Source: Escherichia phage JS10
Length of the DNA: 64,000 bases
Sequence record: EU863409
Direction: 5' to 3' (one strand)
The notes beneath the pieces are model-generated. The model saw nothing but the letters and a program-made list of their open reading frames with translations. It was not told where the DNA came from and made no database searches. Shown piece after piece: positions 1-64,000 of this stretch; positions within the stretch are counted from its first letter, which is position 1, and every line of letters starts with the position of its first letter. The position numbers and the translations under genes were made by a program.

Positions 1-68
1 GTTTTCAAAAGGTATTTGAATACTGAATCTTTATGCATAAGTCCTCCTACCACATCCGTGTGGTTAAA

Positions 69-296
69 TTATTTTCCTAACGAAATACGAGTAGGTTTTT
101 TGCCAAAGTATTCTTCATAAGAACCATCTAAACGACCTGCTTTAGACCGACAATATGAATCATACTTTTTGTAATAGGTCATCTCAGTATTATAACGTGG
201 ATGTCTATCAGCCATAATAATACTTAATGGCCAACCTTTGGCATACTCGCGAAGACCGTTTATTTTACGAATGTATCTTTTCTTTAATTTTAGCAT
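69..296 (-). CDS. hypothetical small basic protein (tentative ORF)
   Basis: 75-aa ORF in six-frame track; ATG overlaps last codons of upstream gene, no clear SD; weak support. Confidence 0.25.
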   Translation of the reverse strand: MLKLKKRYIRKINGLREYAKGWPLSIIMADRHPRYNTEMTYYKKYDSYCRSKAGRLDGSYEEYFGKKPTRISLGK

Positions 297-514
297 GAGC
301 TCGGGTACCAGATTTTACCATCGGAACGAGCAACGAAGGTGCGACCAGCTTCTTCGCCGTAACAAGAGCTATTCAGCCAATCTTCAAGACGAACTTCACC
401 ATCGTAATCGTCTAACTCAACACCAAAACTTTGAGCAGAAGCCATATCTTTTACTTTCTTATACAATGCAGCCAGTTCAAGAGCAGCTTTTTCTAATTCA
501 TTAATATCAGTCAT
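290..514 (-). CDS. small acidic protein, WxSSSxxC-tail paralog family member 1 of 5
   Basis: 74 aa; ends ...GKIWYPSSC; N-terminal helical region; last gene of tandem array; no recognisable homolog. Confidence 0.5.
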   Translation of the reverse strand: MTDINELEKAALELAALYKKVKDMASAQSFGVELDDYDGEVRLEDWLNSSCYGEEAGRTFVARSDGKIWYPSSC

Positions 515-526
515 TTTTTTTATTCC

Positions 527-736
527 TTAGCAAGACATAGAGGAGCTAAACCAGAAACCTTCACCATCTGGGATACCGTAATCATCACGGACCCATTCGT
601 AATCATCATATTCCGGACTAGAAGCCGGAATATATTCTTCGCCACCAGCGTGGAAGTGCTGACCTGTTTCGTCAGCCACGGACTGGCCTTTACGTACTAA
701 TTCACGGATTTGTTTTTCAATTTCATCAATAGTCAT
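527..736 (-). CDS. small acidic protein, WxSSSxxC-tail paralog family member 2 of 5
   Basis: 69 aa; ends ...GFWFSSSMSC; stop TGC-TAA fused to GGAAT SD of next gene. Confidence 0.55.
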   Translation of the reverse strand: MTIDEIEKQIRELVRKGQSVADETGQHFHAGGEEYIPASSPEYDDYEWVRDDYGIPDGEGFWFSSSMSC

Positions 737-745
737 TTTATTACC

Positions 746-943
746 TTAGCATTCGTAAGAGGAGGACACCCAAGAGGTACCACTAATAGTAATACAACCG
801 TTATAAAGCGTGATATGTCGTTCTAGGTCACGGACACCATCAATATAGATATCAGCTTCTTCGCGTTCTTCTTTACAAATTTGAATAACGTTTTCAATTG
901 CTGCAGCGGCAGTTCGGATTGCACAATCTAATTCACGAGACAT
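746..943 (-). CDS. small acidic protein, WxSSSxxC-tail paralog family member 3 of 5
   Basis: 65 aa; ends ...TSWVSSSYEC; same TGC-TAA-GG junction. Confidence 0.55.
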   Translation of the reverse strand: MSRELDCAIRTAAAAIENVIQICKEEREEADIYIDGVRDLERHITLYNGCITISGTSWVSSSYEC

Positions 944-952
944 AATATTTCC

Positions 953-1234
953 TTAACATTCAGAAGAAGAGGACACCCAACCACCATTTTCCAGGTCAGT
1001 TGTATAGTCATGAGTATTAACAATAGCCCATTCAGGATGACCATCTTCTTCCCAATGGGCAAGGTCAGCTTTCAAGGCACCAGGAGAATAATAGTCACCG
1101 CCCATACCGCGAGCAGGGTATATATTAAAATGAGTCTCATATTTGTCTGCAATTTCCTCGGCACGACGAATAGCTTCATGAATTTCTTTTACTGCGGCCA
1201 GAAGCTCTGGGTTGTTATGATTATCATTCATCAT
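953..1234 (-). CDS. small acidic protein, WxSSSxxC-tail paralog family member 4 of 5
   Basis: 93 aa; ends ...GGWVSSSSEC; same junction architecture. Confidence 0.55.
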   Translation of the reverse strand: MMNDNHNNPELLAAVKEIHEAIRRAEEIADKYETHFNIYPARGMGGDYYSPGALKADLAHWEEDGHPEWAIVNTHDYTTDLENGGWVSSSSEC

Positions 1235-1243
1235 AGCTTTTCC

Positions 1244-1534
1244 TTAGCACATTGCCGAAGAGGAGACCCAGGCACCAACTGTAACGACACCGTTTTCAAC
1301 TTCACCGCCATTGTTTTCAATTTCATCTTTAAACCACTGGGAGCATTCATAACCAACAGGGTAGTATGTACGTCCTGAGCCATAATCACCTGTTCCGAAT
1401 TGAATACCATACTTATCGGCAATAGCTTCACATTTGTGTTCGATGGTATCCACTTTATTCAGAAGAGCATAGATAGCCTTTTCTGCAGATTTCTCGTCGT
1501 TGTATTCAGGGATTTCAATTTCAATTTTATTCAT
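1244..1534 (-). CDS. small acidic protein, WxSSSxxC-tail paralog family member 5 of 5
   Basis: 96 aa; ends ...GAWVSSSAMC; ATG overlaps stop of upstream membrane-protein gene (ATGA). Confidence 0.55.
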   Translation of the reverse strand: MNKIEIEIPEYNDEKSAEKAIYALLNKVDTIEHKCEAIADKYGIQFGTGDYGSGRTYYPVGYECSQWFKDEIENNGGEVENGVVTVGAWVSSSAMC

Positions 1535-1908
1535 GATTTACATTCCTTAATAAAGGTTTCAAGGTCATTACGGTTGGTTTGTTTTACATACTCATTATAA
1601 TTAGCCATCTCTAAAGCATATCTCTTACGGATGGGGGCATTCAAAGCATTTGTATGGCAAATATCATACACGAGAGGGATAAAATAAGCCACGACAGCCG
1701 GAGCGATTATCATATAGAAACCCATCTCAATAGGCATGACTCCTTCGATTGCAGCCATAACTGTGGTCATTACCAGACCAACCAGACCGCCGAGCATACC
1801 GGTGACAATTCCCATAAATAAGGAAATAGCAATATCATATTCAGCCAATTGATAAACATGTGATGAAAGACTAGGCCGCTCCATTTTGAACCTCTTTAGC
1901 GTATTCAC
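1531..1908 (-). CDS. hypothetical membrane protein (2-3 predicted TM helices)
   Basis: Long hydrophobic stretches (GIVTGMLGGLVGLVMTTVMAAIEGV, MIIAPAVVAYFIPLV); start may be the internal Met at 1884. Confidence 0.45.
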   Translation of the reverse strand: MNTLKRFKMERPSLSSHVYQLAEYDIAISLFMGIVTGMLGGLVGLVMTTVMAAIEGVMPIEMGFYMIIAPAVVAYFIPLVYDICHTNALNAPIRKRYALEMANYNEYVKQTNRNDLETFIKECKS

Positions 1909-2413
1909 GGCATTCTTTAATAAAACGATTAAGTTTACGTTGCTGTTTACGACTCTCTGATGTGTATTCGTTGGCTAAAATAATAAGCTCATCTTTATCG
2001 TAGTTTTTGATATCCGAATAACTCGGACGGCGGTCGACCATACCAAATACATCCCCATTTTCTAGTGCCACATAACATACTAAATGATAATCATCATCTG
2101 CAACATTAATATGTACACAGTCAGTACTCTCGTTTAAAGAATATACTGAATATCTCACTCCAGCGAATTTAGCACTCTGTATACCCAATCCAAGGTCAAT
2201 AATTTCTAAAGCTTCTGCAAAAGAAAGGTCTTCAGCTAAAGCAAAGATAAAGGGTAATTTGGTAGTATATCCACGTCTACTTGTTCGACTTAAGAAATCA
2301 TTGGAATAACCTAGGTCTTGGCGAATTCTATAAAGAACAGTATTAGTTTCATGGGAAAGACCACTATGTTTAAACCAGTCTACATTTGATATAAGGTCGG
2401 TATATAAGCTCAT
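1871..2413 (-). CDS. hypothetical protein
   Basis: 180-aa ORF, same strand as neighbours; no recognisable motif. Confidence 0.45.
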   Translation of the reverse strand: MSLYTDLISNVDWFKHSGLSHETNTVLYRIRQDLGYSNDFLSRTSRRGYTTKLPFIFALAEDLSFAEALEIIDLGLGIQSAKFAGVRYSVYSLNESTDCVHINVADDDYHLVCYVALENGDVFGMVDRRPSYSDIKNYDKDELIILANEYTSESRKQQRKLNRFIKECREYAKEVQNGAA

Positions 2414-2426
2414 AATATTCTCCTCT

Positions 2427-2444
2427 CCTCCAAATAGGGAGACC
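2427..2444 (-). terminator. hairpin GGGAGAC-UUCG-GUCUCCC (minus-strand reading), putative terminator/processing site
   Basis: Perfect 7-bp GC-rich stem with UUCG loop after stop of 2462-3055 gene; same hairpin occurs at 40883-40900 on the other strand. Confidence 0.35.
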
Positions 2445-2461
2445 GAAGTCTCCCGGTAACA

Positions 2462-3055
2462 TTACTTAAGTGAATTAATGTAGTCGTCGATATCGGCAGA
2501 AGTCGTATCCATTCCAACTTGTGGGCCTTTAAACGTTTCTACACGTAGCAGGGTATCTTCAATATCAATCTTAGTCAGTGCAGCGATTTCAACCACATCA
2601 TCGGCAGTAGCAATACCAAGGGCAGCCATATTACGAGTTTCACGGATGTACTCGAGCTTAACAGCCAGTTCCTGACGAGAGTCATCAAGTTCCTTGACCT
2701 TCAGTTTAATTTCATTACGCATTTCGATATAATCGTCAGCTTTCTTACGAAGTTGAGTGGCTGTACGACGATAAAGGAGGCCGAGTTTAGCATGTACCTG
2801 AACATCGGCGCCTTCGGCAATCAGTTTACGAATTTCGCGTTCTTTAGAAGCAGCCAGTTGGTCTTTTTCATTTGCCAATGCACGAATGCGTTTTTCTTCA
2901 TTCACAGACTTAACATGAGCAGTCTGGAGTTCGGTAATTTTATCAATCAGGGTAGAAGCAGCTTTAGTATACTGGTCTTCGATTGACAGGTTCTGAGTCA
3001 TTGCGGTACCCAGTTTAGAACGGATGAACTCAACAATTTTCTTTAAAGTATTCAT
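2462..3055 (-). CDS. coiled-coil protein, possibly PspA/IM30-like
   Basis: About 198 aa from Met with SD GAAGGAAA; long charged heptad-like helical sequence; PspA resemblance is compositional only. Confidence 0.4.
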
Positions 3056-3098
3056 AGTATTTCCTTCAGTCGGTTGGTATTTTGTAATCCATGAGGAC

Positions 3099-3128
3099 AT
3101 TATACCCTGTCCTCTGAGGGTTGTAAAC
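3099..3128 (-). promoter_or_regulatory. sigma70-type early promoter (GTTTACA-N17-TATAAT)
   Basis: Minus-strand GTTTACA and TATAAT 17 nt apart, directly upstream of 2462-3055 gene. Confidence 0.5.
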
Positions 3129-3132
3129 ATTT

Positions 3133-3546
3133 TTATTTCATTTTGGCGAGGCAGATTTCATTGGCTTCCCATTGAGCTTGCTTAATAATAGCTTTGGATA
3201 CAGGAACCTTTTGACCATAAGTTTTTGACGTTGAGAGAACAATATATTTGTTTGCCTCATTATGCCAACCTAGTGATTTTTCACCATGACTACCTTTAAC
3301 CACAGCTGACACCTCAACAGAGCAACCACCATCAGAAATCTTGGTTTCTACAATCCATTCATTTCTCTCGGCAGCTTCAATTTCCGATCTCCTTTTTTCT
3401 TCATACATGGCGGCCCAATCAGTTTTTGCCAAGCTGAAAGTAAGAGCTTTCTCTAATTCTTTGGCAGCTTTTTGTTGTTCAGGCGTTAATGAATTGTACA
3501 ACTCTTGCATTTCTTTATCTTCGATATTCATTATGCTCTCCTTCAC
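3133..3546 (-). CDS. hypothetical protein
   Basis: 137-aa ORF with upstream early-type promoter. Confidence 0.45.
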
Positions 3547-3566
3547 TCCGTTGTTTTGATAGGTCT

Positions 3567-3595
3567 ATAGTATCATATTCTACGAAAGAGTAAAC
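3567..3595 (-). promoter_or_regulatory. early-type promoter GTTTAC-N17-TACTAT with conserved downstream element
   Basis: Minus strand GTTTAC...TACTATAGACCTATCAAAAC; copy of a recurring motif. Confidence 0.45.
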
Positions 3596-3619
3596 ATCTT
3601 TTTTAAACTTTTAGAAACA

Positions 3620-3646
3620 AAAAAGGCCCAACCTTTCGGAAGGGCC
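3620..3646 (-). terminator. rho-independent terminator, repeated element copy 1
   Basis: GGCCCAACCTTTCGGAAGGGCC hairpin followed by U-run on minus strand; 29-bp identical to copies at 4242-4269 and 51444-51471. Confidence 0.55.
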
Positions 3647-3651
3647 TCGAA

Positions 3652-4206
3652 TCAGTTCTTGTAGAACCGGAATGGGTTCACGTGGAAGGCTAACATAGCT
3701 TTAGGGATTTTACGAGACAAAAGGCTCTTAAGCTTCCAGCCACAGTAAACGCGAAGGTAAAATGTGATTCCGCCGACCTTAAGATAAGGAACTGAAGCAA
3801 ATACACCCCAGGCATCATCATTCCACATCCACAACCAACCATGGTGGGCTTTATCAGGAGAACCTGATTCTACGTCAGGATTACCACGATAATGGAATTC
3901 CGAGCTACAATCACGGCCTAGTTTATGATAAGCAAAGTTATAAGCTTTATTTCGCCATAGCCAAGCTACTCTCTGGAGATAAACACCGCCAGGCATTTTC
4001 CTGATTTTAGCCCAACGTTTAATATGACCTTTATCGCCGTCAATTGGATTATCGTATGTCATCATCCAATCAAAACCATATGGCAATTTACCAGTCTTTT
4101 TATTATGAAAAGGAACCACAAAAGGCGCAAGGATAACGGCTAGAACCATAGAGATAAAATCTAGTGGGACCAACAGAATCCAACTCAAATATTTTAAAAG
4201 TTTCAT
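3652..4206 (-). CDS. hypothetical membrane-anchored protein
   Basis: 184 aa with N-terminal hydrophobic segment; minus-strand TATAAATA 27 bp upstream. Confidence 0.5.
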   Translation of the reverse strand: MKLLKYLSWILLVPLDFISMVLAVILAPFVVPFHNKKTGKLPYGFDWMMTYDNPIDGDKGHIKRWAKIRKMPGGVYLQRVAWLWRNKAYNFAYHKLGRDCSSEFHYRGNPDVESGSPDKAHHGWLWMWNDDAWGVFASVPYLKVGGITFYLRVYCGWKLKSLLSRKIPKAMLAFHVNPFRFYKN

Positions 4207-4232
4207 ATTATTTCCTAAGTTAGTTTACTGTA

Positions 4233-4240
4233 TATTTATA
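4233..4240 (-). promoter_or_regulatory. late promoter box TATAAATA
   Basis: Exact T4 late-promoter octamer on minus strand upstream of gene starting at 4206. Confidence 0.5.
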
Positions 4241-4241
4241 C

Positions 4242-4269
4242 AAAAAAGGCCCAACCTTTCGGAAGGGCC
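4242..4269 (-). terminator. rho-independent terminator, repeated element copy 2 (after tRNA cluster)
   Basis: Same hairpin GGCCCAACCTTTCGGAAGGGCC with 6-nt U-run on minus strand. Confidence 0.55.
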
Positions 4270-4439
4270 TTTAACCTAGGGTAGCCTTGTCGGGGTTCCA
4301 CCTGCTAGGCAAGTGTTCTGTGCGCCGTTTCAGCTGTGAGATAAGGGACTTTAAGAGGAACTCATGTACTCCTTAAAGTCGGGTCTTATTCAGGGAACTT
4401 CAGTCCGACGACTTACCGGTAGCGACCCGGTTTCTTGTT

Positions 4440-4515
4440 TGGTCGAGACAGTAGGGATCGAACCTACGACCTACGGTTTAGAAGACCGTTGCTCTTCCTT
4501 CTGAGCTATGCCTCG
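4440..4515 (-). tRNA. tRNA-Arg (anticodon TCT)
   Basis: Manual cloverleaf: acceptor CGAGGCA/TGTCTCG, D-stem GCTC/GAGC, anticodon stem ACGGT/ACCGT with loop CTTCTAA, T-stem GTAGG/CCTAC, T-loop TTCGATC, encoded CCA; 76 nt. Confidence 0.85.
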
Positions 4516-4519
4516 TATT

Positions 4520-4594
4520 TGGCGGACATGCATGGATTCGAACCATGGACCAATTGATTAACAGTCAACTGCTCTACCACTGAGCTACACATCC
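4520..4594 (-). tRNA. tRNA-Asn (anticodon GTT)
   Basis: Manual cloverleaf: D-stem GCTC/GAGC, anticodon loop CTGTTAA, T-stem CATGG/CCATG, T-loop TTCGAAT, 3-prime GCCA; 75 nt. Confidence 0.85.
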
Positions 4595-4598
4595 AAAT

Positions 4599-4672
4599 TG
4601 GTGGCCCTGGGTGGAATCGAACCACCATCCAGCGATTATGAGTCGCTCGCTTGACCGTCCAGCTACAGGGCC
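4599..4672 (-). tRNA. tRNA-Met or tRNA-Ile2 (anticodon CAT)
   Basis: Manual cloverleaf: acceptor GGCCCTG/CAGGGCC, anticodon stem AGCGA/TCGCT with loop CTCATAA, T-stem GGTGG/CCACC, T-loop TTCGATT, ACCA end; 74 nt. Confidence 0.8.
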
Positions 4673-4677
4673 TTAAT

Positions 4678-4950
4678 TTAAATTACAAATCCAGCAGGAG
4701 CATTATCATCTTTAGCCATGTGCTGAATTGTATGATAAGTCATTTCTTCAGGAGCAACCAGATAAGCCGCAGCATTAACTAGTGGAATTATTTTTGGTTT
4801 AGCGAATGTGCTATCGGCAATTGCCATAAAGGGCTCGCCGTCGGTCTCAACTTCGCCAAATTGACATTCATATGAAATAGAACAACGTTTAGTAGTTGTT
4901 GTCTTGGTTTCTGGGTCATAAAAAGCTAATTTTAATACTAACATAAACAC
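4678..4950 (-). CDS. hypothetical protein
   Basis: 90-aa ORF upstream of tRNA cluster. Confidence 0.4.
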   Translation of the reverse strand: MFMLVLKLAFYDPETKTTTTKRCSISYECQFGEVETDGEPFMAIADSTFAKPKIIPLVNAAAYLVAPEEMTYHTIQHMAKDDNAPAGFVI

Positions 4951-5073
4951 CTCAAATAAAATTAAGTAAAGTAAGTTTGATTAATAGACCTTGTCTATTA
5001 TGAAAGGCTCTTTGAGGGAAGAACCTTTGGTAATAGAGGGTATTAATGATAGAGTAATAATATCACATAATTC

Positions 5074-5559
5074 TTAAAGCATATCAAGTGCTTTCACATC
5101 AGGGATTTTAATTTCTTCTTCAATAATATACAGCTTAACGTAAGAAATTACACGGATGAAATCACCATCATATTCACAAGCCATACCAAGGAGCTCAGTA
5201 AGGGCTTCATTCAAGTAGTATTCTTCCTCGTCGTCATTCAGCAAGGCTTCTAAGTCTTGGATACCGAGGGCCTTATCTAAAAATTCAGGGGTCAACTGGC
5301 CTGATTTTACACCCGATTCAATGTAGGCTATAACCAGATGCTTAACTACGTCCCATTCCGAATTACCACATTTATCCGGGTTGTTGCAATGCGAACCATG
5401 GAAAAGTTCTAGGATATATTTGTACTGTTGGATTTCATGTTCTTCTACGCCAAATACAGTCTGGGTTTTATAGTTATCGCCATCATTTTCCCAGGTTTCA
5501 ATTTCAATCACATAACCTTTAGGGATAGTTTGTCCGAATTTAATATTCATTGTGGCCAC
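5074..5559 (-). CDS. hypothetical protein
   Basis: 161-aa ORF; overlaps next gene start. Confidence 0.5.
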   Translation of the reverse strand: MATMNIKFGQTIPKGYVIEIETWENDGDNYKTQTVFGVEEHEIQQYKYILELFHGSHCNNPDKCGNSEWDVVKHLVIAYIESGVKSGQLTPEFLDKALGIQDLEALLNDDEEEYYLNEALTELLGMACEYDGDFIRVISYVKLYIIEEEIKIPDVKALDML

Positions 5560-5837
5560 ATATTAATATAATCAAGTTTAATAGAAGCAATCTTCAAAGG
5601 ATTTTTAAAGATGTCGTATTCGACCAATCCATTTTCAGTTGCAGTATAAAAAGTAAAGTTGACAGAATTATAGCGTTGGCTGTTAACTTTGAGTTTAACA
5701 TCGCTTGAACTACGGCCAATATTAACCTGTTGAACATCAAGCACAGCATCTTTGCCGTAATTTCGAATCAACAACTCGGCTGCAACCTGATCGGATTTAT
5801 AGCCATTCTCTGGATTAGTAACCTTAACGTATAACAT
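5547..5837 (-). CDS. hypothetical protein
   Basis: 96-aa ORF tightly packed with neighbours. Confidence 0.5.
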   Translation of the reverse strand: MLYVKVTNPENGYKSDQVAAELLIRNYGKDAVLDVQQVNIGRSSSDVKLKVNSQRYNSVNFTFYTATENGLVEYDIFKNPLKIASIKLDYINMWPQ

Positions 5838-6239
5838 TTAACCCTCGTCTACAATAGTGTGGGTATTGGCATTAACAATCTGCCACCAGCCAAAACGATT
5901 GGAACCGTAAAGAGGTTTATTCTCGTTTTCTTTAATGATATCGCGCAGTTCATCTTCAGAGAAGGCTTTAGCGATTAAATCAGTATACCCACCACGTGGA
6001 TAATAATTATCACCCGCAAACAAAAGGAAATTTACCTTTCCGGAAGGAACATATGCTTCCTTAGGATACTTGTTTCCTGCGTGGTCGACAACTTCAATAT
6101 AACGGTAAGGAATATCAGTTCTTTCAACCCATTGCCATGCTGCTGCAGGGGATTCAAAAGCATCTACACCTAAACGGTTATCTTCATCTTTAGACGGATT
6201 ATTTTCGTAATCCGCATATACATAATATTCAACGTTCAT
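5838..6239 (-). CDS. hypothetical protein
   Basis: 133-aa ORF; start overlaps upstream stop. Confidence 0.5.
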   Translation of the reverse strand: MNVEYYVYADYENNPSKDEDNRLGVDAFESPAAAWQWVERTDIPYRYIEVVDHAGNKYPKEAYVPSGKVNFLLFAGDNYYPRGGYTDLIAKAFSEDELRDIIKENENKPLYGSNRFGWWQIVNANTHTIVDEG

Positions 6240-6424
6240 TATTCACCTTTAGAGATTTTATCCATAACAAAAGAGATTGAACCAATTAAGAATGCCACTA
6301 CTAAAGAGATTGTATTCTCGGAAGTTGTAAGCAAATCCAACATGAATCCTGCAAACATACTAAAGCCAAAAGCAGTAACGGCGGCCAGTGCAGTAACATT
6401 TCTAATTAATTCACAACGTTTCAT
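6239..6424 (-). CDS. small hydrophobic membrane protein
   Basis: Track ORF starts at TTG; ATG at 6424 preceded by GGAGAATAAA SD; hydrophobic helix. Confidence 0.4.
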   Translation of the reverse strand: MKRCELIRNVTALAAVTAFGFSMFAGFMLDLLTTSENTISLVVAFLIGSISFVMDKISKGE

Positions 6425-6460
6425 TTTATTCTCCAATCACTCATTTGTTTTGATAGGGCT

Positions 6461-6490
6461 ATAGTATCATCACTAAAGCCCGTTGTAAAC
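6461..6490 (-). promoter_or_regulatory. early-type promoter GTTTACA-N18-TACTAT with conserved downstream element
   Basis: Minus strand GTTTACA...TACTATAGCCCTATCAAAAC upstream of 6239-6424. Confidence 0.45.
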
Positions 6491-6492
6491 AC

Positions 6493-6786
6493 TTATTTTG
6501 TAATTTCTTTGATTTTAGAAACTACTTTATCTTTGGTAAGACCGGAAAAAGTCTTATATTTTGTAAAGTGGATATCATCACCAAGATTAATATAATATTT
6601 CTTTTTAACCGTATTGAATGCTATACTAACAGGTTTACCATTTACTGTAATAGTAATTTGCTGAGCCTTATCAACATCACCTGAGCCAAAGGCTCTTTTA
6701 ATATCGCTACTAATATCGGCCATAGCCGCTTTGTTAATGGAATACAAATCTGTCGATTCTTTGATAAATTCTTGATAAGTTTTCAT
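6493..6786 (-). CDS. internal-protein-like head protein with capsid targeting sequence
   Basis: Starts MKTYQEFIKE, resembling the T4 IP N-terminal CTS MKTYQEFIAE; IKE motif compatible with gp21 cleavage. Confidence 0.6.
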   Translation of the reverse strand: MKTYQEFIKESTDLYSINKAAMADISSDIKRAFGSGDVDKAQQITITVNGKPVSIAFNTVKKKYYINLGDDIHFTKYKTFSGLTKDKVVSKIKEITK

Positions 6787-6836
6787 TTTTTTGTTTCCGT
6801 TAGGTTGGGTTTGTTTTGATAGGTCTATAGTATCAT

Positions 6837-6865
6837 GCCTATAGACCTTGTAAACATCTTTTTAA
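6837..6865 (-). promoter_or_regulatory. early-type promoter GTTTACA-N17-TACTAT with 10-bp inverted repeat
   Basis: Minus strand GTTTACA AGGTCTATAG gcatgata CTATAGACCT ATCAAAAC; perfect palindrome across the -10 region. Confidence 0.45.
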
Positions 6866-6866
6866 A

Positions 6867-7780
<914 letters not shown>

Positions 7781-7788
<8 letters not shown>

Positions 7789-8542
7789 TTTTATTTCCTA
7801 ATAATTTATCAATAGTGGTGTATAGTTCAGAAAGAGTGCCGTTATTTTCAACAACAACGTCACCAGGTAAAATTGGTAGACCCGCTTCAGTGATGTGCGA
7901 GTCTTGTACTTGACCGGTTTCAGCGCGAACTACATGAATAATCGTAGCACCCATCGCTCTGAGCGAATCAATTTCATGTGTTTGACGAACATCAGGTACG
8001 ACATAGTATTTCGCATCAGAGTATATTTTATCAAAATAGTCTAAAGCGAACAACTTAACCCAATACATCTTATCAAATTGGTTAACAATAATATCAGTCC
8101 CAAGGGTCTGCATGAGACGACGTACTGACCAATTGTTATTTTTATTTATTACTTCAAATAGCCGGTCTTTTGTTTCTTCAGACAGATACTGGACCGGGGT
8201 AAGACCATAATGATATGCGGTAAGAACGTCAATTCCTGGAATAGGAAGGATATTATTCAGTTTAACAATAGCATGTTCAAAAATATCAACCACATCATAT
8301 GGTTTTAAAGGAAGGATTTCTTCACGGTCGTAACCGATACCTTCAAAACAGTTAAAATCAAGTTTAGGCATATAGATACGGTCGAATACAGGGTCATCAG
8401 ATATGTATTCATAAGCTTCAGCCAGATACTTTTTAATAGGACCAGCGAGTTGGAATTTTACGGAATCCATATTCTCAATTACATAGTTAGCAACGGTATC
8501 CTTACCGCTACGTTTGATTCCTACAATTGATATTAGTTTCAT
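7781..8542 (-). CDS. 1: gp1 deoxynucleoside monophosphate kinase
   Basis: P-loop GIKRSGKDT and MKLISIVG... N-terminus resemble T4 gp1; gene order 57A-1-3. Confidence 0.85.
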
Positions 8543-9132
8543 TATTTTCTCATAGATGGATGCATAGACATACGAGCCACACGTTGTTCGGCATACGAAT
8601 CAATTTGTGGACGACCTGTAACTATTGTACCATCTATTTCTACAGCAAACGATTTGAAGTTGAATGTTGCTGTAGCGATTATCGCAGGGTCGGAATCTTC
8701 TTTATAAGAGTACTGAATCTCGGAAAGGTCTGATGGCCAACCACCGTAGTAATGAATGCTCATTACGATTTTCTGTTTGTTGTTATCAAGAATGTGGAGG
8801 GTGATAGCCTCAGGCTGGCCTTTAGGATGCCAGGCTTCAGATTCATGTGTTACATAGTTGTTTAATGATAGCATCCATTTATAAACGTCCAGCCATGATT
8901 TCAATTCGCGGTCTACAAGAAAGTTCACAATCAAAGGGTCGAATTCTACAGTAGAACCTGGCAGTTTAGCACGGTTTATACCTTGGGTCGATCCTGGGAC
9001 GTCTGAGACCGGAATATGGATACCTGGTAGTGTTACATCTTGTACGTTCAATTTGAATGACTGCGTCATTCCTGAGTCACTAACCTCTAAGATAAAGTTG
9101 GTAGTGTTAGTTTGGTTAAATAAACCGTTCAT
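8542..9132 (-). CDS. 3: gp3 tail completion and sheath stabiliser
   Basis: Position between 1 and 2; start uncertain (Met at 9132 with AGGAAT SD, or 9069, giving about 176 aa as in T4). Confidence 0.65.
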   Translation of the reverse strand: MNGLFNQTNTTNFILEVSDSGMTQSFKLNVQDVTLPGIHIPVSDVPGSTQGINRAKLPGSTVEFDPLIVNFLVDRELKSWLDVYKWMLSLNNYVTHESEAWHPKGQPEAITLHILDNNKQKIVMSIHYYGGWPSDLSEIQYSYKEDSDPAIIATATFNFKSFAVEIDGTIVTGRPQIDSYAEQRVARMSMHPSMRK

Positions 9133-9217
9133 AGGATTCCTATATTGCTTAAGTCCTAGCCAGTGTATAATGGTCCTAGGTCTGTTCCATTCAATAACTG
9201 GCTGGGATAATAGATTA

Positions 9218-10045
9218 TTATGCGTTCTTCCATACTTTCTGAGCTGAGTAACGCTTACCTTTAGATACAAATTGCTGAAGCGGAAGCATGACCACATTAG
9301 CCCAATCAGAAGGTTTTATCTCTACTAAAGGACCCTTGATATTTCCAGGGATATAAGCCTTAATCATCACGTCAGCGCCAGCGAATCCTTTTACCTTACT
9401 CCAATCGATTTTTAATTTAGTCGAGTTCGTAATGGTAGGCGTACTCGCGTATTGCTTCAGCAATTCTTCTAGAAATTGCTGGCGTGCTTTAGGCGGAATA
9501 TAGTGTAAGTTCAACCCGTACATCAGATTATGCTTACCAAGCCCAAGATAAATGATTAAAGGATATTTGTCCCAGTAGGGTAATGTGTCCTTGTGTTTAG
9601 CATCATAGATATAAGCATAAAGCTTGCCAGGAGATGGTTTAGATACCTGGTGTCCACGAATTCCTTTCTTTAATGTTTCTGTAAACCATTTAGCTGATTT
9701 ATTGTTTACAGCAGCACCTTCGTTAGCAATCTTATCACGAATACTCTTTCTAAAACTATTCACCAAAATTAATTGACGTTCGGCTTTGGTCAATTTATTG
9801 CCAGGTTTCTTCTGGAGTTTTTCGACCTGTACAGCAGTTTTAATTCGACTCGAGTATCGAGACATCGCAGATGTAAAGCTAGAATACTTAATGCCTTTAT
9901 CTTCAGCGAATTTCTTAGCCGAGACACCTTTGGCCTTAGCTTTGGCATATTCAACACCTAAAGCTATCCATTGTTGCTCTGAACGAGTGGGCTTAGAACC
10001 TTTTGTGGTTTCAGTGGCCTCATTGATGTAGGAAAATATACTCAT
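9218..10045 (-). CDS. 2: gp2 DNA end protector protein
   Basis: About 275 aa from the Met overlapping gp4 stop (ATGA); size and position match T4 gp2. Confidence 0.75.
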
Positions 10046-10491
10046 CCTTTCCATCCTAATTTTTTCAGTGAGTTTTCAGTTATCAATCTAAAATTGATTC
10101 CCATTTTATCTGCTGTAGCTTTAGCAGCTTTCCATTTATCTTTATTTACACTCCATGTATAATGTTCGTTGATATATCTCTTTTTAGCGGCTGTAGTCAT
10201 TTTAGCAGGAGCCGCTGGAGGATGGGTTTCTTTAAAAGGTTTGACTTCAAAAAAGAATTGTTGGCCGTTATCAAACTTAACCCAGAAGTCCATAAAATAT
10301 CGACGTTTCTTTCCATCAGCATTACTAAAATACGGAATAACTACCTCTTCAGAGTTCCATTGGACTACGTTAGGATGATTGTCAAGCCAACGCATGAGCC
10401 ATGCTTCCCATGAGGAACGATATTGGATTTTCTTCCAGTCACCTTTATATTTTTGTAAGTTGGTAGGTTTAAATTTCCCTGAGTAAGCCAT
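10042..10491 (-). CDS. 4: gp4 head completion protein
   Basis: 149 aa, [18 protein letters not shown] resembles T4 gp4; minus-strand late promoter upstream. Confidence 0.85.
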
Positions 10492-10502
10492 AGTTGCCTC
10501 CT

Positions 10503-10510
10503 TATAAATA
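10503..10510 (+). promoter_or_regulatory. late promoter box TATAAATA (gene 53)
   Basis: Exact octamer 28 bp upstream of gp53 ATG. Confidence 0.6.
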
Positions 10511-10517
10511 TTAATAT

Positions 10518-10525
10518 TATTTATA
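10518..10525 (-). promoter_or_regulatory. late promoter box TATAAATA (gene 4)
   Basis: Exact octamer on minus strand 27 bp upstream of gp4 start; divergent with the gp53 promoter. Confidence 0.6.
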
Positions 10526-10537
10526 CTCGGAGGCCCT

Positions 10538-11140
10538 ATGCTCTTCTCATTTTTCGATCCTATCGATTACGAATCAAAAACAGTCAAGCCAGATTCCGGC
10601 TCATTAACAAATGCCGATGTATTGAGCGTGCCGATGACTGATATATTTAGAAATTATAAAGAATACTTTGATAGAGTGGCTAAAAATTATACACTAAAAA
10701 CTTATTATATCAATGGAGCCCCGCGTCCGGAAGAATTAGCCCATCTTCTTTATGGCAATGTCCAATTATATTGGGTTCTACTGATGTGTAATAATATATA
10801 CGACCCGTATTATGGATGGATTACCGGCCAAGAAGCCGCCTACCAAGCAGCCATCCAAAGATATTCTACTGCTGGTGGAAACCAGGTCCTTTACCATGTA
10901 AACGAAAAAGGCGAGAAATTCTGGAATCTTGTCAACACACCAGAAAATCCGTATACTTGGTATGATAAAGGCGATACAGAAAAACGTTATCCTCAATACG
11001 AAGGCCCGTTGGCTGCAGTAGATATTTACGAGGATGCTATTCGCAAAAATGAATATAAGCGTGAAATAAAAATTATAGACCCTAATGATATTGAGTCTTT
11101 TATTTCTGCCCTTATTCGTGAAATGGAGAAAGCCCTCTAA
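10538..11140 (+). CDS. 53: gp53 baseplate wedge subunit
   Basis: 200 aa immediately upstream of gene 5 as in T4. Confidence 0.8.
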   Translation: MLFSFFDPIDYESKTVKPDSGSLTNADVLSVPMTDIFRNYKEYFDRVAKNYTLKTYYINGAPRPEELAHLLYGNVQLYWVLLMCNNIYDPYYGWITGQEAAYQAAIQRYSTAGGNQVLYHVNEKGEKFWNLVNTPENPYTWYDKGDTEKRYPQYEGPLAAVDIYEDAIRKNEYKREIKIIDPNDIESFISALIREMEKAL

Positions 11141-12882
11141 TGATTAACATGTCTGATAATTTAAGTTGGTTCGTCGGTGTAGTTGAAGACCGAATGGACC
11201 CACTCAAACAGGGCCGAGTACGCGTACGCGTCTGGGGTATGCATCCATATGAAAAAGTACAAGGTCCTGTAAAAGGCCTTCGTACAGAAGATTTACCATG
11301 GATGTCGGTATTAATGCCTACATCTTCTGCCTCTGTTTCAGGTATCCAAACCGCTATGACTGGTATGGTCCCTGGTACACAAGTTTACGGACACTTTCTT
11401 GATAAGTGGAAATTAAACGGGCTTGTCCTCGGCACATATGGTTCAGCTTCAAAACAAAAGGCGAATCCAAACGAAGGTTTTAGTGACCCAACAGGACAGT
11501 ATCCGCTTTATTTAGGTAATGATGCCGCTGCACTAAACCGAGGTGGTGAAGTTGGGTATGATGCCACTTCTAACGTAATACAAGATGCAAACACTGATGT
11601 AGGTATTAATCCGGATGGATTAGATTTAAGCCAAGTTAAGCCTGATGATAATCCTAATTTCACAATAGAAAACATGCTTCATCGTGATGAAGGGCTTAGA
11701 CTGAAGGTATATTGGGATACCGAAGGATACCCTACTATTGGTATAGGTCACCTTATTACACCACAACCTATTAGAGATATGAATCAGATAAACAAAATAT
11801 TATCTAATCAAATAGGCCGAGAAGTTAAAGGTAACCCTGGTGCAATATCAATGGACGAGGCTTCCAAGTTATTCCAAGAAGACCTTAAAAAAGTTCAAAA
11901 CGATATAGGCAGGCATAGTGTTGTAGGTCCGGTTTACAATAAAGAAAACCGTTCAAGACAAATGGCTCTTGAAAACATGGCTTTCCAAATGGGTTTAGGT
12001 GGACTTGCCAAATTTAAAACGATGCTTGGCGCAATGCTAGTCGGAGATTATAAGAAAGCATTTGATGCCGCTCGTGATTCAGTATGGTTCAACCAAACTA
12101 AAGGCCGAGCATCAAGGGTATCAATGATTATCCTTACGGGTAATATGGAATCATACGGTATTATGGCCCCTAAAGAAAGAGAATTTAAAGGACGTTCGTA
12201 TAGGATGATTCAAACCTTTGCGGCTCCTGCAAATTCTGACCCAGCCGACCCATGGACTCCGGAAGATACAAGGATTCTTTTTAAAGAACCTGATTCTAGT
12301 TATAAAGGCGAATACCCATATGTCCAAACCATGCAAACTGAAGGTGGGCATATCCAAGAATTCGATAACACCCCAGGGCAAGAACGTTACCGATTAATCC
12401 ACCCTACAGGTAGTTACGAAGAAGTCGCTCCTGACGGACGTAAAACTTCTAAGACAGTAGCCGACGGGTATTATATGACCCAAGGCGATTCCAATACTTA
12501 TGTTGGCGGTAATAATAAAGTCAATATAGGTGGCGATGAAACCTATTATAATATGGCAAACGTTCGACGTCAAACTGACGGTTCTGAAAGCATCCATATT
12601 CGTGGTAATGAAACCAAAACAGTAGAAGGCGACGGGACCCTTATTGTTAAAGGAAATGTTACGGTTATTGTTGAAGGCAATGCCGATATAACTGTTAAAG
12701 GTGATGCAAAAACCTTAGTCGAAGGCAATCATGATTATACAGTAAATGGAAATGTTAAGTGGTCGGTAAACGGAAACGTCGATATGACTGTTGCCGGTAA
12801 TTGGTCTGAAACTATGTCGACTATGAGTTCTATTGCGTCCGGTCAATATACTATTGATGGTTCGAGGATTGACATTGGCTAA
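11140..12882 (+). CDS. 5: gp5 baseplate hub subunit and tail lysozyme
   Basis: N-terminal VGVVEDRMDP...RVRVWGMHPYE, lysozyme segment YWDTEGYPTIGIGHLI, C-terminal beta-helix repeats. Confidence 0.95.
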   Translation: MINMSDNLSWFVGVVEDRMDPLKQGRVRVRVWGMHPYEKVQGPVKGLRTEDLPWMSVLMPTSSASVSGIQTAMTGMVPGTQVYGHFLDKWKLNGLVLGTYGSASKQKANPNEGFSDPTGQYPLYLGNDAAALNRGGEVGYDATSNVIQDANTDVGINPDGLDLSQVKPDDNPNFTIENMLHRDEGLRLKVYWDTEGYPTIGIGHLITPQPIRDMNQINKILSNQIGREVKGNPGAISMDEASKLFQEDLKKVQNDIGRHSVVGPVYNKENRSRQMALENMAFQMGLGGLAKFKTMLGAMLVGDYKKAFDAARDSVWFNQTKGRASRVSMIILTGNMESYGIMAPKEREFKGRSYRMIQTFAAPANSDPADPWTPEDTRILFKEPDSSYKGEYPYVQTMQTEGGHIQEFDNTPGQERYRLIHPTGSYEEVAPDGRKTSKTVADGYYMTQGDSNTYVGGNNKVNIGGDETYYNMANVRRQTDGSESIHIRGNETKTVEGDGTLIVKGNVTVIVEGNADITVKGDAKTLVEGNHDYTVNGNVKWSVNGNVDMTVAGNWSETMSTMSSIASGQYTIDGSRIDIG

Positions 12883-12916
12883 TATTTTACCTATGAGCAC
12901 TGATTTAGGAGATTCC

Positions 12917-13414
12917 ATGGAAGGAGCCTCAATCGATGTTACGTTTACCGCTCAATTAGAAACAAACGAAACATTAGTTGAAATAAATATAACAGAATAT
13001 GAGCCAACAGAAGGCATTATTGTCGATGGGGCTCGTTTATACGGAACCTATGAATCGGTATTCGGATTTTCTGAAGATGCTTTAAAATATCGATTAGGTG
13101 ATGAATTTAAAACAGCAGGTTCATGGAAAGATTTACCAGAGGACAAGAGCACTCAATTATACCTCTGGAAAGCCCCTGGTAATCTTCAGAAGACTTTTTC
13201 CTATACCGTCACATTAATCTATGACTTTCAGGAAGAGTCATCAGGAGGTGATACAGGGAGCTCAGGAGGAAGTAATTCTAGAGCCGGTAACGAAACAGAC
13301 CCTCCTCCAGCACCGGTAAGAAAAACTCTTACTAAGGTTTATACCAAGGTTATAGTGGGTAATTGGAGTCGCTGGGGAGACCAATTAAGAGAATATGTAT
13401 ATGCAAGACCATAG
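12917..13414 (+). CDS. gp5.1-like hypothetical protein
   Basis: ORF after gene 5; start chosen at Met with GGAG SD (12917); positional call only. Confidence 0.45.
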   Translation: MEGASIDVTFTAQLETNETLVEINITEYEPTEGIIVDGARLYGTYESVFGFSEDALKYRLGDEFKTAGSWKDLPEDKSTQLYLWKAPGNLQKTFSYTVTLIYDFQEESSGGDTGSSGGSNSRAGNETDPPPAPVRKTLTKVYTKVIVGNWSRWGDQLREYVYARP

Positions 13415-14015
13415 ATACTTTTACCTATATTGCATAACCAATAAATTAAATGGTATGATTTATGTGGGTGTTCATCAAACAGATAATTTAGAAGATGGAT
13501 ATATGGGGTCTGGTAAGGCCCTTAAAGAAGCCCAAGCCGAACTAGGGATGGATAATTTCGACAAACATATTATTAAATTCTTTGGAACCCAGGATGAGTG
13601 TTATTTAGCTGAAAGAGAAATAGTTAACAAATCCTTCGCAAAGTCTTCTTTAACATATAATATAAAGAAAGGAGGCATGGGTGGTTGGATTGTAAGGAAT
13701 GGATATAAACATACCGAAGCTACTAAAGATAAAATGAGAATTTCCGGTAGTGGATGTAATAATGGATTTTATGGAAAGAAACATTCTGAAGAAACTATAA
13801 AAGCTATTGCCGAAGCCAACTCTAAATGGGAAAGAAAGCCAAATCAAAGGGAAAAAATGTCTAAAAAGCATTCAGGCAAAAACAATCCTATGTTTGGTAC
13901 TGTGGCTCCTAATGCAATAACAGTTAAATACAACGGGGAAGAATATACAAGCATTTCTTCTGCGGCAAAAGCAGCAGGATTATCCACTTCAACATTTAGA
14001 AGAAGGTATCTATAA
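13395..14015 (+). CDS. GIY-YIG homing endonuclease (Seg-like)
   Basis: N-terminal [19 protein letters not shown] (GIY-YIG-like) plus repeated GKKHSEET / [16 protein letters not shown]3-like motifs; overlaps flanking genes. Confidence 0.75.
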
Positions 14016-14308
14016 TGTCGGGCTTAAGTTATAATCAATGCGTAACAGCAGGTCATGAAGCATGGCCTCCTACAGTAATAAATGCCACCCAGGGTAAAGT
14101 ATTTACAGGCGGCATTCCTGTATTAGTCGATGGGGACCCAATAACTCCTCATACAGAAATTAAAAAACCATATGAAACCCACGGTGGGGTAACCCAACCT
14201 AGAACATCAAAGGTATATGTTACAGGCAAAAAGGCTGTCCAAATGGCAGACCCTATTTCGTGCGGAGATACAGTCGCACAAGCCTCATCTAAAGTATTCA
14301 TAAAATAG
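14015..14308 (+). CDS. 5.4: gp5.4 PAAR-like spike tip protein
   Basis: 97 aa directly upstream of gene 6; size and position match T4 gp5.4. Confidence 0.7.
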
Positions 14309-14316
14309 GAATTAAA

Positions 14317-16275
14317 ATGGCTACTCCTACGAATTACCAATTAACAAGAACCGTTAACGCTATCCCAAAAGTATTTGTGGGAGCTACGTTTGAAGAAATT
14401 AAAAAGAATATTATCGATTGGCTTTCCAGCCAGGAAGAATTTAAGGATTACGATTTCGTTGGTTCTCGAATGAATATCCTTATTGATATGCTTGCTTATA
14501 ATACTCTTTATATACAGCAATTTGCTAACACAGCTTTATACGAGTCTTTTATAGGAACAGCAAACCTTCGTTCTTCGGTTGTCCAAGCTGCACAAGATAA
14601 CGGATACCTTCCTAGTTCTAAATCCGCGGCAAAAACAAGTATTATGTTGACCTGTACTCAGGCCCTGAATGAAAAGAATATTCGTATCCCACGTGGTACT
14701 AAATTCTTGGCCTATGCTCGTGATACTTCAGCAGACCCGTATGCTTTTGTTACCACGGAAAACGTTATTGCCGTACGTGATGTTAATAACCAATATCTCC
14801 CTATTGTATCTTTAGCACAAGGTCGTATTATTCGTACTGAACTTAAGTATGACCCTAAAACCCCTATTCTTATTCGTGACCCAGATATCGATAGACAAGA
14901 AGTCAAACTTTATGTCGATGGTGCAGAATGGACTAACTGGACTAATAAATCCATGGTTCATGCTGGTAGTACATCAACCATTTACTATATGCGTGAAACC
15001 GTAGATGGTAATACCGAATTCTTCTTTGGTGAAGGCGTTGCCGAAAAATCAGTTGCGGGCGGTGTATTAGAAGCTAACTATATTGGTGGTTTAAAACCTG
15101 TTAAAGATGCTACCATTGTTATAGAATATCTTCGTACCGATGGTGAAGTTGCTAACGGCGCAGTGGACTTTAGTTATGCGGATTCTTTGGCATATATTAC
15201 GGTTGAAAAAATTACAGAAAACTATGATGGGAATCCGGATTATGTAGGTGCTGATGGTGGTGGTGACCCTGAAGATATCGAACGTATTCGTGAACTGGCT
15301 GTAGTTAAACGCGAAGCCCAGATGCGTGCCGTAACTGGTACGGATTATGATACATTCGTTTCAGAGCGATTTGGTTCTATTGTACAAGCAGTACAAACCT
15401 TTACGGACCCAAATAAACCAGGTTACGCCTTTGTTACTATTAAACCTAAATCAGGATTGTATTTGACTGCGGTTCAACGTGAAGATATCCAAAATTATCT
15501 TTCAGAATTTAACTTGGCGCCTATTACTCCTTCGGTTATTTCTCCAGACTACTTGTTCTTAAAGCATAAAATTAAGGTTTCATATGCACTGAACAAATTA
15601 CAGGAATCCGAACAATGGCTAACGGCTCAAATCCTTTCTCAAATAGACCGTTATTATATTAACGAAGTTGAAATATTCAACCACGGATTTGCCAAGTCTA
15701 AAATGCTGACTTATATTGATAATGCAGACCACAGTATCCTTGGCTCTTCGGCTACGGTAACAATGGTTCGCGAGGTATTAAACTTCTTCAAAACACCTGA
15801 AGCGGGTATTAAATACTATAATCAATACACCAACCGTTCTGTAACTTCTAGTGAATTTGAGTTCGTCCCAACAAACGTATCGGATGATATTAAATCTTAT
15901 AACGTACGTATTGTTGCCACAGATAAAGACGAACGAGGCGATGGTAAAATGGTTATAGGTCCTTTCCGTCCAGGTGATGTAATTGAAAACCAATACATCC
16001 AACCTTATACCGGAGATGACTTCGATAAAATGGCAGCTCCTGCAGACCAATCAGTCTACTATGTTATTGGCGAAATTGATTATTACTCAGACTTTATTTT
16101 CTGGGATATCGCCGCAATAGGCCTTACTTCTGACCGTTTTGAAGTCCAGTCTATTGAACTTTATGCAGGGCCAGACCAAGACAACATCTTTACCAAAGAC
16201 GGTTCTCTAATCGTATTTGAAGATGACCTTCGTCCTCAGTACACAACTATAGAGTTGGAACCAATTACAATATAA
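14317..16275 (+). CDS. 6: gp6 baseplate wedge subunit
   Basis: 652 aa (T4 about 660) in conserved 5-6-7-8 order. Confidence 0.9.
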   Translation: MATPTNYQLTRTVNAIPKVFVGATFEEIKKNIIDWLSSQEEFKDYDFVGSRMNILIDMLAYNTLYIQQFANTALYESFIGTANLRSSVVQAAQDNGYLPSSKSAAKTSIMLTCTQALNEKNIRIPRGTKFLAYARDTSADPYAFVTTENVIAVRDVNNQYLPIVSLAQGRIIRTELKYDPKTPILIRDPDIDRQEVKLYVDGAEWTNWTNKSMVHAGSTSTIYYMRETVDGNTEFFFGEGVAEKSVAGGVLEANYIGGLKPVKDATIVIEYLRTDGEVANGAVDFSYADSLAYITVEKITENYDGNPDYVGADGGGDPEDIERIRELAVVKREAQMRAVTGTDYDTFVSERFGSIVQAVQTFTDPNKPGYAFVTIKPKSGLYLTAVQREDIQNYLSEFNLAPITPSVISPDYLFLKHKIKVSYALNKLQESEQWLTAQILSQIDRYYINEVEIFNHGFAKSKMLTYIDNADHSILGSSATVTMVREVLNFFKTPEAGIKYYNQYTNRSVTSSEFEFVPTNVSDDIKSYNVRIVATDKDERGDGKMVIGPFRPGDVIENQYIQPYTGDDFDKMAAPADQSVYYVIGEIDYYSDFIFWDIAAIGLTSDRFEVQSIELYAGPDQDNIFTKDGSLIVFEDDLRPQYTTIELEPITI

Positions 16276-16302
16276 GCCTCTTCGGAGGTTTAAGGAGATT
16301 TA

Positions 16303-19300
16303 ATGTCTGTACAAGCGCCTTATGTTACTAGTCTGAGAATTGATAAGCTCTCGGCTAACCATGTGAGCATTCTTTGGGATGACGTAGGCGCCAACTTCTA
16401 TTATTTCGTAGAACTGGCCCAAACGAAGGATGCGGGTGTAGAAATTCCCGACGATAGATTATTTTGGAGAAATTTAGGTTACACCCCTAATAACGAATGG
16501 TTTGAAGAGGCATTCATTTCTCCTAATTCATTTTATAAAATGCGAGTTGCGGTCGCTGCTCAGGGGTTTGAGCAGTCTGAGTGGGTTTACACTGAAGAAT
16601 TTGAAACTTTCTCTACCAACGCATATACATTTGAGCATATGCGTGAATTCACATTGTCTAATAAATTTATTGAAGAAAAATTCACAAAAAATAATCAGAA
16701 TTATGTGAACTTTAATACCGATGCCATTATGGCTTCCTTAATGACGGAAGATTTTAACTTTACGCCGGCGTATTCGCATTTGTCATCTATATCAAATTAT
16801 GTTTTAAAAGCCGACCGATTCCATGAAATCCAAGGAAGCATTCAAGCAGTTTGTAAAGACCCTAGACGTTCTATTTTAATGGAACTTGGTGGAGTTCTGT
16901 ATCTTTTAGAAAGATTCCAAAGCACAGCTAAAGTTTCTAATGATAAAGGACAAAACTGGCACTATATTAGATTGTTTAACGATAGAGTGGGTAATCCGGT
17001 ATCTAGAACGGCTCATTACCAAACAGAAACTACTACATACGTACTAGGTTATGACCAAATATTTTACGGGCGTAAATCAAGTGATATTAGATGGTCTGCT
17101 GATGACGTTCGCTTTAGTTCTCAGGACGTAACATTTGCTAAAATCGGTAGTGATATAGACCTTCCGTTTGAAATAGAAATATTTGGGTCATACGCAAAAC
17201 TCCCATTGCCTATTTCCACTATCGCCGAAGCTATGTGTGCTTCTGACGATTTCATTTATGTTGCGGGTAGAGACAGAGTTTATAAAGCAAAAACATCCGA
17301 GGCCCCTATAGACACCGACCCTAGCTCACCAACTTACGGCGAGAAGATATTTGAAAGCGGATATTCAACTATCACAGGGAACCCTAAAGCTGTTTGTTAT
17401 AAATTAGATTCTATTCAAGGGCATACGTTTGCTTTAATTACAGGTGAAGTTAAAGAAGAAAAAATGGACCCTACAGTAGAGGCTAACGTAATTGATTCTG
17501 AATCTAAAGGTGTCTATTGGTTGGATGTAGAAACAGATACTTGGACTCGTGTATTCGGAAATACTGAAGAAGAACGTCGTCGTATAGAGCATGGATATAC
17601 TAGCATGTCTACAGATGGTGAAGAATTATTTTTCAGTTCAAGCAACTTTAGATACGAAGTAGAGGTTGATTCTGAACTTCCTTGGAAATATCCTGAAATT
17701 GTTACTTCGGCCGTTAAATACGTTAAAGACGAACAGTGGATTCATAATAAGCATTATTTGATGATGAGCTTTAGGTCTAACTCTAAATCAGATTTTAAAG
17801 AATTTAAACCAGGTCGTATGGCTTATTATGCTGAACCATTCTTCAGTTGGTCACGTCGTGATGGAACCCGTTCTTGGATTACTACAGGTGACCATGCGAT
17901 GGTTGTTTATAACGATGCTTTGTATCAGAAAATAATCGACCTTAATAGTGGTTCATCGCCGGAACGTATTGTTCACGAGATTTGGAATAAAGGATTTTGC
18001 AAAGTTACATCCCCTAATATCGAATTTAATGGCTTTAAAAAATATTCCTCTGGTATGATGATTCACAAATCTACCGGTGAATTAGTTGGTTATTTTGAAT
18101 TCGACTATCGTGTGCGTGATGAAGTCCGTGTTATTTGGAAGCCTAAAGAAATTATGTTTACGGCAGAGCTCCAAAACCAAGAGCATGAAATTCCATGGGC
18201 CCCTAAAGAAGAGACCGGCGAACAAGACCCTGATTTGAAACCGTTATTGGTCAAAATGGTTCCGGATAGTTATTTACTCCAAGATTCCAATTTTGAAAAA
18301 TTCTGCGAATATTATCTACAGTTTATTAGTGATGGTTCCGGCACTCATTATAATAATTTGTTAAACCTTATTCGTAATCAGTATCCTCGTGAAGAAGACT
18401 CATGGGAATACCTATGGTCTGAAATTTATAAACGTAATATCTATTTGTCAAAAGAAAAACGCGACGAAGTTGTTAGATTTTTCCAAGCTCGTCAGTCTGA
18501 TTTTTGGTCAACTAAAGGTACTGAAGCTTCATATAAATTCCTGTTTAAATTGCTTTATAATGAAGATGTCGAAATTGATATCGAGTCCAAGAACTCTATC
18601 GAATATGATATCATCGTAGAATCCGACAATATCAGTGAAGATATCGTAGGCCAAACGATTTATACTCCTACAGGAAGAAGTAATGTTACTTATATAGAAC
18701 GAAATTACAAAGATGGTAAATTGCAATGGCGTTTAACCATTCATAATCTTTTGGGTCGTTTTATAGTCGGTCAGGAAATCAAATCTGAACGTACTTCATT
18801 TAAGGGTATGATTGTTCAAGGTGTTCGCGGCAAAGAGCTTTTGAGTAACAATATCGATTATATCAACCGTAACCGTTCTTACTATGTGATGACTATTAAG
18901 TCTAATCTCCCGACCTCTCGTTATCGCAATGACGTTTTGAGATTTGTTCACCCGGTAGGTTTCGGCTTTATAGGTATAACTTTGCTTTCTATGTTTGTTA
19001 ACGTTGGTTTAACACTAAAACATACAGAAACCATTATTAATATCCTTAAGAACTATAAATGGGACTCAGGTTTGCCATCTGAATGGTATGATAGAGTTGC
19101 TGTAATAGGTTTTGATGGTAATATAGAACGAGACCCTCGTACAGGTGCTCCGATGTACAACGTTGGACCTAAAGCAGGTGAGCCATTTGATATTCCTGCC
19201 GATTATGATGCAGAAAATGATTTCTCTGTATTCCAAGGTCAATTACCACACGAACGTATTAAAAAGCATAGTCCATTGTTTGACCAAAGTGCTGTGACTT

Positions 19301-19398
19301 TTGCCAATTGGCGTGCACTGGTTGATAAGCGTCTTAAAGACGATATTGGAAATCCTAGAGACCCTAAAGTTCCAACTCAGGTAAAAATTAATGATTAA
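16303..19398 (+). CDS. 7: gp7 baseplate wedge initiator
   Basis: 1031 aa (T4 about 1032); conserved order. Confidence 0.9.
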   Translation: MSVQAPYVTSLRIDKLSANHVSILWDDVGANFYYFVELAQTKDAGVEIPDDRLFWRNLGYTPNNEWFEEAFISPNSFYKMRVAVAAQGFEQSEWVYTEEFETFSTNAYTFEHMREFTLSNKFIEEKFTKNNQNYVNFNTDAIMASLMTEDFNFTPAYSHLSSISNYVLKADRFHEIQGSIQAVCKDPRRSILMELGGVLYLLERFQSTAKVSNDKGQNWHYIRLFNDRVGNPVSRTAHYQTETTTYVLGYDQIFYGRKSSDIRWSADDVRFSSQDVTFAKIGSDIDLPFEIEIFGSYAKLPLPISTIAEAMCASDDFIYVAGRDRVYKAKTSEAPIDTDPSSPTYGEKIFESGYSTITGNPKAVCYKLDSIQGHTFALITGEVKEEKMDPTVEANVIDSESKGVYWLDVETDTWTRVFGNTEEERRRIEHGYTSMSTDGEELFFSSSNFRYEVEVDSELPWKYPEIVTSAVKYVKDEQWIHNKHYLMMSFRSNSKSDFKEFKPGRMAYYAEPFFSWSRRDGTRSWITTGDHAMVVYNDALYQKIIDLNSGSSPERIVHEIWNKGFCKVTSPNIEFNGFKKYSSGMMIHKSTGELVGYFEFDYRVRDEVRVIWKPKEIMFTAELQNQEHEIPWAPKEETGEQDPDLKPLLVKMVPDSYLLQDSNFEKFCEYYLQFISDGSGTHYNNLLNLIRNQYPREEDSWEYLWSEIYKRNIYLSKEKRDEVVRFFQARQSDFWSTKGTEASYKFLFKLLYNEDVEIDIESKNSIEYDIIVESDNISEDIVGQTIYTPTGRSNVTYIERNYKDGKLQWRLTIHNLLGRFIVGQEIKSERTSFKGMIVQGVRGKELLSNNIDYINRNRSYYVMTIKSNLPTSRYRNDVLRFVHPVGFGFIGITLLSMFVNVGLTLKHTETIINILKNYKWDSGLPSEWYDRVAVIGFDGNIERDPRTGAPMYNVGPKAGEPFDIPADYDAENDFSVFQGQLPHERIKKHSPLFDQSAVTFANWRALVDKRLKDDIGNPRDPKVPTQVKIND

Positions 19399-20395
19399 TT
19401 CTACAGTAGTTTATCGTTCTATTGTTACTTCAAAATTTAGAACGGAAAAAATGTATAACTTTTACAGAACAATAGGTGACGGTGAAGACCAGAACACTAT
19501 GTATGTATCTTTCGGAAGGGCCCGACCGTGGGCCGATAACGAAAATGACCCTGGTTTTGCGCCACCCTATCCTGTAGATGATTCTGAAGGCGTAGAAGAC
19601 GTCTGGACCAACATGATGGGTTGTGTTAAGGTTTATAAGAGTATGCTGGATTGTGTTGTCCCACGCAAAGACTGGGGTGACACAACTTATCCTAACCCAT
19701 TTACTTTCCAGATCGGTGAAATTGTAGTAGCGAATAGCCAGCCACAAAACCGTACTGATGTAGGTGCTGGGTGGATGGTTTATCGTTGTGTAGATATTCC
19801 TGAATCAGGTACATGTTCTATTTTGTCCCTTGATAATAAAACCGAGTGTATTAAACTTGGTGGCAAATGGACTTCAAATGTGCAATCAGTTAAAGCCCCG
19901 GCAGGACAGGGTGATACGGAAGGTATGGTGGATACCGGTGATGGATATCTCTGGGAATATTTGTATGAGATTCCACCTGATGTAAGTATTAACCGATGCA
20001 CTAATGAATATATTGTAGTTCCATGGCCAGAAGAAATTGCTGAGGACCCAGAACGTTGGGGATACGAGAATAACCTCACTTGGCAACAAGACGATTATGG
20101 ATTAATTTACCGTATTAAAGCCAATACTATTCGCTTTAAAGCATTCTTAGATTCGGTTTATTTCCCTGAATTTAGTTTGCCAGGCAACAAAGGTTTTAGA
20201 CAGCTTTCGATAATTTCTAACCCGTTAGAAGCTAAAGCTCACCCATCCGATCCGATCATTAAAGCCGAAAAAGAGTACTATGATGTTATAGACCTCTCCC
20301 GCCACTCCGGTGAAATGATTTATATGGAAAACCGTCCTCCGGTTATTCGTTCCATGGACCAAACAGAAGAAATTAACATTGTCTTCGAATTCTAA
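19391..20395 (+). CDS. 8: gp8 baseplate wedge subunit
   Basis: 334 aa; VYRSIVTSKFRTEKM...EYIVVPWPEE...GEMIYMENRPP closely match recalled T4 gp8. Confidence 0.95.
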   Translation: MINSTVVYRSIVTSKFRTEKMYNFYRTIGDGEDQNTMYVSFGRARPWADNENDPGFAPPYPVDDSEGVEDVWTNMMGCVKVYKSMLDCVVPRKDWGDTTYPNPFTFQIGEIVVANSQPQNRTDVGAGWMVYRCVDIPESGTCSILSLDNKTECIKLGGKWTSNVQSVKAPAGQGDTEGMVDTGDGYLWEYLYEIPPDVSINRCTNEYIVVPWPEEIAEDPERWGYENNLTWQQDDYGLIYRIKANTIRFKAFLDSVYFPEFSLPGNKGFRQLSIISNPLEAKAHPSDPIIKAEKEYYDVIDLSRHSGEMIYMENRPPVIRSMDQTEEINIVFEF

Positions 20396-20398
20396 TAA

Positions 20399-20415
20399 GG
20401 GCCGCAAGGCCCTTT
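20399..20415 (+). terminator. hairpin GGGCC-gcaa-GGCCC after gene 8
   Basis: GC stem with GNRA-like loop followed by TTT. Confidence 0.45.
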
Positions 20416-20489
20416 CGGGGGTATCATTATCCTTTAAGCGGGAGACTTTGGAGCATCTATTTATAATAGTGCAAAGGTGTTATTACTAT

Positions 20490-20497
20490 TATAAATA
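20490..20497 (+). promoter_or_regulatory. late promoter box TATAAATA (gene 9)
   Basis: Exact octamer 27 bp upstream of gp9 ATG. Confidence 0.6.
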
Positions 20498-20523
20498 CAC
20501 TATATCAATAATGAGGCATACCT

Positions 20524-21384
20524 ATGATTAAGCAAACTGGTAAAGAACTAATTGACGTCGGTGAAATTGGTAATGCCAGCACCGGCGACATTCTTTATGA
20601 CGGCGGTGTTAAACTGAACACTGACTTAAACAACATCTATAATACTTTCGGCGACCAACGTAAAACCGCTTTAACCGGCGAATTGACCGGCCAGAAATTA
20701 CACGCTACAGGCTATTATCAAAAATTTGGTGATATGGACCAAGCAAGCTCGGTTGATTTAGGCTCTTTGGTGGATATTGATGCTTCTAGCGGTTCTATCG
20801 TATTAACCACTGTAAAGGGTGCAGTTGGTGAAGGAATTGAGATTATCAACTCTAACGGAAGTATTTCATCTACCAACTATCTTGAAATCCGTATATTAGA
20901 TACTTTTGCAAGCCATCCTACTTCGACCCTGCGTATTGTAACACCTTATACCAGAGTTCTTTTATGGTGTGTATCGGATACAAACGGTGTTGCGGTATGG
21001 GATTATTCAATTGAAAGCATGTTTGGTGATAAACGAGTTCCATTAAATAAGACATATAATATATCTTCTGTCGCTCGTGATATCCCGGTGGTTTATTCAG
21101 GTCAATATTCATTGGTCAAACTTTTAGTTACTGCAGTGAATGCCAACGAAACCATTTACAAAGCTTCAGAATATCTTGTGTTTATCGACAACCAAGCTAA
21201 AAAGATTTATTCCACTGAATACGCAGTTATTAAACGTGGACAAACTTCAGATGATGACGAAATTTATTCTCTAGATTTTAAATTCGATACATCAAACTAT
21301 ATTATCGCGACCGCTTCTTCTGTCAATCCTATGAGGCTTGCAATTAAGGTCGTAGAAACCCAAACTATTGGAGTTCCAGTATAA
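20524..21384 (+). CDS. 9: gp9 baseplate wedge, long tail fiber socket
   Basis: 286 aa (T4 about 288); conserved order. Confidence 0.9.
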   Translation: MIKQTGKELIDVGEIGNASTGDILYDGGVKLNTDLNNIYNTFGDQRKTALTGELTGQKLHATGYYQKFGDMDQASSVDLGSLVDIDASSGSIVLTTVKGAVGEGIEIINSNGSISSTNYLEIRILDTFASHPTSTLRIVTPYTRVLLWCVSDTNGVAVWDYSIESMFGDKRVPLNKTYNISSVARDIPVVYSGQYSLVKLLVTAVNANETIYKASEYLVFIDNQAKKIYSTEYAVIKRGQTSDDDEIYSLDFKFDTSNYIIATASSVNPMRLAIKVVETQTIGVPV

Positions 21385-23195
21385 TGAAACAAGACTTAAA
21401 AGTAGGTTCCGCTGTTGATGACGGGTCCGGTGATTACCTGCGCGCAGGTGGTCTTAAAATTAATAACAACTTCAATGAGCTTTATTACCAATTAGGCGAC
21501 GGCAATAACCCACATGCCGCAGGCGCTTGGAAACAACATTCTACTGAAGACGGTGCTTTGTTGAATGCCGTAATGGGTCATAGCTATACCCTTAATACCC
21601 AGGGTGGGCGTATTAACGTCCAGCTTCCTAAAGGCTCTCCTGAAGAATATAACTTTGTTATCCGTGTACGTGACGTGTATTCTTCATGGCAAGCTAACCC
21701 AGTAACCTTAATCCCTGCCACAGGTGATACCATTAAGGGTTCAGCTACTCAAGTTGAAATTGCTCGCAACTTCTCTGACCTTGAATTGGTTTATTGTGCA
21801 CCTGGTCGTTGGGAATATGTTGAAAATAAGCAAGTAAACCGTATTCCAAATAACGACCTTGCTACCGTAGCAACTAAGCAGTTTATTGCTACTGAAGGTC
21901 AAACAGATTTTCTAGATGTTTTCCCTGGCCTTTCTTACAACGTAGCAAGTTTAAGCGTTTCACAACGTGGTAACAATTTGTTCTATGGTGTTGATGATAT
22001 TTTTGATGCTGCTACCGCAGAGTTTGGTTCTCCGGGTGCTCAACCAGGTGAATTGGTTGCCTTGAATGGTAAGGACATCCGTTTAAAATATCCATGCGAA
22101 GCAGGTGATACTGTTATTATCAAATCGTATAATGACGGACTTGCCCAATGGCGCAGTTCTTATAACCGCCGTGATATAACAATCAAAAGTTCAGAATTGA
22201 CTAAAGACGTTTCTGTTCCTGGTTCTTCTTTCGTGGGTGATTTGAGTACTTCACATGTTATATCAGCAGCTGATTTGAATATTTCCGTTAACAGTCCTAT
22301 CAACCCAAATGCTTGCCAAGTCATGCTTAATAGCACATTACTTCATCAAGCTGGTACTGCAGGCCTTCCTTCGTTTTATTGTGAAGGTGCCGACGGACGT
22401 ACTGCTACCGAGTGTTTTAATGCAGGCGGGCAATGGACTCAATCTAAATCAGACTATATTTTTAATTTGACCCCTGAAGATAAGATTGAATCCATCGAAT
22501 TTGGACGTGACTTTGAACATGGCGATATTCTTACGGTAATTTGGTACAATAACGATATCGGCACTACCATGGAAATTGATGAGATTTTGGATTATACCAA
22601 TAACATCTATATTTCTAAAGGCCCTTCTATTGATATATCAGGCCAGGTTCGTATCACTGATGTAGATAATCCTTTTGCACCTAACGTTGAACCTGTCGCC
22701 CCATCTAATATTACAATAGATACGGCATCGACATTTTTTGATTTAATTTACCCTGTAGGAACCATCTATGAGAACACGGTGAATCCTAATAACCCTAAAA
22801 CTTATATGGGCTTTGGTTCATGGAAGCGTTTATCTGATGTGTTCTTGGTAGGTTGGTCTCCTGACGCTAGTTCTTTGTTTAATGCAAATAATAACGACCT
22901 GGATTCAGCGGGTGTTCCACAATCAACTGCAGGCGGGACTGGTGGTGCTCATGTGGCTAATTTGAAATATGAGAATATCCCAGAACTTAATACAGATGAT
23001 AAAGTCCTTATTGCTGATAACGATGGCCCTATTTTTGTAGGTGGATGTTTAGTTGACCCTGATTCACAAGGACCGGCTTATACAAAATATCGTGAAGATA
23101 AAGCCAGTATTAATAAGGCCCAAGGGACCACTCCTATCCCGGTTAATACTCTACCACCATACTTAACTGTTCATCGCTGGATGAGGATTGCATAA
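21384..23195 (+). CDS. 10: gp10 baseplate wedge subunit and tail pin
   Basis: 603 aa (T4 about 602). Confidence 0.9.
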   Translation: MKQDLKVGSAVDDGSGDYLRAGGLKINNNFNELYYQLGDGNNPHAAGAWKQHSTEDGALLNAVMGHSYTLNTQGGRINVQLPKGSPEEYNFVIRVRDVYSSWQANPVTLIPATGDTIKGSATQVEIARNFSDLELVYCAPGRWEYVENKQVNRIPNNDLATVATKQFIATEGQTDFLDVFPGLSYNVASLSVSQRGNNLFYGVDDIFDAATAEFGSPGAQPGELVALNGKDIRLKYPCEAGDTVIIKSYNDGLAQWRSSYNRRDITIKSSELTKDVSVPGSSFVGDLSTSHVISAADLNISVNSPINPNACQVMLNSTLLHQAGTAGLPSFYCEGADGRTATECFNAGGQWTQSKSDYIFNLTPEDKIESIEFGRDFEHGDILTVIWYNNDIGTTMEIDEILDYTNNIYISKGPSIDISGQVRITDVDNPFAPNVEPVAPSNITIDTASTFFDLIYPVGTIYENTVNPNNPKTYMGFGSWKRLSDVFLVGWSPDASSLFNANNNDLDSAGVPQSTAGGTGGAHVANLKYENIPELNTDDKVLIADNDGPIFVGGCLVDPDSQGPAYTKYREDKASINKAQGTTPIPVNTLPPYLTVHRWMRIA

Positions 23196-23860
23196 TGACT
23201 TTAACTGAAATGAAAAGCGGGTTAAAATCCCGCTTAGCTGACTATTTGGAATTATCTTACACCAGTGACAAGCCTACTGCTGTTGCTGACCAACGACCTA
23301 TCGGTGGCCCTTCTGCAAACCAAACCCAGAAGGGTGTTTATTTTCCTACAGTCCAAAGTGCAATAGATGATATTGCATTTAGAACAGAGCTTCCTGTGAA
23401 CTCTGTTATTATTACCACAGAAAACAGAGCACCTGGATTTATCCAACAATCTGATAAAATTACATTTACCGGTTCTATTTCTTCAGGCGGCGAACTTGGC
23501 GACCCTGTTATTATTAAAGTGTTTGGACTTCCTGTAGAGGTCTTAGTTGGTGATTCATCTGTATTGGTTGCATCTAAAGTAAATGATGTATTTTTAGACG
23601 CCATTGCTAATAGCTATATTTTAGCCGAAACGTCTATTGACGCCTTAGACCAATCTACCTTGAATATTAAATACAATGACTATCAGAATCATATTTTTTC
23701 ACCATATAAACAATCGGGTTGTACAATTTCCCATACTATAGTCCAGCAGCCAAGGGCTGGATATGGTAAGTGGGAATACTTAGGTAACTCTACCCAATCG
23801 TTAGCAGGTGGTACAGTTAACGGCACGATTCCTTTATATTACTATAAGAGATTATATTAA
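23195..23860 (+). CDS. 11: gp11 baseplate wedge subunit and tail pin
   Basis: 221 aa (T4 about 219). Confidence 0.9.
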   Translation: MTLTEMKSGLKSRLADYLELSYTSDKPTAVADQRPIGGPSANQTQKGVYFPTVQSAIDDIAFRTELPVNSVIITTENRAPGFIQQSDKITFTGSISSGGELGDPVIIKVFGLPVEVLVGDSSVLVASKVNDVFLDAIANSYILAETSIDALDQSTLNIKYNDYQNHIFSPYKQSGCTISHTIVQQPRAGYGKWEYLGNSTQSLAGGTVNGTIPLYYYKRLY

Positions 23861-25386
23861 TGTCAACAAACACACTAAAACACATTAGTGATAAATCGGA
23901 ATTCAAATCATTCGACCCTACTGGGTCGAATTTCCCGCCTGATATTACTAATGTTCAAGAAGCATTGGCAACTATTTCATTAATCGGCGTCACAGGTAAT
24001 GTTCCTTCAGCCACAGAAACGTCCCAAGGCATTATTCGTCTTGCCACCACACAAGAAGTAATGGATGGATTGGATGCTTATAGTGCAGTGACTCCGGCAA
24101 CTTTAAAAGCTCGTTTAGATATTCCTACTCAGGCAACAGAAACTTATGTAGGTATCACCCGTTATGCTACTAACGCTGAAGCCATAGCAGGCACAGAGCC
24201 CCAGGCTGCAATCGTAGCAACCTCTTTGAAAGCGGTAATGGATTATACATTTGAGAACCGTTTATCAACAGAGAACGCCACAGGCGTTATCAAGATTTCA
24301 ACTACACCTGCTGCATTAGCTGGTACCGATGATACCACAGCAATGTCCCCACTTAAAGTATCGCAAGCAATTGGTGCGGCCACAGCAGCGTTACCGGTTT
24401 ATTCTACGGCAACGACCACAAATGAAGGTTTGGTTCGTTTAGCTACTAATGCTGAAGTTGGCAATGGAAGTCTTTCGGTAGGTATTGCTATTTCTCCAGC
24501 CGGATTAGCCACATTAACTTCCACCGAAGCCAGAAGTGGTATTATTAAACTCGCAGGTTGGGATATGGTATCTAATGGTACTGACCATACTGCCGCTGTT
24601 ACTCCGGCATCTTTGCTAGCTCGTACAGGTAATACAGGACGAATTGGCTTGGTTCGTTTATCTACTACAGTTGGACAAGGCGATGGTAATACGGCCCTGG
24701 CTTATAATGCTAACGTTATTTCTACTTCAGGTGGTGAAATATGGGGTACTTTAAACGTTAATGGCACATTACGTCGTAATGGTGTTGATGTTGTTACCCA
24801 CGACCAATTATCAGATAGCGTTCCGGTAGGTACTATTTGTATGTGGGGTGGACATGAAGGTAATATCCCAGGCAAATGGCGAGCTTGTGTAGGTGGGACT
24901 TATACTGGCGGTGCATATTTAAATGCTGTTGGCGGACGTTGGGGATGGTGGGGTGCTATTCCAGATTTCCGTGGATTATATCCTCGCGGTGCTAACATGG
25001 TCGGTGGATATTCTGAAGGTGAAGTTAACCCACATATTGCCGGTAACCGAGGAGAAGACGGTAAAGGTAAAGCCCGTTTAGGTAACGGTGTAGGTTCGTT
25101 CCCACAATCTTCTGTTCAAGCCCAAGCATTACGTTATCATAAACACGCCGGTGGTTTTGGTGAACATGATAACTATGGTGCTTTTGGTAACACCGCTAAC
25201 TCTGGGTATGTTGGTACTCGTAAAGGACTTGACTGGGATAACCGTAGTTATTATACTAACGAAGGGTTTGAGACCACTGAACCTTGGAACCGTGATGGCC
25301 ATACCACACTGAATAGTGAAGGACTTATTGCAAATGAAACACGTCCTTGGACAATGTCCGTTCTTTTTATTATTAAAGTAGAATAA
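23860..25386 (+). CDS. 12: gp12 short tail fiber
   Basis: 508 aa between 11 and wac. Confidence 0.9.
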   Translation: MSTNTLKHISDKSEFKSFDPTGSNFPPDITNVQEALATISLIGVTGNVPSATETSQGIIRLATTQEVMDGLDAYSAVTPATLKARLDIPTQATETYVGITRYATNAEAIAGTEPQAAIVATSLKAVMDYTFENRLSTENATGVIKISTTPAALAGTDDTTAMSPLKVSQAIGAATAALPVYSTATTTNEGLVRLATNAEVGNGSLSVGIAISPAGLATLTSTEARSGIIKLAGWDMVSNGTDHTAAVTPASLLARTGNTGRIGLVRLSTTVGQGDGNTALAYNANVISTSGGEIWGTLNVNGTLRRNGVDVVTHDQLSDSVPVGTICMWGGHEGNIPGKWRACVGGTYTGGAYLNAVGGRWGWWGAIPDFRGLYPRGANMVGGYSEGEVNPHIAGNRGEDGKGKARLGNGVGSFPQSSVQAQALRYHKHAGGFGEHDNYGAFGNTANSGYVGTRKGLDWDNRSYYTNEGFETTEPWNRDGHTTLNSEGLIANETRPWTMSVLFIIKVE

Positions 25387-25395
25387 GGGTAAAAA

Positions 25396-27795
25396 ATGAT
25401 TAACAAATTGGAACTTAGTGAGTTACCATTTGTTGACGGCGTACCTGATGCTCCTCAAAAGCGTATCCAATGGATACGCGAGGGTGATTGTATGTCTGCG
25501 GCAAAAACAAAATACGGCAATGAAGGTAATTTGAACGCTGCTGCTTTAGGAGTTCAGAAAAACGTAGAAGCTCTTGATGCCAACGATTTAAAAACTGCTG
25601 ATAAAGTTAATGAGCTTATAGAAAACGTTAATAATATCAATGACGCTTTAGAAATGTCAACAGATATTTCTATCATTCAACAAATAGAGAAAAACCGTGT
25701 TGATATTGTAGACCTTAAAAAAGTCACCGAAGATACAACAGAAAAATTGGACACCTTAACAACCAATTTTGATTTCTTGCGTGAAGATGTTGGTTATCAT
25801 GACCCTTTACAAGACGGCCCATATTTAACTGTACGTGAAAATATTGTTCTTCTTAAAACTGAAATAGGTCATTATGAAAACCAGGATATAAACGGCAATC
25901 CACTGCCTCCTGGCGAAACTAATGAAGCCACTGGTATAAAACGCCGCATCATGGATAATACCACTGAATTGGTGGACCATCGTCTCCGCCTTGATACCCT
26001 TGAAAGAAACTATGAAGATTCTGATGTTGGACAATTGGGTATTAAATTAAATGAAATTCGCGCCGAATTAGGACCACATTCTGATACGGTAGGTAAACAA
26101 CCTGCATATACCCGAATTTCAGTATTAGAAACGGCTGCAGTTAATTTTAATACAGCTATTGACGAAATTAAGGATAATATTGATTTCTCTGGTATGCCTA
26201 TAAAGGACCGAGTAACTACTTTAGAAAGCAAAACCTTTACCTTAGAAAATTCGGTTAATGTTGATTTAAAACCTAGAGTAACTTCTATAGAAACTCAAAT
26301 CGGATCCGAGTCTGCACCGGCATCTATTAATGGTCGTTTAAGCGGACTTCGTACTGATGTAAATGATTTAAAAACCGTAGTAGGTGTTAGTTCAAGTGAT
26401 GGCCTACGTTTCCAAGTTACTGATATCAACCGCCGTTTAGGTAGTGAAGTATCTCCGGCTGCAGGAACCATTAATAAGCGTTTAAATGATGTTATTATTC
26501 AAGCAAACCAATCCACCTCGTCTATCCAGGATATTCAGGTAAAAATTGGTAACAACCAATCCGGTATTAAGGGTACTTTACTTAAACTCACCGATAAGGT
26601 TGACGGGACGAACCCTAACGGAGCTACCGTAGAAGAACGTGGTCTTATTAATGCGGTTACTTCTTTAGAAACCCAGATGCAAGGTAAATTAGGTGATGCA
26701 CCTTCTGATGGTAAACTCTATGCACGTCGAAATGCGGCATGGGCTGAAGTTGTTAATAATTCCACAGAAATAGAAACCGTTAAAGCCGATTTAGTTGTTA
26801 CCGACGGTAAAGTGACCGCGTTAACTTCCAGAGTAGATGGTAATGATACCTCAATTTCTTCTCTTGATACTCGTACCGGTGCATTAAACACTTCGGTTGG
26901 CGAGATTAAAGCTGATATAGTTTCTATAAAGGCTAAAGATGATGAACAGGATGGTCGTTTAACAGCACTTGAATCTAGTGATGTGACCATTAACGGTAAA
27001 ATTGCTGCTCTTGAAACTAAGACAGATACCACTGATGATGATGTCACAGCACTGGCTTTAGACGTTTCTTCTTTAGAGAACCAATTGACTCCTATAAAAG
27101 CCGATATTACCAAAAACAAAGGTGATATTGTTGCCTTAACTGGTCGAGTGGCTTCTACTGAAGGCGAAATTAATGCAATTAAAGTTGATACAGCCAAAAT
27201 TGCTCCTTTAACAACTAGAGTTACTACGGCAGAAGGTAAAATCACTACTTTAGAAACAGGGCTTGCCGCTGTTAAAGTCGAATCCGATAAGGTAGCAGGT
27301 ATTAATACCCGCCTTAGCACTGCAGAAGGTGACATCGGAACACTTAAAACAGGGTTGGCTGAAGTTAAGGGTGAATCCGATAAAGTAGCAGCTATAGATA
27401 CCCGTTTAGGTGTTGTTGAAGTTGAATCAGGTAAAGTAGCAGGAATCGATGCTCGTTTGGGTGATGTTGAAGGCGAAGTTAGTACTCTTGAAACGGGTTT
27501 AGCTGCCGTTAAAGTCGAATCCGATAAGGTAGCAGGTATTAATACCCGTTTAGGTACGGTCGAAGGTAAAGTTGGTACTCTTGAAACAGGTTTGGCTGCT
27601 GTTAAAGTTGAATCTGATAAAGTTGCTGACTTAGGAACCCGTTTAACCGCCGCCGAAGGTAAAATTACGGCCTTAGAAACAGAATTATCTAAACGTCCAC
27701 CGGTGGCTCCTGCCGCAGACGGACTTCCGTATGTTCTGGTTGATAACGCATGGGTATTATTGTCTGATTTTGTGACTTTAAACTCAGCGCCATAA
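25396..27795 (+). CDS. wac: fibritin (wac), expanded 799-aa form
   Basis: N-terminus LPFVDGVPDA... and foldon-like C-terminus DGLPYVLVDNAWVLLSDF match T4 fibritin; extra length is tandem repeats. Confidence 0.95.
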   Translation: MINKLELSELPFVDGVPDAPQKRIQWIREGDCMSAAKTKYGNEGNLNAAALGVQKNVEALDANDLKTADKVNELIENVNNINDALEMSTDISIIQQIEKNRVDIVDLKKVTEDTTEKLDTLTTNFDFLREDVGYHDPLQDGPYLTVRENIVLLKTEIGHYENQDINGNPLPPGETNEATGIKRRIMDNTTELVDHRLRLDTLERNYEDSDVGQLGIKLNEIRAELGPHSDTVGKQPAYTRISVLETAAVNFNTAIDEIKDNIDFSGMPIKDRVTTLESKTFTLENSVNVDLKPRVTSIETQIGSESAPASINGRLSGLRTDVNDLKTVVGVSSSDGLRFQVTDINRRLGSEVSPAAGTINKRLNDVIIQANQSTSSIQDIQVKIGNNQSGIKGTLLKLTDKVDGTNPNGATVEERGLINAVTSLETQMQGKLGDAPSDGKLYARRNAAWAEVVNNSTEIETVKADLVVTDGKVTALTSRVDGNDTSISSLDTRTGALNTSVGEIKADIVSIKAKDDEQDGRLTALESSDVTINGKIAALETKTDTTDDDVTALALDVSSLENQLTPIKADITKNKGDIVALTGRVASTEGEINAIKVDTAKIAPLTTRVTTAEGKITTLETGLAAVKVESDKVAGINTRLSTAEGDIGTLKTGLAEVKGESDKVAAIDTRLGVVEVESGKVAGIDARLGDVEGEVSTLETGLAAVKVESDKVAGINTRLGTVEGKVGTLETGLAAVKVESDKVADLGTRLTAAEGKITALETELSKRPPVAPAADGLPYVLVDNAWVLLSDFVTLNSAP
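27235..27690 (+). repeat. tandem coding repeats (about 90 bp) in wac
   Basis: Repeated LETGLAAVKVESDKVAGINTRLxTxEGxIGT units visible at DNA and protein level. Confidence 0.8.
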
Positions 27796-27800
27796 TAAAA

Positions 27801-27818
27801 GGGCTTCGGCCCTTTTTT
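27801..27818 (+). terminator. rho-independent terminator after wac
   Basis: GGGC-ttcg-GCCC hairpin followed by TTTTTT. Confidence 0.7.
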
Positions 27819-27820
27819 GC

Positions 27821-27828
27821 TATAAATA
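27821..27828 (+). promoter_or_regulatory. late promoter box TATAAATA (gene 13)
   Basis: Exact octamer 22 bp upstream of gp13 ATG. Confidence 0.6.
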
Positions 27829-27849
27829 CGGTTATTAGAGGAATAAAAC

Positions 27850-28785
27850 ATGGCAAGTGAATCATATAACCCTAAGCAACTCAAGGACGCTATTCTGCGC
27901 CGCCTGGGTGCACCGATTACAAATATTGAAGTAACTACTGACCAAGTATATGATTGCATCCAGCGCGCCCTGGAGCTCTACGGCGAATACCATTATAACG
28001 GGTATAACAAAGGTTATCAGGCTTTTTATATTGGCCATGACGATGAAGAAAAATTCCGTAATGGCGTATTCGACCTTAAAGGACGTAATATATTTGCAGT
28101 AACACAAATTTTGAGAACTAACGTTGGCTCTTTAACATCTATGGACGGGCAAGCAACTTATCCATGGTTTACAGATTTTGTACTAGGTTTGGCAGGTATT
28201 AATGGTGGTCTTGGGTCTTCATGTAATAGTTTTGGGCCTAATGCCTTCGGCGCCGACCTTGGCTATTTTACACAATTAATGCAATATCGTTCTATGATGC
28301 AGGACCTTTTGGTTCCGCTGCCTGATTATTGGTATAATGATGCCACTGAACAATTGAAGGTAATGGGCAACTTTGTTAAAGGCGACTTTATTGTAATTGA
28401 AGTTTATACCCGTTCATTTAATGGCGTTGATTCCATGGTTGGGAATACAGCAGGATATGGATATGCTTCTGGTGGCTGTGACGAAAATGAATGGAGCCCT
28501 GGGGCTATTTGGGACAATCCTGCACGTCGAATTTCAGGAATGAGAGCTGGCGAGGACCTTGGACTACAAGATGGCGCGTATAATAACCGTTGGGTCAAAG
28601 ATTACGCTACGGCATTAGTTAAAGAGGTCAATGGTAATATTTTAGCCAAACACCAAGGTATGCAATTAGCCGGCGGAACCACTGTAGATGGCATTCGATT
28701 GATTGAAGAAGCTCGTTTAGAAAAAGAACGTCTTCGCGAAGAATTAGATTTGCTCGACCCACCAACACCTATTTTAATTGGATAA
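27850..28785 (+). CDS. 13: gp13 neck protein
   Basis: 311 aa (T4 about 309). Confidence 0.9.
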
Positions 28786-28787
28786 TT

Positions 28788-29561
28788 ATGGCTACTTTTG
28801 ATTCGAGTTTATTTGCTAAGCTGGAAAATAACACCGGCTATGCTAACACGAACGAAACTGAAATAATGAACCCTTTCGTCAACTTTTATCGCCATGAGAA
28901 CACTCAAACATTGGCTGATGCTTTAGTTGCTGAGTCTATTCAAATGCGTGGTATCGAGCTTTATTATATACCACGCGAATACGTTAATCCTGACCAGCTA
29001 TTTGGCGAAGACCTTCAGAACAAATTTACTAAAGCCTGGAAGTTTGCGGGTTATTTGGATTCCTTTGAAGGTTATTCTGGTGACAATACTTATTTCAGTA
29101 AGTTCGGTATGATGGTTAATGATGAAGTAACAATCACAATTAACCCTAACCTTTTTAAACATCAATGCAACGGCACTGAACCTGTTTCAGGTGACTTGAT
29201 TTATTTCCCAATGGATAACAGCCTATTTGAAATTAATTGGGTTCAACCTTACGACCCATTCTATCAAGTTGGTACAAACGTCCAGCGTCGCATTACTGCT
29301 ACCAAGTTCATTTATAATGGTGAAGAACTTCGTCCTGAATTACAGAGAAATGAAGGCATTAATATTCCTGAATTCAGTGAGCTTGATTTAATGCCTGTTA
29401 AGAATATTGATGGGTTGGCTGATATCTCTGATATCCAATATGAAGAGGTTAATGAGATTAATGCTGAAGCAGCGGAATTCGTACACCCTTATGTAGTGCT
29501 TAATGGTAGAGGAGAAGATGCTCCTCCTACAGCATTTGATGATGCTTTTTTAGATGATTAA
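28788..29561 (+). CDS. 14: gp14 neck protein
   Basis: 257 aa (T4 about 256). Confidence 0.9.
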
Positions 29562-29568
29562 ATAATAC

Positions 29569-29590
29569 ATGGCGCATCCCGCGCCATTTT
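29569..29590 (+). terminator. hairpin ATGGCGC-atccc-GCGCCAT plus TTTT after gene 14
   Basis: 7-bp perfect stem followed by T-run, just upstream of gp15 SD. Confidence 0.5.
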
Positions 29591-29597
29591 AGGAGGT

Positions 29598-30463
29598 TTG
29601 ATGTTTGGACATTGGTATAATAGTTCGCTACGTCGCTATATTGTTTTGATGGGTGATTTATTTTCCCATGTTCAAGTAGCACGTCAAAGAGAAGATACAG
29701 GGCTTAAATTTATTAAGGTTCCTATTACGTACGCTTCTAAAGAAAGATTTATGGCTAACTTAGGTAAATGGACGGCAGTACAGAATATCCCAAATCCTAA
29801 TATGACGCCAAAAGAAAGGGCTGAACAAAAAGCTAAGGTGGAAACTGTTCTTCCACGTATGAACCTCCAAATGGTTGACATGCTTTATAACTCACAATAC
29901 AAAACAGCTCTTCAAAATAGAACACAAATTCAATTTGAGAATGGAGACCCTCGTAAACGAGTCAGCCAATATTCTCCTACTCCAGTAAAAATGATTTTCG
30001 AACTGGGCATTTACACTAGAACCCAAGATGATATGTTCCAAATTGTGGAACAGATTATGCCTTATTTCCAACCTCATTTCAATACCACCATTACGGAACT
30101 CTATACAAACGAAATTAAATTTGACCGTGATATTCGTATTGTATTCCAGTCTATTGCAATGGACGAACAATTAGAAGGTGATACCACTTCTCGTCGACGT
30201 TTAGAATGGTCTATGATGTTTGAGGTTAACGGATGGTTATATCCTCCAGTTAAAGAAATGGAAGGCGAAATTAAAACCATTTATCTTGATTTCTTTGCTA
30301 ACTCAAAGGAACTCGCTCCTGAAGGTAATTTTGAATCTGTTGATAGCGAAGTGGTTCCAAGAGATGTAGAACAAGCAGAATGGGATGGAAGTTCCGTTCA
30401 AACATATTCACAAGATATTCCAGTGCCTGTCGAGCCAGCGCCTCCAGCACCAAGGAGAAACCC

Positions 30464-30467
<4 letters not shown>
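29598..30467 (+). CDS. 15: gp15 tail sheath stabiliser / tail terminator
   Basis: 289 aa between 14 and 16. Confidence 0.9.
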
Positions 30468-32777
<2,310 letters not shown>

Positions 32778-32806
32778 ACAATAAAGCATAACCAAGAGGA
32801 TTCAAA

Positions 32807-34789
32807 ATGGCTTTATTATCACCGGGCATTGAGCTCAAAGAAACGTCCGTACAGAGTACTGTCGTTCGTAACGCAACGGGTCGTGCAGCGCTGGTTGGTA
32901 AATTCCAGTGGGGCCCTGCTTTCCAGGTAACTCAGATTACCAATGAAGTTGAACTGGTTGATTTGTTTGGAGGTCCTAATAACGAAGTAGCAGATTACTT
33001 TATGTCTGGTATGAACTTCCTCCAGTATGGTAATGACCTTCGTACAGTTCGTGTCGTTAGTCGCGAATTTGCTAAAAACGCATCTCCTATCGCTGGTAAT
33101 ATTGAAACCACTATTACTACGGCTGGTTCCAACTATGCTGTAGGCGATAAAATTAATATTAAATATAACCAAACTGTAGTCGAATCTGAAGGTCGTGTGA
33201 CTTCTGTAGATACAGACGGTAAAATTCTTTCTGTGTTTATTCCGTCAGCAAAAATTATTGCTTACGCACGTTCTTTAAACCAGTATCCTACCCTAGGCCC
33301 GGCTTGGACTGCTGAAGTTACTTCTGCCTCTTCGGGTGTTTCTGGTACTATTACCGTAGGTAAAATTGTTACGGATTCTGGTATTCTTTTGACCGAAGCC
33401 GAGAATAGTGAAGAAGCTATTACTTCTCTTGAATTCCAAGCGGCCCTTAAGAAATTTGCTATGCCAGGCGTAGTGGCCCTTTATCCTGGTGAAATTGGTT
33501 CTACTCTGGAAGTAGAAATCGTTTCTAAAGCAGCTTATGAAGCTGGTTCTTCTAAAATGTTGGATGTTTATCCTGGCGGCGGTACCCGTGCTTCTATTGC
33601 CAAGGCAGTATTTAATTACGGACCTCAAACAGATGACCAATATGCTATTATCGTTCGTCGTGATGGTGCTATCGTAGAATCCGTCGTACTTTCTACCAAA
33701 GAAGGTGAAAAAGACGTTTACGGTAATAACATTTATCTTGACGATTATTTCGCTAAAGGTACTTCTAATTACATCTATGCTACCTCGTTAAACTGGCCGA
33801 AAGGATTTAGCGGTATCATTAATCTGTCTGGTGGTATTTCCGCTAACGATAAAGTTACTGCAGGTGATTTGATGCAGGGTTGGGATTTGTTTGCTGACCG
33901 TGAAGCACTCCATATTAACCTGCTTATTGCTGGTGCTGTTGCTGGTGAAGGCGATGAAGTGGCTTCTACTGTTCAGAAACACGTTGTGAGTATTGCTGAT
34001 GAACGTCAGGATTGCTTAGCATTTATTTCTCCTCCTAAAGGTCTGTTGGTTAACGTTCCACTGACTCGTGCAGTAGATAACCTTATCGACTGGCGTACCG
34101 GTGCAGGTACTTTCGATGCCAACAACATGAACATCAGTACCACTTATGCCGCTATTGATGGTAACTATAAATATCAATACGACAAATATAACGACGTAAA
34201 CCGTTGGGTACCACTGGCTGCCGATTTGGCTGGTTTGTGTGCACGTACTGATGATGTGTCTCAGCCTTGGATGTCTCCTGCCGGTTATAACCGTGGTCAG
34301 ATTCTTAACGTTCTGAAATTGGCAATTGAACCACGTCAAGCACAACGTGACCGCATGTACCAGGAAGCTATTAACCCAGTTGTTGGTTTTGCTGGTGGTG
34401 ATGGTTTCGTATTGTTTGGTGATAAGACTGCAACTAAAGTTCCATCTCCGATGGACCACATTAACGTTCGCCGTCTGTTCAACATGCTTAAGAAAAATAT
34501 CGGTGATGCCTCTAAATATAAACTGTTTGAATTGAACGATAACTTCACTCGTTCAAGCTTCCGTATGGAAGTTTCTCAGTACTTAGACGGTATTAAGGCA
34601 CTTGGTGGGATTTATGAAGGACGTGTGGTTTGTGATACTACAGTGAACACCCCTGCGGTTATCGACCGTAATGAGTTTATTGCTAATATCTATGTTAAAC
34701 CTGCTCGTTCTATTAACTACATCACGTTGAACTTCGTTGCAACGAGCACTGGTGCTGATTTTGATGAATTGATTGGACCTTTAGTATAA
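32807..34789 (+). CDS. 18: gp18 tail sheath protein
   Basis: 660 aa (T4 about 659). Confidence 0.93.
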   Translation: MALLSPGIELKETSVQSTVVRNATGRAALVGKFQWGPAFQVTQITNEVELVDLFGGPNNEVADYFMSGMNFLQYGNDLRTVRVVSREFAKNASPIAGNIETTITTAGSNYAVGDKINIKYNQTVVESEGRVTSVDTDGKILSVFIPSAKIIAYARSLNQYPTLGPAWTAEVTSASSGVSGTITVGKIVTDSGILLTEAENSEEAITSLEFQAALKKFAMPGVVALYPGEIGSTLEVEIVSKAAYEAGSSKMLDVYPGGGTRASIAKAVFNYGPQTDDQYAIIVRRDGAIVESVVLSTKEGEKDVYGNNIYLDDYFAKGTSNYIYATSLNWPKGFSGIINLSGGISANDKVTAGDLMQGWDLFADREALHINLLIAGAVAGEGDEVASTVQKHVVSIADERQDCLAFISPPKGLLVNVPLTRAVDNLIDWRTGAGTFDANNMNISTTYAAIDGNYKYQYDKYNDVNRWVPLAADLAGLCARTDDVSQPWMSPAGYNRGQILNVLKLAIEPRQAQRDRMYQEAINPVVGFAGGDGFVLFGDKTATKVPSPMDHINVRRLFNMLKKNIGDASKYKLFELNDNFTRSSFRMEVSQYLDGIKALGGIYEGRVVCDTTVNTPAVIDRNEFIANIYVKPARSINYITLNFVATSTGADFDELIGPLV

Positions 34790-34915
34790 TCTATTATCCC
34801 AGGCTGTAATATAAAGAACCTAAAACCATTATACCATGTGTTTGGTTACAGCGTACATCACGTAGAATTGCGCCTGGGAGTGATTAACTATAAGGAATAT
34901 GATTTATCAACTGTT

Positions 34916-34923
34916 ATAAATAA
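34916..34923 (+). promoter_or_regulatory. late promoter box TATAAATA (gene 19)
   Basis: Exact octamer about 40 bp upstream of gp19 ATG. Confidence 0.5.
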
Positions 34924-34962
34924 ATTAATCAGAACGTTCCTGGTGTGGCCAGGAACTGACTT

Positions 34963-35466
34963 ATGAGGCATCCCATGGAGTTGACAGATATCACTCGTGC
35001 GTTTGAGTCAGGTGACTTTGCACGCCCTAACCTTTTCGAAGTGGAAATTCCATTTCTTGGTAAAAACTTTAGCTTTAAATGTAAAGCAGCACCTATGCCG
35101 GCAGGCATTGTAGAAAAAGTACCGGTTGGCTACATGAACCGTAAAATTAACGTAGCTGGCGACCGTACGTTTGATGATTGGACCATTACCATTTATAACG
35201 ATGACGCCCATGACACCCGTCAGGCAATTGTTGATTGGCAAAACCTCTGCCATGGTATGACCAATGAAATTACAGGTGCAGCACCTGCAGAATATAAGAA
35301 ACAAGCAGTTGTTCGTCAGTTCCATCGTGACGGTAAAACTGTGACTAAAGAAGTTACAATTTATGGCTTATGGCCTACTAACGTTGGTGAAGTCCAGATG
35401 GATTGGGATTCTAACAACGAAGTTGAAACGTTTGAAAGTACGTTCGCTATCGATTGGTGGGAATGA
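34963..35466 (+). CDS. 19: gp19 tail tube protein
   Basis: 167 aa (T4 about 163) following gene 18. Confidence 0.9.
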   Translation: MRHPMELTDITRAFESGDFARPNLFEVEIPFLGKNFSFKCKAAPMPAGIVEKVPVGYMNRKINVAGDRTFDDWTITIYNDDAHDTRQAIVDWQNLCHGMTNEITGAAPAEYKKQAVVRQFHRDGKTVTKEVTIYGLWPTNVGEVQMDWDSNNEVETFESTFAIDWWE

Positions 35467-35467
35467 G

Positions 35468-35475
35468 TATAAATA
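35468..35475 (+). promoter_or_regulatory. late promoter box TATAAATA (gene 20)
   Basis: Exact octamer 2 bp after gp19 stop. Confidence 0.55.
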
Positions 35476-35483
35476 GAATTATA

Positions 35484-35501
35484 AAGGAGCTTCGGCTCCT
35501 T
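35484..35501 (+). promoter_or_regulatory. hairpin in gene 20 leader (AAGGAGC-ttcg-GCTCCTT)
   Basis: 7-bp stem with UUCG loop between late promoter box and gp20 start; possible attenuator or stability element. Confidence 0.35.
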
Positions 35502-35523
35502 ATCCCATTCATCGGAGACTCTA

Positions 35524-37101
35524 ATGGCAAACTTTAATACAATATTAAGTTTTCTTAAGCCATGGGCTAATGAAGACGAAAAAGAATATAAACAACAATT
35601 AAATAACAATTTAGAGTCTGTCACTGCACCTAAGCTTGATGATGGCGCTCGCGAAATTGAAACCCAAGAGCAAAATATTCCTTATAACGCTCTTATGCAA
35701 CAAATGTTTGGTAGTAATGAGCCTGAAGTTAAAAACACCAGGGAACTCATTGATACCTACCGTAATTTGATGAACAACTATGAAGTCGATAACGCAGTTC
35801 AAGAAATTGTGTCTGACGCTATTGTCTACGAGGATGATAAAGAAGTAGTTGCATTAAATTTAGACGGGACAGATTTCAGTCAATCAATTAAAGATAAAAT
35901 TTTGGCTGAATTTAGTGAAGTTTTGAATCTTTTAAATTTCCAACGTAAAGGCACCGACCATTTCCAACGTTGGTATGTAGACTCGAGAATATTCTTTCAT
36001 AAAATTATAAACCCTAAAAAAATGAAAGATGGCGTACAAGAGCTTCGACGCTTAGACCCGCGCCAAGTCCAATATATTCGTGAAATTGTTACACGTATGG
36101 AAGATGGTGTTAAAATTGTAGATGGGTACCGCGAGTTTTTCGTTTACGATACTGGTCATGAAAGTTATTGTGCTGATGGACGCATTTATTCAGCTGGGAC
36201 TAAAGTTAAAATTCCTCGTGCTGCTGTAGTTTATGCACATTCTGGGTTATTGGATTGTTGTGGTAAAAACATCATTGGCTATTTGCAACGTGCTATTAAG
36301 CCTGCAAACCAGCTTAAATTGATGGAAGATGCAATGGTCATCTATCGTATTACCCGTGCTCCTGACCGTCGTGTATTTTATATCGATACAGGAAATATGC
36401 CTTCTCGTAAGGCTGCAGCACAAATGCAACATATCATGAACACGATGAAAAACCGTGTGGTATATGATGCTTCGACCGGTAAAATTAAAAACCAGCAACA
36501 TAATATGTCAATGACCGAAGACTATTGGTTGCAACGTCGAGACGGTAAAGCGGTAACAGAAGTTGATACCATGCCTGGTGCCACAGGTATGAGTGATATG
36601 GATGACGTTCTTTATTTCCGCACAGCACTTTATCGTGCGCTGCGTATCCCAGAGTCACGTATCCCTAGTGAATCCAATTCCGGTGTTATGTTTGATGCTG
36701 GTACGGCTATAACTCGTGATGAGTTGAAATTTGCTAAATGGATTCGACAGCTCCAAAATAAATTTGAAGAAATTTTCTTAGACCCATTAAAAACAAACCT
36801 CATTCTTAAAAAGATTATTACAGAAGATGAGTGGGAAAGAGAAATAAATAATATTAAAGTTACGTTCAACCGTGATAGCTATTTCAGTGAAATGAAAGAT
36901 GCGGAAATCATGGAACGCAGAATCAATATGCTAACGATGGCTGAACCATTTATTGGTAAGTATATTTCACATCAAACGGCTATGAAAGATTTCCTTCAGA
37001 TGACTGACGAAGAAATTAATCAAGAAGCTAAGCAAATTGAAGAAGAGTCTAAAGAGGCTCGTTTCCAAAACCCAGATGAAGAAGAAGAAGAGGATTTCTA
37101 A
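35524..37101 (+). CDS. 20: gp20 portal vertex protein
   Basis: 525 aa (T4 about 524) between tail tube and prohead core genes. Confidence 0.93.
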
Positions 37102-37376
37102 TGGAAGATTTAATCGAAGCTATTAAATCAAACGACCTCGTAGCAGTTCGTAAAGCAGCAGGCCCGCTTATCGAATCTCGAGTAGCCGCTTTGATTGAAG
37201 CCCGTAAAGCAGAAATTGCTCGCTCCGTTATGATTGAAGGCGAAGAAGCCGATAAAGATGACGAAGACGAAGATAAAGACGAAAAATCCGATAAAGCAGA
37301 TAAGAAAGACAAAAAAGAATCTGACGATGCGGATGAAGGTGATGACGACGATGATGACGACGAGGACGACGAATAA
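37101..37376 (+). CDS. 67: gp67 prohead core protein
   Basis: 91 aa with extremely acidic C-terminal half, after gene 20. Confidence 0.8.
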
Positions 37377-37804
37377 TGTTCCTTATCCCTGATGATTACG
37401 AATTAACTCTAGAAAGCGTAGAGGCCAAAATTCCAGAAGCACAGGGACGTTTTGCTACTCTTTCTGAAGCCCTCGAGAAAAGCGATATAAATAATCTTGT
37501 AGAGAACATGATTGCTGATGGTGATATCGATACAGCTATTGCCATTGCCTCTTTGAATGAAAATATGGCTCTTAACGAATTTATCGTTAAGCATGTCTCT
37601 TCTAAAGGTGAGCTTACTCGTACTAAAGATATTAAAACCCGTCAACGCAACGCTTATCAAACGACTGGGTTGTCTAAAGCAAAACGCCGTCAGATTGCTC
37701 GCAAAGCGTCTAAAACCAAACGTGCTAACCCGTCTACTCAAGTACGTGCTGAACGTAAGCGTAAGAAAGCTCGTTCTAAACGTAAAGCCTTTGGACTTAA
37801 CTAA
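37376..37804 (+). CDS. 68: gp68 prohead core protein
   Basis: 142 aa (T4 about 141). Confidence 0.8.
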
Positions 37805-38439
37805 TGAAACCTGAATTGCTCATCGAACATTGGGGACAACCAGGTGAAATTATCGATGGGGTTCCGATGTTGGAATCTCATGATGGAAAAGATTCTGGAC
37901 TTGCCCCGGGCCTTTATATAGAAGGCATATTCATGCAAGCCGAAGTGGTTAACCGTAATAAACGCCTTTATCCAAAACCTATTTTGGAAAAAGCTGTTGC
38001 TGATTATATGGCAGAACAGGTTGCTACTAAACAAGCTTTAGGAGAATTAAATCATCCGCCTCGTGCTAACGTCGACCCTATGCAAGCCGCTATTATTATT
38101 GAAGATATGTGGTGGAAAGGTAATGACGTTTATGGACGTGCTCGTATTATTGAAGGCGACCATGGTCCTGGTGATAAACTAGCTGCTAATATTAGAGCCG
38201 GTTGGGTGCCTGGTGTTAGTTCTCGTGGTCTAGGTTCTTTAACCGAAACCAATAAAGGATATAAGCGTGTAAACGAAGGTTATAAATTAACCGTCGGTGT
38301 TGATGCAGTATGGGGTCCATCTGCTCCTGATGCTTATGTAACTCCTAAACAAATTACAGAATCACAAACGGTAGATACCGATACCAGTGCCGATGACGCC
38401 TTTATGGCTCTCGCAGAGGCCATGAAAAAAGCGTTATAA
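37804..38439 (+). CDS. 21: gp21 prohead core scaffold protein and protease
   Basis: 211 aa (T4 about 212) before gene 22. Confidence 0.9.
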   Translation: MKPELLIEHWGQPGEIIDGVPMLESHDGKDSGLAPGLYIEGIFMQAEVVNRNKRLYPKPILEKAVADYMAEQVATKQALGELNHPPRANVDPMQAAIIIEDMWWKGNDVYGRARIIEGDHGPGDKLAANIRAGWVPGVSSRGLGSLTETNKGYKRVNEGYKLTVGVDAVWGPSAPDAYVTPKQITESQTVDTDTSADDAFMALAEAMKKAL

Positions 38440-38442
38440 ATA
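38435..38442 (+). promoter_or_regulatory. late promoter box TATAAATA (gene 22)
   Basis: Exact octamer 28 bp upstream of gp22 ATG. Confidence 0.6.
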
Positions 38443-38469
38443 TTATTATCTAAACAACAGGACTACAAA

Positions 38470-39285
38470 ATGCTTAAAGAACAACTGATTGCCGAAGCAC
38501 AGAATATTGATGCTTCCGTTGCTCTTGACAGTATTTTCGAATCAGTTAATATTTCTCCGGAAGCAAAAGAAACTTTCGGCACTGTATTCGAAGCTACCGT
38601 CAAGCAACACGCCGTTAAACTGGCTGAGTCTCATATCGCTAAAATCGCTGAAAAAGCGGAAGAAGAAGTTGAGAAAAATAAAGAAGAAGCTGAAGAAAAA
38701 GCTGATAAGAAAATCCAAGAAGCTGCCGGTCGTTTCCTTGACCACGTCGCTAAAGAATGGATGGCTGAAAACCAGCTGGCTGTTGATAAAGGTATTAAAG
38801 CCGAACTGTTCGAATCCATGTTGATGGGTATGAAAGAACTGTTTGTTGAACACAATGTGGTTGTTCCAGAAGAAGCAGTGGATGTTGTTGCTGAAATGGA
38901 AGAAGAACTCCAAGAGCAGAAAGATGAAACCGCTCGTCTGTTCGAAGAAGTTGGTAAGCGTGACGCATATATTAATTACGTACAGCGTGAAGTTGCGTTG
39001 ACTGAAGCAACTAAAGACCTGACTGAATCTCAGAAAGAAAAAGTTAGTTCTCTGGTAGAAGGCATGGATTATTCCGATGCATTTGGTAAAAAAATTGGCG
39101 CTATCGTTGAAATGGTTAAAGGCCAGACTGACGTTGAAAAACCAATCACCGAAGCCGCTATAAATAAAACTGAAGACGATGCTGCAGCACTGAATTATAT
39201 TTCGGAAGCAGTTGAAGAAAAAGGCACTAAGCCTACCCTGTCCTTCGCGGACCTGTCTGCAATCGCAGCATCTCGAATTTCTTAA
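38470..39285 (+). CDS. 22: gp22 prohead core scaffold protein
   Basis: 271 aa acidic helical protein (T4 about 269). Confidence 0.9.
   Translation: MLKEQLIAEAQNIDASVALDSIFESVNISPEAKETFGTVFEATVKQHAVKLAESHIAKIAEKAEEEVEKNKEEAEEKADKKIQEAAGRFLDHVAKEWMAENQLAVDKGIKAELFESMLMGMKELFVEHNVVVPEEAVDVVAEMEEELQEQKDETARLFEEVGKRDAYINYVQREVALTEATKDLTESQKEKVSSLVEGMDYSDAFGKKIGAIVEMVKGQTDVEKPITEAAINKTEDDAAALNYISEAVEEKGTKPTLSFADLSAIAASRIS
39159..39166 (+). promoter_or_regulatory. late promoter box TATAAATA (candidate gene 23 promoter inside gene 22)
   Basis: Exact octamer about 140 bp upstream of gp23 ATG; none closer. Confidence 0.4.
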
Positions 39286-39306
39286 TTTAATAAGGTTATA
39301 CAACAC

Positions 39307-40866
39307 ATGAAAAAGAATGCATTAGTTCAAAAATGGTCCGCTCTGCTGGAAAACGAAGCTCTTCCTGAAATCGTTGGTGCTTCTAAACAAGCTATCATCG
39401 CTAAAATTTTCGAAAACCAGGAACAAGACATCCTGACTGCCCCGGAATACCGTGACGAAAAAATCTCTGAAGCATTTGGTTCTTTCCTGACCGAAGCTGA
39501 AATCGGTGGTGACCACGGTTATGATGCTACCAATATCGCAGCTGGCCAGACCTCTGGTGCTGTAACTCAGATTGGGCCGGCAGTAATGGGTATGGTTCGT
39601 CGTGCTATTCCTCATCTGATTGCTTTTGATATTTGTGGTGTTCAGCCTCTGAATAACCCTACCGGCCAGGTATTTGCACTGCGTGCAGTATACGGTAAAG
39701 ACCCTATCGCTGCTGGCGCTAAAGAAGCTTTCCACCCGATGTATGCTCCGAATGCTATGTTCTCTGGTCAGGGCGCTGCTCAGACTTTTGAAGCACTGGC
39801 TGCAGGTAAAGTTCTGGAAGTTGGTAAAATTTATTCTCACTTCTTCGAAGCTACCGGTGCTGCACACTTCCAGGCTGTTGAAGCCGTAACCGTTGATGCT
39901 GCTGCTACTGATGCCGCTAAACTGGATGTTGCCGTAACCGCTCTGTTGGAAGCTGGTCAGCTGGCTGAATTGGCTGAAGGTATGGCTACTTCTATCGCTG
40001 AACTTCAGGAAGGCTTTAACGGTTCTCAGGATAACCCGTGGAACGAAATGGGCTTCCGTATCGATAAACAAGTTATCGAAGCTAAATCCCGTCAGCTGAA
40101 AGCAAGCTACTCCATCGAACTGGCACAGGACCTTCGTGCAGTACACGGTATGGATGCAGATGCTGAACTGTCCGGTATCCTTGCTACCGAAATTATGCTC
40201 GAAATCAACCGTGAAGTTATCGATTGGATTAACTACTCTGCACAGGTTGGTAAATCTGGTATGACCAACACCGTTGGCGCTAAAGCTGGTGTGTTTGACT
40301 TCCAGGACCCGATTGATATCCGTGGTGCTCGTTGGGCCGGTGAGAGCTTTAAAGCCCTTCTGTTCCAGATTGATAAAGAAGCAGCCGAAATCGCTCGTCA
40401 GACCGGTCGTGGTGCTGGTAACTTCATCATCGCTTCCCGTAACGTAGTTAACGTACTGGCTGCAGTTGATACTTCTGTAAGTTATGCAGCTCAAGGTCTG
40501 GGTCAAGGTTTCAACGTTGACACCACTAAAGCAGTATTTGCCGGTGTTCTTGGTGGTAAATATCGCGTTTACATCGACCAGTATGCCCGTGCTGATTACT
40601 TCACCATCGGTTATAAAGGTTCCAACGAAATGGACGCAGGTATCTACTACGCTCCTTACGTTGCACTTACCCCACTGCGCGGTTCCGATCCGAAGAACTT
40701 CCAGCCGGTAATGGGCTTCAAAACTCGTTACGGTATCGGTATTAACCCGTTCGCTGACCCGTCTGCACAGGCTCCTACCAAACGTATTCAGAGCGGTATG
40801 CCTGACATCGTTAACAGCCTCGGTCTGAATGGTTACTTCCGTCGCGTTTATGTTAAAGGTATCTAA
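39307..40866 (+). CDS. 23: gp23 major capsid protein
   Basis: 519 aa (T4 about 521); paralogous to downstream gp24 copies. Confidence 0.97.
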   Translation: MKKNALVQKWSALLENEALPEIVGASKQAIIAKIFENQEQDILTAPEYRDEKISEAFGSFLTEAEIGGDHGYDATNIAAGQTSGAVTQIGPAVMGMVRRAIPHLIAFDICGVQPLNNPTGQVFALRAVYGKDPIAAGAKEAFHPMYAPNAMFSGQGAAQTFEALAAGKVLEVGKIYSHFFEATGAAHFQAVEAVTVDAAATDAAKLDVAVTALLEAGQLAELAEGMATSIAELQEGFNGSQDNPWNEMGFRIDKQVIEAKSRQLKASYSIELAQDLRAVHGMDADAELSGILATEIMLEINREVIDWINYSAQVGKSGMTNTVGAKAGVFDFQDPIDIRGARWAGESFKALLFQIDKEAAEIARQTGRGAGNFIIASRNVVNVLAAVDTSVSYAAQGLGQGFNVDTTKAVFAGVLGGKYRVYIDQYARADYFTIGYKGSNEMDAGIYYAPYVALTPLRGSDPKNFQPVMGFKTRYGIGINPFADPSAQAPTKRIQSGMPDIVNSLGLNGYFRRVYVKGI

Positions 40867-40882
40867 TACCTAACCTTATTAT

Positions 40883-40900
40883 GGGAGACTTCGGTCTCCC
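40883..40900 (+). terminator. hairpin GGGAGAC-UUCG-GUCUCCC after gene 23
   Basis: Perfect 7-bp stem with UUCG loop then T-rich tail; also flanks stop of the minus-strand gene at 40916. Confidence 0.6.
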
Positions 40901-40915
40901 ATTCTTGTTTCTGTA

Positions 40916-41182
40916 CTATGCAATCTTAACTCGACGGTTGATGATATCACGGAAGTCAATACGATTTTCTTGGATTTTCAGCCAGTTACCAGATTTGTCT
41001 TTGGTGTGGGTAGAGTATTCACCGTTCCACCAGAAGTCGGTTTCATAAGCCAGAGCTTCGTATTTCTTAACCAATGCATTAACTGCATTACCGTTAGGAT
41101 TGGTACCAAATTTTTCTACCAGAGCTTTGATGTCTTTGTCAAGGTTAGAAAGCGTGGTACGGATAAAGTTTAATTTGTTCAT
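40916..41182 (-). CDS. hypothetical protein, antisense gene between 23 and 24
   Basis: ORF on opposite strand with own early-type promoter and AGGAG SD at Met 41182 (track ORF starts 41197). Confidence 0.5.
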   Translation of the reverse strand: MNKLNFIRTTLSNLDKDIKALVEKFGTNPNGNAVNALVKKYEALAYETDFWWNGEYSTHTKDKSGNWLKIQENRIDFRDIINRRVKIA

Positions 41183-41211
41183 TTTTAATCTCCTCATGTT
41201 TTGATAGGTCT

Positions 41212-41241
41212 ATAGTAACACGTGGGAACCTTGCTGTAAAC
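41212..41241 (-). promoter_or_regulatory. early-type promoter GTTTACA-N18-TACTAT with conserved downstream element
   Basis: Minus strand GTTTACA...TACTATAGACCTATCAAAAC immediately upstream of 40916-41182. Confidence 0.45.
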
Positions 41242-41247
41242 AACTTT

Positions 41248-41255
41248 TATAAATA
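41248..41255 (+). promoter_or_regulatory. late promoter box TATAAATA (gene 24)
   Basis: Exact octamer 29 bp upstream of gp24 ATG. Confidence 0.6.
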
Positions 41256-41283
41256 AACATATACCCTCAATAAGGAAAGCGCA

Positions 41284-42567
41284 ATGGCAAAGATTAACGA
41301 ATTACTGCGCGAGTCAACAACTACTACCAGCAACTCATTGGGTCGCCCTAATCTTGTTGCTTTGACCCGTGCTACCACTAAACTAATTTATCGCGATATC
41401 ATCGCTGAACAACGTACTAGTCAGCCTATTGCTGCATTGTATGGTGTCAAATATCTTACCCCTGATAATGAATTCAGTTTCCAAACTGGTGCTGTTTATG
41501 GTGGTGAAGTTGGTTCTAAAGACCGTGAAACTATCCCGGAACTCACAGATAAAGCCCAGGCGATTGCCAAGGGTGACTACTTTAAGTATCAGAATGTGGT
41601 TTATAAGGCTCTTCAAGCAAGCCCACTCGCATCCACTAGCGCTACAGGATTGGCCGATGCTCTTCAAGAAGGTTTGGTGTCATTAACATGTCGTCTGGTT
41701 CCTGATGCAGCCCATACCACTAAATTCGAAGCGAGTAATGTAGAAATCTCTGATGCTGTATTCCAGGTTAATAAATGGAATGCTCCTGTTAAGACCCGTA
41801 AATTGAAGACTGCTTTGACTGTAGAATTGGCACAGGATATGGAATCAAATGGCTTCGACGCCCCTGCATTCTTAGAAGACCTCCTGGCTACAGTAATGGC
41901 AGATGAAATTAATAAAGACGTTCTGCAATCTCTGATAACCGTATCTAAACGCTATAAAGTTACCGGTGTATCTGATAATGGCATCATCGATTTGACTTAT
42001 GATAGTGCTCCGGAATCTGCCCGTAAACTTTATGAAATTGTCTGTGAGATGAATTCTGAAATCCAGAAAACTACTTCTTATTCTGGTACGTTTGTTGTGG
42101 CTTCAAGTCGTGTGGCTGCAATGCTTGCAGGTTCTGGCTGGTTAAAACATAGACCTGAAGATAATAATTGGCTCCCGGAAACTGCCTATGGTTATTTGTT
42201 GAATGGATTACCACTGTTCTGTGACGTTAACAGCCCATTGGATTATGTTATCGTAGGTGTTAAAGAGAACTATGGTGGTAATGAAGTTGTCGGTTCTATT
42301 TTCTATGCCCCATATACAGAAGGCCTGGATTTAGACGACCCAGAACACGTTGGTGCTTATAAGGTTATTGTCGACCCGGATTCATTACAGCCTTCTATTT
42401 CTCTGATGGTTCGTTATGCACTTTCGGCTAACCCATACACCGTAGCTAAAGACGACAAAGAAGCTCGTATTATCGACGCAACCAATATGGATTTAATGGC
42501 GGGCCAGAGTAATATGTCTTATCTGCTTGGTGTTAAACTTCCAGCAATTATTTACGAGGCTGATTAA
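41284..42567 (+). CDS. 24: gp24 capsid vertex protein, copy A
   Basis: 427 aa (T4 about 427), gp23-like fold protein downstream of 23. Confidence 0.9.
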   Translation: MAKINELLRESTTTTSNSLGRPNLVALTRATTKLIYRDIIAEQRTSQPIAALYGVKYLTPDNEFSFQTGAVYGGEVGSKDRETIPELTDKAQAIAKGDYFKYQNVVYKALQASPLASTSATGLADALQEGLVSLTCRLVPDAAHTTKFEASNVEISDAVFQVNKWNAPVKTRKLKTALTVELAQDMESNGFDAPAFLEDLLATVMADEINKDVLQSLITVSKRYKVTGVSDNGIIDLTYDSAPESARKLYEIVCEMNSEIQKTTSYSGTFVVASSRVAAMLAGSGWLKHRPEDNNWLPETAYGYLLNGLPLFCDVNSPLDYVIVGVKENYGGNEVVGSIFYAPYTEGLDLDDPEHVGAYKVIVDPDSLQPSISLMVRYALSANPYTVAKDDKEARIIDATNMDLMAGQSNMSYLLGVKLPAIIYEAD

Positions 42568-43850
42568 TGTCTAAGATTATAGACCTAATTAAAGAATCCA
42601 CATTGACGGCTGCCAACTCGGTTGGCCGTCCTGCTCTTCTTTCATACACCCAAGCAACTAATAAACGAATCTTTAAAGCCCTAGTTGCTGAACAAAAAAC
42701 AAGCCAACCTGTTGCCGCTCTGTACGGGGTTCGTGTACTTAATCCTGACGACAAAATGACTTATCTTGGTGGCGCTACATTTGCAGGCCAGATTGGTATG
42801 TCGGAACGTGAAAATATTCCTGAATTTACCGATTCGTCTACAGCTTATGCAGCCGGCGATATGTTCCAGTTTGAAAGTGTAGTGTTTAAAGTTCTAGAAG
42901 CATCTCCTTTCGCCGGAACCACAGAAACCGACCTCGGTGAAGTTATTTCTGAAGCAGTGGCCGCTGGGCATATTCGTATGGTATCAGATGCTGCTATTAC
43001 TTCTAAATTTGAACAAGGCCACCCTGAAATTGCTGAAGCAGGCTTCCGTATTGACAAATGGCAATCTGAAGTTAAATCACGTAAACTGAAAACTTCATTG
43101 ACAGTCGAATTGGCCCAAGACCTAGAATCAAACGGGTTTAATGCTCCTAATTTCGTTGAAAATCTGCTAGGCATTCAAATGGCAGAAGAAATTAATAAGG
43201 ACGTATTACAGTCATTAATTACGGTGAGTTCTCGTTTTAAAGTCCAAGGTGTTTCTGAAAAGGGCGTATTAGACCTTACCAACCCACGTTACGATAATGC
43301 CCAGGACCGTGCTCGTACATTATATTATTACATGTGTGAGATGAACTCTGCCGTCCAACGTCAAACTTCTTTCGCCGGGACTTATGCAGTAGCTAGTTCT
43401 CGTTGTGCTGCTATTCTCGCCGCTTCCGGTTGGGTTGAGAAAAAGGAAGACCAAGACGAATTGGCTTATGGTGTATTAAAGAATGGTCTGCCTCTTTATG
43501 CCGATATGAATAGTCCATGTGATTATGTTATTGTTGGTGTAAATGCTCAGATGGGTGAAGGACAGACGGTCGCATCTTTATATTATGCGCCTTATACGGA
43601 AGGTTTGGATGTGGTTGATGAAGAAGGTGATACTTCAGTAGGTGAATTTAAGGTTATTGTTGACCCAGAAAGCTTACAACCTACAGTAGCATTGCTTGCT
43701 CGTTATGCATTGACTGCAAACCCTTATACCGTCGCTAAGGACGATAAAGAAGCCCGCATTATTGATGGCTCTGATATGGACAAAATGGCTAACCAAAGCC
43801 AGTTGAGTTCTTATCTTGGTGTAAAACTTCCTCCATTGGATAAAAACTAA
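42567..43850 (+). CDS. gp24 capsid vertex protein, copy B (diverged tandem paralog)
   Basis: 427 aa, roughly half identical to copy A by eye (shared LKTxLTVELAQD, EINKDVLQSLITVS, PYTVAKDDKEARIID). Confidence 0.9.
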   Translation: MSKIIDLIKESTLTAANSVGRPALLSYTQATNKRIFKALVAEQKTSQPVAALYGVRVLNPDDKMTYLGGATFAGQIGMSERENIPEFTDSSTAYAAGDMFQFESVVFKVLEASPFAGTTETDLGEVISEAVAAGHIRMVSDAAITSKFEQGHPEIAEAGFRIDKWQSEVKSRKLKTSLTVELAQDLESNGFNAPNFVENLLGIQMAEEINKDVLQSLITVSSRFKVQGVSEKGVLDLTNPRYDNAQDRARTLYYYMCEMNSAVQRQTSFAGTYAVASSRCAAILAASGWVEKKEDQDELAYGVLKNGLPLYADMNSPCDYVIVGVNAQMGEGQTVASLYYAPYTEGLDVVDEEGDTSVGEFKVIVDPESLQPTVALLARYALTANPYTVAKDDKEARIIDGSDMDKMANQSQLSSYLGVKLPPLDKN

Positions 43851-43877
43851 AAAGGGACCTCACGGTCCCTTTACTGT

Positions 43878-44885
43878 TTATTTGGATACTAGTTCAATCC
43901 ATACAGCTCGTAGCGTATCTTTAACGCACTCAACGAGCTGCTTTTTAACTTCAACAGGGTTTTCTGCATCGGTTAATTCTAATTCTTCACGGGCTGCCTC
44001 TTCCAAAATATCTTGGACCGTCAAGCCCATTACCTTTCCAAAATCTTTAGGTGTTACTTCACCAATCTTACTGATAACGTTATTGATACGGTTAACTGTC
44101 ACATAATCTGTGAATTGCCACATCAAGTCCATATCGTCTTGGGACAATACTACTGCAGCCTTAATAGGCTTATCAGATTTTTTCTTCTCGCTGAATTTAG
44201 AGTTCTTACATTTAATCGCTACACGATTTCCATTAGGAAGCCAGATTGGAACATCAGGTTTCAGTACAAAGCCTTCAGCCGTAAATACTTTACCTTCGAC
44301 CTTAGGAATAAAATCGGTTGAGTTAGCAATGGTTAAACCTGCATTATCCACTGCAAAATTGTAATCTGGGATAACAGAATCAAAATCATTCGGCAGTTTA
44401 ATAAGGTCTTCAAAGCTACCTGTGGCTAAGCACGGAGCAACCTTAAACTTATGGATAATACAGAAAGCTTCCATAAGGGTATCAGTTAAAACGGATTCGG
44501 TGCCATCTTCTTTAGTAACACGGATATCAAATACATAAAAGTCTTTATCGCCGTAATCCACATTCTTCTGGATACCCGTACCAGCGAACTCGCCATAAAT
44601 TTGGTACGACTGATAATTAATAGATTCGATTAGATGTTGAACAGATTTAATAGAATCAGCATAGTTCTTAAGTACAATTTCATAGCCATAGAAATCTTCG
44701 GCCGGGAGAATTGGGCCAGTGCGCTTGGCGCACGTGACTGCGTCACGTTCTATGATTAAACTAAAGTTGGTTCCATGAATCTTCTCACGTGCTACCCATT
44801 CACCACCAGTCAAACCATGGGTACGGAGTTTTTCGATAAACTTACTGTTGTAATGGTTTTCCAGACTGCTATATTTCTTGAACAT
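43878..44885 (-). CDS. rnlB: RNA ligase 2
   Basis: [20 protein letters not shown]...[14 protein letters not shown] and C-terminal region match recalled T4 Rnl2; start at Met 44885. Confidence 0.95.
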
Positions 44886-44886
44886 A

Positions 44887-45255
44887 TTATTTGCTTCCAT
44901 AATCAATTTTAACTAATTTACCTTTAAGGTAACCATAATTTGAAGGTTTACAATCAGACATATACATGCTTTCTACCAGAGTGTGGTGCCTAGCATGGTG
45001 TATTTCTGTTTTCCACAACCCTATATTAGTAACTTCTTTGGCCCTTGGCATAACTATAACAAGTCCTAACCAAGATTTCCATATAACAGGACACAAATAC
45101 GGGTCCTTCAATGATGAGAATTCATGTTCTGTTATATTGCAATAGAGTCCAGTTAAAAACAGTTTCCAACTATAGAAGCTTGGTATCTTAATGGCGTATC
45201 GTTTCGTCAGGAAGACCTGCCGGGTTGCACCATTTCTTTTTCTGATAAATGGCAT
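44887..45255 (-). CDS. hypothetical protein with protein-kinase-like motifs
   Basis: 122 aa; GATRQVF...YAIK, then DCKPSN and IDYG at kinase-like spacing; too short for a full kinase; tentative. Confidence 0.45.
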
Positions 45256-45370
45256 AAAACCACCATAATAAATATAATTAAATAGAAGAGCTAGTAATCT
45301 TCTGTCACCAAGCCAAATGGTTTAACGGAAGGACCTAGACCCATTATAACACACCTAAATTTAAAGCATA

Positions 45371-45580
45371 TTACTTTGAACTAGAACGCGCTTTGCGCCG
45401 AACCTTGTTGTTCAATCTTTTACGATAAACAACCTTTTCTTTTGATTTAAATTTCTCTTTGGCTTGTTCTACATCGACCCAAGCTTTAGCCATGTCCTTA
45501 GCAGTACCACCTAATTTTTTAGCAATTTCTATAAAATTTAGTCCAGATTCGTGTAAAAAATGTACTTTAACCTTATCCAT
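45371..45580 (-). CDS. small basic putative HTH DNA-binding protein
   Basis: Met at 45580 preferred over track start 45619; segment LNFIEIAKKLGGTAKDMAKAW resembles HTH; lysine/arginine-rich C-terminus. Confidence 0.4.
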   Translation of the reverse strand: MDKVKVHFLHESGLNFIEIAKKLGGTAKDMAKAWVDVEQAKEKFKSKEKVVYRKRLNNKVRRKARSSSK

Positions 45581-45650
45581 AACAATTCTCTTGTTGAGTT
45601 GGTAAAGCCATCTTAACATAGGATTTTTAACTTGTAAACAGGAGTATTAA

Positions 45651-46658
45651 ATGGCAGATTCTATTTTTGGTCATGACGGTCGAGGGACCTTTTCCGGTAT
45701 TGCTTTAAAGGAATCGGATACTGTTATCCCTTTTGAAAAAATTCTTACTAAAGAAAGTCTTATAAACCCGGCAAGATTGGTAGGGAGTAATTCGTATGGC
45801 TTAGGCTTGGTTAGTAAATCCGGAAGAGCTGAAGTTCTGGCCCATTTGGGGATAACCGAAGAAATGTTATCCCCTGGTATCCCTGGCCCTAAAGGTGAAA
45901 GCATTGTAGGACCGAGAGGCCCGGCTGGTCCTGTAGGCCCTGTGGGTCTAAATTGGAAAGGAACATGGAGTGCTGCAACAGCCTATGTTAAGGATGATGC
46001 AGTAGGGTACAATGGGGCTTCTTATTTTTGCGTTCAGGATTCTACCGGTAATAATCCTGCTGAAGAAAACAGCCTTTACTGGGCCTTATTGGCTTCTCAG
46101 GGTGCACAAGGCGAACAGGGTATCCCGGGTAAAGATGGTGAGCAGGGTCCGCAAGGTGTTCAAGGTCCTCCTGGGGTGGATGGGATTGATGGACTTGACG
46201 GAGCTACTGGCCCTCTAGGTCCTCAGGGTCCTCAAGGCGAACCTGGTAAAGATGGCACAGATTTGTTTTCATTCCATAAGTATACCAACGTTGCTGCTGG
46301 GTACGGTGAAATAAAAATACCTGGGGTCGCCAATACGGTTCTTAGAGTTAGATTGGTTAACAACCAAATAGAATACAGCATTTTAAGTAAAGGTGGGACT
46401 ACCCGATATTGTGATTATCACTTTGTTGCTCCTAGTGTTTCGGGTGGAACGGTTACTACCGGTGGCGGAACTAAGACTTTGTCTCCTACAGGCTCATTTG
46501 TTATAGTAAGTGCGGCATATAACGGGCTACGTCCTATTAATATAACCTTAAAGGAATGGGGTTCTAAAACAATTTCAGAAATAACAGTATTTCAACACGG
46601 GCGCAGTGTAGATTCTAATAAACCTATATTGGTTAAAATGGTTAGTTTCCCTTATTAA
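45651..46658 (+). CDS. collagen-like repeat protein with CBM5/12-like domain
   Basis: Two G-X-Y blocks flanking WSAATAYVKDDAVGYNGASYFCV...LYWALLA (chitin-binding type 3-like motif); C-terminal globular region. Confidence 0.75.
   Translation: MADSIFGHDGRGTFSGIALKESDTVIPFEKILTKESLINPARLVGSNSYGLGLVSKSGRAEVLAHLGITEEMLSPGIPGPKGESIVGPRGPAGPVGPVGLNWKGTWSAATAYVKDDAVGYNGASYFCVQDSTGNNPAEENSLYWALLASQGAQGEQGIPGKDGEQGPQGVQGPPGVDGIDGLDGATGPLGPQGPQGEPGKDGTDLFSFHKYTNVAAGYGEIKIPGVANTVLRVRLVNNQIEYSILSKGGTTRYCDYHFVAPSVSGGTVTTGGGTKTLSPTGSFVIVSAAYNGLRPINITLKEWGSKTISEITVFQHGRSVDSNKPILVKMVSFPY
46101..46256 (+). repeat. collagen G-X-Y triplet coding repeat
   Basis: About 17 consecutive GXY triplets. Confidence 0.8.
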
Positions 46659-46669
46659 TTGGAGGTAGC

Positions 46670-47530
46670 ATGTCTATACAAGTAAATGGACCTCATTATG
46701 AATTGGTTGGGAGAACGGTAACTCTTAGGGCTGTTTTATCTGAATCTTTAACTGACGCTGATATAAAATGGTACAAAAACGGTGTAAACGTTCCATTATT
46801 AGATAAAGAAGACCCGATGTATCTAAATCTTTGGGATGTAGGGTTTCCGGCTTCTGGGACCTATTATGCAATAGCAACCGATAAACTTACACAAGAGGTT
46901 TTTCAAAGCGACGATTTTGTTTTAGAAATAGGAATGGAGCCTAGAGATATAGTTATTTCCGTAGAAAATTTAGATGCTATCGTAAAGGCGGCCATAGGTC
47001 AAAAAGTTTCTTTACAACCTTTAATTTCTATGGGTGCCACGCCCTGGGCTGAAGTCGAGTGTGAATGGTGGAAATACGATAAAATGGTTTCAAATGTAAA
47101 GGATTTGGACGTTGATATAAATCCTTCTATGTACGGGACATATTCACTTAATGTTTCTGCTACCGCTGAAGGAGCCTATAATCCGTATCATGATATAGTT
47201 ACGGTAGATATCATGCCTTTAGATGGTATTTTACCAGAACCTGAAGTGTGTCCTTTTATATACTCGAATGATTTAAATCAATATTTGTCTTATCCTGGTG
47301 GAAGAAATAGGGCTCATATGTGGATAGGTTGGTGGGTATTGGATGAGATAAAAGGAGCCCTTGCTAAAGACCAGGATTGGGCTATCAATATAGAAGATAG
47401 CAATTTTAGGTATAAGTGTGAGCTCATGAAAGTGGCAGAACTTTTGTCACGATATCCTGATGTAGAAATACAGGAATCAAGAAATGGATACATTTTGAAT
47501 AGGAAGCACCTGACATTAAATGTCATATAA
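46670..47530 (+). CDS. Hoc-like Ig-domain protein (short paralog)
   Basis: Ig-like region (WYKNG...SGTYYAIATD) plus C-terminal about 70 aa similar to Hoc C-terminus (WIGWWVLDEI...YPDVEIQESRNGYIL). Confidence 0.7.
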   Translation: MSIQVNGPHYELVGRTVTLRAVLSESLTDADIKWYKNGVNVPLLDKEDPMYLNLWDVGFPASGTYYAIATDKLTQEVFQSDDFVLEIGMEPRDIVISVENLDAIVKAAIGQKVSLQPLISMGATPWAEVECEWWKYDKMVSNVKDLDVDINPSMYGTYSLNVSATAEGAYNPYHDIVTVDIMPLDGILPEPEVCPFIYSNDLNQYLSYPGGRNRAHMWIGWWVLDEIKGALAKDQDWAINIEDSNFRYKCELMKVAELLSRYPDVEIQESRNGYILNRKHLTLNVI

Positions 47531-47535
47531 CAAAA

Positions 47536-47562
47536 CGGGAGAGCGAAAGCTCTCCCGTTTTT
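47536..47562. terminator. bidirectional rho-independent terminator between convergent hoc-like genes
   Basis: CGGGAGAGC-gaaa-GCTCTCCCG, 9-bp stem, flanked by AAAA upstream and TTTTT downstream. Confidence 0.8.
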
Positions 47563-47574
47563 ATTTAGCCAAAA

Positions 47575-48984
47575 TTAGTAAAAATAAATTATACCTGTGT
47601 CAAGAGCCGAACGATGGATAATTCTTCCATTTCGTGATTCTTGTACATCAACCTCTGGATAATCCGCAACCATTTTTTGAAGAGTGTAGCGATGGAGATA
47701 ATAATTGCTATCTGGGTCATCAGTTTTCCAATCTTTACCTTCAAGTGTCATTTTCTGGATTTCATCCATAACCCACCAACCGGCCCAAATATACGCTGAA
47801 TTACGAACCGGCAGCGGATGGACGTAAGGTAGTTCGCCTTCCGGTTCAGGAGCAACTTTAGGCGTAATTGTTACATTACCAGATTTTTTGACAGTCACAG
47901 GATTATAGTCGGTAGCCGAAACCACAACAGAAACTTCAATAACCTGTGAACCTTCAGCACTTGTATCGACTACTAAAGTATCTGTGGTGCCGGCAACAGG
48001 TGAACCATCTTTCTTCCAAGAATATGCAAAAGTAGCACCAGCAGGCGCACCTGCTACGGTAGCTTTAAAAGAAGCTGGAGTTCCTTCCGGAGTATTAATA
48101 GAGGCCGGCGCTAAAGTAACAGAAACACCTGTCATGGTCTTTTTAGTAATTGTTACACTTCCGGTTTTGGTAACGGTTAAATCGTTATAATCCGTACCTT
48201 TTAGGACTACCGAAACTTCAATAGTGTAAGAACCTACTGTAGATGTATCAACAGCAAGGGTATTACTGCTTTCGCCCGGAATAATAGAACCATTTTTCTT
48301 CCAAGAATAAGTTGCATTTACGCCGGAAGGAGCGCCAACTACATCCGCTTTAAACTGTGCAGATGAGCCTTTCTCTGTACTAATTGAGGCTGGTGTTAAA
48401 GTAACGGAAGCACCTGATATAGTTTTCTTAACAAAAGTTACCGCAATACCTTTAGTAGCTGTAGCCGGGTCATATTCAGGGGCGGTAACAGTAACTTCAC
48501 AGTTCAACGTGTAATTTGCTTCTGCTGCTTCAGTTACAGTAATAGTTTTACCAGTTTGACCTGAAATTACAGTTGTATTACGTTTCCAAACATAAGCCAT
48601 TGTAGCGCCAGCAGGGACACCCGATACGTTAGCAGTAACAACTTGGGATTGACCGATTTCTTTAGAAACGGAAGTAGGGTCTAAGGTCAAAGAAAGAGCC
48701 CCAATGGTCTTATTAGCTACAGTAACTTCAAAAGTTTTTTCAGCTACCTCAGGTTCGCCTTCGGTCGGAGTAGAAGTTGCTACTACTTTTAAAACTTTCT
48801 TACCAGCTGGAGCCGCACCGGTATATCTCAAAACATTGGTGGCCTCTGGATTAGAAGCACCGTCAATGGTCCATACATATGTAACGGTTCCTTCTACAGC
48901 TGCACCTGTTGCGGTAGCAGTGTAGTTGGCGCTTTCGCCTATTTTAATAGACGCAGCGCCGGCTATACTTACAGTAAAAGCCAT
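47575..48984 (-). CDS. hoc: Hoc highly immunogenic outer capsid protein
   Basis: 469 aa: four tandem Ig-like modules of about 95 aa and C-terminal capsid-binding-like domain; position between rnlB and inh as in T4. Confidence 0.85.
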   Translation of the reverse strand: MAFTVSIAGAASIKIGESANYTATATGAAVEGTVTYVWTIDGASNPEATNVLRYTGAAPAGKKVLKVVATSTPTEGEPEVAEKTFEVTVANKTIGALSLTLDPTSVSKEIGQSQVVTANVSGVPAGATMAYVWKRNTTVISGQTGKTITVTEAAEANYTLNCEVTVTAPEYDPATATKGIAVTFVKKTISGASVTLTPASISTEKGSSAQFKADVVGAPSGVNATYSWKKNGSIIPGESSNTLAVDTSTVGSYTIEVSVVLKGTDYNDLTVTKTGSVTITKKTMTGVSVTLAPASINTPEGTPASFKATVAGAPAGATFAYSWKKDGSPVAGTTDTLVVDTSAEGSQVIEVSVVVSATDYNPVTVKKSGNVTITPKVAPEPEGELPYVHPLPVRNSAYIWAGWWVMDEIQKMTLEGKDWKTDDPDSNYYLHRYTLQKMVADYPEVDVQESRNGRIIHRSALDTGIIYFY

Positions 48985-48993
48985 ATTTTACCC

Positions 48994-49665
48994 TTATTTT
49001 AAAGTTACGAAAGATGAATTACGCGTTTCACGTACTAATACTGAACCATTACGATTAATGTAATAAATCAGACTGAATAGTGTTTGGTGGGCAGATGGGT
49101 GTTGGAAATCTTTAGGGCGTTCTTTCCAATCAGGGGTTTCGGTAATCCATTGATAAATCCACCAAGGCACGGTACAATACCCTGGGTTTTTACCAATGAG
49201 TAAAAGATTAGGGCTAAAGTTTTCAGGCAAAGAGAATACAGGTTTTTCCGATTCAATAACCTTGGTTACGGCCTCTTTGAATTTCTCTTCGACAAACGGA
49301 ACATCTTCTTCAATAATCTCTACCTTAGGAAGTTCGGCTACCTCAATAACTTCAACTACTGCTTCAGGGGCATCAAATAATAGGGTAGCTTCTTCTTTGG
49401 CAGGTTCCGCACCATCAACAAATTCGTTAGCGCCTGTGAGTTCGTCGGCGGCATCAATCAAATCAGAAATAGACAAACCTTCGGTTTCTGGAAGTGGTTC
49501 ATCAGCCAAGGCTTTAAGGCCTTCAGAGATATCGATAATCAAATTATCAAACGAACGGGTTTTCTTAAGTTTTAAACCGAATTGTTCGCCGTATTCGATT
49601 AACTTAGCTTTAGCTTCTTTTTTATCTTCGAGTGCACGAAGCTCTTCAATATATTGAGTATCCAT
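48994..49665 (-). CDS. inh: Inh-like protein (inhibitor of prohead protease), positional call
   Basis: 223 aa between hoc and uvsW as in T4; minus-strand late promoter upstream. Confidence 0.5.
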   Translation of the reverse strand: MDTQYIEELRALEDKKEAKAKLIEYGEQFGLKLKKTRSFDNLIIDISEGLKALADEPLPETEGLSISDLIDAADELTGANEFVDGAEPAKEEATLLFDAPEAVVEVIEVAELPKVEIIEEDVPFVEEKFKEAVTKVIESEKPVFSLPENFSPNLLLIGKNPGYCTVPWWIYQWITETPDWKERPKDFQHPSAHQTLFSLIYYINRNGSVLVRETRNSSFVTLK

Positions 49666-49684
49666 AATTAGTCTCTTGTTGGTG

Positions 49685-49692
49685 TATAAATA
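49685..49692 (+). promoter_or_regulatory. late promoter box TATAAATA (uvsW)
   Basis: Exact octamer 28 bp upstream of uvsW ATG. Confidence 0.6.
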
Positions 49693-49698
49693 TAATTA

Positions 49699-49706
49699 TA
49701 TTTATA
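49699..49706 (-). promoter_or_regulatory. late promoter box TATAAATA (inh-like gene)
   Basis: Exact octamer on minus strand about 34 bp upstream of start at 49665. Confidence 0.55.
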
Positions 49707-49720
49707 ACTGAGAATTAGAC

Positions 49721-51217
49721 ATGCAAATTCAAGTACATTTTGATAATTTTAGTCATGTTCGTGTCGAGTGTGATGAATCCACCTTCTACGAACTCAGAGA
49801 CTATTTCAGCTTTGAAGCTGATGGATATAAATTTAACCCTAAATACCGTTACGGGCAATGGGATGGGAGAATTCGTCTTCTAGATTATAACCGTAAACTT
49901 CCATATGGTCTAGTCCCACAAATTAAAAAATTCGCTGACCAGTTTGAATACTCTCTGTGGATTGACCCACGTATTCTTGAACAGGAAGATATTTCTCGCG
50001 AAGATTTTGACTCATGGGTAGCTTCACAAGAGATTTATTCAGGTTCTACCAAGATTGAGCCGCATTGGTATCAGAATGAAGCCGTATACAACGGTCTGAC
50101 GAAACGTCGTGCAATTCTGAATTTACCTACATCTGCAGGTAAATCATTGATTCAGGCGCTCCTGAGTAGATATTATGTTGAGAACTATGAAGGTAAAATT
50201 CTTATCTTAGTTCCTACTACTGCACTTGTTGACCAGATGATTAATGACTTCATTGATTATCGTTTGTTCCCTAAAGCTGCTATGCTTGGTATTCGTTCAG
50301 GTACTGCTCGTGATTCCGATGCAATGATTTATGTTTCAACTTATCAAACGGCTATTAAACAACCTAAAGAATGGTTTGCTCAGTTTGGTATGTTTATGAA
50401 CGACGAATGCCATTTGGCGACAGGTAAATCAATTTCTACCATCATCGAAGGCCTAACCAATTGTATGTTTAAATTCGGTTTGTCTGGTTCTTTAAAAGAC
50501 GGTAAAGCCAATTTAATGCAATATATGGGTTTGTTTGGTGATGTGTTTAAGCCAGTATCCACTTCGCAGTTAATGGAAGAAGGACAGGTTACAGACCTTA
50601 AAATCAACAGTATTTTCCTTCGTTATCCGGATGAATTCACTGTTAAGATGAAAGGTAAAGATTACCAATCAGAAATAAAGGTCATTACTAAGGCTACTCG
50701 TCGTAATAAATGGGTTGCTAATTTAGCTGTTAAACTCGCTAAGAAAGAAGAGAACGTATTCCTGATGTTTAAAAACATCGAACACGGTAAAACTCTTTTT
50801 GAAATGGTTAAAGAGCAACATAAAGAAGTTTATTACGTATCAGGTGAAGTTAATACCGAAACGCGTAATGCTCTGAAAGTAATGGCGGAAAATGGTAAGG
50901 GTATTATTGTTGTGGCAAGTTATGGTGTGTTCTCTACTGGTATTTCCGTTAAGAACCTTCATCATGTTGTATTTGCTCATCCGGTAAAATCCAAAATCAT
51001 TGTACTCCAGACAATCGGTCGTGTACTCCGTAAACATGCTTCTAAATCAACAGCACAAGTTTGGGACATTATAGACGACATGGGCGTTAAGCCTAAATCA
51101 GCAAATGCTAAAAAGAAATATGTTCATTTGAATTATGCATTAAAACATGCCTTAGAACGTATTCAACGTTATGCTGACGAGAAATTTAATTACGTAATGA
51201 AACAGGTGGATTTATGA
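49721..51217 (+). CDS. uvsW: UvsW DNA/RNA helicase
   Basis: 498 aa; near-colinear with recalled T4 UvsW incl. LNLPTSAGKS, MNDECHLATGKS (DECH box), VVASYGVFSTGISVKNLHHVV, ADEKFNYVMK. Confidence 0.97.
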   Translation: MQIQVHFDNFSHVRVECDESTFYELRDYFSFEADGYKFNPKYRYGQWDGRIRLLDYNRKLPYGLVPQIKKFADQFEYSLWIDPRILEQEDISREDFDSWVASQEIYSGSTKIEPHWYQNEAVYNGLTKRRAILNLPTSAGKSLIQALLSRYYVENYEGKILILVPTTALVDQMINDFIDYRLFPKAAMLGIRSGTARDSDAMIYVSTYQTAIKQPKEWFAQFGMFMNDECHLATGKSISTIIEGLTNCMFKFGLSGSLKDGKANLMQYMGLFGDVFKPVSTSQLMEEGQVTDLKINSIFLRYPDEFTVKMKGKDYQSEIKVITKATRRNKWVANLAVKLAKKEENVFLMFKNIEHGKTLFEMVKEQHKEVYYVSGEVNTETRNALKVMAENGKGIIVVASYGVFSTGISVKNLHHVVFAHPVKSKIIVLQTIGRVLRKHASKSTAQVWDIIDDMGVKPKSANAKKKYVHLNYALKHALERIQRYADEKFNYVMKQVDL

Positions 51218-51441
51218 AGTCCTTTAAAGAAGTTATCTATGAAGCCTCTATCGAGAGCTTCATGTCTAAAATTAGTTCTTGTCAGACCATGGAAGGTCTG
51301 GAGGAATTAGAGAAGTATTACAAAACTCGTAGTAAGGAAGCCGAACTTCGTGATTCGGATGATATCAGCGTACGCGATGCATTGGCTGGTAAGAGAGCCG
51401 AATTGGAGTCGATGGACGACGAGGAAGAGGAAGATTTCTAA
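51214..51441 (+). CDS. uvsW.1: UvsW.1-like small protein
   Basis: 75 aa immediately after uvsW (ATGA overlap); size matches T4 UvsW.1. Confidence 0.75.
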   Translation: MKSFKEVIYEASIESFMSKISSCQTMEGLEELEKYYKTRSKEAELRDSDDISVRDALAGKRAELESMDDEEEEDF

Positions 51442-51443
51442 AC

Positions 51444-51471
51444 AAAAAAGGCCCAACCTTTCGGAAGGGCC
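51444..51471 (-). terminator. rho-independent terminator, repeated element copy 3
   Basis: Same hairpin and A-run as copies at 3620 and 4242; oriented to stop leftward uvsY-region transcripts. Confidence 0.55.
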
Positions 51472-51501
51472 AATAACCATAAAATGGCTATACACACTAG
51501 A

Positions 51502-51669
51502 CTAAAGTAATAATTGTGTTTCGTTCAGCTGTTCTTCAGTGTTTTCCGTAACAGGCATGCTTTGAACGTAATTATAACATGAACCCGGATGAACCGGACC
51601 TTTTTCTGTTTCAACAACCAATGCAGCATCGATTGGAGTTTTACAGACAACGCAAATCTTATCTGACAT
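51502..51669 (-). CDS. small CxxC-containing protein (uvsY.-2 position)
   Basis: 55-aa ORF below track cutoff, found by manual translation: MSDKICVVCKTPIDAALVVETEKGPVHPGSC...; AAGGAG SD. Confidence 0.45.
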   Translation of the reverse strand: MSDKICVVCKTPIDAALVVETEKGPVHPGSCYNYVQSMPVTENTEEQLNETQLLL

Positions 51670-51697
51670 GATTGTCTCCTTAGTTTAACTTACATAT

Positions 51698-51796
51698 CTA
51701 TTTATTACTTGCTAAAGCGGCATTAATGAATTCTTGGAGAAGTTTCATCTTATCGGCATCTACTTTAATGGGTTTGGTATTTTTAGTACGTCTCAT
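51698..51796 (-). CDS. tiny ORF (uvsY.-1 position)
   Basis: 32-aa ORF MRRTKNTKPIKVDADKMKLLQEFINAALASNK, start overlapping uvsY stop (TAATG); weak. Confidence 0.3.
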   Translation of the reverse strand: MRRTKNTKPIKVDADKMKLLQEFINAALASNK

Positions 51797-52230
51797 TATT
51801 TGCCAGCCTCAAATTGTCTCATTTCATGCATGGTCTTAAGGTTAAAACCTCGCGCCTTAATAGCATCCAGTGCTGAACTACAAAAGTCCTGTAATAAGGC
51901 CCAATACTGGATTGATGTATCTATTTTAATCACGCTAGAATCTGCGGCCATTACAGTCTTTAATTCTGACTTCTCGTATTGGTCCATACAAACCTCATCA
52001 CCAGGCTCTCCACGTCCCGTGTAGAAATCTAATCGCTTCTTAAGTGAGGTCTTTTTCTGGATTTCTAATCGCATTATCTCTTTCTTACAATTCGTATACA
52101 GCCTTAGCCATTTGCTGTGCAGCAAAACATTGTTCTGTACTTCATACTGTAAACGAGTCCCATCAATCTTTAAATCTTCATCTAATGCATCTTGGAATGA
52201 TTCCAATTTATATTCAATCTCTTTACTCAT
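51796..52230 (-). CDS. uvsY: UvsY recombination mediator
   Basis: DGTRLQYE...MDQYEKSELKTV...QYWALLQDFCSSALDAIKARGF...FEAGK matches recalled T4 UvsY; start at Met 52230 with AGGAAA SD. Confidence 0.93.
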   Translation of the reverse strand: MSKEIEYKLESFQDALDEDLKIDGTRLQYEVQNNVLLHSKWLRLYTNCKKEIMRLEIQKKTSLKKRLDFYTGRGEPGDEVCMDQYEKSELKTVMAADSSVIKIDTSIQYWALLQDFCSSALDAIKARGFNLKTMHEMRQFEAGK

Positions 52231-52261
52231 CGCATGTTTCCTGTGTAATAACCATAAGACC

Positions 52262-52289
52262 ATTATACACTATTCATTTGAACAGCAAT
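52262..52289 (-). promoter_or_regulatory. candidate MotA-dependent middle promoter for uvsY
   Basis: Minus strand ATTGCTGTT (MotA-box-like) 14 nt upstream of TATAAT. Confidence 0.4.
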
Positions 52290-52678
52290 TAACCACTCTG
52301 TGAGAGCTGGATTCTAATTTGCTCTAATGTATCCGGGTCATCAACAATACTAAACTGGACGGATACTATAATAGAGTTGTCATCATAAACAGGGGTAACG
52401 CCTACGGCAAGAGCAGAAATTCTGGGTTCGAAGTTCCGCACGGCGGAAACTATATTACGCTTAATGGTATCCGTAATTAATGGGGTAATATTCTCAAATA
52501 GTTGATTACTGATATCACAACCAAATTCAGGCATAAAAGGGCGAGAACCCTTACGAGTGGTAATAATGCCTAACAAACTATTTTTTACTGCACGGGCCCC
52601 TGTAGCTTTAGCGACGTCTCTATTCCAAGACGTCCTCATTTCGGGGTCCAAATCTGAATACATTTTATCGATATTCAT
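52289..52678 (-). CDS. 25: gp25 baseplate wedge subunit
   Basis: 129 aa; YSDLDPEMRTSWNRDV...LLGIITTRKGSRPFMPEFGCD matches recalled T4 gp25. Confidence 0.95.
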   Translation of the reverse strand: MNIDKMYSDLDPEMRTSWNRDVAKATGARAVKNSLLGIITTRKGSRPFMPEFGCDISNQLFENITPLITDTIKRNIVSAVRNFEPRISALAVGVTPVYDDNSIIVSVQFSIVDDPDTLEQIRIQLSQSG

Positions 52679-53301
52679 TACATCACCTTAAAGAACTCTT
52701 TAAGTCCCTCAATAACGTGGACGGTATGCTCACCACATTCACAAGAAATAGGTATGGCCAAAATAGGCTTAGGGGCGACTAGAGCATCATAAACTTCTTT
52801 TACATCTTTTTCTGTTATCACAGAATAAAGGTCGTCTAGTTCCGCATCACTTAAATCAGAAAGAAGAAGCTTTTCACCTGCAGAAGTTAAAATATAATCG
52901 ATACATCCTGCAACCATCATAGCCCTATTTTTGTCTTCAAAGAGCTTAGGATATCTGAACACTATTTTAAAGTTGCCGAAGTCCTTAATAATATCAGGCT
53001 CTTTACCTAATGTAGCGCGGGTTAACGTCATAGGGACAACCTGGGAGCGGCCACAACTGCAAACCCACTCACGTTCTATATTCACTTCAGCTAGTGAATG
53101 GGCCCACAGGTTTATCACCAGGAGCTCAGATTCTTGCTTGTTTAAACCACGAGCATCTGTGCAATTCAAAATGAGTTCATTGATAAAGGGCTCTATTCTG
53201 TCTTCTAATTTAGCTTGGAGCAAGTCCTTATACTCTCTGAGGGTAAATGCTCTGCATTTTATGGTCTTGTTTTTAATTTTTACGTCAAAAGTATAATTCA
53301 T
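52678..53301 (-). CDS. 26: gp26 baseplate hub subunit
   Basis: 207 aa (T4 about 208) upstream of 25, divergent from 51. Confidence 0.85.
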   Translation of the reverse strand: MNYTFDVKIKNKTIKCRAFTLREYKDLLQAKLEDRIEPFINELILNCTDARGLNKQESELLVINLWAHSLAEVNIEREWVCSCGRSQVVPMTLTRATLGKEPDIIKDFGNFKIVFRYPKLFEDKNRAMMVAGCIDYILTSAGEKLLLSDLSDAELDDLYSVITEKDVKEVYDALVAPKPILAIPISCECGEHTVHVIEGLKEFFKVM

Positions 53302-53323
53302 TGTCTTCTCCTTTAAGCTTATT

Positions 53324-53331
53324 TATAAATA
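53324..53331 (+). promoter_or_regulatory. late promoter box TATAAATA (gene 51)
   Basis: Exact octamer 20 bp upstream of gp51 ATG; overlapping minus-strand octamer 53320-53327 faces gene 26. Confidence 0.55.
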
Positions 53332-53351
53332 CATCAATAAGAGGATACCCT

Positions 53352-54104
53352 ATGGCTAATATAGTACGTTGCGAAATGCCTGATGGAGTCCACCGATTTA
53401 AACCTTTTACAGTAGCTGATTATCGTGATTTTATTTTGATTCGAAATGATATGAATAATAAATCACCTGAAGAGCAAAAACAAATTTTAGATGAGTTACT
53501 GGAAGAATACTTTGGTGAGTACCCTGTGTCATGGCGCCCATACATGTTTATTGAATTGTATACGTCATCTCTCGGCAAGACCAAAATTCCTATCCGATAC
53601 ACTTGCAGTAAGTGTGAAAAGGATAGACAAGTTTTATTCAATTTGAAGCAGACCAAGTTAGTTAACCCTACAATTGAAGTGGCTGGCTTGAAATTGACAT
53701 TCAAATTCCCTGAAATAGAATATCATGATAAATCTGAATTGATTTTGAATACCCTCCAGACAGTAGAAGATGAAAATGGGGTTTATAACTGGTCAGACCT
53801 TTCTGAAGAAGACCAGTTAGCCGTAATAGATGCTATAGACTTATCTACTTTAGAGGATATAGTCAAACAAACAAGCCCTATTCATTTCGAGCTCAAATAT
53901 GGGTGCTGTAATCGTAGAACAATTACATACACTGACGTTTTAGAAGTGTTTAAACTTATAGTCAATCCGGATGAGATATTTTTATTTTACCAAATAAACC
54001 ATTTACTGGTAAAGAACAATTATTCATTAGAAAGCATTATGCAGATGATTCCAATCGAACGCGGTATTGCTTTGTCTTTGGTTGAAAAGGACCTTAAGAA
54101 ATGA
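53352..54104 (+). CDS. 51: gp51 baseplate hub assembly catalyst
   Basis: About 250 aa from Met with AAGAGGA SD (track ORF starts 53301). Confidence 0.85.
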
Positions 54105-55270
54105 GTTCAAAAACTATGCAGCGTGAAGGCTTTCCTAATATTAGTATACGCCTTTACGAAGATTATGACGCCTGGTTAGAGCATCGTTTTGTTGAACTAG
54201 GCGCGACATTTACTACCCTAACAATGCGAGATGGTCTTTATGGTAATAATGAAGGATTGCTCCAGTTTTATGATGCAAAAAACCTTCATACTAAAATGGA
54301 TGGTGAACAAATTATCCAAGTTTCTGTTAAGAATGCCAACTCGGAACGTACCCAATCAAGAATTTACGGAAGTAAACACTTTGCAGTAGGGGTGGATTCT
54401 AAGGGCGACAATATCATAACAATACAACTCGCCCCTATCCACTTTTTAGAAAATCTTAAATTCGGACGTATGTTCTTCCCTAGTGTTCAAGAAACATTAA
54501 CCGAAATGATTGGGGTTATTTATCAAGACCGACCACTCCTTGCACCTCCATTGAACGGGATAAACGTTTATGTTCCTAATGTTCCGTGGTGTGATTCTAT
54601 GGACAGATATATGGAATTTGTACGAGAAGTTGGTATGGCCGTTGAATCCGATAAATTTGTATTTGTCTGGGAAGATATAGATGGTATTTCTATCATGGAC
54701 TACGAATTTATGGTTAATCAAGAGCCTATCAATTTTGTGGTTGGTGAGCCTCGTTTAATAGGCCAATATGTCCAAGATATGGATACTCCTATTGCATTTG
54801 ATTTTGAGTGGTTAACTAAAGCCAACCAACATACCCGAAAACCGTACGAAAATGCTACAGTATATGCCCATTCGTTCCTAGATAAAAACGCCACACGAAT
54901 TACTTTTGGTGACGGGCAAAACAGTATATTGGTTTCTCGTTCAGGTGGATATTCTGATTATACCTACCGAAACGGGTTTGAAGAAGCTGATAGATTGGTT
55001 ACTATGGCCCAGTATGATGGGTACGCTCATTGCAAGGTATATGGGAACTTTGAATTAACTCCGGGTGATAAGATTAACTTCTATGACCCTAAAAACCAAT
55101 TCCAATACGATTTTTATGTAGACGAAGTTATTCATGAAGTGAGTAACAATACATCAATTACAAACCTTTATATGTTTACTAATGGTAAGCCTATTAAGAT
55201 TGAAGAGCCACCGAAGGTTAAAAATGAACTTAAAACTGATACTCCCGATCAAGAAAATAACGCTGGGTGA
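54101..55270 (+). CDS. 27: gp27 baseplate hub subunit
   Basis: 389 aa (T4 about 391). Confidence 0.9.
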
Positions 55271-55745
55271 TAAAGAGATTTCCATTCCTAAATTGGGTCT
55301 TAAACACCAAAAATTGGTTAAAGATGAAAAAGACCCTTATAAAGCTCTTCATATATTAATGAGTTCCATTTATAAGGGTTTAACTGCAGCCGAAACCGAT
55401 TTCGCTGCTCTTCATCTTTTAGAATTCAACGGACGGCTAAAAGAAAAGGTAACTAAGGATGGGTTTACGTATAACCTAAATGACCTTTATATCTGCCAAC
55501 GTCTTGAATTCCAATTCCAAGGTAAAACATTTAAATTTAAATCACATGAACCGTTCCAAACATTTGGTCCTGTTGATAGTGTATTACAATCTCTTTACCT
55601 TGGGGACGATGTACCAGATTTTCTGGATATGCCTGCCTTTGTTGCTACATGGGCCGACGATATAACTTCTACTGTAGCTATCCCTGGTCCTAATGGTCCT
55701 ATTAAAGGATTGCTTAAAATCATGGATATCTTAAATGAAGAATGA
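55224..55745 (+). CDS. 28: gp28 baseplate hub distal subunit
   Basis: About 173 aa; start uncertain (55182 or 55224), overlaps gp27 end. Confidence 0.75.
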
Positions 55746-57471
55746 ATCTAATCAGAATAGTTTTCGTCGCAATAAACTGATTGAAGAAATGGCTCCTCAG
55801 CGTCGTGCTGAGGCGCTAGCCCAAACCCAGAACGACGAATTAGGAAATATAACAGAAGCTTTATCAGAAACCCAGGCGGCGTCTGAATTGCTCTCTGAAG
55901 TTGTTGAAACAAAGTCTAATCAGATTATTAATTCTATAGACCGAGTAGATAAAAGTGTTCAGGATGTTGTCGCCGGAACAGAATTAACGGCTGAAGCTAT
56001 ATCAGAGCAAACCCAACAATCTAAAGCTCTTTCGGATGCATTAAACGAAAAGATTAATAAGCTTTCTAATATGTTGGAGGCTAAATTCTCTGGTATTTCT
56101 ATTCCGCCGGAAGGGAGCTCATTAAAGGTTATTGAAGACTCTATTCCAGAAGAACCTAAGGCCGAAACTCCTAAAGTCCCGGCAGTTATTGAAGATATTC
56201 TTCCGCCTGAAGATAATAAACCTGATGCTGAATTTGTACCAGAGCCTCCTAAAAATTCGGATGAAGGTAAAGAAGGTGATAAGTCTTCTCTTTCCGATAA
56301 AATCGAAGCCCTTACAAAAATAACCGAAAAAGGATTTAAAGCTTCTATAGGCGTCGCTGATAGAATTTCAGGTATGCTTTTTAAGTATACTATTACTGCT
56401 GCTGCAGAAGCCGCTAAACTGGCAGCAGGCCTGGCCCTTTTAATATTTGGTATAGATGCTATTCGCGTATACTTCCAATATTTCATGGACCAATTTAATG
56501 AAGGATGGAAAAAATTTAACGATAAGTTTAAAGAGTGGGGTCCGTTACTTGAAGGATTAATGACATGGGCCAAGAATGCTGAAGCTATGTTTAGCGAAAG
56601 AAATTGGCTAGGTCTGGCTGAAGCTATTATTCGCGGTATGGTTAATCTTACCAAAAATATGGCACAACTGCTAATGCTCGGTATTTCTAAATTGATTTCT
56701 GCTATTTTAAGTAAAATACCGGGTATGGGTGATTTGGCTGAAAACGTAGAGGCATCCGCTTTAATGTCGTATCAACAAAATACCGGAGCCACTTTAGATG
56801 ACGAAGACCAAACTAAAGTAGCCAAGTACCATGATAGACGTTCAGCTGAGGCTTTAGAAACAGCCGAGAAAATGAATAAGAAGTATAAGGGTAAACCTGA
56901 GCTTATAAACCAGGCAGAGAAATACGGTAACCTTACTAAAGAACAAGCCGACCAATTACGCGCTGGTGGAATTGACACAAGCTTCCGTAACCTCCCTGAA
57001 GAAGAACGTTTAGAGTATTTTAAGAAACGTGATAAAGCACAGGCTGATATTATTCGTTTAACTCAAACCGCCGATAATATAATGAAGCCTGATTCTAAAG
57101 ATATCGAAAATGCCAAGGCATTTAAAGCGGATATCGAGAAACAATTGGCTGACCCTATTATGGCTAAAGGTGGAGCACCTAAAGACCTTAATATCCAGCA
57201 ATTACTTGATAAGATGAATAAATCTTTAGAGAAATTTAATGAAGCTGAAAAGCCTAAACCTGCTTCTGTAGCGGAATCTCCTGAAAATACCCAGGTTAAA
57301 AAGGTTGACGAGCAAATGAGAGCAAAGGAAAATGCTAAATATAGTCAGCAAGCTCCAACTCAAATAAATCAGCAAACGAATATCAAGAAAACGAGTAAGA
57401 CTAGTTATAATTTACCACCACAGTCTTCCACTCCTGCTCCTGGTATGCGTCAAGCTACTAAAGTTAATTAG
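55735..57471 (+). CDS. 29: gp29 baseplate hub subunit / tail length determinator
   Basis: 578 aa (T4 about 590). Confidence 0.88.
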   Translation: MKNESNQNSFRRNKLIEEMAPQRRAEALAQTQNDELGNITEALSETQAASELLSEVVETKSNQIINSIDRVDKSVQDVVAGTELTAEAISEQTQQSKALSDALNEKINKLSNMLEAKFSGISIPPEGSSLKVIEDSIPEEPKAETPKVPAVIEDILPPEDNKPDAEFVPEPPKNSDEGKEGDKSSLSDKIEALTKITEKGFKASIGVADRISGMLFKYTITAAAEAAKLAAGLALLIFGIDAIRVYFQYFMDQFNEGWKKFNDKFKEWGPLLEGLMTWAKNAEAMFSERNWLGLAEAIIRGMVNLTKNMAQLLMLGISKLISAILSKIPGMGDLAENVEASALMSYQQNTGATLDDEDQTKVAKYHDRRSAEALETAEKMNKKYKGKPELINQAEKYGNLTKEQADQLRAGGIDTSFRNLPEEERLEYFKKRDKAQADIIRLTQTADNIMKPDSKDIENAKAFKADIEKQLADPIMAKGGAPKDLNIQQLLDKMNKSLEKFNEAEKPKPASVAESPENTQVKKVDEQMRAKENAKYSQQAPTQINQQTNIKKTSKTSYNLPPQSSTPAPGMRQATKVN

Positions 57472-57473
57472 GA

Positions 57474-58568
57474 TTGATAATGAAAGTAAAAGAAATTGAC
57501 ATTGACGTAGCCTCCTTATTTAAAGGAGGTTCAAAAACCTCCGCGGGCCAATCTAAAGCTAAACCAGCCCAAACTACGGTAACTGCCCAGTATCCAGCCG
57601 AAAGGGCCTCTGGCAATGATACCTCTACAGATATGGTGTTAAACGATTTATATAAAAATGGATTACTTTTTACGGCATATAATTTTAGCTCTCGCGTATC
57701 ACCTGATTTACGTAACGACCGCTCAAGCCAAATGACCAAAAAGTTTTCAAAAGCTGCAGGTAAACTTACCAGTAATACTGGAGGGTTCAGTGCTGTTAAA
57801 AACCTGTTTAGTAACAACTCTAAAGGAGTTAAATTTGATAGCCAGGCTTTAGCCAATATTTTGCTCCCTCGTTCTAAATCTGATGTTGATTCGGTTACGC
57901 ATAAATTTAATGATGTAGGCGAATCATTAATTACTAAAGGTGGTGGTACTGCTACGGGTATTTTGAGTAACGTTGCCAGTACTGCTGTATTTGGTGCATT
58001 GGAATCTGTAACTAACGGTGTAATGGCCGATTCCGGTGAGCAAATATACACAACCGCACGTAGTATGTATGCAGGACCAGATAACCGTACTAAGGTATTC
58101 ACTTGGGAAATGACCCCTAGAAACGCCCAAGACCTTATTCAGATTATTAAAATATACGAAATCTTTAATTATTATTCTTATGGTGAAACAGGCAACTCTG
58201 CCTTCGCCGGTGAATTAAAAGAGAAGATTGATACTTGGTACCGTTCCACATTTAAAAAAGAAGCTATTGATAACTTTGACGGCAAGCTATTAGGAGAAGG
58301 TATCACAAGTTTCCTTTCTAATGTTATTGTGGTAAGTAACCCAACTATTTGGTATATTCGAAACTTTGGTAATACAAGTTCATATGACGGACGTGAAGAT
58401 ATTTTCGGACCGTGCCAAATCCAAAGTATACGATTTGATAAAACTCCCGACGGACATTTTAATGGTTTGGCTATTGCTCCTAACTTACCATCCACGTTTA
58501 GTTTAGAAGTTACTTTCCGTGAAATCATTACTTTGAACCGTGGCTCACTTTATACGGAAGGATTCTAA
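57474..58568 (+). CDS. 48: gp48 baseplate tail tube cap
   Basis: 364 aa (T4 about 364). Confidence 0.9.
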   Translation: MIMKVKEIDIDVASLFKGGSKTSAGQSKAKPAQTTVTAQYPAERASGNDTSTDMVLNDLYKNGLLFTAYNFSSRVSPDLRNDRSSQMTKKFSKAAGKLTSNTGGFSAVKNLFSNNSKGVKFDSQALANILLPRSKSDVDSVTHKFNDVGESLITKGGGTATGILSNVASTAVFGALESVTNGVMADSGEQIYTTARSMYAGPDNRTKVFTWEMTPRNAQDLIQIIKIYEIFNYYSYGETGNSAFAGELKEKIDTWYRSTFKKEAIDNFDGKLLGEGITSFLSNVIVVSNPTIWYIRNFGNTSSYDGREDIFGPCQIQSIRFDKTPDGHFNGLAIAPNLPSTFSLEVTFREIITLNRGSLYTEGF

Positions 58569-59521
58569 TGTATACTTTACAAGAATTTCAAAACCAGGCA
58601 ATTAATATTGACCTACAAAGGAATAACCTGTTTAGTGTAGTATTTGCTACAGTTCCTTCTTCTAAATCCCAAGCGCTCCTCGACCAGTTCGGTGGAGCTT
58701 TATTTAACAATATCCCGTTGAATACCGATTTGTTTGGAATTACCCAAGGAGATTTAACCCAAGGTGTTACGACATTAGTGACAGCGGGCACTCAGAAGTT
58801 GATTCGTAAGTCCGGCATAAGTAAATATCTGATTGGAGCTATGTCATCCAGGGTTGTGCAGAGCTTACTAGGTGAGTTTGAAGTAGGTACATATCTGATG
58901 GATTTTTTCAATATGGCTTATCCTACGGCAGGTCTTTTAGTCCATGCCGTTAAAATTCCGGATAATACTTTGAACTATGAAATGGATTTGAACCACAACT
59001 CGCCTAATATCAAAATTACCGGAAGAGAATATTCCCCATTGGTATTAAGCTTCCGTATGGATTCTGAAGCTGCTAACTACCGTGCTTTTAATGATTGGGT
59101 CAATAGTGTCCAAGACCCTATTACACAATTAAGAGCATTGCCTGAAGATGTTGAAGCTGACATCCAAGTCAACCTTCATTCTCGTAATGGATTGCCACAT
59201 ACGGTGGTAATGCTTAATGGATGTGTTCCTGTTAGTGTTTCATCGCCGGAATTATCCTATGATGGTGATAACCAAATTGCTTCGTTTGATGTTACATTTG
59301 CTTATAGAAGTGTGCAGACGGGTGCAGTTGGTAAACAAGCTGCTTATGAATGGCTGGAAGATAAAGTCCTTAAAGGCGTAGCAGGTATAAGTGAGAGTAA
59401 CTCATTAAGTGCTTCTGTAGCTAAATTAAGCCGACTTTCAGGAGCTTCTAGTGGATTGACCGGATTGGTTAATACATTTGGTGGGCGTGCTATTAATAAT
59501 GGAATATCCAGGTTGTTATAA
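58568..59521 (+). CDS. 54: gp54 baseplate tail tube initiator
   Basis: 317 aa (T4 about 320), last gene of the 51-54 block. Confidence 0.9.
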   Translation: MYTLQEFQNQAINIDLQRNNLFSVVFATVPSSKSQALLDQFGGALFNNIPLNTDLFGITQGDLTQGVTTLVTAGTQKLIRKSGISKYLIGAMSSRVVQSLLGEFEVGTYLMDFFNMAYPTAGLLVHAVKIPDNTLNYEMDLNHNSPNIKITGREYSPLVLSFRMDSEAANYRAFNDWVNSVQDPITQLRALPEDVEADIQVNLHSRNGLPHTVVMLNGCVPVSVSSPELSYDGDNQIASFDVTFAYRSVQTGAVGKQAAYEWLEDKVLKGVAGISESNSLSASVAKLSRLSGASSGLTGLVNTFGGRAINNGISRLL

Positions 59522-59527
59522 CAAAAA

Positions 59528-59547
59528 AGGAGAGCTTACGCTCTCCT
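59528..59547. terminator. bidirectional hairpin terminator after gene 54
   Basis: AGGAGAGC-ttac-GCTCTCCT with A-run upstream and T-rich downstream; between convergent genes. Confidence 0.65.
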
Positions 59548-59555
59548 TTAGGGGT

Positions 59556-59846
59556 TTATTTACGGAACGAAATGAAACCTGCTGCGGTCATTAATGGCTG
59601 CTTTTTAACAAAGACCGTGATAGAAATAGGAGCTTCAGATTCAAGCTGACCGGTTACTACACCATTAAAGATATTTTCAGTTTGTTCAGGTTGTGAAAAA
59701 TTTTCAACCGGGCGTAAGTCGAACTGTTTGTCTTCGCCGAAAACTCGGCGTAATTCATTACCGACTGCACTGTCGAACTCTTCAGAAGCAGGGATAACGT
59801 TTTCAACTACCAGTTCTTGACCGTTAAAGCGGAATGTAGATTTCAT
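59556..59846 (-). CDS. hypothetical protein
   Basis: 96-aa ORF downstream of alt, with early-type promoter GTTTAC-N18-TACTAT at 59875-59904. Confidence 0.5.
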   Translation of the reverse strand: MKSTFRFNGQELVVENVIPASEEFDSAVGNELRRVFGEDKQFDLRPVENFSQPEQTENIFNGVVTGQLESEAPISITVFVKKQPLMTAAGFISFRK

Positions 59847-59874
59847 AATGTTCTCCTCATGTTTGTGTAAGGTA

Positions 59875-59904
59875 ATAGTACCACATCCTTGTGGTGTTGT
59901 AAAC
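59875..59904 (-). promoter_or_regulatory. early-type promoter GTTTAC-N18-TACTAT
   Basis: Minus-strand hexamers with CCACA-nnnn-TGTGG hairpin in the spacer. Confidence 0.4.
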
Positions 59905-62027
59905 TACATTTTGAATTTATTTGGTAAAGAAGAGATGTCCAAAGATGCAGCAAGGATTTCCATAGCCTCATTACTTTCTGAAACAGATTCTGAAACTAGG
60001 AATTCTTTAAACCCATTCATCAATTTAACTTCACCGGTTTCCATCAGATGGTCGCCATCGTAAACGGACTCACTGAGTTCTGAAGGAGATGTCACTGTAG
60101 CTTCCATAAGGTATTTGTGAGATACTCTATCATTCATAGCAAAAGCCGCTACTTTATCAACCTTCAACAATAATCCGCGCGGAAGGATAATTTCTGCTTC
60201 TTCAGAATATTCCGTAAGGTCACCAGGAGCGATAACTTTAACTGCTTCAGCACCTCGAATAACCATACCGATTTCAGCAATCCTGTCTGCAGGGCCTTCA
60301 GGTGCAATTGGATTACCGAACTCATCTTCTTCCCATTCTACCTCTTCATCATCAACTTCACCTACGTCAGATGAACTACCACTAGCCAATTTAAACAACT
60401 CATCGGCGGAGGATAAAGAACCTTCATCACCAACAAAAACTGCTTGGTTGTCGAGGGCCATATAATTTTTACCAAATTCGCCAAAGATGTTAGGCTTTAA
60501 TGAAGCGGACACAAAGTTCTTAAAGTAAAATGTTTTGTTATCAATATTATGGCGTAGAATTTTGTATGGTAAATCCTGGCCACGATACAAAATAGTACCC
60601 TTAGGAAGTTTAATACCCTTAGTAAATGCTGAGTCTAAATCCTTAATCAATTTAATAGCTGTTGTATTGTTTTCGGATTCAGGTTTACCTAAAAGGAATA
60701 AGTTCATAGGAGCATATTCAGCTGCACAATATTCGATAATGGCATTACTTTCGTCTTTTGTCAAGCCCTTAGGTTTAATGAGCTCGCCTGAATAAGCATA
60801 CGCATCGCCAATAGAATCGTTAATTAGTTTATAAACGGCTTCCATAGCGAAAGCAATTCGGGATGCTTTCTCTGAAGGAGACCCCTGAAAACGGGCACTC
60901 AGGTTATTAACAATTCTCTTAATAATATCCAGACTATTGGTAGTATTGATTTGAGAAAGGCCGCTTAAAAGTCTATCGACTTCCGTATTAAAAAACGCCA
61001 TATTATTAGAGTAAATTTCAAACCCTTGTTTATCTCTATTAGCATAATTTAGTTTAAATTTACTATCAGTCATTAAAGCGTGCGTGAGAGCAATGGTGTA
61101 TCTAAAGTTGGCAAGGTCCTCACTCTTAGATTTAAACTGAGAGGCCTGTCGCATTTTAGTAATAGCACCTTTTTTAAAGTTCTGGCTAATCTGCTCAATA
61201 CCTTCGTTCTCAGGGCCTTCGGCCGAGTGAACAGGTACAGAAACTTCAAACTCGTTATAAACCTGCAATTCTTTAGGTGATAAAGTTTCAGGTTCGGCAG
61301 TAGAATACTGCGCTGCTGCAGCCATACGACGGGAAATTTTAGTACGAGAGATAACGGCCTTATCGGTACGTTTCTCTTCAACCTGTGCAATAGATGCCGC
61401 TACGGCTTCGACCTTACTTACGGCCTGTCCGGTTTTCTTAGAAACATAAACTTCACCGACTTTAGACTCAACCTTGGTATAAAGGTCCGCATCAATTTCA
61501 GGCATACCCTTGATATCTTCAATATTAGTGCCACGACGTGCTAAAAGAACGTATGTATGTTTACCACTAAACTGGAACATATCATCAACAACTTTAAACT
61601 TACCACCAGTACGAGCCATAGCCAAACGAGCTAATACACGCTGAACAGTAGGACCCTTACCTTTCATTTTCTTGGTAGGGAAACGGAACAAAACTGCATC
61701 CATTTTAAGTTTACTTACTTGTTCGTATATCGTATCGAAAATAGTATTCAATGCACCAAGAGGGTCAGAACCAAGGCCACCTTTGAGTTCAGCTGGAGCA
61801 CCCTTGCTCGACAAACTCATTAAAATAACATGAACGTATTTGTCGCCAGGCTTAACCATTTTAATAGCGTCTCCTTGAGACGCATAAGATACCATACGAG
61901 CAACAAGATTATCATTACCCGGTGCTTTAATAGAGAAAATCTGTGGGATACCGGAGCCCGGCTTAAGATTTGTTACTGGATAGTTTTTAGCGGAATCACT
62001 ATCAAAAACTTCGTTTAAATTTTCCAT
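59904..62027 (-). CDS. alt: Alt-like ADP-ribosyltransferase (head-packaged), copy 1
   Basis: 707 aa; ART-type triad in order: LYRGQ, FVSASL (S-x-S), EAEIILPRG; position after gene 54 as T4 alt. Confidence 0.85.
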   Translation of the reverse strand: MENLNEVFDSDSAKNYPVTNLKPGSGIPQIFSIKAPGNDNLVARMVSYASQGDAIKMVKPGDKYVHVILMSLSSKGAPAELKGGLGSDPLGALNTIFDTIYEQVSKLKMDAVLFRFPTKKMKGKGPTVQRVLARLAMARTGGKFKVVDDMFQFSGKHTYVLLARRGTNIEDIKGMPEIDADLYTKVESKVGEVYVSKKTGQAVSKVEAVAASIAQVEEKRTDKAVISRTKISRRMAAAAQYSTAEPETLSPKELQVYNEFEVSVPVHSAEGPENEGIEQISQNFKKGAITKMRQASQFKSKSEDLANFRYTIALTHALMTDSKFKLNYANRDKQGFEIYSNNMAFFNTEVDRLLSGLSQINTTNSLDIIKRIVNNLSARFQGSPSEKASRIAFAMEAVYKLINDSIGDAYAYSGELIKPKGLTKDESNAIIEYCAAEYAPMNLFLLGKPESENNTTAIKLIKDLDSAFTKGIKLPKGTILYRGQDLPYKILRHNIDNKTFYFKNFVSASLKPNIFGEFGKNYMALDNQAVFVGDEGSLSSADELFKLASGSSSDVGEVDDEEVEWEEDEFGNPIAPEGPADRIAEIGMVIRGAEAVKVIAPGDLTEYSEEAEIILPRGLLLKVDKVAAFAMNDRVSHKYLMEATVTSPSELSESVYDGDHLMETGEVKLMNGFKEFLVSESVSESNEAMEILAASLDISSLPNKFKM

Positions 62028-62030
62028 TAT

Positions 62031-64000
62031 TTACCCTTGGATGAATTTTTCTGGTATGTCATAGAGGTCTATGCATGAAGCCAAAAGAGGCAGTACGTCA
62101 AACCGTGTAGATTTAACAAATGAATCAAAAGATACAGGGCTTTCGGAAGTATCGAAGTCATCTTGGTATACGACCAACTCACCGGTTTCCATTAGTACGT
62201 CACCATCATACACTACAGATTCTTGAAGCTCATCCGTCGTCATAACTTCGGCTTGAACGAGTTTTGTATTACTAGATGTCGTTCCGTCATTATTAGAGGC
62301 ATCAGTTATTTTATTAACTTTGACCATCAATCCGCGTGGTAGAATAACTTCAGCTTCTGTTGCTATTCCAAGACTTCCTGGATATACCGCATTAACTTTA
62401 TGGGCTCCATCAATTGCCCATCCTATTTGAACTTTAACGTAATCAGGGTTTTCTTTATACGCTCTTATTTCATTAGGATTAATGGTTATTCCTTCTTCAT
62501 TTTTATCGACTGTCAATTCGTTGCGAACTTCCGGTTCTAAAAGACCAACCCCGGCATGTGTAACACCAAAACGTCCAAAAATGATAGGAGTCAGTGAAGT
62601 AGATACAAAATTTCTAAAATAAAATACCTTATTTTTAACTAGTGCTTCGTATATAGGAGCGGTCATACTCTGTGCACGATAAACTGTAATGCCTTCTGGT
62701 ATACGGTCACCATTTTCAAAAGCTGAATCAAGATTATTAACAGCAGATTCAATAGACCTTTCATTCATTACATCATAGTTCTGAGGATTATAACGTCCTA
62801 AAAGAAGATTATTGATGTCGGTATAACCTGAGCCGCAGTATTCTCTGATGCCGCGCTTTTGTGATGGGGTGTATTTAGAACCATCACGAGCGATAGTAAT
62901 ATCGACCATAATACCACCACCTACACCGGCAAAACTATAAATGCGTTTTTTAATGAACTTGGTCTTGGCCGCTTTCCACTTGGACTCGGTTAATTCATTC
63001 CAGACGTCGTCAGGTTGACCTTTACGAGTTTTGTTATGCATAGCCAGCCATTCGCCTTTATATTCTTCAAAAACCGTATTAATAACAGAGGCATATTTTT
63101 CTAGAGCTTTAACAGATGTCAAAGGTTCGTTTTTGATGGCTGTAAGAATTTTATCTTTAATTTTCTCTTGGATTTCACCTATACCGTGAAGAGGAAACAT
63201 TTTATATTCGTAATGCAATTCTTCAGCAGTGCCTTCAGCTACTATATTAGCAACTTTATTTTTAGCCGCAGGAGAATTGTTATTAGTGACCATTTCCTGT
63301 GCCTCAGGGATTAATGGAGCTGTTGCAGGTTTATTAAAATCTGCTGCAGTAGCTTCATATTTCTTAAACAGTTCACTTTCATTACGATAAGATTCTAAAG
63401 ACTGACTTGCTGCAATAGCGCGACGAGAAATCTTAGTCTTGGTTATAACCATTTTATCAGTGCGACGTTCTTCAACTTTAGCAATACTGCCGGCAATAGC
63501 AGTTTCTTTAGTAACCTGCACACCTTCTTTTTTAGAAATATAAACTTCACCAACATCAGAATCTACCTTAGTATACAATTCGGCATTAATTCCTGGCATA
63601 CCTTTGATATCTTCAATATCAGCTTGTTTACGAACTACTAGGATATAAGTATGTTTACCGGTAAATTGGTACATAGCCGGAACTACTTTGAAGCGTCCAC
63701 CAGTTTTTTGAGTTACCAGACGTTGGATAATCCGTTGGACAATAGGCCCTTGCCCTTTCATTTTCTTGGTTGGAAAACGGAACATCACAGCATCCATACG
63801 AAGCTTTTTAACTTGTTCGAATACTACGTCGAAAATGGTATTAATAGCATCAATAGGAGTAGGGCCTAAGCCGCCTTTAAGTTCGGCTGGAGAACCTTTA
63901 GCCGAAAGGCTCATAAGGATAACGTGGGCGTATTTATCACCTAATTTAACCTGTTTAATAGCATCGCCTTCAGAGGCATAAGATACCATACGAGCAACTA
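62031..64000 (-). CDS. Alt-like ADP-ribosyltransferase, copy 2 (5-prime end beyond window)
   Basis: Paralog of copy 1 (VYRAQ, FVSTSL, EAEVILPRG); frame stays open upstream of the track Met to the window edge (VAR-MVSYASEGD aligns with copy 1). Confidence 0.85.
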   Translation of the reverse strand, partial: VARMVSYASEGDAIKQVKLGDKYAHVILMSLSAKGSPAELKGGLGPTPIDAINTIFDVVFEQVKKLRMDAVMFRFPTKKMKGQGPIVQRIIQRLVTQKTGGRFKVVPAMYQFTGKHTYILVVRKQADIEDIKGMPGINAELYTKVDSDVGEVYISKKEGVQVTKETAIAGSIAKVEERRTDKMVITKTKISRRAIAASQSLESYRNESELFKKYEATAADFNKPATAPLIPEAQEMVTNNNSPAAKNKVANIVAEGTAEELHYEYKMFPLHGIGEIQEKIKDKILTAIKNEPLTSVKALEKYASVINTVFEEYKGEWLAMHNKTRKGQPDDVWNELTESKWKAAKTKFIKKRIYSFAGVGGGIMVDITIARDGSKYTPSQKRGIREYCGSGYTDINNLLLGRYNPQNYDVMNERSIESAVNNLDSAFENGDRIPEGITVYRAQSMTAPIYEALVKNKVFYFRNFVSTSLTPIIFGRFGVTHAGVGLLEPEVRNELTVDKNEEGITINPNEIRAYKENPDYVKVQIGWAIDGAHKVNAVYPGSLGIATEAEVILPRGLMVKVNKITDASNNDGTTSSNTKLVQAEVMTTDELQESVVYDGDVLMETGELVVYQDDFDTSESPVSFDSFVKSTRFDVLPLLASCIDLYDIPEKFIQG

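Follow-up and report, generated by a model that had tools for sequence, protein, structure and literature searches.

The window, by which we mean the whole 64-kb stretch of phage DNA analyzed here, is 98.6–98.8% identical to Escherichia phage JS98 (Straboviridae, Tevenvirinae, Dhakavirus) and carries three copies of a short hairpin element that we call T*. Two of the copies lie in a region that contains a tRNA cluster, an RNA gene, a single protein-coding gene of the DUF7338 family and an early promoter, and the third lies at the junction of uvsY.-2 and uvsW.1 (Table 1). We number the sites as the copies. Each copy is located 5–50 nt 3' of a minus-strand gene or RNA and is co-oriented with it. 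Copy 1 begins 5 nt past the DUF7338 stop codon, copy 2 starts 48 nt after the homologue of rnaD, and copy 3 lies 30 nt after the uvsY.-2 stop codon.

Table 1. Features at the three T* sites, with their coordinates in the window.
Feature	Position	Strand	Basis and remarks
Early sigma-70-type promoter	3567..3595	minus	-35 box GTTTAC at 3590-3595, 17-nt spacer, TG-n-TACTAT, -10 box at 3567-3572
T* copy 1	3619..3646	minus	Hairpin 3625-3646 plus U6 (A-run 3619-3624 on the plus strand); exact match, fold, own scan
DUF7338 gene (JS98 orf136 homologue)	3652..4206	minus	Open reading frame list; Pfam PF24027, E=4.6e-63
Late-promoter motif TATAAATA	4233..4240	minus	Follows the copy 2 U-tract by 1 nt and precedes the DUF7338 start codon by 26 nt
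T* copy 2	4242..4269	minus	Putative terminator of the tRNA / rnaD-like unit; exact match, fold, own scan, T4 comparison
rnaD (T4 species 2 RNA) homologue (about 4318-4434) and conserved 3' trailer (4270-4317)	4270..4434	minus	By-eye alignment with the T4 annotation
tRNA-Met, tRNA-Asn, tRNA-Arg cluster	4440..4672	minus	ARAGORN, Rfam; upstream of copy 2 and in the same transcription unit
uvsW.1	51214..51441	plus	Convergent; stop codon 51439-51441, 2 nt from the A-run of copy 3
T* copy 3	51444..51471	minus	After uvsY.-2; exact match, fold, T4 comparison
Small second hairpin UAUAGCCA-UUU-UGGUUAUU	51473..51491	minus	Between the uvsY.-2 stop codon and copy 3; fold
uvsY.-2 (DUF2685)	51502..51669	minus	Last gene of the minus-strand 25-uvsY unit, which copy 3 is proposed to end

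A pattern search of the 64-kb window that allowed up to three mismatches returned the 29-mer CAAAAAAGGCCCAACCTTTCGGAAGGGCC as exact plus-strand matches at 3618–3646, 4241–4269 and 51443–51471, with no further match elsewhere in the window. This bears out the three identical copies claimed in the preliminary description of this DNA and, because the base before the 29-mer (an A) is also shared by all of them, the identity extends to 30 nt (3617–3646, 4240–4269 and 51442–51471; repeat family D10). The 29-mer did not occur in any of 100 dinucleotide-preserving shuffles of the window, and GGCCC-N12-GGGCC was absent from the window outside the three copies. The count over a complete genome that had been proposed as a check was run on JS98 (170,523 bp) and gave exactly three copies of the 22-nt core, at the same sites; T* is therefore not a genome-wide repeat, and the window contains its full set of copies.

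In the minus sense, the RNA of all three copies reads GGCCC-UU-CC-GAAA-GG-UU-GGGCC, followed by UUUUUU-GU. Since an A-run precedes the hairpin on the plus strand in every copy, the U6 tract lies 3' of the hairpin on the minus strand and the functional reading is that of the minus strand, which confirms the orientation first proposed for all three. The stem consists of five basal G-C pairs and a CC/GG segment closed by a GAAA tetraloop (GNRA), and it is interrupted below the tetraloop by a 2x2 internal loop. This had been described as an AA/AA bulge; an internal loop is indeed present, but in the transcribed sense it is a tandem U-U loop. ViennaRNA folds of the minus sense in 46-nt context gave −15.1 to −17.8 kcal/mol (z −2.4 to −3.3), while the plus sense in the same context gave −12.6 to −15.5 kcal/mol, the minus sense being more stable by 2.3–4.0 kcal/mol. 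Our own terminator scan, in which ViennaRNA was applied to every run of at least five T in the window, returned about six compact strong candidates in the 64 kb. All six have GNRA loops and three of them are the T* copies, the T* hairpin alone being assigned −13.9 kcal/mol. A simple promoter and terminator scan of the window called none of the three copies (0/3), because that scanner needs an uninterrupted stem and the T* stem is broken by the internal loop.

Copy 2 was said in the preliminary description to follow the tRNA cluster. We found that it belongs to the same unit but does not abut the tRNAs, as a rnaD homologue of about 117 nt directly after tRNA-Arg and a trailer of about 48 nt that leads into copy 2 lie between them. 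The rnaD and trailer region is conserved in 742 phage records (BLAST). A homologue of rnaC (species 1) is absent from the window, where the join reads ...GGCGCACAGAA|CACTTGCC...; rnaC is located between rnaD and the trailer in T4, in Mosigvirus-type genomes and in some Gaprivervirus-type genomes. An Rfam search of positions 3000–5500 and of two related loci returned tRNAs only, with no family for T*, the rnaD-like RNA or rnaC.

Two of the three T* sites have a counterpart in T4 (AF158101). There, tRNA-Arg, rnaD, rnaC and a trailer (…GGTGGAACCCCGACAAGG…) are followed by the hairpin GCCCC-GA-CC-GAAA-GG-UU-GGGGC-U5, and a published table for a T4-type phage lists a near-identical sequence under the name "RNA C" terminator (PMC5931544, Table 2). 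Copy 2 resembles the T4 hairpin in its position after tRNA-Arg, rnaD and the trailer GGTGGAACCCCGACAAGG, in its GAAA loop and in its 3' arm GGUUGGG; the two are identical at 18 of 22 positions, with a U-tract in both. They differ in the basal stem (GCCCC/GGGGC in T4, GGCCC/GGGCC in T*), in the tract (U5 versus U6) and in the inner 5' positions, which are GA in T4, where the stem is fully paired (G-U, A-U), and UU in T*. In addition, T4 has rnaC between rnaD and the trailer, whereas the window does not. Between uvsY.-2 and uvsW, T4 carries GGCCC-UU-CC-UUUUU-GG-UU-GGGCC-U6, the stem of which is the T* stem, and a uvsY.-2 terminator is named in a T4 terminator list (PMC5931544). Copy 3 has the position, the stem and the U6 of this hairpin and differs in its loop, which is UUUUU in T4 and GAAA here. 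For a T4-type phage, ARNold reportedly gave no prediction of the uvsY.-2 terminator (PMC5931544), and common terminator predictors miss the T* class of hairpin owing to its internal loop.

The finding that copies 2 and 3 lie at the positions of two listed T4 terminators is the strongest available support for reading T* as a Rho-independent (intrinsic) terminator for minus-strand transcripts, used three times. We put the probability of this reading at roughly 0.85. The terminator suggested in the preliminary description is supported by the hairpin, the U6 tract, the co-orientation with the upstream gene and the match in position to T4. The sequence, the fold, the placement and the T4 match are direct observations from which we infer termination itself, and our literature search found no Term-seq data or 3'-end map of T4 or a Dhakavirus; a paper on the termini of IME08 deals with terminase cut sites and not with T*. 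In the proposed explanation, the GGCCC/GGGCC stem capped by CC-GAAA-GG would form just upstream of U6 and release E. coli RNA polymerase, and a hairpin at the 3' end should also shield the RNA from 3' exonucleases. Copy 2 would end the tRNA/rnaD unit and insulate the late promoter directly behind it, copy 1 would end the DUF7338 gene and insulate the early promoter of the next gene, and copy 3 would end the gene 25-uvsY-uvsY.-2 unit at its meeting point with the convergent uvsW.1. For annotation, T* would place the 3' ends of three transcription units in phages of the JS98 type, candidates for phage therapy.

T4-type genomes commonly carry the same short terminator hairpin at several dispersed sites, and in this respect T* is an ordinary stop signal. 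The CUUCGG hairpins of T4 were reportedly described by Tuerk et al. in 1988. For a T4-type phage, GGACUCC-UUCG-GGAGUCC is listed after soc and 30.9, and GGGGC-UUCG-GCCCC after e.6 and hoc (PMC5931544, Table 2). T* is like these tetraloop terminators (C(UUCG)G or GNRA) in being a short, G+C-rich hairpin found in near-identical form at dispersed intergenic sites, but it combines a 2x2 pyrimidine internal loop with GAAA, whereas the recurrent T4 hairpins combine a perfect stem with UUCG. What is new here is the match of copies 2 and 3 to T4, the lineage-specific homogenization of these two sites, a proposed origin of copy 1 by module insertion and the conserved U-U loop.

T* in its exact form appears to be a feature of JS98-type phages. 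A search of 2.9 million viral contigs for the 22-nt core returned 14 stretches, with three exact copies each in JS98, IME281 and vB_EcoM_005 and two each in VR5, QL01 and IME341. A BLAST search of the 30-mer against 50,697 phage records matched 48 of them, with 28–30 nt exact and one to three exact places per record; the records whose taxonomy was checked were Dhakavirus, and the other names were those of known JS98-type phages. Two T4-like contigs of about 175 kb (174,436 bp, with loci L060 and L076, and 176,227 bp, with loci L067 and L086) each contain two dispersed hairpins of the form AAAGCCCCUUCC-UUUC-GGUUGGGGC-U5-7, which have the T* family stem and a loop variant common to both copies in the genome. 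The relaxed pattern CCCTTCC-N3-6-GGTTGGGSCYTTTT was found in 96 viral stretches and, in 596 Gb of bacterial DNA (one genome per species), in 57 stretches. None of these was from Enterobacteriaceae, and the T*-type hairpin was therefore not borrowed from the host. The matching uncultured contigs at loci L074 and L065 had no nucleotide match to cultured phages; these hairpins may represent convergence, as the database is large, and we claim no homology for them. One contig (IMGVR_UViG_2974739009, 121,442 bp) was considered as a T5-like carrier, implying exchange between T4-like and T5-like phages, and was rejected when the contig proved to be Escherichia phage phiE142, which has 95% identical BLAST matches in T4-type coliphages of about 167–171 kb, such as PhAPEC2 and ST2.

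The motif TATAAATA is the T4 late-promoter consensus. It occurs 19 times in the window against 8.1 expected, and its placement immediately after the site-2 terminator is also found in several T4-type phages. Because this late motif is the sole recognizable promoter before the DUF7338 gene, the label "early gene", which had been attached to the gene upstream of site 1, is unsupported. The DUF7338 gene constitutes a 623-bp module between copies 2 and 1. Beyond it, an early promoter that drives the orf133 homologue lies 23 nt downstream of the copy 1 U-tract. The hairpin borders an AT-rich region, and about 30 nt separate it from the -35 box downstream. This promoter belongs to a repeated promoter family (D5/D8), and the same promoter precedes e.8 in vB_EcoM_005 and QL01.

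Comparison among close relatives suggests how copy 1 may have arisen. Gene order from the tRNA cluster to e.6 differs in almost every Dhakavirus examined, and T* is found at the module boundaries. In the Dhakavirus dhaeg, which has two T* copies, the order is tRNAs, rnaD, T*, TATAAATA and orf135, and the DUF7338 gene is absent. In JS98, the order is T*, TATAAATA, DUF7338, T*, TATAAATA and orf135, with DUF7338 flanked by direct repeats of the terminator and the late-promoter core that reach through GTATAAATA. DUF7338 followed by T* is also present in vB_EcoM_005 and QL01, placed after a different gene and terminator, and VR5 lacks both the T* copy after DUF7338 and nearly all of orf135. The presence or absence of the module is observed directly, and from the arrangement we infer that copy 1 is a duplicate that goes back to insertion of the DUF7338 module at the terminator/late-promoter cassette; such an insertion would have produced a module flanked by direct repeats.

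Other changes in this region left junctions of their own. The VR5 junction (locus L020, about 3050–3130) reads …TGCCCAGTTCGAAAAGACC… and is similar to orf135 at its 3' end as well as to CCTTCCGAAAGG in the T* loop region, suggesting that the T* copy and orf135 were lost there by a microhomology deletion. The window is without orf135 and e.8, about 1 kb that is present in JS98 (window 3531–3600 compared with JS98 locus L001, 3531–3900). In the window, orf133 is joined to the promoter and leader of e.8, with the fusion point inside the Shine-Dalgarno region (GAAGGAGAG|CATAATG), which suggests that e.8 was lost by a deletion between two similar ribosome-binding sites.

These rearrangements raise the possibility that T* is chiefly a recombination cassette, a short homology for inserting, deleting or swapping modules, perhaps via excised mini-circles, with termination as a secondary property. 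Promoter-early stem-loops (PeSLs) have been described in RB49/phi1, PST and nt-1 as conserved, repeated stem-loops with terminator activity that lie by a promoter at the borders of small variable genes and are linked to indels that distinguish close relatives (Arbiol et al. 2010, PMC2839356; Comeau et al. 2014, PMC4122927). They are defined by a strong early sigma-70 promoter with a stem-loop within or beside it, number about 50 per genome in RB49/phi1, and PeSL-like sequences were noted in JS98 (PMC2839356). T* is like them in being a stem-loop that adjoins a promoter at the boundaries of variable-gene modules, and a cassette of this type would fit the bracketing by copies 1 and 2 of a single-gene module that some close relatives have and others lack, the extended flanking repeat of JS98, the module boundaries of the variable region from the tRNAs to e.6 and the repeated-family early promoter that follows copy 1, published PeSLs being terminator/promoter cassettes that mediate such shuffling (PMC2839356, PMC4122927).

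However, T* is also unlike PeSLs in having three copies per 170 kb rather than about 50, a canonical U-tract and one copy (copy 3) that lies in conserved core sequence and has no indel at its hairpin. Its promoter neighbors are late at site 2, early at site 1 and none at site 3, whereas the PeSL promoter is an early sigma-70 promoter; only copy 1 precedes one. The breakpoints described above also fall outside T*, as two Shine-Dalgarno regions meet where e.8 was lost, and in VR5 the deletion took the whole copy. Furthermore, the sequences past the U-tract differ between arrangements, so simple crossovers between one T* and another are not an explanation. T* resembles PeSL cassettes but is not a PeSL by definition. 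We regard a chiefly recombinational function as possible, although not as the favored account, and it is compatible with the intrinsic terminator as an added role.

The identity of copies 2 and 3 requires a separate account. Written as basal 5' arm, inner 5' positions and loop, site 2 is GCCCC / GA / GAAA in T4, GCCCC / UU / GAAA in Gaprivervirus-type genomes and GGCCC / UU / GAAA in Dhakavirus, while site 3 is GGCCC / UU / U5, GCCCC / UU / U4-5 and GGCCC / UU / GAAA, respectively. The two sites differ from each other in T4 and Gaprivervirus and are identical in Dhakavirus. The Dhakavirus sequence looks like a T4 site-3-type stem combined with a site-2-type loop, now on both sites, 47 kb apart. 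In an unbiased set of 32 site-3 loci fetched through an alignment of the UvsY.-2 protein, a GAAA loop was found only in Dhakavirus. RB43-like and KP15-like genomes have two copies each, with their own shared loop, UUUC.

Convergent selection on one optimal sequence may also have made the copies identical, but loop variants are common to the copies within a genome and yet specific to the genus, a pattern that favors copying or gene conversion over convergence on an optimum. The comparison points to copying or gene conversion as the event that equalized sites 2 and 3 in the Dhakavirus lineage and to purifying selection as what has since kept them identical across diverged genomes, with the mechanism and direction as our interpretation. 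Copies 2 and 3 would go back to a pair of related terminators that differed in sequence, as they do in T4 to this day. In the ancestor of Dhakavirus, copying or gene conversion between short homologies would have given both the same sequence, and purifying selection on the stem would since have held all copies identical. Homogenization is not universal, as site 2 of the Dhakavirus IME341 has the GCCCC variant and a trailer like that of Gaprivervirus, which indicates that mosaicism occurs. The preliminary description had offered a selected element or recent copying, and both halves appear to hold: site 1 looks like a duplicate, and sites 2 and 3 look homogenized yet kept. T* may serve as a small, clean case of dispersed regulatory hairpins turned identical in one lineage and of a terminator/promoter cassette that brackets a mobile single-gene module. 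Both agree with the genome plasticity that the PeSL publications describe for T4-type phages.

To describe variation in the hairpin, we pooled orthologues of site 3 with those of site 2, which were fetched through the conserved trailer, and aligned the 16 distinct hairpins over a nine-position stem. One compensated change was observed directly: the second pair is C-G in 12 of 16 hairpins, G-C in the other four and broken in none. The other six true pairs are invariant in all 16 and uninformative on compensation. Loops vary among GAAA, U4, U5, UUUC, UUAC, UUAU, UUGC, UCGC and A7. Such a combination of a constant stem with variable loops is what purifying selection on a terminator stem would be expected to leave. 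In 14 of 16 hairpins, pyrimidines face each other at the two inner positions (UU/UU or UU/UC); pairing there (GA/UU, AG/UU) is confined to Tequatrovirus site 2. The alignment has one oddity, in that Watson-Crick pairs have not arisen by drift at the inner U-U positions. The T* stem and its pyrimidine 2x2 loop might together be a shared recognition element across T4-like genera, either for an RNA 3'-end factor or as a preferred short homology for recombination, which we consider doubtful. In the second case, T4-type recombination would use the element to copy terminators between distant sites and to insert or excise single-gene modules. Terminator sequences within a genome would then evolve in concert.

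At site 3, copy 3 lies between convergent genes, 2 nt past the uvsW.1 stop codon, and its hairpin folds in the plus sense too (−12.6 kcal/mol). It could in principle be bidirectional and also end the plus-strand uvsW/uvsW.1 transcript. The plus strand, however, has AAUAACCAUAAAAU after the hairpin and no U-tract, the T4 orthologue likewise is without one, and the plus-sense fold, which has A-A/A-A as its internal loop, is weaker. We consider a second, plus-strand function of copy 3 unlikely. No promoter follows this copy. A coding reading was rejected, as only short unsupported open reading frames cross it (51307–51495 and 51350–51505). At the position of the second hairpin (51473–51491), other genera have AACCA-UUUU-UGGUU, AGCCAAC-UUG-UUGGUU and AGCCAC-UUUU-GUGGUU, and its pairing seems to be maintained across genera.

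A processing or protein-binding role, which had also been raised for the element, found no support. Under this reading, a phage or host factor (an RNA-binding protein or nuclease) would recognize or process T* and thereby fix its sequence. Such a factor might be expected from inner positions that stay pyrimidine-pyrimidine while the adjoining loop varies freely, from their never being Watson-Crick at site 3, where a single U-to-A change would pair them, and from the repeated use of the same nine-position stem within RB43-like and KP15-like genomes. Against this, Tequatrovirus site 2 pairs the inner positions, so the internal loop is not required, and distant relatives (loci L215, L224, L230 and L231) have unrelated hairpins at site 3. 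The annotated T4 rnaC also ends about 60 nt upstream of the hairpin, which places the hairpin outside the annotated stable RNA, and any short terminator stem under selection would show stem invariance. We judge a recognition or processing site to be quite improbable.

A chance repeat or an assembly artefact is hardly credible, given the shuffles and the same three sites in the independently sequenced JS98, IME281 and vB_EcoM_005. A mobile element or MITE was rejected, as T* has no terminal repeats beyond the hairpin, no target duplications and three copies only.

Several other repeats were observed in the window. A family of early promoters of the form GTTTAC ... TG-n-TACTAT shares the leader TAGACCTATCAAAACAA, with minus-strand members at 6444–6506 and 6810–6872 and related copies at 3550–3612, 41195–41257 and 59852–59884. 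The promoters at 6444–6506 and 6810–6872 have an inverted repeat of 9–10 bp over the -10 box (GGTCTATAG/CTATAGACC and GGGCTTTAG/CTATAGCCC) with matching changes, and the fold z-scores of their stems are −6.1 and −3.8; these two are closer than T* to PeSLs as defined in the literature. Two further terminators, CGGGAGAGC-GAAA-GCUCUCCCG-U5 at 47536–47562 (plus strand) and GGAGAGC-GUAA-GCUCUCC-U6 at 59523–59546 (minus strand), are related to each other and have the common stem core GGAGAGC/GCUCUCC. Diverged direct repeats were found at 27139–27645 (four overlapping 177-nt units, 60–77% identity) and as the pairs 61434–61904/63528–63998 (about 2.1 kb apart) and 42349–42542/43638–43831 (about 1.3 kb apart), with lengths of 95–266 nt and 70–82% identity. 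These are probably within-gene repeats and paralogous genes.

Follow-up and report, generated by a model that had tools for sequence, protein, structure and literature searches.

The minus strand of the window (the whole 64-kb stretch of DNA analysed) carries, at 6827-6855, a promoter-like sequence followed by a start region that recurs elsewhere in the same DNA. An earlier note had described at least four such sites, in which GTTTAC and TACTAT are separated by 17 or 18 nt and followed by AG(A/C)CCTATCAAAAC, and had read them as early promoters whose conserved start region might be an operator or a translation/processing signal. What kind of promoter is this, and what are the start region and the inverted repeat that overlaps it likely to do?

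Occurrence of the motif

A motif search across the window, the check that the earlier note had proposed, confirmed the four minus-strand sites. The 20-mer TACTATAG(A/C)CCTATCAAAAC was found exactly four times, always on the minus strand, at 3553-3572, 6447-6466, 6813-6832 and 41198-41217. Shuffled sequences gave a mean of 0.01 matches, and four copies were reached in 0 of 100 shuffles. The promoter pattern GTTTAC-N15-20-TACTAT was found at five sites (0.09 expected): 3567-3595, 6461-6490, 6827-6855, 41212-41241 and 59875-59904. In the first four the spacers are, in that order, 17, 18, 17 and 18 nt long, and the start region of the fifth, TACCTTACACAAAC, has diverged. Three of the four positions reported earlier were correct; the third site was placed 10 nt off and lies at 6827-6855, not at 6837-6865. 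The same shift affects the perfect 10-bp inverted repeat, which does exist but has its arms at 6839-6848 and 6821-6830 instead of within 6831-6858. The literal sequence of the motif had no match in the searched literature.

The predicted promoters are as follows.

3553-3595, minus strand: predicted early promoter module P1; -35 at 3590-3595, 17-nt spacer, -10 at 3567-3572
3553-3566, minus strand: P1 start region, AGACCTATCAAAAC; predicted +1 at 3560; serves a 132-aa ORF at 3133-3531
6447-6490, minus strand: predicted early promoter module P2, of trna.4; -35 at 6485-6490, 18-nt spacer, -10 at 6461-6466
6447-6460, minus strand: P2 start region, AGCCCTATCAAAAC; predicted +1 at 6454
6813-6855, minus strand: predicted early promoter module P3; -35 GTTTAC at 6850-6855, 17-nt spacer, TGn, -10 TACTAT at 6827-6832
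6813-6826, minus strand: P3 start region; discriminator AGACCT at 6821-6826, predicted +1 A at 6820, leader ATCAAAAC at 6813-6820
41198-41241, minus strand: predicted early promoter module P4; -35 at 41236-41241, 18-nt spacer, -10 at 41212-41217
41198-41211, minus strand: P4 start region, AGACCTATCAAAAC; predicted +1 at 41205
59875-59904, minus strand: P5, a related predicted early promoter; GTTTAC-N18-TACTAT, upstream of the alt.-3 orthologue
3093-3128, minus strand: P6, a related predicted early promoter; GTTTAC-N18-TATAAT, upstream of the e.6 orthologue

Promoter activity and the position of +1 at these sites are what we infer from the consensus; +1 was assigned by counting 7 nt from the -10, which leads to the A of ATCAAAAC.

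Identity of the window and local gene order

By its sequence the window comes from a T4-type phage, a Dhakavirus resembling JS98 and MN04. The region 6000-9000 has 97-98% nucleotide identity to Escherichia phages MN04 and JS98, both classified as Straboviridae, Tevenvirinae, Dhakavirus, and matches 657 T4-like records. Near P3 the genes run in the order 3, 1, 57A, 57B, a 69-aa ORF, a 97-aa ORF, trna.4, trna.3, trna.2 and tRNAs, which corresponds to the T4 order 57B-ipI-trna.4 (synteny). Two of these genes lie behind P3 and P2.

6493-6786, minus strand: gene served by P3; 97 aa, starting MKTYQEFIKE; at the T4 ipI position, between 57B and trna.4
6239-6424, minus strand: trna.4 orthologue downstream of P2; 61 aa, MKRCELIRN...; phrog_1692, E 1.6e-33

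The 97-aa ORF matched phrog_27873 in PHROGs (function unknown), and an internal head protein is annotated at its position in relatives. T4 internal proteins have MKTYQEFI(A/K)E as a capsid-targeting sequence at the N-terminus. For the ORFs downstream of the promoter sites PHROGs offered no functional assignment, and an Rfam scan of the whole window returned three tRNAs only, with zero matches at the promoters.

Genes in the right orientation are found 3' of all of P1-P4 (the ipI-position gene, trna.4, an orf133 homologue and an orf173 homologue), at a distance of about 15-35 nt from the conserved 14 nt to the Shine-Dalgarno sequence/ATG. The gene served by P4 is a small ORF between genes 23 and 24, the orthologue of JS98 orf173, with its likely ATG at 41180-41182. 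A terminator-like stem and T-run at about 3615-3650 precede P1.

Probable identity as early promoters

The reading of the four sites as early promoters, as the earlier note had it, is well supported by their agreement with the T-even consensus and by their position at early genes. T4 early promoters have been described as 'uber' UP/-35/TGn/-10 promoters with extra consensus regions (PMC2988021), the T-even early-promoter consensus is TTTACW-N17-TAYWAT (PMC4122927), and consensus logos are available for the early promoters of T4-like phages (PMC1524935). The window sites share with the T4 early promoter (Pe) the A/T tract, GTTTAC, the spacer of 17-18 nt, TGn, TAYWAT and the early-gene location. 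An A/T-rich, UP-like tract stands directly upstream of the -35 at each of the four (aaaataatttaaaaagat, aaattacaaaataagt, taaaagtttaaaaaagat and tttatttataaaagtt). TACTAT is preceded by TGA at three of P1-P4 and by TGT at one, and a promoter scan flagged the TG before the -10 at 6827 and 6461. The genes behind the sites are orthologues or positional equivalents of T4 early-region genes, with a Shine-Dalgarno sequence and ATG 20-35 nt downstream of the sites.

Individual T4 promoters can also be compared. The denV promoter of T4 has a letter-for-letter identical module from the -10 through the Shine-Dalgarno sequence. Those of ipI and trna.4 stand at positions orthologous to the window's and, with that of frd.1, carry TACCCTATCAAAAC-like variants of the module. 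The sites would thus be the sigma-70 'early' promoters of the JS98/Dhakavirus lineage, to be used by host RNA polymerase immediately after infection. An annotation can label them as early promoters that mark where early transcription units begin in a JS98-like phage.

Two other types of promoter were considered and rejected. A T4 middle promoter has a MotA box, TGCTTtA, centred at -30 and 11-13 nt before the -10 (spacing rule, PMC1524935). There is no TGCTT in the four window spacers, and the TGCTTTA found in the spacers of relatives ends 7 nt before TACTAT, not 11-13 nt. The string ...ACTATAG... suggested a promoter for a single-subunit T7/SP6-like polymerase, but the full sigma-70 -35/TGn/-10 geometry is present instead and no single-subunit RNA polymerase is annotated in JS98.

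The conserved start region

In the module the spacer ends with CATGA (TGn). From the position of the -10 we infer that the 'downstream element' is the discriminator (AGACCT) together with the first 8 transcribed nt (A at +1, then TCAAAAC).

The JS98 genome was assembled from four pieces and its minus strand was searched for early promoters with a pattern filter of our own making, which may admit false sites or miss real ones; 35 promoters were predicted. TATCAA occupies -1 to +5 in 19 of the 35. Copies of the 14-mer with 0-1 mismatch on the early-gene (minus) strand of JS98 all stand directly after a -10. A 30-nt probe matched 1019 phage records, most of them from T4-like phages that infect enterobacteria. 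It was found at 16-17 places per genome in Dhakavirus and at 1-10 in the other T4-like records listed, which come from phages of Escherichia, Shigella, Klebsiella, Enterobacter, Yersinia, Salmonella and Citrobacter.

The start region of T4 (78 kb scanned, 23 promoters) has the consensus ATAACT followed by ATCAACTA, a weaker version (…CTATCAAC…) of that in the JS98 lineage. Positions -6 to -1 hold 5.3 bits of information in JS98 and 2.4 bits in T4, and positions +1 to +8 hold 4.2 and 2.7 bits, respectively. TATCAA is at the start of 6 of the 23 scanned T4 early promoters. AGACCTATCAA is present in 12 of the 35 JS98 promoters, mostly with AAC or CTA next, but in only 1 of the 23 from T4, so the start is much more uniform in the JS98 lineage. 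A preference for C at -3 to -1 was reported by Nolan et al. for RB69, RB49 and 44RR (PMC1524935). As the start-region consensus is family-wide and weaker in T4, the 'downstream element' is a lineage-sharpened form of it.

Such a start region would favour initiation and would yield a G-poor, unstructured 5' leader. Its uniformity is probably due to selection for strong initiation and to recombination among promoter cassettes. Strong early promoters of phage T5 also have conserved downstream transcribed regions past +1, and these affect late steps of initiation. The window's modules may resemble them as very strong phage early promoters with common sequence past +1; the phage and the sequence are different. 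Matches to a 17-mer in non-T4 IMG/VR contigs (L056/L073/L018, L024/L013, L077, L059 and L020) were rejected: they are without promoter context, and by a rough estimate their number is about that expected by chance for an exact 17-mer in such a collection.

Hairpins overlapping the promoters

Two of the four window modules can form a significant hairpin.

6821-6848, minus strand: perfect 10-bp inverted repeat at P3; AGGTCTATAG at 6839-6848 and CTATAGACCT at 6821-6830, 8 nt between the arms
about 6456-6481, minus strand: P2 hairpin, GGGCU.UAGUG/GAUACUAUAGCCC

The 5' arm of the P3 palindrome lies within the spacer, and its 3' arm covers the final 4 nt of the -10 together with the discriminator. 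The corresponding read-through RNA (6784-6849) has a predicted folding energy of -16.2 kcal/mol (z = -6.5), and 0 of 200 shuffles were as stable. At P2 the fold of 6422-6484 has -13 kcal/mol (z -2.7), and the discriminator variant AGCCC is matched by a compensating GGGCT in the spacer arm. No significant hairpin was seen at P1 (3529-3589, z +0.65) or at P4 (41180-41235, z -0.30). With two of the four window sites unstructured, the hairpin is not obligatory in the module and cannot explain the conservation of the start region. The 10-bp palindrome itself is present at one of the four sites; many JS98 promoters have a different inverted repeat in the equivalent place. The related promoter P5 has a small hairpin, CCACA/TGTGG, within its spacer. 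In P6 the arms GAGGAC (3109-3114) and GTCCTC (3093-3098) bracket the -10; the architecture is the same, the sequence different.

The hairpins fall into two classes. In class A the spacer pairs with the end of the -10 and the discriminator, thereby bracketing the -10; the window hairpins at 6821-6848 and about 6456-6481 are of this type. Examples of its arms are AGGTCTATAG/CTATAGACCT, AAGGCTAT/ATAGCCTT, GGTACAGGT/ACCTGTACC and GGTAGGACT/AGTCCTACC, and further AGAGCC/GGCTCT and, at 3093-3114 of the window, GAGGAC/GTCCTC. In class B, which is found in relatives and at T4 denV, the part of the spacer just after the -35 pairs with the Shine-Dalgarno region; examples of the arms are TCTCCTGTAG/CTACAGGAGA, TCTCCATTAG/CTAATGGAGA, CTCCAGTAG/CTACTGGAG, TCTCCTCATG/CATGAGGAGA and TCTCCTCTGG/CCAGAGGAGA.

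Over the whole genome, pairing of this kind is significant in JS98 and in T4. When the spacer of each JS98 promoter was paired with the downstream region of the same promoter, the longest Watson-Crick stem averaged 6.66 bp, compared with 4.94 ± 0.22 when the partners are permuted (0 of 5000 permutations as high). In T4 the means are 6.61 for own partners and 4.66 ± 0.23 for permuted ones (again 0 of 5000). When read-through RNA of the JS98 promoters was folded, beginning where the -35 ends and stopping at the ATG, RNAfold z averaged -2.4, with z < -2 in 18 of the 35.

The arms covary. We aligned 16 class-B promoters, selected solely on where GGAG lies: 98% of the helix is paired, and 5 pairs are changed on both sides. 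This was reached by 0 of 500 shuffles, and slid controls gave 30-52%. The compensatory double changes are carried by five different arm haplotypes. Orthologous promoters can be compared as well: the arms at ipI are GATGAGGTA/TACCTCATC in T4 and AGGTCTATAG/CTATAGACCT in the window, different yet complementary, and those at trna.4 are AGGGT/ACCCT in T4 and GGGCT/AGCCC in the window. The inner TGATA/TATCA helix had zero variation in the class-B alignment and is neither supported nor refuted by it.

Does the helix form in DNA or in RNA? Within helices of at least 8 bp, the internal mismatches read on the sense strand were G·T/T·G in 28 cases and A·C/C·A in 2; the asymmetry comes partly from one recurrent motif, ATGGTA/TACTAT, and the independent cases number about 10 for G·T and 2 for A·C. 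Folding z is similar for the sense (-2.4) and antisense (-1.9) strands and does not discriminate between them. The mismatch spectrum alone discriminates the strand, and it favours a sense-strand RNA helix over a protein-bound DNA palindrome.

With its 5' arm upstream of +1, the helix is missing from the promoter's own transcript and would need read-through RNA started at a promoter further upstream. In such RNA the class-B Shine-Dalgarno sequence is predicted to be fully paired; no more than half of it is paired in the transcript of the promoter itself, and most own leaders across the promoter set fold at 0 to -2 kcal/mol. Pairing of the Shine-Dalgarno sequence with covariation was seen in relatives at denV, vs.4, dexA, ndd.4 and nrdC.8. 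At the four window sites this masking is absent, the Shine-Dalgarno sequence being unpaired or in weak, non-significant structure. It seems probable that the T-even promoter hairpins act in read-through RNA. That RNA would be attenuated, stabilised or translationally silenced at each cassette, and the cassette's own transcript would be open for ribosomes. The suggestion of a translation/processing signal is partly supported for the hairpins, through the covarying helix that buries the Shine-Dalgarno sequence in relatives, but not for the start region itself, to which the earlier note had attached it.

Comparison with known systems

PeSL (promoter-early stem-loop) cassettes have been described in RB49/phi1 and in T4/PST, and similar elements at T-even internal-protein loci ('IP-associated elements') are attributed to Repoila et al. 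1994 (both PMC2839356, PMC4122927). Formation of mini-circles by recombination, and attenuation or termination of upstream transcription by the stem-loop, are reported for RB49/phi1 only (PMC2839356). The sites in the window probably belong to this kind of cassette, which is a known type of element and not a new regulatory system. Both have an intergenic early promoter, followed by a Shine-Dalgarno sequence and ATG; a stem-loop between or overlapping the -35 and -10 is present at two of the four window sites. Both lie near variable small ORFs and internal-protein genes, with indel/exchange junctions inside the elements, and the stems are AT-rich, like those of the T-even type. There are differences. 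The published stem-loop is a terminator/attenuator and a recombination site, whereas the arms described here covary, show G·U on the sense strand and in one class pair with the Shine-Dalgarno sequence, suggesting that masking takes place in the RNA. A significant stem-loop is also missing from two of the four window modules. The step beyond the published element is incremental: the covariation and the sense-strand G·U bias, T4 included, argue for an RNA role in addition to that of DNA recombination sites.

T4 e, soc, 49, I-TevI and segB have a promoter inside an RBS-sequestering hairpin (PMC2988022). There the 5' arm is upstream of the internal promoter, so that long transcripts bury the Shine-Dalgarno sequence and the transcript from the internal promoter frees it. 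This geometry fits the class-B promoters of JS98 relatives and T4 denV. However, the internal promoter is late (or middle) and the genes are late in the known cases, whereas the promoter here is early, and the four window sites do not sequester the Shine-Dalgarno sequence. Class-B masking, with denV of T4 and of JS98 as examples, would do at an early promoter what the known hairpins do at the late promoters of T4 e, soc and I-TevI, a modest extension. If confirmed, it would refine the separation of immediate-early from delayed-early expression.

Alternative explanations

Taken as a whole, it is fairly probable that the sites are T-even sigma-70 early promoters with a start region inherent to the promoter and with hairpins that form in read-through RNA. 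The main competing view of the hairpins is the original one for PeSL, that they reduce upstream transcription as terminators/attenuators and insulate the cassettes, with no role in translation or stability. Arbiol et al. found that a PeSL stem-loop between a strong promoter and lacZ cut expression about as much as rrnB T1 (PMC2839356), and the window hairpin is stable, at -16.2 kcal/mol. Yet the window hairpins are followed by ATCAAAAC and not by a U-run, a terminator scan of the window listed zero terminators at these sites, and the promoter at 3567-3595 already has a separate terminator-like stem and T-run upstream. The class-B helices end on the Shine-Dalgarno sequence, for which translational masking is the better fit, and termination as the sole function is an unlikely, if respectable, explanation. 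A rather doubtful proposal is that ATCAA(AAC/CTA) acts as a signal in the 5' leader of its own transcript, in translation, through RNase E/G or RegB/S1, or in another 5'-end process. Conservation does extend 5-8 nt into the transcribed region (4.2 bits for +1 to +8 in JS98), hardly any structure is predicted for most own transcripts (0 to -2 kcal/mol), and the GGAG and A-rich tract after the leaders make up a RegB-type site in a lineage where JS98 has regB (PMC3014915). Set against this, the most conserved part, CCT at -3 to -1 (1.2-1.4 bits per position), is untranscribed, the distance from the motif to the Shine-Dalgarno sequence/ATG varies from about 15 to 35 nt, and Rfam gave no RNA family match at the region.

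Could nothing beyond the core promoter be functional, the downstream identity hitch-hiking on duplication or gene conversion and the palindromes being accidental? Promoter swapping and cassette indels are clear, and T4 recombination reportedly needs just short patches of homology (PMC2839356). But the start motif is kept across genera despite diverged flanks, stems with the own partner exceed permuted ones in both JS98 and T4 (0 of 5000 each), and there are compensatory double changes in five arm haplotypes, all of which makes this account improbable. The operator of the earlier note, with the palindrome or start region as the DNA site of a protein that represses or times early transcription, perhaps a shut-off factor, has in its favour a near-identical start region in many promoters that overlaps +1, the classic operator position, and small dyads in that region (CTATAG and TGATA-N9-TATCA). 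It would also supply a mechanism for the shut-off of T-even early promoters, a mechanism that reviews describe as unknown and as independent of AsiA and ModA (PMC2988021, PMC3014915). However, three of the four window sites lack the palindrome's 5' arm, and the AGGTCTATAG spacer arm occurs in 3 of the 35 JS98 promoters. With TATCAA at the start of 6 of the 23 scanned T4 promoters, the motif cannot explain global shut-off there, and zero candidate binding proteins were identified. Because the arms covary instead of staying conserved, and have G·U on one strand only, they point to RNA and not to protein-DNA recognition; the operator is not supported and must be considered very improbable. Highly speculative, and hardly to be expected, is a combination in which -6 to +8 (AGACCT followed by ATCAAAAC or ATCAACTA) is a DNA or nascent-5'-end site of the shut-off function and the hairpins tie translation to the gene's own promoter. 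If it were true, promoter shut-off would silence the gene despite continuing read-through RNA.

Recombination among cassettes

Frequent homologous recombination between promoter cassettes, as in the PeSL model, probably keeps the copies near-identical, to judge from exchanges visible between related genomes. The JS98 nrdC.8 promoter carries the spacer of the ndd.4 promoter, with a resulting mismatch, and three relatives keep the compensated CTCCAGTAG arm. The gene MAKVNIDI... has at least five different promoter spacers among phages. At 3543-3619 the window has 77 bp with one promoter module in place of a 1088-bp JS98 segment comprising the orf133 promoter, e.8 and orf135 (an internal-protein-like gene, MKTYNEF...). 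The window leader here is of the e.8 type up to GGAGAG and of the orf133 type from CATAATG, which puts the junction within the Shine-Dalgarno sequence of the cassette. The use of cassettes as recombination points explains differences in small ORFs and internal-protein genes between close relatives; at the internal-protein locus the window has a single gene and IME281 a pair of internal-protein genes.

Comparison of the window with JS98, a closely related T4-type phage of the genus Dhakavirus, showed that a segment of 1088 bp in JS98 has been swapped for a short promoter module. Features noted in the window are:

3543-3619: promoter module of 77 bp, in the place of JS98 68298-69385
~3615-3650, minus strand: terminator-like element, GGCCCTTCC-GAAA-GGTTGGGCC followed by TTTTTT
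4443-4672, minus strand: tRNA genes for Arg, Asn and Met (identities from the JS98 annotation)
6493-7076: internal-protein locus, flanked by 57B and trna.4

The JS98 segment contains the orf133 promoter, e.8 and orf135, the last encoding an internal-protein-like product with the N-terminus MKTYNEF, and no homologue of e.8 or orf135 was found in the 64 kb of the window. One junction of the replacement falls within a Shine-Dalgarno sequence, the leader there being of the e.8 type through GGAGAG and of the orf133 type from CATAATG. The terminator-like element lies immediately 5′ of the early promoter at 3567-3595 on the minus strand, and the two form a composite terminator/promoter; a simple terminator scan did not list the element.

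The internal-protein locus holds a single gene, encoding a 97-aa protein that begins MKTYQEFIKE, and a 69-aa ORF (6867-7076), whereas two internal-protein genes lie between 57B and trna.4 in IME281, a relative. This interval is without annotation in the JS98 RefSeq record. The three tRNA genes lie downstream of the trna.2-4 genes.

Many of the Shine-Dalgarno regions that follow the modules read GGAGA(T/A)(T/A)AAAATG (e.g. window 41183-41195, and after JS98 promoters). A GGAG with an A-rich tract behind it is the sort of sequence that the RegB endoribonuclease cleaves (PMC3014915), and JS98 has a regB gene. Where the promoter spacer pairs with the Shine-Dalgarno sequence of the next gene in read-through RNA (class B), the pairing would conceal the leader GGAG of such sites.

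The starts that mechanical ORF calling sets at 3130 and 41197 extend the reading frames upstream, in frame, through a promoter or Shine-Dalgarno sequence. The real starts are likely to be the ATG codons at 3053-3055, which agrees with JS98 e.6 (197 aa), and at 41180-41182, respectively.

The exact 17-mer TACTATAGACCTATCAA also occurs in three related non-T4 IMG/VR contigs, L056 (96 kb), L073 (59 kb) and L018 (11 kb). Its setting there is different (…CCCCATA-TACTATAGACCTATCAA-CAGCAGACC…) and no GTTTAC -35 element is found at these copies; given the length of the 17-mer and the size of the collection, this is probably a chance match.

Inverted repeats overlapping promoters are also present at T4's own early promoters (NC_000866 positions 20612, 57990, 65413, 65799 and 73939; loci L082/L084), with arms such as GACAAGACT/AGTCTTGTC and TGACAAGATT/AATCTTGTCA. 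For denV, the full TCTCCTGTAG/CTACAGGAGA helix is predicted to mask the Shine-Dalgarno sequence, and the ipII promoter has a 13-bp inverted repeat, CCTAGAATTGTGA/TCACAATTCTAGG.

Follow-up and report, generated by a model that had tools for sequence, protein, structure and literature searches.

What lies between genes 5.1 and 5.4 in the baseplate region of Escherichia phage JS10, and how it came to be there, is the question raised by this locus. The 64,000 nucleotides of sequence record EU863409 analysed in this study (the window) contain at this place a 206-aa ORF on the plus strand, at 13395-14015, exactly as described in an initial annotation made from the sequence. We consider it highly probable that this is a free-standing SegC-type homing endonuclease (HE) gene at the 5.1/5.4 site of a JS98-like Dhakavirus, a promoter-less homing cassette that would have been gained by double-strand-break repair. 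The extent of the ORF stands as first given, with one small correction to its probable start codon. The first ATG (13395) yields 206 aa, and the in-frame ATG at 13401 is the likelier start, giving an HE gene at 13401..14015 (+) that encodes 204 aa. This choice follows from the Shine-Dalgarno-like AAGAG at 13387-13391, located 9 nt 5' of ATG 13401, from the N-terminus MQ(D/E)(H/N) found in five of the six closest homologues (in the sixth, P0002, the motif is preceded by two extra residues), and from the public database entry for the JS10 HE, which has 204 aa.

The GIY-YIG N-terminus and the two NUMOD3-like repeats that had been noticed in the sequence were both recovered by Pfam. NUMOD3 was found in two stretches (E=5e-17, 62 bits), along with GIY-YIG PF01541 (E=4.5e-6, 27.3 bits, with a cut-off of 22.6) and SegE_GIY-YIG PF19835 (E=9.4e-7, 29.5 bits, with a cut-off of 25); in PHROGs the protein falls into phrog_314, 'homing endonuclease' (E=6.8e-49). 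Judged by its sequence, the JS10 HE is a member of the GIY-YIG nuclease superfamily and of the SegC lineage of Seg-type free-standing HEs. The public record already has the gene under the name segC, with a 100% identical protein entered as 'segC homing endonuclease [Escherichia phage JS10]', and the SegC family has been experimentally characterised in T4. The JS10 segC protein was also included in a published endonuclease tree (PMC3468402). A 2010 review of T4-related genomes lists the HE genes of JS10 as 'None' (PMC2993671); that census is incomplete for JS10, the ORF being named segC in databases. A SegC-family profile run against the 375 ORFs of 50 aa or more in all six frames of the 64-kb window detected no second Seg-like ORF, and JS10 segC is the sole GIY-YIG Seg-type gene of the window.

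The surroundings are those of a T4-type baseplate operon. The gene order is 53-5-5.1-HE-5.4-6, with the T4 baseplate genes otherwise in canonical order: gp53 (10538-11140), gp5 (11140-12882), the gene 5.1 homologue (12875..13414, +; phrog_1168, E=2.6e-70; start taken from the JS98 annotation), gene 5.4 for the PAAR spike-tip protein (14015..14308, +; Pfam PAAR, E=1.4e-9), and gp6 (14317-16275). The placement between a gene 5.1-like ORF and 5.4 is thereby borne out, gp5.1 being identified by PHROG and PAAR gp5.4 by Pfam. So are the overlaps with both neighbours that had been noted: gene 5.1 ends with TAG at 13412-13414, so that the HE gene overlaps it by 20 nt from ATG 13395 or by 14 nt from ATG 13401, and on the other side the HE stop TAA and the ATG of gene 5.4 (14015) share one A in TAATG. 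The two flanking proteins are close to their JS98 counterparts (98.3% aa identity for gp5.1 and 100% for gp5.4). An Rfam search of 12800-14400 for introns or other RNA families returned only a sub-threshold chance match (20.6 bits against a gathering score of 50), and the HE gene, located between conserved genes without an Rfam intron, is free-standing.

With respect to expression, no late promoter consensus of the HE's own was found. The nearest upstream T4-type late promoter consensus, TATAAATA, is at 10503..10510 (+), before gene 53, and the only plus-strand matches near the HE are those at 10503 and 20490. The TATAAATA boxes before gene 53 are on opposite strands, at 10503-10510 (+) and 10518-10525 (-), 15 nt apart, and across the window the late promoter motif is enriched (19 matches against 8.1 expected). 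The region 12700-14500 has no terminator-like sites, and RNA structure over the HE start region is not significant (z=-0.35). Because there is neither a late promoter of its own, nor a terminator, nor significant structure at the start, the HE most likely depends on the late baseplate message, with translation coupled to gene 5.1 or re-initiated where that gene ends; the polycistronic late transcript presumably starts from the promoter at 10503. An RNA hairpin that sequesters the ribosome-binding site is described for mobE; a similar hairpin at the HE start is unsupported at this z value. A sigma-70-like site at 13989-14016 was considered as a promoter of gene 5.4 and rejected, since its -10 hexamer covers the 5.4 start codon, and such sites are no more frequent than by chance (4 found against 6.0 expected).

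The initial annotation held that the locus would be polymorphic among relatives, and comparison of the 5.1-5.4 interval agrees with this. A 2.2-kb query across the locus found the insert in none of 122 related phage records. With the flanks alone as the query, 53 records matched at ≥80% identity, and among the 41 of them that were listed, 38 cross the 5.1|5.4 junction in one uninterrupted piece, the three exceptions being two records of CLB_P2 and one of CUA3. Phage JS98, whose flanks are ~98% identical to those of JS10, has the empty site CCATAATG, where the 5.1 stop overlaps the 5.4 start. In Tequatrovirus, segC is present in 36 of about 495 close T4 relatives, and in Karamvirus the site is occupied in EnC15 and empty in UFV01 and MY742. 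Presence/absence polymorphism of the 5.1|5.4 HE thus extends over three genera, Dhakavirus, Tequatrovirus and Karamvirus, and JS10 is the only sequenced Dhakavirus with an HE at this junction among the relatives listed. The listed Dhakaviruses are empty here, with Ns at this place in CUA3. Neither a lack of the GIY-YIG domain nor universal occupation of the site, the two outcomes named beforehand as speaking against the annotation, was found. In IMG/VR, there were no close relatives of the JS10 HE protein, and the JS10 version of the 5.1 tail discussed below was absent as well.

The exceptions deserve a separate description. In both CLB_P2 records, the 5.1|5.4 junction is empty and a different HE gene is located between 5.4 and 6; this gene, at 2605-3282 of the Dhakavirus CLB_P2 locus (L002), encodes a 225-aa GIY-YIG HE that is SegE-like by Pfam. 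Since the CLB_P2 gene lies one gene further on while its 5.1|5.4 junction is empty, the Dhakavirus baseplate block has at least two independent HE landing sites. Phage vB_EcoM_CUA3 was considered as a second carrier but is uninformative: its 5.1-5.4 interval has the same length as in JS10, but is filled by Ns, and the N run (about 2284-2913 of its locus, L003) spans the position of the JS10 insert together with the 5.1 tail recoded in JS10. This suggests that the CUA3 record was assembled with a JS10-like genome as the reference and that no reads covered the HE, and CUA3 itself may lack the HE gene.

Alignment with JS98 and CLB_P2 delimits the body of the insertion at 13415..14012 (+) with respect to the JS98 empty site (CCATA|ATG). 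The insert amounts to 601 bp relative to JS98, with boundaries that are ambiguous within the shared ATA, and has a GC content of 34.6% against 40-41% in the flanks. Divergence from JS98 is not limited to the insert, as the 3' tail of gene 5.1 (13369..13414, +) is recoded as well. It carries 13 substitutions in 46 nt, which against a background of 1.7% mismatches corresponds to P≈6e-13; the preceding ~640 nt contain 4 mismatches, any other 46-nt window of the left flank contains at most 6, and the right flank has only two differences in its first 500 nt. Three of the substitutions change residues of gp5.1 (K to R, A to G, and N to D), and the rest are silent. The JS98 tail is AGCAAATGGGCTAATCAACTCAGAGAATATGTATATGCGAGG. 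No phage record holds the JS10 version of the tail, the best matches being segC-positive T4-type phages at 76-78%.

The same pattern recurs between other occupied and empty alleles. Between T4 and T2, there are 8 mismatches in the last 30 nt of gene 5.1, 1 in the next ~230 nt, and none in 155 nt rightward, and between EnC15 and UFV01, 18 mismatches fall into the last 39 nt of gene 5.1, with a right flank that is clean for 74 nt. In three independent HE+/HE- pairs, therefore, the substitution cluster is confined to the last 30-46 nt of gene 5.1. All six occupied alleles out of six end gene 5.1 with TATGCAAGA(C/A)(C/A)ATA(A/G), and all five empty alleles out of five have TATG(C/A)GAG(G/A)CCATAA. 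In JS10, the recoded tail holds AAGAG (13387-13391), both candidate ATG codons (13395 and 13401), and HE codons 2-3 (CAA GAC). The G-to-A changes that are silent in the 5.1 frame (GCG to GCA and AGG to AGA) turn the HE-frame codons CGA GGC into CAA GAC, that is, the conserved Q2 and D3, and the HE+ specific GCAAGA is likewise silent in the 5.1 frame and encodes HE Q2 and D/E3. Furthermore, the Arg codon AGA of the occupied alleles creates the Shine-Dalgarno-like AAGAG or GAGAG, where two empty alleles use CGT. On the strength of the allele signature, of the changes silent in 5.1 that encode Q2 and D3, and of the Shine-Dalgarno-creating AGA, the tail of gene 5.1 carries the HE translation start and travels with the HE. 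It is also likely to abolish the left half of the target site, and we infer that it represents the left half of a disrupted target and/or a co-conversion tract. The recoded tail may, on the other hand, exist only as the HE translation start, in which case it need not confer immunity.

The origin of the cassette is indicated by a disagreement between the HE and its flanks. The HE is slightly closer to the enzymes of Moon and the Karamviruses (57-58% identity) than to T4 SegC (50%), whereas flank identity runs in the opposite direction, with gp5.4 at 93% to the T4 type and 76-77% to Moon and EnC15, and gp5.1 at 74% to the T4 type and 52-54% to Moon and EnC15. Taken together, the cluster of substitutions in the recoded tail, the low GC content of the insert, and this incongruence point to a recent horizontal acquisition of the JS10 cassette from a donor that has not been sampled.

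Two other histories of the insert have to be weighed against gain by homing. The HE could be ancestral to the Dhakaviruses and deleted in all other sequenced members, an account that we regard as very improbable. Homologues occupy the same site in four genera, so the association of the HE family with this site is old, and the divergence of the HE (50-58%) is of the same order as that of gp5.1 from Moon and EnC15. Many independent precise deletions would nevertheless be required, as JS98 and several other phages with ~98% identical flanks have a seamless empty site, and the Dhakavirus empty site, at which the stop of 5.1 overlaps the start of 5.4, is like those of other genera. The 5.1 tail of JS10, which is absent from the phage records and differs from the tails of both JS98 and CLB_P2, the GC content of the insert, lower than in the flanks, and the fact that the HE is nearer to the Moon/Karamvirus enzymes while the flanks are nearer to the T4 type also speak against descent within the genus. 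Still less credible, and hardly worth retaining, is a transposon-like insertion with terminal inverted repeats and a target-site duplication. It was brought to attention by an inverted repeat at the insert ends (13411-13430 and 13994-14013; ATAGATAC...GTATCTAT, 8 nt perfect and 15/20 complementary), for which the chance frequency is about 0.1-1%, and by ATA on both sides of the insert, compared with a single ATA in JS98. Yet the insert encodes no transposase, its only ORF being the GIY-YIG endonuclease, and the ATA duplication is needed for two stop codons (CCA-TAG and CTA-TAA). A recoded flank of 46 nt is typical of co-conversion and not of transposition. None of the five other occupied sites has the repeat, their longest perfect matches being 4-5 nt, and the combination of inverted repeat and ATA duplication was rejected as a transposon signature that is not conserved in other carriers. 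Both arms are HE coding sequence (Arg-Tyr codons), and thus the repeat is probably a coincidence.

A further alternative concerns not the origin of the gene but its present state, namely that the JS10 HE is decaying or already inactive, a fixed remnant that does not cut and is merely carried in the baseplate operon; we consider this unlikely, although somewhat less so than the two histories above. HE genes are expected to degenerate after fixation, and only a single sequenced genome is known to carry this HE. Moreover, E47-L48 (13539-13544) replace K-(Y/H) of the conserved KYG motif (K47E and Y48L), a motif with K in 35 and Y or H in 34 of the 38 relatives; the JS10 HE is the only copy with E47 and one of three without K. 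These two residues could reduce its activity. Against decay, the ORF is full length, without a frameshift or stop, and the positions Y10, Y21, G23, E71 and N87 (the GIY, YIG, Glu and Asn positions), invariant across the 38-relative alignment, are all intact. Neither NUMOD3 repeat is missing, nor is the C-terminal module, and all are modelled with high confidence. Finally, fixation in the genus has not been reached, and homing should for that reason remain under selection.

The AlphaFold2 model (mean pLDDT 87.7, and 95-98 over aa 11-90) divides the protein, in the 204-aa numbering, into a GIY-YIG catalytic domain (about aa 1-95), a low-confidence linker (pLDDT <50 at aa 96-99), two NUMOD3 helices (about aa 106-156), and a C-terminal hairpin with two helices (aa 175-203). 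In a Foldseek search against the PDB, the four best matches are two I-TevI domains, with 1MK0 and 1LN0 at the top (TM 0.65 normalised to the target, probability 0.98-1.00), and according to the model the HE has the GIY-YIG alpha/beta fold. A single-sequence phmmer search against PDB sequences gave no match, and the I-TevI matches needed a family profile, which was built from the alignment of 38 relatives. This profile matched both domains of I-TevI, the catalytic one in 1LN0 (E=1.7e-10), where E75 and N90 are the counterparts of E71 and N87, and the DNA-binding one in 1I3J (E=1.4e-7), at profile positions 114-168. In the profile alignment, the R27 segment of I-TevI is an insertion relative to the whole SegC family, and the family, including the active T4 SegC, has K/R at positions 39, 42 and 43. 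The absence of an aligned R27 would be a trait of the SegC family and not particular to the JS10 copy.

Gain by homing, the reading that we prefer, would proceed as follows. By analogy with T4 SegC and I-TevI, the HE, having no promoter of its own, would be transcribed late within the 53-5-5.1-5.4-6 baseplate message and translated at a low level through re-initiation at the ATG that lies within the final codons of gene 5.1. During co-infection with a relative whose junction is empty (...GCGAGGCCATAATGTC...), this junction would be bound by the C-terminal NUMOD3/helix module, and the tethered GIY-YIG domain would cut near it. Recombination-dependent repair would then copy the HE gene and the adjacent recoded 5.1 tail into the recipient. 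The carrier would be protected from cutting, because the insertion splits the site and its left half is recoded. The I-TevI cleavage motif, CNNNG at 23-25 nt upstream of an insertion site, was considered for this junction and dropped, as T2, the known SegC substrate, has none at that position. The sequence CTCAG is present at -29 to -25 in JS98 and destroyed in JS10. The target site of the JS10 HE is assigned here by comparative inference, together with a one-line table entry (PMC2988022), and should be regarded as putative.

A broader interpretation is possible, which we put forward tentatively: the mobile unit of the SegC lineage would be larger than the 601-bp insert, a composite that includes the recoded 30-46-nt tail of gene 5.1, a gene of an essential operon. 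In this composite unit, the tail may play three roles, being at once the C-terminus of gp5.1, the ribosome-binding site and first codons of the HE, and the left half of the target destroyed for the sake of immunity. The repeated occurrence of the HE+ signature TATGCAAGA, in phages of four genera, would be accounted for by such a unit. If so, the JS10 copy, which alone has E47-L48 and whose donor has not been sampled, could stand for a branch of the SegC lineage that recognises Dhakavirus junctions with a changed specificity.

One lineage of GIY-YIG HEs has settled repeatedly, in at least four phage genera, at the 5.1|5.4 junction of the T4-type baseplate operon. The difference between JS10 and JS98 at this locus is therefore one of a selfish element and not of baseplate function, and the JS98 junction would offer a ready-made test substrate for a second SegC-type enzyme. 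In mixed infections or phage cocktails, JS10 may bias the inheritance of its gene 5.1-5.4 region. The JS10 HE itself is an ordinary copy of a well-known selfish gene of T4-like phages, and its importance is mostly that of housekeeping. What is added here to the public record is the dual-coding recoded 5.1 tail common to carriers in four genera, the evidence that the cassette was recently gained by horizontal transfer, and the two atypical residues of the JS10 copy.

How the JS10 gene relates to known systems can be seen at several distances. Among 5.8 billion proteins, the next best after the identical JS10 entry has 58% identity. The best matches in the phage collection are all located at 5.1|5.4, with 58% identity for EnC15, EnA02 and COW86c, 57% for Moon, and 50-51% for T4 SegC. 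The closest sequenced homologues are thus the HEs of Moon (Citrobacter, Moonvirus), EnC15 and EnA02 (Enterobacter, Karamvirus), and Erwinia COW86c, which are similar to the JS10 HE over their full length of 203-204 aa and share with it the site, the TAATG junction with gene 5.4, and the HE+ signature TATGCAAGA. They differ in belonging to phages of other host genera, and their flanks are more diverged from JS10 than those of the T4 type, as the gp5.4 and gp5.1 identities given above demonstrate. None of them is close enough to be the JS10 donor.

A more distant comparison is provided by I-TevI, the intron-encoded GIY-YIG endonuclease of the T4 td intron. Both proteins have an N-terminal GIY-YIG domain tethered to a C-terminal DNA-binding domain (matches to 1LN0/1MK0 and 1I3J). 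In contrast to I-TevI, the JS10 HE is free-standing and not intron-encoded, and the two are about 20% identical. In the SegC-family profile, a gap of 9 residues falls at R27, the residue changed in the 1LN0 R27A chain, and in this comparison no zinc finger was detected in the JS10 HE.

The closest characterised relative is T4 SegC, even though its amino acid identity to the JS10 HE is only about 50%; in tblastn against T4 records, the match lies at the 5.1/5.4 interval with 50-51% identity and 97-99% query coverage. The description of the gene as a free-standing Seg-like mobile element in the baseplate block can consequently be sharpened to SegC-like. T4 segC is a free-standing gene for an active GIY-YIG endonuclease, inserted at and targeting 5.1/5.3 (PMC2988022), and its site, when placed ectopically, is cut efficiently in vivo (PMC3016281). 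It was described as a promoter-less cassette with a 20 bp overlap with the upstream ORF that is probably translated by ribosome scanning, and the same review proposes that it is expressed from the late message, its translation being coupled to that of gene 5.1 or re-initiated where gene 5.1 ends (PMC2988022). The T4 reference (AF158101.6; 2001-2596 of locus L004) splits this stretch into segC (140 aa) and gene 5.3 (56 aa), where SHFML-11 and further T4 records have a single ORF of 196 aa; the records differ by one C in GGGCCTAGAGGG(C)CTAGAGG, an indel near 2405. Given this single-C difference and the continuous ORF elsewhere, 'gp5.3' is the C-terminal DNA-binding part of SegC, and the T4 reference contains either a frameshift or a sequencing error.

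Compared with T4 SegC, the JS10 protein has ~14 extra residues, which make up a full first NUMOD3 repeat that is missing in the T4 type, and deviates from the KYG motif by E47-L48; at the 3' end, the overlap of the T4-type gene with gene 5.4 amounts to 13 nt, while the JS10 gene stops at TAATG. In other respects, the two systems coincide. Both are inserted at 5.1|5.4 with a 20-nt overlap with gene 5.1, have the conserved N-terminus (M-x-)MQDH, and follow the domain order GIY-YIG, NUMOD3 and C-terminal module. Both genes are promoter-less within the late baseplate operon, and in both cases a minority of close relatives carries segC.

What the first reader, a model, noticed from the sequence alone, without database searches (positions are those of the whole stretch)
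25396..27795. Fibritin expanded to 799 aa by tandem repeats with a conserved foldon
Seen: N-terminus and C-terminal foldon-like segment match T4 fibritin (about 487 aa by recall), but the distal coiled-coil carries extra tandem units of about 30 aa (LETGLAAVKVESDKVAGINTRL...) that are also near-identical at DNA level (27235-27690). Inference: longer whiskers; the repeats are a substrate for recombinational length variation.
Basis: partly seen in the sequence, partly recalled or inferred. Interest (0 to 1): 0.5.

Follow-up and report, generated by a model that had tools for sequence, protein, structure and literature searches.

The report
JS98-type two-foldon phage fibritin
This is the already-annotated neck-whisker (fibritin) gene of the T4-like coliphage JS10, a known "JS98-type" fibritin with two foldon motifs joined by a coiled-coil spacer that varies in length between relatives, so it is an ordinary member of a described class.

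Summary
The ORF (25396-27795, +, 799 aa) is real. Its product is 100% identical to Wac of Escherichia phage JS10 (Dhakavirus). Residues 5-429 are collinear with T4 fibritin 4-431. It sits where short (455-459 aa) fibritins end. A ~307-aa helical spacer and the terminal foldon (aa 768-793) follow it. This architecture is published (Letarov & Krisch 2013) as two T4-like foldon motifs with a coiled-coil spacer of variable length.

Only the distal ~170 aa of the spacer are 31-aa (93-nt) tandem units. They are not near-identical at DNA level: 65-78% identity, longest exact repeat 41 nt, many synonymous differences. They are old units, not fresh duplications.

Thirteen Dhakavirus wac genes (529-827 aa) differ by in-frame indels in this zone, most of them whole 31-aa or 17-aa units. 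JS10 differs from its ~99% identical relative EcWhh-1 by exactly one 93-nt unit. Recombinational length variation is therefore supported. Longer whiskers are plausible (about +45 nm) but untested. An assembly artefact is unlikely.

Verdict: already known, low interest.

The parts
25396..27795 (+). wac gene, fibritin (neck whisker / collar fibre), 799 aa; identical to Wac of Escherichia phage JS10
   Evidence: ORF; PHROG 1056 'fibritin neck whisker' E 7e-197; P0001 100% identity over 799 aa; lies between gp12 and gp13 homologues
25396..25545 (+). conserved N-terminal neck-attachment domain (aa 1-50)
   Evidence: Aligns with the T4 fibritin N-terminus; PDB N-terminal fragments 1ox3/2ibl E 1.8e-13 over aa 6-68; nearly invariant columns across 25-28 homologues
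25408..26682 (+). T4-like segmented coiled-coil rod (aa 5-429), collinear with T4 fibritin aa 4-431
   Evidence: phmmer against PDB 3j2o/2bsg; BLASTP against T4 wac 35% identity
26683..26751 (+). internal foldon-like motif GKLGDAPSDGKLYARRNAAWAEV (aa 430-452), predicted beta-hairpin at aa 442-445 / 448-451
   Evidence: Pfam Fibritin_C 98 bits covers aa 371-454, profile 2-92 of 93; score 53 against the T4 foldon, 0 of 5000 shuffles; aligns with the terminal foldon of 455-459-aa fibritins, with A435 P436 D438 Y442 R444 W449 invariant in 28 sequences; AF2 hairpin; rmsd 0.7 A to 1nay/1rfo over 17-18 residues, but E-values not significant
26770..27156 (+). proximal spacer (aa 459-587): helical, heptad periodicity 3.5; 'xGK-I-T-A-L' motifs spaced 49, 14, 14, 28, 14 residues apart
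   Evidence: Motif and periodicity analysis; AF2 helices aa 459-541 and 548-595
27157..27672 (+). distal spacer (aa 588-759): 31-aa / 93-nt tandem units U0 (degenerate), U1, U2, U3, U4; hydrophobic periodicity 31/9 = 3.44; predicted as one continuous helix
   Evidence: TRF period 93; repeat family D1; unit table; periodicity; AF2 helix aa 599-765 with pLDDT 82-92
27373..27474 (+). nested 17-aa / 51-nt duplication inside U2 (ESDKVAAIDTRLGVVEV / ESGKVAGIDARLGDVEG), 78% DNA identity
   Evidence: TRF period 51 at 27372-27472; absent from JS98, NC-G, ABTNLsp5 and UP19
27476..27568 (+). the single 93-nt unit present in JS10 and IME08 but absent from EcWhh-1 and JS98; bounded by the junction repeat GAAGGnnAAGTTnGTACTCTTGAAAC
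   Evidence: DNA alignment A1; repeat family D2 at 27467-27494 and 27560-27587
27697..27774 (+). terminal foldon PPVAPAADGLPYVLVDNAWVLLSDFV (aa 768-793), predicted hairpin at aa 779-782 / 785-788 followed by a short helix
   Evidence: sequence; AF2; almost invariant in all relatives
27797..27818 (+). stem-loop with a UUCG tetraloop followed by a T run, immediately after the wac stop codon (probable terminator)
   Evidence: Sequence; RNA fold -11.1 kcal/mol, z -2.48; not called by the consensus terminator scan
27821..27828 (+). T4-type late promoter motif TATAAATA upstream of gene 13
   Evidence: 19 matches in the window against 8.1 expected; the nearest upstream + strand copy is at 20490, before the gp9 homologue

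Best explanation
This is the wac gene of phage JS10 (genus Dhakavirus), encoding a JS98-type fibritin. Shown here: an N-terminal neck-binding domain and a T4-like segmented coiled-coil rod (aa 1-429) are followed by an internal foldon-like beta-hairpin (aa ~430-452). That hairpin sits exactly where short fibritins end. After it come a ~307-residue alpha-helical spacer (aa 459-765) and a second, terminal foldon (aa 768-793). The whole spacer is built from a recurring 'xGK-I-T-A-L' motif. Spacings are multiples of 7 in the proximal half and 31 residues in the distal half. The 31-aa units are old, diverged at synonymous sites and conserved at protein level. Length differences among relatives are in-frame indels in this zone, mostly whole 31-aa or 17-aa units, bounded by the repeated unit junctions. 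Inferred: unit loss and gain occur by unequal (homeologous) recombination or slippage between units, and by exchange between co-infecting phages, since the gene is a mosaic. By analogy with T4 and with published JS98 biochemistry, the foldons nucleate trimerisation. The protein would then form the collar and whisker fibres on gp13, and the terminal foldon region would contact the knee of the long tail fibre, aiding fibre attachment and holding fibres retracted. Each unit would add about 4.6 nm and the whole spacer about 45 nm. If fully extended, the fibre would be roughly 90-100 nm, against 53 nm in T4.
For: Identity and context. The two-foldon architecture rests on several results. Pfam Fibritin_C matches internally. 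The foldon motif survey found two foldons in 16 of 49 homologues by regex, and one search added P0017-23. Both segments score 53 against the T4 foldon with 0 of 5000 shuffles reaching it. In alignment A3 the internal motif aligns with the terminal foldon of 455-459-aa fibritins, with six invariant residues. AF2 predicts hairpins at both sites and helices between them. The Foldseek hit list is dominated by foldon chains. Repeat anatomy. Age of the units. Length polymorphism. One-unit indel against EcWhh-1. Published description of the same architecture, its variable spacer and self-trimerisation of JS98 fibritin: PMC3797505. T4 function and dimensions: PMC3004832 and PMC12929587.
Against: No experiment or multimer model here shows that either foldon trimerises, that the spacer is a trimeric coiled coil, or that the virion fibres are longer. 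AF2 was run on a monomer, and the internal hairpin has only moderate confidence (pLDDT about 65 in the long model and about 81 in the short one). Foldseek E-values for the hairpin are not significant (0.4 or worse). The 31/9 periodicity departs from canonical heptads, so the distal zone may not be a regular coiled coil. The direction of the JS10/EcWhh-1 event (loss or gain) is inferred only from the absence of any near-identical unit pair.
Confidence: 0.87

Rival explanations
1. One reading: a T4-type fibritin whose distal coiled coil was recently inflated by tandem amplification of near-identical units and is still actively expanding and contracting.
For: Tandem 93-nt units exist. There is a 41-nt exact repeat between U1 and U3. 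Unit number differs between very close relatives.
Against: Units are only 65-78% identical at DNA level, with 8-13 synonymous-only codon differences per pair. None of the 13 genomes has a unit pair above 89% over 93 nt. Half of the extension is non-tandem. The extension begins after an internal foldon, so it was added as a module or by an ancient duplication and is not an insertion into the T4 rod.
Confidence: 0.08
2. The repeat region, and hence the 799-aa length, is an assembly artefact.
For: Repeats are a classic source of mis-assembly. One relative (CUA3, L008) has its wac region filled with N. The 827-aa variant comes from an 'UNVERIFIED' record. The exact 799-aa sequence is on record from only one contig.
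Against: The longest exact repeat is 41 nt and the units are distinguishable, so ordinary reads place them unambiguously. IME08, an independent genome only 75% identical overall, has the same 799-aa gene with the same unit layout and no gaps. All 13 variants stay in frame and keep the terminal foldon.
Confidence: 0.03
3. The internal foldon is only a decaying relic of an ancestral C-terminus and the distal extension is a functionally neutral appendage. On this view only the terminal foldon matters and spacer length has no phenotypic consequence.
For: The internal motif has lost the hydrophobic tail of the T4 foldon (AEVVNNS instead of VLLSTFL) and the DG turn (NA). Spacer length varies from 35 to about 349 residues among viable phages. 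Letarov & Krisch treat the T4 and JS98 types as interconvertible by a single deletion or duplication.
Against: Six motif residues (A, P, D, Y, R, W) are invariant across 28 sequences that are only 36-98% identical to JS10 in this region, including lineages where the motif is internal. The unit protein sequences are conserved despite synonymous divergence. Both observations indicate purifying selection.
Confidence: 0.2

Closest known systems
JS98-type fibritin (phages JS98 / JS98C3; Letarov & Krisch 2013, PMC3797505, citing Latypov et al. 2007)
   Same: Same genus and same architecture: T4-like rod, two T4-like foldon motifs and a coiled-coil spacer of variable length. JS98 Wac is 91% identical to this protein, and the two are collinear apart from a 48-aa (31+17) difference in the repeat zone.
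   Different: JS10 carries one more 31-aa unit and the nested 17-aa duplication (799 against 751 aa). The unit-level description in this report (31/17-aa units, junction repeats, 3.44 periodicity) was not found in the one paper read.
Bacteriophage T4 fibritin (gpwac, 487 aa; PDB 1aa0, 1avy, 2bsg, 3j2o; foldon 1rfo)
   Same: Homologous N-terminal domain and rod (35% identity over aa 7-449), the same gene position between genes 12 and 13, and a foldon at the C-terminus. The T4 tail (aa 431-487) aligns best with JS10's last unit plus terminal foldon (aa 743-794).
   Different: T4 has a single foldon and no spacer. In JS10 the salt-bridge pair of the T4 foldon (E461/R471) is kept in the internal motif (D434/R444) but replaced by V770/L781 in the terminal one, which also has one extra residue (APAADG against APRDG). 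This is read from the alignments. The structural role of those T4 residues is from my own knowledge.
Short single-foldon fibritins (455-459 aa, e.g. Pectobacterium phage PM2, P0025-P0033)
   Same: Collinear with JS10 up to and including the foldon at about residue 436.
   Different: They stop there. JS10 continues for another ~345 residues.
Foldon-like hairpin in another phage fibre: the phage JBD30 baseplate protein (PDB 8rk3, DUF2793)
   Same: The motif DAPSDGKxYARxxxAW is 59% identical over 22 residues, with rmsd 1.3 A to the AF2 model. This shows that the hairpin also occurs internally in fibrous phage proteins.
   Different: It is an unrelated protein in a different virion location. The match is limited to the hairpin and the fold E-value is 0.43.

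Membership tests
Fibritin (gpwac) of T4-like phages | Conserved ~50-aa N-terminal neck-attachment domain | tested here: met
   aa 5-68 align with the T4 N-terminus; PDB 1ox3/2ibl E 1.8e-13; nearly invariant columns in homologue alignments
Fibritin (gpwac) of T4-like phages | Gene located between gene 12 (short tail fibre) and gene 13 (neck protein) | tested here: met
   Flanking ORFs match gp12 (Pfam S_tail_recep_bd, PHROG 910) and the gene 13 head-tail adaptor (PHROG 211). The order is the same in JS98 and T4.
Fibritin (gpwac) of T4-like phages | Long rod homologous to the T4 segmented coiled coil | tested here: met
   phmmer E 2e-72 over aa 5-429; BLASTP 35% identity, E 3e-81; PHROG 1056 E 7e-197
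Fibritin (gpwac) of T4-like phages | Parallel trimeric fibre present in the virion as collar and whiskers | not testable with these tools
   Only a monomer AF2 model was possible. Trimerisation of JS98 fibritin is reported in PMC3797505.
JS98-type fibritin | Two T4-like foldon motifs in one chain | tested here: met
   aa 430-452 and 768-793; each scores 53 against the T4 foldon with 0 of 5000 shuffles reaching it; Pfam Fibritin_C matches internally; hairpins predicted at both sites
JS98-type fibritin | Coiled-coil spacer between the foldons, variable in length among relatives | tested here: met
   Helical prediction for aa 459-765; 3.5 / 3.44 hydrophobic periodicity; spacers of 35-349 residues among homologues
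JS98-type fibritin | No dedicated downstream chaperone gene (unlike Aeh1-type) | tested here: met
   Only 54 nt separate wac from gene 13, and they hold a stem-loop and a late promoter
Foldon (T4 fibritin C-terminal trimerisation domain) | Sequence signature AP-x-DG-xx-Y-x-R/x...W with a beta-hairpin | tested here: met
   Both segments carry it. AF2 strands fall at the positions homologous to the T4 hairpin. rmsd is 0.7 A to 1nay/1rfo over 17-18 residues.
Foldon (T4 fibritin C-terminal trimerisation domain) | Statistically significant fold match to solved foldon structures | tested here: inconclusive
   Best Foldseek E-values are 0.43-4 because the motif is only about 20 residues long. The hit list is nevertheless dominated by foldon chains.
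Foldon (T4 fibritin C-terminal trimerisation domain) | Forms a trimeric beta-propeller that nucleates folding | not testable with these tools
   This needs a multimer prediction or biochemistry.

The most novel reading that the evidence does not exclude
The internal foldon may be a functional node (a register clamp or hinge) that splits the whisker into a fixed T4-like proximal arm and a modular distal arm. On this reading the number of 31-aa units (about 4.6 nm each) sets where the terminal foldon meets the long tail fibre. That would tune how readily fibres are retracted or released, giving a heritable, recombination-adjustable setting for adsorption control. The unusual 31/9 (3.44) periodicity would give the distal arm a distinct supercoil or stiffness.
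Probability: 0.12. Interest if true: 0.5.

Novelty: already known. Interest (0 to 1): 0.17.

Why it matters
It matters little as a discovery. The protein is a deposited, correctly named sequence (JS10 Wac), and its two-foldon, variable-spacer architecture is in the literature. The modest added value lies in three points:
- The spacer polymorphism mostly comes in whole 31-aa and 17-aa units, bounded by junction repeats.
- The units are ancient and under purifying selection, not freshly amplified.
- The two-foldon layout extends beyond Dhakavirus, to Yersinia-phage and metagenomic fibritins.

If whisker length tunes tail-fibre retraction, the natural 529-827-aa series would be a ready-made allelic set for testing how T4-like phages sense their environment. 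The variant foldons could also interest protein engineers who use the T4 foldon as a trimerisation tag.

Tried and rejected
1. JS10 itself is not in the 'phages' collection; the best megablast hit is 95%. Identity to JS10 came only from the protein search.
2. My foldon regex missed internal motifs in which DG is replaced by DA, DT or DN (P0017-P0023). Reading the sequences corrected this.
3. Foldseek of the 56-aa internal-foldon model against the PDB gave no significant E-value. I used it only as qualitative support.
4. The consensus terminator scan did not call the stem-loop after wac. An RNA fold supports it.
5. The 413-aa antisense ORF across the repeats has no PHROG match and I treat it as spurious.
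6. I considered and rejected an assembly artefact and a recent amplification (see the rival explanations).
7. I considered testing co-variation with gp36 (the Letarov 2005 hypothesis, recalled from my own knowledge). From my recollection of the T4 gene order, the window covers roughly the baseplate to head genes and would not hold the long-tail-fibre genes, so I did not pursue it; I did not check the window for them.
8. The answer was already settled.
Full report
**What is at the coordinates**

An ORF runs on the + strand from 25396 to 27795 and encodes 799 aa. It lies after homologues of T4 gp10, gp11 and gp12 and before gp13 and gp14. This is the position of wac in T4 and JS98. PHROG 1056 'fibritin neck whisker' matches at E 7e-197. 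The product is 100% identical over all 799 residues to 'Wac fibritin neck whiskers [Escherichia phage JS10]' from a 171,451-bp contig. The closest genomes in the phage collection are all Dhakavirus: EcWhh-1, NC-G, JS98 and VR5. The window is therefore JS10 or an essentially identical phage, and the gene is already public and correctly named.

**Relation to T4 fibritin**

Residues 5-429 align collinearly with T4 fibritin residues 4-431 (phmmer against PDB 3j2o/2bsg, E about 2e-72; BLASTP 35% identity, E 3e-81). The extra ~312 residues are therefore not spread through the rod. They all lie after residue 429.

Pfam's Fibritin_C model covers the last T4 coiled-coil segments and the foldon. It matches residues 371-454 over profile positions 2-92 of 93 (98 bits, cut-off 21), which is inside the protein. 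Directly after the T4-collinear part comes GKLGDAPSDGKLYARRNAAWAEV (aa 430-452). The true C-terminus carries PPVAPAADGLPYVLVDNAWVLLSDFV (aa 768-793). Each segment scores 53 (BLOSUM62, local) against the T4 foldon, and 0 of 5000 shuffles reach that score. BLASTP's first HSP aligns the T4 foldon with the internal motif and its second HSP aligns it with the terminal one. The whole T4 tail (aa 431-487) aligns best with JS10 aa 743-794, which is the last repeat unit plus the terminal foldon.

**The internal motif sits at an ancestral C-terminus**

Among 49 homologues, a group of 455-459-aa fibritins (P0025-P0033, e.g. Pectobacterium phage PM2) end with a foldon at about residue 436. In alignment A3 the JS10 internal motif aligns column for column with those terminal foldons. 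A435, P436, D438, Y442, R444 and W449 are invariant in all 28 sequences, which are 36-98% identical to JS10.

Other layouts also occur:
- Two foldons with short spacers: P0024 (541 aa), P0029 (509 aa) and, once DG-to-DA/DT/DN variants are allowed, P0017-P0023, including Yersinia phage vB_YenM_P8.
- A foldon at about residue 438 followed by an unrelated ~140-aa domain: P0034-39, e.g. Yersinia phage MHG19.
- A 1016-aa protein with three such motifs: P0049.

**Structure prediction**

AF2 on the monomer of aa 400-799 (25-sequence alignment, mean pLDDT 78.6) gives these elements:
- strands at aa 442-445 and 448-451 (internal foldon)
- helices at aa 459-541, 548-595 and 599-765
- strands at aa 779-782 and 785-788, then a short helix at aa 789-791 (terminal foldon)

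A 56-aa model of aa 415-470 gives helix, hairpin, helix, with pLDDT about 81 in the hairpin. Foldseek against the PDB gives no significant E-value for so small a motif. The list is still dominated by foldon chains: 1nay and 1rfo at rmsd 0.7 Å over 17-18 residues, 4ncw, T4 fibritin fragments and foldon-tagged glycoproteins. The top hit is a phage JBD30 baseplate protein (8rk3) at 59% identity over 22 residues (also the best sequence hit, E 3.5e-4). Trimer formation could not be tested.

**Anatomy of the spacer and the repeats**

TRF reports period-93 arrays (27404-27623 and 27469-27667, 76-78% matches) and a period-51 array (27372-27472). At protein level the units are:

| Unit | Residues | Note |
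|---|---|---|
| U0 | 588-618 | degenerate |
| U1 | 619-649 | |
| U2 | 650-697 | carries a nested 17-aa duplication |
| U3 | 698-728 | |
| U4 | 729-759 | |
| start of a sixth unit | from 760 | runs into the terminal foldon |

The motif [DENKQ][GD][KRDE][ILV]x[ASTG][LI] ('EGKITAL') occurs 11 times in aa 455-766, against 0.08 expected from shuffles. Its spacings are 49, 14, 14, 28, 14, 24, 31, 48, 31 and 31. The hydrophobic periodicity is 3.5 in aa 455-588 and 3.44 (= 31/9) in aa 588-760. The whole spacer therefore looks like an old repeat array: canonical heptads proximally, and four heptads plus three residues distally. T4's last segment (NTAKGNISSLQGDV) carries the same motif.

**The units are not near-identical**

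Pairwise DNA identity of the units is 65-78% (54-60% to U0). The longest exact direct repeat is 41 nt (27271, offset 237). U1 and U3 share a 22-aa identical block that has 11 differences in 66 nt. Over the whole unit they have 16 identical codons, 11 synonymous-only differences and 4 amino-acid changes. In none of 13 Dhakavirus wac genes does any 93-nt window exceed 89% identity to another. The units are therefore old and protein-constrained, and none is a fresh duplication.

**Length variation among relatives**

| wac length (aa) | Phage(s) |
|---|---|
| 529 | MN04 (also Bp7, P0014) |
| 689 | PSD2002 |
| 720 | ABTNLsp5, ESCO10 |
| 734 | UP19 |
| 737 | vB_EcoM_005 |
| 751 | JS98, NC-G |
| 768 | VR5, EcWhh-1 |
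| 799 | JS10, IME08 |
| 827 | Ec2-ASingh |

The alignment places every difference as an in-frame indel in the spacer, most of them whole 31-aa or 17-aa units. Both foldons are kept in all of them. Spacer lengths differ from JS10 by 31, 48 (31+17), 62 (2×31), 65 or 79 (2×31+17) residues, or by large deletions.

JS10 is 98-100% identical to EcWhh-1 over most of the gene, apart from two patches of 84-91% around aa 126-200 and 301-375, and the only length difference between them is one 93-nt unit (window about 27476-27568). That unit is bounded by copies of GAAGGnnAAGTTnGTACTCTTGAAAC. It is only 71-76% identical to its neighbours U1 and U4. Loss in the EcWhh-1/JS98 lineage, or acquisition by exchange, is therefore more likely than a recent duplication in JS10. 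This is inference. Sliding-window identities show that the gene is a recombination mosaic.

**Artefact?**

An artefact is unlikely. The units are distinguishable and the longest exact repeat is 41 nt. IME08, an independent genome only about 75% identical overall, has the same 799-aa, gap-free layout. Read-level heterogeneity could not be examined.

**What is already known**

Letarov & Krisch (2013, PMC3797505) describe the JS98-type fibritin as having two T4-like foldon motifs separated by a spacer with a coiled-coil pattern that 'may vary in length', citing Latypov et al. 2007 on JS98C3. They state that the T4 and JS98 types are interconvertible by one deletion or duplication. They also report that T4 and JS98 fibritins trimerise using only the foldon motifs.

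T4 fibritin is a 530-Å trimeric fibre. It promotes long-tail-fibre attachment and holds the fibres retracted, and its C-terminal end binds the 'kneecap' region of the fibre (PMC3004832). Twelve fibritin trimers bind gp13, six as collar and six as whiskers (PMC12929587).

**Mechanism**

Shown here:
- the two-foldon architecture
- helical propensity and periodicity of the spacer
- unit-scale polymorphism in the repeat zone
- junction repeats at the one-unit indel
- purifying selection on both the motif and the units

Inferred:
- The protein forms a trimeric coiled coil.
- Each unit adds about 4.6 nm and the spacer about 45 nm, assuming roughly 0.148 nm rise per residue.
- The total length is about 90-100 nm if the fibre is extended.
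- Unit loss and gain occur by unequal or homeologous recombination or by slippage.
- Function is as in T4.

Transcriptionally, wac is followed by a UUCG-tetraloop stem-loop (27797-27816, -11.1 kcal/mol, z -2.48) and a T run. A late-promoter motif TATAAATA for gene 13 sits at 27821-27828. The nearest upstream + strand late motif is at 20490, so wac is probably the last gene of a gp9-to-wac late transcript. That last step is inference.

**Verdict**

- **Observation:** partly confirmed. The ORF, fibritin identity, terminal foldon and ~31-aa tandem units are real. 'Near-identical at DNA level' is wrong, and the internal foldon was missed.
- **Interpretation:** partly supported. Length variation in the repeat zone is well supported by comparison. 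Longer whiskers remain untested. 'Expansion by tandem repeats' explains only about half of the excess length.
- **Novelty:** already known.
- **Interest:** low.

Noticed in passing
window 26718-27959 (-): A 413-aa ORF runs antisense across the wac spacer and repeats and into gene 13. It has no PHROG match and overlaps two well-supported genes, so it is most likely a by-product of the repetitive, stop-poor composition.
   Followed up: partly
window 25396-27795 compared with L001-L012: The wac gene is a recombination mosaic. JS10 is about 99% identical to EcWhh-1 over most of the gene but only 84-85% at aa ~301-375, where it is 93% identical to the ABTNLsp5, MN04 and PSD2002 group. A second patch of about 90% lies at aa ~126-200.
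   Followed up: partly
window 27797-27828: The 54-nt wac-to-gene-13 spacer holds a UUCG-tetraloop stem-loop plus a T run (-11.1 kcal/mol, z -2.48) and a T4 late-promoter motif TATAAATA. The consensus terminator scan missed the stem-loop.
   Followed up: partly
window 4440-4672 (-): There is a cluster of three tRNA genes (Arg-TCT, Asn-GTT, Met-CAT), found by ARAGORN and Rfam.
   Followed up: no
L008 (vB_EcoM_CUA3, PP410321.1) 1-~3500; L013 (ESCO10, OM386655.1) 1166-3328; L006 (IME08) 1432-3900: These are annotation or assembly problems in relatives. Most of the CUA3 wac region is runs of N and is unannotated. The 720-aa ESCO10 wac is labelled 'phospholipase'. IME08 wac is annotated from an upstream start that overlaps gene 12.
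   Followed up: partly
P0049 (1016 aa, metagenomic) and P0034-P0039 (591-593 aa, e.g. Yersinia phage MHG19): These are fibritin homologues with other C-terminal layouts. P0049 has three foldon-like motifs (aa 681, 847, 976) set in apparently non-coiled-coil sequence. P0034-39 have a foldon at about residue 438 followed by an unrelated ~140-aa domain.
   Followed up: no
window 25150-25205 (+), inside gene 12: TRF reports a short 27-nt tandem repeat (2.1 copies, 80% matches) near the 3' end of the short-tail-fibre gene.
   Followed up: no
window 767-793 aa versus 430-452 aa of wac (27694-27774 versus 26683-26751): The two foldons have diverged in complementary ways. The internal one keeps the N-terminal half of the T4 signature (D/E-AP-x-DG-xx-Y-x-R) and the terminal one keeps the C-terminal half (WVLLSxF). 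They score only 24 against each other, while each scores 53 against T4.
   Followed up: partly

Follow-up and report, generated by a model that had tools for sequence, protein, structure and literature searches.

Why should a small open-reading frame with an early-type promoter of its own lie on the minus strand between genes 23 and 24, two late capsid genes, of Escherichia phage JS10? This question was addressed in a window of 64,000 nucleotides (EU863409), the whole stretch of DNA analyzed here, and the features of the locus are collected in Table 1. JS10 is a JS98-like T4-type phage, JS98 being the type Dhakavirus (Straboviridae, Tevenvirinae), and 701 bases at the locus matched Escherichia phage Esco_phi_B-01 at 99% identity and JS98 at 94%. 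The late genes 23 and 24a flank the slot on the left and right, and the 417-bp gap between them holds only an 88-aa reading frame; an open-reading frame for a GIY-YIG endonuclease is absent from this gap, indicating that the unit is not a seg element. The original prediction had placed an 88-aa minus-strand ORF at this position, bounded by a GGGAGAC-UUCG-GUCUCCC hairpin after gene 23, and both were recovered, the former in the list of open-reading frames. More than 100 genomes already list the same ORF as a hypothetical protein. Downstream of the slot, genes 24a and 24b are tandem vertex-protein paralogues of 427 aa each, 57% identical and overlapping by one base; tandem gene 24 paralogues are also present in VR7 and in a metagenomic relative.

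Table 1 Features of the gene 23-24 slot and its surroundings in JS10 (EU863409), in window coordinates
Feature	Position	Strand	Basis
Gene 23, major capsid protein, 519 aa	39307-40866	+	Pfam Gp23, E 3.9e-122; gp23 in the JS98 annotation
UUCG hairpin	40881-40902	both strands fold	Terminator scan, RNA folding
88-aa ORF including stop codon	40916-41182	-	ORF list; equals JS98 orf173, phrog_6003
Ribosome-binding region GAGGAGATTAAAA	41183-41195	-	Sequence
Early-type sigma-70 promoter and leader	41197-41241	-	Motif scan, comparison with relatives
Late promoter box TATAAATA for gene 24a	41248-41255	+	Box count and conservation
Gene 24a, capsid vertex protein, 427 aa	41284-42567	+	Pfam Gp23 family, E 4e-98; JS98 24a/24b
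Gene 24b, gene 24a paralogue	42567-43850	+	JS98 annotation
rnlB	43878-44906	-	Local map

The ORF reads from an ATG at 41182-41180 to a TAG at 40918-40916, with a Shine-Dalgarno sequence, GAGGAG (41195-41190), located 7 nt before the ATG. A longer, 93-aa version starting from an in-frame ATG at 41197 was rejected, as that codon overlaps the Shine-Dalgarno sequence, has none of its own, lies about 8 nt from the predicted transcript start and is not supported by the homologues, all of which begin with MNK or MTK, that is, at the second ATG. Substitutions between the ORF and its close relatives were overwhelmingly synonymous, with dN/dS values of 0.098 against JS98, 0.046 against mobillu and 0.095 against IME08 (0.05-0.13 among close pairs) and synonymous divergence reaching saturation. 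Judged by this substitution pattern, the 88-aa ORF is a real protein-coding gene under strong purifying selection.

A homology search of the 88-aa protein, which the original prediction had proposed as a check, returned relatives, all of them from phages and none of known function. The profile of phrog_6003, a family of unknown function, was matched with an E-value of 2.2e-49, residues 1-88 aligning with positions 1-88 of 90, and homologue alignments remained full length down to 28% amino acid identity. A HMMER search of 1.84 billion representatives gave nine matches, of which only about seven were true relatives, all from T4-like or rV5-like coliphages; two of the nine (P0025 and P0026) were long repetitive proteins that aligned through their repeats, and one (P0023) resembled an assembly chimera. 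The Pfam search gave no match, the sole NCBIfam match (E 0.021) was meaningless, the search against PDB sequence profiles matched nothing but de novo helical peptides (E > 0.1), and no homologue with a named function or fold was found by Pfam, NCBIfam, PDB profiles or HMMER. An ORF at the same position was present in Dhaka-, Gapriver- and Mosigvirus as well as in metagenomic T4-like contigs, and the position between genes 23 and 24 was kept from 99% to 28% amino acid identity. In the rV5-like phages, the ORF sits among small early genes, with neighbors that are all unnamed small ORFs. Phage ABPH49 (MH533020, segment 2501-2767), labeled as an Acinetobacter phage and classified in the Vequintavirinae (rV5-like), has a 41%-identical homologue within a run of small unnamed ORFs, indicating that the family is not confined to T4-like phages.

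AlphaFold (AF2) modeled the protein with a pLDDT of 93.5 from only 19 sequences. The predicted fold consists of two long helices (residues 3-25 and 31-48), a beta-hairpin (52-71) and a C-terminal helix (77-87), and the invariant residues include an N-G-N loop between helices 1 and 2 and Q71. The protein is hydrophilic and basic, at about 10 kDa, with a pI of about 9.5 in all homologues. From the class of gene to which it belongs, it is most likely an early accessory factor that would bind a host macromolecule, for either takeover or counter-defense.

Upstream of the ORF, a scan of 40500-41600 found a single sigma-70-like site, with a -35 element GTTTACA (41241-41235), a 17-nt spacer, an extended -10 TGt (41220-41218) and a -10 element TACTAT (41217-41212), directly followed by the discriminator and leader AGACCTATCAAAACA (41211-41197). 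Read as sigma-70 hexamers, the promoter is TTTACA-17-TACTAT, with 9 of 12 consensus matches. It had been described beforehand as GTTTACA-N18-TACTAT; an early-type promoter is indeed located there, with the spacing corrected by one base to either GTTTAC-N18 or GTTTACA-N17. Transcription is predicted to start at the A near 41205, at the usual distance of 7 nt. The 25 nt upstream of the -35 element, gggtatatgtttatttataaaagtt, are 76% A+T; having to accommodate TATTTATA, this region has fewer A residues than its counterparts in the three sister copies described below. Taken together, the GTTTAC -35, the TGn, the -10 and the A/T-rich upstream region fit the T4-type early class, for which GTTTAC is the consensus -35 and which is often found in front of novel ORFs (Nolan et al. 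2006, PMC1524935), and by analogy with segD of T4 the promoter would be active in the first minutes of infection.

The original prediction had also included a conserved element downstream of this promoter, and this was confirmed by the 21-mer TACTATAGMCCTATCAAAACA, which occurs four times in the 64-kb window, each time on the minus strand (3552, 6446, 6812 and 41197), with none expected from 100 shuffles. The three other copies each stand in front of a leftward group of small ORFs at 3-7 kb. These further copies of the promoter with its leader, in the form GTTTAC-N17/18-TACTATAGMCCTATCAAAACA, span 3552-3595, 6446-6490 and 6812-6855 on the minus strand, and a fourth further promoter, at 59875-59904, has the same -35 and -10 elements with a related leader (…CACAAACATGAGGAG). 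Other promoter types were tried for the ORF and rejected: no TGCTT box of a middle (MotA) promoter was found upstream of it on the minus strand, a plus-strand TTGCTGTAA overlapping the -35 element had no TAnnnT at the correct spacing for a MotA site, and the nearest upstream minus-strand TATAAATA that could provide a late promoter was at 49699, about 8.5 kb away. The Shine-Dalgarno stretch GGAGATTAAAA fits the RegB cleavage consensus GGAGRAYARAA, in which RegB cleaves at GGAG (PMC3014915), at 10 of 11 positions. A relaxed form of the RegB pattern was found only at the ORF and behind the early promoter at 6490, a count that is not significant by itself.

On the opposite strand, the late box TATAAATA lies 6 nt from the -35 element, in agreement with the 6 bp given in the original prediction, and 28 nt before the ATG of gene 24a, a distance that falls within the placement of T4 late promoters (about 20-30 nt) and would suit such a promoter. 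The window contains 19 TATAAATA boxes compared to 8.1 expected, and no shuffle reached 19. Pairs of TATAAATA boxes on both strands, 4-40 nt apart, were also observed at 10503-10525, 20458-20497, 49685-49706 and 53320-53331 and look like divergent late promoter pairs. Relative to the divergent early promoter, the box in the slot falls at about -43 to -50, within the A/T-rich upstream region of that promoter. The control region of about 100 bp could be aligned among Dhakavirus (JS98, IME08), Gaprivervirus (VR7), Mosigvirus (TU01, mobillu) and T4. The box is invariant in JS98, IME08, mobillu, VR7, TU01 and T4, and the arrangement TGTAAAC-6 nt-TATAAATA is invariant in the first five; the T4 counterpart is TGTAAAT-5 nt-TATAAATA, with TTTACA-17-TGaTATTAT before segD. 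The -35 element is thus invariant in the five relatives and differs by one base in T4; each of these phages also has a -10 element, VR7 having GTTTAC-18-CATAAT and a different leader. These alignments indicate that a back-to-back pair of putative early and late promoters has been conserved over four genera. Because they point away from each other, these promoters would give transcripts with no overlap.

The hairpin after gene 23, with arms ATGGGAGAC and GTCTCCCAT around TTCG (right arm GUCUCCCAU as RNA), has a 9-bp stem and a UUCG loop and is the only inverted repeat in the 431 bases of 40860-41290. On the plus strand, it has a folding energy of -15.4 kcal/mol (z -3.4) and a U-rich tail, TCTTGTTTCT / UCUUGUUUCU, and thus has the features of an intrinsic (Rho-independent) terminator after gene 23; the terminator scan reports the plus strand only. 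The minus strand folds at -19.6 kcal/mol (z -4.8) for a 76-nt segment that includes a second hairpin, and the stem is followed there by AUAAUAAGG, with no U-run of the kind found in an intrinsic terminator, which makes the hairpin uncertain as the end of the early transcript. The stem is kept by compensatory changes, to GGGACC/GGTCCC in VR7 and GGGAACC/GGTTCCC in T4. A search of Rfam gave only a sub-threshold chance match to a snoRNA, inside gene 23.

The slot of T4 offers the closest comparison. A minus-strand gene occupies the same position and orientation there, with a homologous control region in which a sigma-70-like promoter stands back-to-back with the TATAAATA box of gene 24, and with a homologous UUCG hairpin. 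The gene itself differs, T4 having the GIY-YIG endonuclease segD and no homologue of the 88-aa protein among the tblastn matches, and JS10 having the small ORF without segD; the slots of IME08, mobillu, F2 and JK45 contain both. In T4 (NC_000866, 107239-107296), TTTACA-17-TGaTATTAT precedes segD on the segD strand and is homologous to the JS10 promoter. According to a 2010 review, a promoter specific to segD could not be recognized, and very low expression was to be expected (PMC2988022). Later, time-resolved transcript and protein data list T4 segD as early RNA and middle protein, in an early class that is lenient (215 genes) and of unconfirmed strand specificity (PMC9697503 supplements). The promoter sequence and the report of segD as early RNA together argue that the JS10 gene would also be early. 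The original prediction of early antisense transcription over a late-gene junction is retained for the opposite-strand gene and its early-type promoter and modified for the antisense character of the RNA, since the small mRNA would lie in the intergenic gap and would not overlap a late coding sequence without read-through of the hairpin, making "antisense" a matter of orientation only. This layout is the standard one for the gene 23-24 slot in T-even phages and is not unusual.

Not all copies of the gene are whole. In RB69 (NC_004928, segment 6292-6532, minus strand), RB69ORF188c and RB69ORF189c, annotated as 41 and 29 aa, are the halves of a frameshifted 89-aa gene of the TU01 type, and the early promoter before them is intact. 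The two share the slot and the promoter with the JS10 ORF and are jointly the Mosigvirus-type allele of the same gene, which is split by frameshifts in RB69 but intact in JS10. Shortened versions of 51-64 aa also exist, and these together with the RB69 frameshift suggest that the gene is dispensable in the laboratory.

Exchange at this locus was seen on comparing two Mosigvirus members, mobillu and TU01. Identity between them reaches 98.7% in gene 23 and 98.8% in gene 24 and is 92% across the control region, yet it falls to 48% in the ORF. The ORF of mobillu is much closer to that of JS10, at 95% identity in DNA and 99% in protein, compared to 68-82% in the flanks. Site-by-site comparison placed the crossovers in mobillu at about 41206-41212 (-10 element and leader) and within the final ~25 nt of gene 23. 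Comparison of mobillu segment 2401-3530 with TU01 and with JS10 40840-41215 outlines a tract of about 1.1 kb, comprising the gene 23 end, the hairpin, segD, the Dhakavirus-type ORF and the leader, that replaced the resident Mosigvirus allele. In mobillu, segD lies exactly between the stop codon of the ORF and the hairpin, and an ORF-segD pair is also present in IME08 (Dhakavirus), in F2 and JK45 (Tequatrovirus) and in LF82-1. As judged from these alignments, the exchange fits either recombination at conserved regulatory sequences, as in the PeSL cassettes considered below, or co-conversion driven by the endonuclease. At JS10 40903-40925, the stretch CTATGCAATC at the 3′ end of the ORF, next to the hairpin, looks similar to the one that closes segD at the same position in IME08 (TTATAGCAATC, segment 3218-3240), a likeness that may mark a former segD since lost or else an insertion junction common to both.

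Among known units, the promoter-early stem-loop (PeSL) cassettes of RB49/phi1-type phages (Arbiol et al. 2010, PMC2839356; Comeau et al. 2014, PMC4122927) resemble the JS10 unit in having a repeated, strong early promoter motif before an orphan ORF, an insulating stem-loop and ORF swaps through the motif. The role of the motif in recombination is matched in JS10 by the four copies of the 21-mer, with none expected, and by the mobillu crossover within it. A stem-loop at the promoter was not found, as the promoter region folded no more stably than its shuffles (z +1.15) and no inverted repeat was present in 40903-41290, and with a promoter motif but no stem-loop the JS10 unit is not a strict PeSL. 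It differs further in that its only hairpin is the terminator of gene 23 at the far end of the ORF, its -35 belongs to the GTTTAC type of T-even phages and not to the TTGACA type, it stands alone inside a late structural block instead of in a hyperplastic region, and the other crossover of its exchange is inside gene 23. Novel ORFs of T4-like phages with early promoters of their own (PMC1524935) and the "morons" of lambdoid phages are similar in being single accessory genes with their own promoter and terminator, flanked by two conserved genes from another transcription unit; the JS10 ORF is opposite to its neighbors, whereas the novel ORFs of Nolan et al. 2006 (PMC1524935) are almost always co-oriented. 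The finding is, in sum, real and the original prediction largely right, and the unit is of a known kind, an orphan early gene with its own promoter.

We read the locus as a self-contained cassette for an early accessory gene, lodged between genes 23 and 24 of a JS98-like T-even phage, a reading to which we give a probability of roughly three in four. The strongest competitor, though itself unlikely, is that the ORF is carried by the segD homing element or assists it, the two forming one mobile operon to which the ORF would give a promoter and translational coupling, with alleles lacking segD being remnants after its loss. In IME08, mobillu, F2, JK45 and LF82-1, the Dhakavirus-type allele (98.6-100% amino acid identity over residues 1-72) is 3 nt upstream of segD, the SegD proteins of mobillu and IME08 are 88% identical, and the converted tract of mobillu enters the gene 23 end like a co-conversion tract. 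The resemblance, over 10 nt (CTATGCAATC), of the ORF 3′ end to the segD 3′ end beside the hairpin may point the same way. Against these observations, most carriers of the ORF have no segD (JS10, JS98, VR7, TU01 and the P0019 contig), alleles at only 28-35% identity keep the same position without it, T4 has segD and no ORF, and no endonuclease was called beside the ORF in the rV5-like phages. A further and less probable reading is that the slot is a dedicated exchange site, with the early promoter and leader on one side and the gene 23 end and terminator on the other acting as linkers between which a counter-defense gene, with or without segD, would be swapped between genera, and with the leftward promoter also giving an anti-gene 23 RNA that would silence the major capsid protein early. 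The major capsid protein is a known trigger of abortive-infection systems.

That RNA could also be the main functional product, early read-through past the hairpin giving an "anti-late" antisense to gene 23 that would damp premature or leaky capsid synthesis and leave the ORF secondary, which we consider very unlikely. Read-through is plausible given the minus-strand hairpin without a U-tract, the divergent promoter persists in RB69, with its broken ORF, and in T4, with segD in place of the ORF, and RNA made early and complementary to late T4 genes is known from work of the 1970s, which we count in favor; a search of one literature collection on "anti-late RNA" found nothing. Strong purifying selection and a confident fold argue, however, that the protein matters. 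Early promoters are silenced minutes ahead of the first gene 23 mRNA, read-through RNA that is not translated is the kind on which Rho typically acts, and in phages with segD the distance from the promoter to gene 23 is increased by about 680 nt with no change in the promoter. Least probable is that a long spacer between genes happens to contain an open frame by chance, with a promoter-like sequence that is not used. The lack of a named homologue would agree with this, but a chance frame is contradicted by the dN/dS values and the saturated synonymous divergence, by full-length conservation to 28% identity and the pLDDT of 93.5, by a Shine-Dalgarno sequence at the ideal distance, and by a promoter cassette found four times where none was expected; the substitution pattern has effectively ruled it out already.

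As a self-contained early accessory-gene cassette, the locus would function through its control region of about 100 bp (41183-41283), in which the two divergent promoters would be used at different times. Host sigma-70 polymerase, still unmodified in the first minutes of infection, would start at TTTACA-17-TGtTACTAT and produce a leftward mRNA of about 325 nt, comprising a 23-nt leader, the GAGGAG Shine-Dalgarno sequence and 88 codons, which the gene 23 hairpin would end or stabilize; any read-through into antisense gene 23 would be untranslated and probably shortened by Rho. Shut-off may proceed as in T4, where roles in this process are assigned to Alt/ModA and AsiA, and to RegB (PMC2988021, PMC3014915): AsiA would block recognition of the -35 element, ADP-ribosylated alpha subunits would lose their upstream A/T contacts, and RegB would probably cleave the mRNA of the small ORF at the GGAG of its Shine-Dalgarno sequence. 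Late in infection, a gp55/gp33/gp45-dependent polymerase would start at TATAAATA and transcribe gene 24 rightward, and the same hairpin would end the gene 23 transcripts. The cassette would move between genera via recombination in the conserved flanking sequences.

The finding leaves the current understanding of T4-type gene regulation unchanged, and, since its relatives share the arrangement, JS10 presents an ordinary though tidy case of how T4-like phages store accessory genes. The case is a compact one, in that a region of about 100 bp would time two opposed T-even genes, with the late TATAAATA box placed within the early upstream region. Comparison of the slots also identified a sigma-70-like promoter before T4 segD that had been overlooked until now. 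The locus documents swaps of accessory genes between genera at conserved regulatory sequences, and the small, well-folded and constrained protein family that it carries, with no known fold relative, is a reasonable candidate for host-takeover and anti-defense screens.
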